Source: the human T2T-CHM13v2.0 reference genome, Homo sapiens
Reading direction: 5' to 3' (one strand)
NCBI RefSeq assembly: GCF_009914755.1
Contig: NC_060939.1
DNA: 64,000 bases
Positions 1 to 64,000 of this stretch are shown here, piece by piece. The notes under the pieces are model-generated. The model saw only the letters and a program-made list of their open reading frames with translations. It made no database searches and was not told where the DNA came from. Within the stretch, counting starts at the first letter, position 1. Each line of letters opens with the position of its first letter. The position numbers were made by a program, and so were the translations under genes.

Positions 1-398
1 AGTCTCATAACTTCTTCTCGAAATGTAATGGGTTTTTCCTGTCAAAATGCAGCTGAATGACAGAATGAGTAAAGAAGGATGCTTATCAAATTCATAGGAT
101 CTATTACCTTGTCCTCTGTGCTTATATTAAGGGAACACCATAGGCACTGAGAGGGAAAAGATGTTATCCATCAATTCAGATGCAGGCAAAGAGAGGGACT
201 GAAATCTTCCTTTCATTCTTTAGACTGCCTTGGGGATTTGAGTCTAGATCAGGAAAAACAAGGAACAAACAGTGGCATAAATCCTAAAGTGAATTTCCTA
301 AGCTAACTGGACACAGAATAGTAGATGAATCTCACTATTGGAAGACTTTCTAAACAATACATTTATTGAGCCTCTTTCCGTTATATATCCTCAGGGGC

Positions 399-9238
<8,840 letters not shown>

Positions 9239-10300
9239 TAATAGCAGAATGCAGCTTCCCTTCGCTTAGGAGTCTGGGTTCCAGGGCTTACATCTATCTT
9301 CCCATGTCCTTGGAGAATCCCCTGCAGATGACTGTAAGAGGTGTTTCTTCCTAGGGCAGAGAAAGATGGCACTATCAGAAGGAATACATTCATATGTCTA
9401 AAGTCTTGCCAGAGCTGGCCTGCCTTTCCATGTGCTCCGAGTGGCCTTCTAAGGTAGCACAATCTTCAGTAAATAGACTTTGCAAAAACTGCTTTTCTGG
9501 TTGACTTCCAGGGCAGCCCCAGGAAGCAGCAGAGAATAAAAGTACTGTCTGCCCCTCTCCCACCTCCTCCAAATCCGATCCCATTTAACTTCCCTGGCCA
9601 ATGTTGCACAGTGAGTCCGAACCATATAGGAGAGCTGGAGTTCGAGAGGATCTAAAGACAAGTCACCATCCTGCTTGAAGGCAACAAAAAGCCTCTGTCC
9701 AGCTGGTCGCAGCTGATCTCCCCCAGTATCTCCGCAGTCCTTCCCGAGGCCTTCTGCGTCCGCCCCGCCCCCTCGGGCTGCACAACTCCCAAAGCCCACC
9801 CCAGGCAAAAATCACGTCCAGAATCTCGGGTCTTTGTTTTCCCCGCGTAGTAGTAGCCGCTCAGCAAGGATTAGGGAGCTACCTGTCGGAAAACCTCGCG
9901 CAAGGAGAGAAGCTGGTTTTGGCTCCAAAGCGAGGACCATGGGGGCTTGGGGAGAGTCACATTGGGCAGGAGAGACGGAATCCGAGGAGCAGTAGTAACG
10001 GGCTTCCTGAGGACGGGCTCGGGTGTCGGCCAGAGGCTCCAGGTGCTGCCGGTTCGCGGACGCAGAGCTCTCAGCCCAAGGAGCAGCGGCTGCGGGATTC
10101 TGGCCTCTTTTGTCTCCGCTCCCTCCGGCCGGGTAACCCGGAGCCGTCGTGCGGTCCCTCCAGAGGCCTCTGACCCGGCTAAGGCGCCCTGAGGGCGCCC
10201 TCCAGCCCACCCCTGGGAGCGTCTCCCTCTCGAGCTGCCCCTCAACCCCCTCGCATCCTTGCCTCCGGGCCAGCCTCACCCACTCGGGGTCCGACCCTGA

Positions 10301-10342
10301 CCCCGGCCCCGGCCCCGGCCCCGGCCCCGGCCCCGGCCCCGG
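10301..10342 (-). repeat. Hexanucleotide repeat (CCCCGG)7, i.e. GGGGCC-type on the - strand
   Basis: Seven perfect CCCCGG units read directly. Confidence 0.97.
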
Positions 10343-10372
10343 CTCTCCAGCCTCCCAAGTACAGCTCCCAAA

Positions 10373-10380
10373 CCGGAAGT
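10373..10380 (+). promoter_or_regulatory. ETS/GABPA motif CCGGAAGT
   Basis: Exact consensus match in the CpG island. Confidence 0.75.
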
Positions 10381-10407
10381 CCGAGCGGGCGGCTCGGGGC
10401 ACCGAGG

Positions 10408-10417
10408 GCGCATGCGC
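10408..10417. promoter_or_regulatory. NRF1 palindrome GCGCATGCGC
   Basis: Exact palindromic consensus. Confidence 0.8.
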
Positions 10418-10490
10418 GAGGGCAGCGACCGCGACTCAGTCTCCGCAGAGCCCGGGCGGGAGTAGCTGGTGGACCCCGTTGAGCTGCCGA

Positions 10491-10498
10491 ACTTCCGG
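10491..10498 (-). promoter_or_regulatory. ETS/GABPA motif (ACTTCCGG), opposite orientation
   Basis: Exact reverse-complement of the consensus. Confidence 0.7.
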
Positions 10499-10691
10499 GA
10501 CTCCCCCGCGACCCCTTCCCAGCTTCCCGTCCGCTCCGCCGCAGCGATTGTCTCGGTGGGTTGATTCGGCACAAACCGCCCGACCCAGGGGCCGGTGCGC
10601 GTGTGGAAGGGGAAGCACTCCCCTCGTGGTCGCCTGGAGGTGCGCTGGAGGAGGGGGTGACATAACCAGGGACTCGAGGTCCGCCGTGGGA

Positions 10692-44549
<33,858 letters not shown>

Positions 44550-44635
44550 AAATTTCTGGCTCATAAATTGAAATAACAGCCACGTTCCCAAGGTTGTAAC
44601 AGAAGATTCAAAACATCCCATTCTAGCCACACACA

Positions 44636-44641
44636 AATAAA
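44636..44641 (+). terminator. Candidate proximal polyadenylation signal of TUBGCP4 (AATAAA)
   Basis: AATAAA about 90 nt after the stop codon. Confidence 0.45.
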
Positions 44642-45079
44642 TATCTGCGGCTTAGTGATAGGACTCTACCTTTTCTCCTAGAAGCAGTTACTGAACATCC
44701 AGGAGTACAACTCCTTCCCATCATTCCCATGTGGAAGGGTCTCTCCCATCAAGGAGAACATGTGGCATCTCTGATCCTTTACATTGAGAACATTTGTTGG
44801 ATATGTTCATTTATTCAATAGTCATTTATTGAGCACCTACTACGTACCTTGGTACTGTTCAAGCTGTGGGAGATACAGCGGTAAACAAACAATATAGAGC
44901 AGAAAGTTAAATATTTTATGGTTCATATGTGAAAAAGTAATTATGTTTATAAATAGACTAACTGCTGGATGTTACCACCAAGTAAGAAAGCAACAGGTAA
45001 GATAGGCTTTCTCTCTCCCTATACCAAGTAATTTATACCTACACAGATTGGGCAATTCTAGCTAATGAAAATATACTTA

Positions 45080-45400
<321 letters not shown>

Positions 45401-45755
45401 GTATTATTCTCCAAGAAAAAGGTCCTTAAGAAAAAATTGAGATCAAGTTGTTAGATTTTTAAATACTGAAGATTGCAGGCCCAATTACCCATCTTACACA
45501 AACCATAGGGGTTGAAGTTATCTTAATATGGCCCAGCCATCACTGGTAATCAATATTCATATCAGTGTAAGTAAAAAGAAATATTCACTGAACAACGCCC
45601 TCCAAACTGAAAAAGAATGCAGTGTTCTGGCATCAGGTTATAGTCACTGCATCTGGTTTTCATCACTACATATTCTACACACACTGGGAAGCTCTGACAA
45701 CTTATTCCCTGCTATTATCAACTAAAGATCACCCTTTCTACTGCTGTCTCTGGAG

Positions 45756-45957
45756 CAGGAGCTGGCAAACTATGGCCTGCTGTCTGTTTTTGTACAGTTT
45801 TACTGAAACACAGCCATGCCCATTTGTTTACTCATTGTCTATGGTTGCTTTCATGCCCTCACAGCAAAGGCGAGTAGTTGTGATGGATCAAATGGCCCAC
45901 AAAGCCTGAAATATTTACTCTTTGACCCTTTACAGAAAAAAACCTTGTTGACCCCTG
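45756..45957 (+). mobile_element. MER58A-like hAT DNA transposon
   Basis: caggagctggcaaactatggcc...ggcccacaaagcctgaaatatttact...ttgttgacccctg; flanks ctctggag/ctttagag. Confidence 0.75.
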
Positions 45958-46404
45958 CTTTAGAGAATGAGAAGCCATGCAGGGATCAGTGATGCCAGAG
46001 GAAGGGAAGGAACTGCTTCCAGCTATTGTGACAATAATAATAATAATAATATTGGGTCTTTGACTAGAACGTGTAACATTTCCAGGTGTTCTCACTTGTG
46101 CTTCCCATGTTTATCTTACGGAAGGTCATTCCATCAAGCTTATGGTCACTGTCCCTTCATGGCAGTTGGTCCTTTCGTTCTCCCTTTAGCTCTAAGAGTT
46201 GGGGAGTACCCACAGGTGAGCTGTGATCTCAGCTCAGAGAGAGAGCATGAGGTCTTTTTTAACTGTCAGGAAACAGAGCTGTGCCCAATTCCACTCAACT
46301 TTTGGCACAACTGTTAATCTGGGCCTTCACCTACCTTAAACTGAGTTTCTGCAAGCATAGCATTTTAGACACCCTGGAATAACCTTTTGGGAATGATGCC
46401 ACAG

Positions 46405-46410
46405 AATAAA
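46405..46410 (+). terminator. Candidate distal polyadenylation signal of TUBGCP4 (AATAAA)
   Basis: AATAAA followed by U-rich sequence, just before the TP53BP1 3' end. Confidence 0.55.
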
Positions 46411-46573
46411 GTTCACTCTTAACTTTTCAATTTCCTTGGCCAGCTGTCCTCCGTAAGTGAATAAGCCTGTTGAAAGACTCAGAGAAAGTACTATGTCTTG
46501 TCATTTGTTCTGAGATTAAGCTCAAAAAAACAGATGAAGAAATCCCAGTTACTACAACCAAAGAGATTCAACA

Positions 46574-46579
46574 TTTATT
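46574..46579 (-). terminator. Proximal polyadenylation signal of TP53BP1 (AATAAA on -)
   Basis: TTTATT about 140 nt past the TP53BP1 stop, with a GU/U-rich downstream element on the - strand. Confidence 0.65.
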
Positions 46580-46717
46580 TTATCATAAAAGTTCAGCAAA
46601 TAAAACTATATACAAGATCCATGCAAGGAATCCAGTTACACACAAGACACATTTAAAACCTGGTTAAAACACAATCTCCACGATAGCAGGGAATAAAACC
46701 AGTAAGACCAAGTATCT

Positions 46718-61462
<14,745 letters not shown>

Positions 61463-62047
61463 CTGCAAGGAAAAAATAGATACAGAAGATAAAAGATGCC
61501 ATAATAACACAATGCTAATATGATGGTTGGAAAATCCTACAGATGGCACAAAATTATAATTCAAAAAGGTGAGAATCAGGAGACTTTCTGGAATAATGGG
61601 AATGTTCTGTATCTGTTTTGAGTAGTGGTTAGATAAAATTTTCAAAAGCCACTGAACTGAACATTTAGGATCTGTTCTTTTTTTTTTCTCCCCCAGGTGA
61701 TTCTGAGAAGAATTGTTCATTCTAATGGGACTATACTGTATCTCAATAAAATATAAAATAAACATGGTACTATATTGGTAAGAAAGAGTTTATCTTTTTA
61801 TTGGATAAGTTCACAACCTCTGGCTACCAGCAAAGATTCTAACCTAGACGACAGAAGTAAATTCTTATCTGAGAGAAGACAGGGAAGGAGGTAGGCAGGT
61901 GAGAGGAGAAAATGAGTGGTCAGGAGCCCTTCTAGGTACTTCATTAACAGTGGACAGCATTACATGTTTTGACATTGGTTATTTTACATTACCTTTCAAT
62001 AACTGATCAAGGCAATAGAAAAGTATATGCAAAAATAGGCTAAAAGG

Positions 62048-62350
62048 GGTCAGGTGTGGTGGCTCACGCCTGTAATCCCAGCACTTTGGGAGGCCAAGGC
62101 AGAAGGACTGCTTGAGTCCAGGAGCTTGAGACCACCTTAGGCAACATAGTGAGAACAGGTCTCCATATGAAAATAAAACTATTAGCCAGGCGTGGGAGTG
62201 CACACCTGTAGTCCCAGCTACTTGGGAGGCTGAGGTGGGAGGATCACTTGAGCTTGGAAGTCAAGGCTGCAGTGAGCCGGGATCATGCCACTGTACTCCA
62301 GCCTAGGTAATAGCATGAGACCCTGTCTCAACAACAACAACAACAAAAAA
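62048..62350 (+). mobile_element. AluJ
   Basis: Alu consensus, (CAA)n tail, TSD aggctaaaa. Confidence 0.86.
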
Positions 62351-62641
62351 GGCTAAAATAGTATTACCATTTGGAAAAATGAAGGACAAAAAGGTTATAA
62401 GTATCTATAGACTACAAGAAAGTCAAACTGGCTTTATCTCGGATGCCTACTTTGATAAATTGGTAGTAGCTGCCTGGTGCTCAGTTTTAAGAAGCCTTCT
62501 GGAGGCTAAATCCCAGACTTAGTGGGAAAAGATTCTAAGACCAATCAGCAATGTTCGCTATGGGCACAGCATAGAGAAATTATAGCATGAGTATGACACA
62601 TCTGCCTTCCTAGTCTAGAATGTTCACGCAATATTATGTTA

Positions 62642-63008
<367 letters not shown>

Positions 63009-63789
63009 TCCCCATGGGGAGACTGTATATAATGACACACATACATATACATTTAGATAATACTATAAAATGATGAAATAATTATCTCTGATCCCTCCCT
63101 TCTTGAAAATCTCTCCTCCTTTAAAATCCATAAAAGTACTTTTCTCTTTCTTTCAGTCTACCTTTTTGGCTACTTCTATTTATGCTTCTTTGGGTTCCTC
63201 TTTCTCTGTGTGTTCCTTTAAAATCGGTATTTCCCAGGACTCTGTTTTTATTCCTTTTCTCACTCTCACATGCTTTCCCTGGTCAGTCTCACCACACTCA
63301 TCCTTACCTCGCTACCAAGAATACAATGATGACTCAGCTTATACAAATTTCTACTAGTCTTCCCCTTGGATTTACCACAAACACCTGAAATTCAACAGAT
63401 CCAAAACAATCTGTGATCTTCCCTCCATTTCTCTGCCTTCAATGAATAAATCCTAGATATCCCCAGTGCATCTCACATCTCCTACAGCTCTTTCTAGCAG
63501 AGACTGGTTTCTTTCAGCCGAACCTCCATTCAAGAATTTTGAGATGAGATACCTCCTTGCTCCCCACTGCCATTTACAGACCATTTCTATTTCCCCACCT
63601 CCTCTCCTTCAAAACCACTATTTGCCACTTTCTTAAAACTATCTTCACCCCTTCCCTAGTTGTTATCCACTAACATTCTCCAAATCACCCTCTCTCATGC
63701 ATGAAGACCTTAGCTTCATAACCTCTCTACCTTCCCCATTCCTACTTCTGTCATCATTCTCAGTGGCCTATTTTAACTAGATACACTTG

Positions 63790-63930
63790 TGTTTTCACAT
63801 CTGCAAAATGAGAATAATAACTGGATCTATCACAGAATAGTTGTTAAGAATTAAATAATTCACTAAAGTGCTTAGAATAATGCCTGGCACATAGTATGTG
63901 CTCAATAAACGCTAGTCACTATCATTATTT
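63790..63930 (+). mobile_element. MIR
   Basis: catctgcaaaatgagaataataa...aaagtgcttagaataatgcctggcacatag...ctcaataaac. Confidence 0.7.
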
Positions 63931-64000
63931 AAGTTTAGTAGTGCTTCCCAAACTATCTTCCATAGGGAAAAAACAGGTATTACTTTAAAAAATGCTAATG

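What the first reader, a model, noticed from the sequence alone, without database searches (positions are those of the whole stretch)
10242..10413. C9orf72-like GGGGCC repeat in the ZSCAN29 leader with a CUG codon 24 nt upstream in the poly-GA frame
Seen: (CCCCGG)7 at 10301-10342 reads as GGGGCC units on the ZSCAN29 sense strand. The - strand reads GAG CTG TAC TTG GGA GGC TGG AGA GCC GGG GCC..., so a CUG (10364) sits exactly 8 codons (24 nt) before the first GGGGCC, in the Gly-Ala frame. A second CUG (10350) in a strong context (AGG CTG G) opens the Gly-Arg frame, and an AUG at 10413 is also in that frame. The Gly-Pro frame is open too. Established: at C9orf72, poly-GA translation starts at a CUG 24 nt upstream of the repeat, the repeat lies in a bidirectionally transcribed CpG island, and G4C2 forms G-quadruplexes. 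Inference: this locus may be a short natural analogue that makes GA/GR/GP dipeptide micropeptides, tunes translation or promoter activity, and could be an unrecognised expansion locus. The 24-nt match may be coincidence.
Basis: partly seen in the sequence, partly recalled or inferred. Interest (0 to 1): 0.82.

Follow-up and report, generated by a model that had tools for sequence, protein, structure and literature searches.

The report
Short GGGGCC repeat in ZSCAN29 leader
A real, perfect seven-unit GGGGCC repeat sits near the start of the ZSCAN29 messenger RNA, but its likeness to the disease repeat in C9orf72 is about what chance predicts, and nothing yet shows that it does more than an ordinary GC-rich promoter repeat.

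Summary
The sequence observation holds. A perfect 43-nt CCCCGG/GGGGCC tract lies at 10301-10343. On the ZSCAN29 sense strand, a CUG at 10364 is in the Gly-Ala frame, 24 nt before the first full GGGGCC. A second CUG (10350) and an AUG (10413) are in the Gly-Arg frame. The Gly-Pro frame is open.

In the same genome, C9orf72 has its CUG at the same distance and frame. This match is at chance level. Among 32 other independent loci with at least 4 GGGGCC units, CTG fills 18 of 960 Gly-Ala-frame codon positions. That predicts about 0.6-0.8 loci with CTG at exactly -24, and one is seen.

Several points weaken the analogy:
- AUG 10413 lies upstream of the RefSeq start site (10380).
- The Gly-Pro frame has no AUG or CUG before the repeat.
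- CUG 10364 lacks the +4 G.
- The two annotated start sites diverge, so only ZSCAN29 transcribes the repeat.
- Seven units is far below the ~30 that one model of repeat-assisted initiation requires.

Two points favour it. The tract is the sixth-longest found in this assembly. A cap-proximal CUG is used at C9orf72.

Best reading: an ordinary slippage-born repeat in a CpG-island bidirectional promoter. It predicts a G-quadruplex 41 nt from the cap that may mildly damp or redirect translation. Translation, polymorphism and expansion could not be tested here.

The parts
10301..10343 (-). Perfect GGGGCC/CCCCGG hexanucleotide tract, 7.2 units; nt 38-80 of the RefSeq ZSCAN29 mRNA
   Evidence: TRF; sequence; 0 matches in 100 shuffles; mRNA positions
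10362..10364 (-). CUG in the Gly-Ala frame, 24 nt before the first full GGGGCC; mRNA nt 17-19; G at -3, U at +4
10242..10364 (-). Gly-Ala-frame upstream ORF: 40 codons plus TGA; contains (AG)7
   Evidence: translation
10348..10350 (-). CUG in the Gly-Arg frame; mRNA nt 31-33; A at -3, G at +4; 10 nt before the first full GGGGCC
10276..10350 (-). Gly-Arg-frame upstream ORF from CUG 10350: 24 codons plus TGA; contains (RG)7
10242..10256 (-). First AUG of the mRNA (nt 125): a 4-codon mini-uORF (MRGG, then stop) in the same frame as the Gly-Ala ORF
10373..10380 (-). ACTTCCGG at the very 5' end of the RefSeq mRNA. I recall it as an ETS-type motif. Annotated ZSCAN29 start site = 10380
   Evidence: motif position; start site from the annotation supplied with the finding; motif name recalled
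10408..10417 (.).
   Evidence: sequence; motif name recalled
9883..10380 (-). ZSCAN29 exon 1, entirely 5' untranslated (coding starts at 9238 in exon 2)
   Evidence: annotation supplied with the finding
9600..11100 (.). CpG island spanning both start sites: GC 0.65, CpG observed/expected 0.69 overall; GC 0.765 at the repeat; GC skew changes sign across the promoter

Best explanation
This is an ordinary microsatellite that arose by replication slippage. It is a perfect 43-nt GGGGCC tract in the untranslated first exon of ZSCAN29, 38-80 nt from the annotated cap. It sits at the GC peak of the CpG-island bidirectional promoter shared with TUBGCP4.

Its most likely effect is structural and modest. 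As RNA, it is predicted to form a four-layer G-quadruplex or a hairpin just downstream of two near-cognate CUG codons. Such a structure would slow scanning ribosomes. It could also favour low-level initiation at those CUGs, giving short upstream ORFs that end 19 and 7 codons after the repeat and so damp ZSCAN29 translation. As DNA, it adds to the G-richness of the sense strand downstream of the start site.

The identical 24-nt spacing and frame of the CUG at C9orf72 is a coincidence. It is not a sign of a shared, selected mechanism.

Shown: the sequence, frames, spacing, predicted folds, genomic rarity and chance level. Inferred: any effect on translation or transcription.
For: The repeat is perfect and far beyond chance.

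Chance level of the CUG match:
- A CTG in an open Gly-Ala frame lies within 45 nt upstream in 11 of 34 independent GGGGCC loci with at least 4 units. A CTG in any of the three frames lies within 30 nt in 17 of 34.
- CTG fills 18 of 960 Gly-Ala-frame codon positions in the 32 other loci. The any-frame rate is 68 of 2816.
- This predicts 0.6-0.8 loci with CTG at exactly -24. One is observed.

Context is typical of the class: 24 of 34 loci have CpG-island-like flanks. Here GC is 0.765 at the repeat, CpG observed/expected is 0.77-0.78, and the GC skew changes sign across the promoter.

Structure:
- There are seven G4 runs and 10 overlapping quadruplex motifs at mRNA nt 41-86.
- ViennaRNA with quadruplexes allowed gives -56.5 kcal/mol for the tract, against -31.0 as a hairpin.

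Published mechanism of the same kind:
- Unresolved G-quadruplexes in 5' UTRs promote 80S formation on upstream start codons and repress the main ORF (Murat 2018, PMC6307142, abstract read).
- GC-rich repeats in 5' UTRs impede scanning (review PMC10027321, passages read).

Repeat-assisted initiation at C9orf72 rises with repeat length. One structural model requires about 30 repeats (preprint PMC13733864, passages read).
Against: - The tract is unusually long for its class. It is the sixth-longest perfect GGGGCC tract among the 40 places found in this assembly, and the tool states that such counts are lower bounds.
- At C9orf72, cryptic intron-initiated mRNAs use the CUG even when it is only 8 nt from the cap, although with 70 repeats (PMC12358909, passages read). 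The 16-nt cap-to-CUG distance here is therefore no bar to initiation. The ZSCAN29 5' end does resemble those templates.
- CUG 10350 has the full purine -3 / G +4 context.
- The first 150 nt of the mRNA fold no better than composition predicts: -91.8 against -81.4 +/- 11.3 kcal/mol for 200 mononucleotide shuffles.
- I could not examine start-site, ribosome-footprint, population or cross-species data. A real function is therefore not excluded.
Confidence: 0.7

Rival explanations
1. Native, regulated upstream ORF of the C9orf72 or FMR1 type. Ribosomes start at CUG 10364 (Gly-Ala frame) and/or CUG 10350 (Gly-Arg frame), helped by the repeat structure just downstream. This sets ZSCAN29 protein output in a way that depends on repeat length and on stress. 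It also yields short peptides containing (AG)7 or (RG)7.
For: - Two CUGs lie 24 and 10 nt before the first full GGGGCC, both in open frames with defined stops.
- CUG 10350 has A at -3 and G at +4.
- A G-quadruplex is predicted.
- Murat 2018 links 5' UTR quadruplexes to translated repressive uORFs.
- Spacing and frame are the same as at C9orf72.
Against: - The spacing match is at chance level.
- CUG 10364 lacks the +4 G, and context mutation abolished C9orf72 products.
- Seven units is far below the lengths at which repeat dependence is seen.
- No paper in the library pairs ZSCAN29 with uORF: 0 hits.
- ZSCAN29 does not occur in the one supplementary file of Murat 2018 that is held as text.
- Per the annotation, two other ZSCAN29 transcripts have exon-2 forms reaching only to 9387 or 9670. 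These may start downstream of the repeat.
Confidence: 0.12
2. DNA-level regulatory repeat. The tract acts in the promoter by excluding nucleosomes, forming a G-quadruplex or R-loop on the ZSCAN29 sense strand, or binding GC-box factors. Its length would then tune transcription of ZSCAN29 and/or TUBGCP4 as an expression-associated repeat.
For: - The tract lies 38-80 bp downstream of the ZSCAN29 start site and about 95-137 bp upstream of the TUBGCP4 start site, at the GC maximum of the island.
- The sense strand is G-rich.
- RefSeq marks 10067-10348 as a silencer and 10449-10568 as an enhancer (annotation supplied with the finding).
- The review PMC10027321 describes GC-rich repeats near start sites that shape chromatin and expression.
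Against: No data were available here on repeat length against expression. The core promoter motifs (ACTTCCGG, GCGCATGCGC, GGGCGG) lie outside the tract. The RefSeq 'silencer' interval is 282 bp and is not specific to the repeat.
Confidence: 0.2
3. Unrecognised expansion-prone locus. The pure tract is polymorphic, and rare long alleles could silence the shared promoter or produce dipeptide-repeat proteins, with disease consequences.
For: - The tract is pure and 43 nt long, sixth-longest of its class in this assembly.
- The two loci of similar or greater length for which I saw population ranges in a paper are variable. He 2016 reports C9orf72 at 2-23 units and an RGS14 intron repeat at 4-15 units (PMC4865132, passages read).
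- The tract is transcribed and lies in a CpG island, as known GC-rich expansion loci do.
Against: - Only one haplotype could be examined.
- In He 2016, 16 of 20 other GGGGCC loci showed no variation, and no large expansion was found at any of 28 genes.
- ZSCAN29 and TUBGCP4 are not named in that paper's main text. Its supplement could not be read.
- No paper in the library links either gene with GGGGCC or with repeat expansion.
Confidence: 0.04

Closest known systems
C9orf72 intron 1 GGGGCC repeat with CUG-initiated poly-GA translation
   Same: - Same repeat unit on the sense strand.
- CTG in the Gly-Ala frame exactly 24 nt before the first full unit.
- Purine at -3.
- CpG-island-like flanks.
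- Similar tract length in this assembly: 53 against 43 nt.
- Short capped leader, like the cryptic intronic C9orf72 mRNAs.
   Different: - +4 is U here and G at C9orf72.
- The repeat is in an annotated 5' UTR exon, not an intron.
- Only one strand carries an annotated transcript through the repeat.
- The Gly-Ala frame stops 19 codons after the repeat.
- No expansion is known.
- The spacing match is at chance level.
G-quadruplex-associated repressive upstream ORFs in human 5' UTRs (Murat 2018, PMC6307142)
   Same: A strong predicted RNA quadruplex lies in the 5' UTR directly downstream of upstream start codons. The main ORF lies far downstream.
   Different: The start codons here are near-cognate CUGs, and no ribosome-profiling evidence was available. 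ZSCAN29 was not found in the one supplementary file held as text.
Other short GGGGCC repeats in human genes (He 2016, PMC4865132), for example the RGS14 intron repeat
   Same: Same class. He 2016 counted 344 intragenic loci with at least 2 units and proposed them as candidate expansion sites. Most lie in GC-rich DNA.
   Different: This locus is longer than most, lies in a 5' UTR next to the cap, and was not among the genes named in that paper's main text.
FMR1 5' UTR CGG repeat with near-cognate upstream initiation
   Same: A GC-rich repeat in a 5' UTR inside a CpG-island promoter, with near-cognate codons just upstream. It is proposed to regulate the main ORF at normal lengths. I recall the primary study. 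From the review PMC10027321 I saw only general passages on 5' UTR repeats and FMR1.
   Different: Different unit (CGG against GGGGCC) and far fewer units here. There is no evidence of translation, variation or disease at this locus.

Membership tests
C9orf72-type RAN-translated GGGGCC locus | GGGGCC units on the sense strand of a transcribed region | tested here: met
   The - strand reads GGGGCC. The tract lies inside RefSeq exon 1 of ZSCAN29, per the annotation supplied with the finding.
C9orf72-type RAN-translated GGGGCC locus | CUG in the Gly-Ala frame 24 nt upstream, no intervening stop | tested here: met
   The spacing equals that of C9orf72 in the same assembly. It is expected by chance in about 0.6-0.8 of 32 loci.
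C9orf72-type RAN-translated GGGGCC locus | Strong start context: purine at -3 and G at +4 (Tabet 2018) | tested here: not met
   CUG 10364 has G at -3 but T at +4. CUG 10350, in the Gly-Arg frame, does have A at -3 and G at +4.
C9orf72-type RAN-translated GGGGCC locus | Expanded tract (more than about 30 units) supporting repeat-dependent initiation in all frames | tested here: not met
   7.2 units in this assembly. The preprint's structural model requires about 30.
C9orf72-type RAN-translated GGGGCC locus | Both strands of the repeat transcribed | not testable with these tools
   The annotation shows divergent start sites (10380 on -, 10438 on +) and no + strand transcript through the repeat. 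No transcript data were available.
C9orf72-type RAN-translated GGGGCC locus | Dipeptide-repeat products detected | not testable with these tools
   No proteomic or ribosome-profiling data were available. 0 papers pair ZSCAN29 with uORF.
5' UTR RNA G-quadruplex | At least four G-runs of 3 or more, with loops of 1-7 nt | tested here: met
   Seven GGGG runs with 2-nt loops and 10 overlapping motifs at mRNA nt 41-86. The predicted quadruplex fold is -56.5 against -31.0 kcal/mol for the hairpin. This is a prediction only.
Near-cognate upstream ORF | Near-cognate start in the leader with an in-frame stop before the main ORF | tested here: met
   40-codon and 24-codon frames with TGA stops inside exon 1.
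Near-cognate upstream ORF | Ribosome initiation at the start codon | not testable with these tools
   No ribosome-profiling data were available.
CpG-island bidirectional promoter | Divergent start sites less than 1 kb apart within a CpG island | tested here: met
   Start sites are 58 bp apart, by the annotation. GC is 0.72 and CpG observed/expected 0.78 over 10000-10700. No TATAAA or CCAAT occurs in 10000-10800.
Polymorphic or expandable tandem repeat | Length variation among individuals | not testable with these tools
   Only one human assembly is held.

The most novel reading that the evidence does not exclude
The cap-proximal CUGs plus (GGGGCC)7 form a native counterpart of the C9orf72 initiation module. 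Ribosomes would start at CUG 10364 and/or 10350 because the repeat structure holds them there. ZSCAN29 output would then depend on repeat length and on stress. Healthy cells would make short peptides containing (AG)7 or (RG)7, and rare long alleles would make true dipeptide-repeat proteins from a normally spliced, capped mRNA.
Probability: 0.06. Interest if true: 0.6.

Novelty: new member of a known kind. Interest (0 to 1): 0.3.

Why it matters
If the CUGs were used, ZSCAN29 would offer a natural, non-pathogenic mRNA for studying how GGGGCC structure and a nearby near-cognate codon cooperate at short repeat lengths. The locus would also be worth adding to expansion screens. As it stands, this is one more GC-rich repeat in a promoter and 5' UTR. 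The striking 24-nt match does not need a functional explanation. Existing public CAGE, ribosome-profiling and long-read repeat catalogues could settle the question cheaply.

Tried and rejected
- Literature. ZSCAN29 with GGGGCC gave 2 papers; judged from titles and abstracts alone, neither concerns this locus. TUBGCP4 with GGGGCC gave 0. ZSCAN29 with 'tandem repeat' gave only a paper that lists ZSCAN29 among genes with duplicated GGAA motifs near the start site. ZSCAN29 with uORF gave 0. A search with eSTR, both gene names and 'repeat expansion' was swamped by 'estr...' words and gave nothing relevant. A broad search for genome-wide GGGGCC surveys was mostly noise.
- The supplement of He 2016 could not be read. 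I therefore cannot say whether this locus is in their list of 344.
- Rfam gave 0 matches at E up to 1 in 9500-11200.
- Exceptional RNA stability is rejected. The first 150 nt fold at -91.8 kcal/mol, against -81.4 +/- 11.3 for 200 mononucleotide shuffles, about 0.9 SD.
- I first took the 16-nt cap-to-CUG distance as an argument against initiation.
- The built-in control of the whole-genome pattern search (the pattern read backwards) is uninformative. Reversed GGGGCC is a rotation of the same repeat.
- Alu origin of the flank: a 14-15-nt exact match to Alu copies is too short to call.
- Cross-species conservation and population variation could not be tested. No other vertebrate genome or second human haplotype is held.

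Full report
**What is there.** The window is human chr15, by the annotation supplied with the finding. Tandem Repeats Finder reports a single array in 9500-11200. It spans 10301-10343, has period 6 and 7.2 copies, is 100% matching, and has unit CCCCGG. On the - strand, the sense strand of ZSCAN29, it reads GCC(GGGGCC)6GGGG. With up to 2 mismatches, (GGGGCC)3 matches six overlapping places in the window, all inside this tract. It matched none of 100 dinucleotide-preserving shuffles. The repeat is real and far beyond chance.

**Reading frames on the sense strand.**
- From CTG 10364, the Gly-Ala frame gives LYLGGWR(AG)7VRVGPRVGEAGPEARMRGG, which is 40 codons, and stops at TGA 10244-10242. This stop explains the finding's left coordinate.
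- From CTG 10350, the Gly-Arg frame gives LES(RG)7QGRTPSG, which is 24 codons. ATG 10413 is in the same frame.
- The Gly-Pro frame is open through all 166 codons of exon 1. Its first ATG or CTG is at 10273, downstream of the repeat.
- With the RefSeq start site at 10380, CUG 10364 is mRNA nt 17, CUG 10350 is nt 31, and the first GGGGCC is nt 41. The first AUG is nt 125 (10256-10254). That AUG opens a four-codon mini-ORF in the Gly-Ala frame.
- ATG 10413 is outside the annotated transcript. It sits in the middle of the palindrome GCGCATGCGC (10408-10417), in the 57-bp spacer between the ZSCAN29 and TUBGCP4 start sites.
- The mRNA begins with ACTTCCGG (10380-10373). GGGCGG boxes lie at 10387 and 10454. 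No TATAAA or CCAAT occurs in 10000-10800. I recall these as ETS-, NRF1- and SP1-type motifs typical of TATA-less CpG-island promoters; the names come from no call.

**Context.**
- The island spans about 9600-11100, with GC 0.65 and CpG observed/expected 0.69. GC peaks at 0.765 over the repeat.
- GC skew on the + strand is negative over 10100-10500 and positive from 10600. Each gene's sense strand is therefore G-rich downstream of its own start site.
- The two start sites diverge. The repeat is inside the ZSCAN29 transcript and about 95-137 bp upstream of the TUBGCP4 start.
- No annotated transcript crosses the repeat on the + strand.

**Comparison with C9orf72 and the rest of the genome.**
- The window's own assembly (3.1 Gb, 24 contigs) could be searched. 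(GGGGCC)5 matched 29 overlapping places and (GGGGCC)4 matched 71. I collapsed these by eye into 40 places. The tool states that such counts are lower bounds.
- I fetched about 200 nt on each side of all 40 places.
- By perfect tract length, this locus (43 nt) ranks sixth. Ahead of it are two X-linked copies (59 and 53 nt), C9orf72 (53 nt), a chr16 locus (52 nt) and a chr5 locus (50 nt).
- At C9orf72 in this assembly, the sense strand has CTG exactly 24 nt before the first GGGGCC in the Gly-Ala frame.

**Is the match more than chance?**
- Grouping paralogous copies by their 45-nt flanks left 34 independent loci.
- An open-frame CTG in the Gly-Ala frame lies within 45 nt upstream in 11 of 34 and within 90 nt in 14 of 34. 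A CTG in any of the three frames lies within 30 nt in 17 of 34.
- In the 32 loci other than C9orf72 and this one, CTG fills 18 of 960 Gly-Ala-frame codon positions (1.9%). The rate per position in any frame is 68 of 2816 (2.4%).
- The expected number of loci with CTG at exactly -24 is therefore about 0.6-0.8. One is observed.
- Lowering the threshold toward the 344 intragenic loci with at least 2 units reported by He 2016 would raise the expectation further.
- The figure 24 also depends on counting to the first full GGGGCC. The perfect tract starts 3 nt earlier.
- CpG-island context is not a special likeness either: 24 of 34 loci have GC of at least 0.55 and CpG observed/expected of at least 0.6 in their flanks.

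**What the C9orf72 literature adds.**
- Tabet 2018 (PMC5764992, passages read) shows that the CUG 24 nt upstream starts poly-GA. It lies in a 'perfect Kozak' context (G/A at -3, G at +4), and mutating that context abolishes the products. Output falls with shorter repeats.
- Here CUG 10364 has G at -3 but U at +4. CUG 10350, in the Gly-Arg frame, has A at -3 and G at +4.
- A 2026 preprint (PMC13733864, passages read) reports a kissing-loop contact between the repeat hairpin and 18S rRNA segment ES9S. Its model estimates that about 30 repeats are needed to reach it. Seven units would not.
- Against my reading: a 2025 paper (PMC12358909, passages read) found capped C9orf72 mRNAs that start inside the intron. 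A reporter with a 32-nt leader still depended on the CUG, only 8 nt from the cap, with 70 repeats. The 16-nt cap-to-CUG distance at ZSCAN29 is therefore no exclusion. The ZSCAN29 5' end does look like those templates.

**Structure.**
- The tract has seven GGGG runs with 2-nt loops. Ten overlapping quadruplex motifs span mRNA nt 41-86.
- ViennaRNA predicts -56.5 kcal/mol for the tract with quadruplexes allowed and -31.0 as a hairpin.
- The first 150 nt as a whole are not exceptional for their composition: -91.8 against -81.4 +/- 11.3 kcal/mol in 200 mononucleotide shuffles.
- Murat 2018 (PMC6307142, abstract read) describes the general mechanism this arrangement fits. Unresolved quadruplexes in 5' UTRs promote 80S formation on upstream start codons and repress the main ORF.
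- ZSCAN29 and TUBGCP4 do not occur in the one supplementary file of that paper held as text.
- The review PMC10027321 (passages read) summarises how GC-rich repeats in 5' UTRs impede scanning and how repeats near start sites shape chromatin.

**Expansion potential.**
- The idea that other GGGGCC loci might expand is in print. He 2016 (PMC4865132, passages read) found 344 intragenic loci with at least 2 units and assayed 28 genes in 199 patients and 136 controls.
- They saw no variation at 16 of 20 loci, a 4-15-unit range at an RGS14 intron repeat, and no large expansion outside C9orf72.
- ZSCAN29 and TUBGCP4 do not occur together with GGGGCC in any relevant paper of the library. The He 2016 supplement could not be read.
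- Because slippage rises with pure tract length, I infer that this 43-nt tract is probably polymorphic. This could not be tested, because only one haplotype is held.

**Verdict.**
The exact spacing match is at chance level. One frame has no start. The Gly-Ala CUG has a weaker context. The repeat is short and transcribed on one strand only.
- I commit, at 0.7, to an ordinary slippage-born promoter and 5' UTR repeat. Its likely effect, if any, is a modest structural one on scanning, on upstream initiation, and on the G-rich sense strand of the promoter.
- A native regulated uORF (0.12), a DNA-level expression-tuning repeat (0.2) and an expansion-prone locus (0.04) remain open. Public data that I could not reach would test them cheaply.

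Noticed in passing
window 10348-10361 (+): A 14-15-nt string in the flank just upstream of the repeat (ZSCAN29 sense), which contains CUG 10350, matches many masked Alu copies in the window exactly (for example 4102-4115, 7740-7753, 14356-14369, 31011-31025, 57403-57416). It is too short to call an Alu relic, yet unlikely for a random 14-mer.
   Followed up: partly
window 10170-10847 (+): The + strand frame that reads the repeat as Pro-Gly is open for 225 codons. It runs in frame into the TUBGCP4 start codon at 10692. A TUBGCP4 transcript starting upstream of the repeat would encode an N-terminal extension. None is annotated.
   Followed up: no
window 10242-11216 (-): The Gly-Ala frame on the - strand stays open for 324 codons back to an ATG at 11216, antisense to TUBGCP4 exon 1 and intron 1. 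This is probably just the scarcity of stop codons in GC-rich DNA.
   Followed up: no
G000 chrX:152578101-152578154 and chrX:152627036-152627083 (L047, L048): The longest (59 nt) and joint second-longest (53 nt) perfect GGGGCC tracts found in the assembly form an inverted pair about 49 kb apart with near-identical (at most 5 of 45 nt differ) upstream flanks. This is presumably a segmental duplication. They differ by one unit.
   Followed up: partly
G000 chr19:838691, 839939, 841181 (L040-L042); chr10:47223082, 47704422, 48414984, 48880659 (L026-L029): GGGGCC tracts recur at 1242-bp spacing on chr19, which suggests a tandem array of a longer unit. On chr10 they occur in four copies with near-identical flanks.
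   Followed up: no
G000 chr16:773927-773974 (L036): An 8-unit perfect GGGGCC tract (52 nt) has a CTG 12 nt upstream in the Gly-Ala frame, plus CTGs 2 and 23 nt upstream in the Gly-Pro frame. Its flanks have low CpG observed/expected, 0.35.
   Followed up: no
window 10100-10900: GC skew changes sign across the bidirectional promoter. Each gene's sense strand is G-rich downstream of its own start site. I recall this pattern as typical of R-loop-prone CpG-island promoters.
   Followed up: partly
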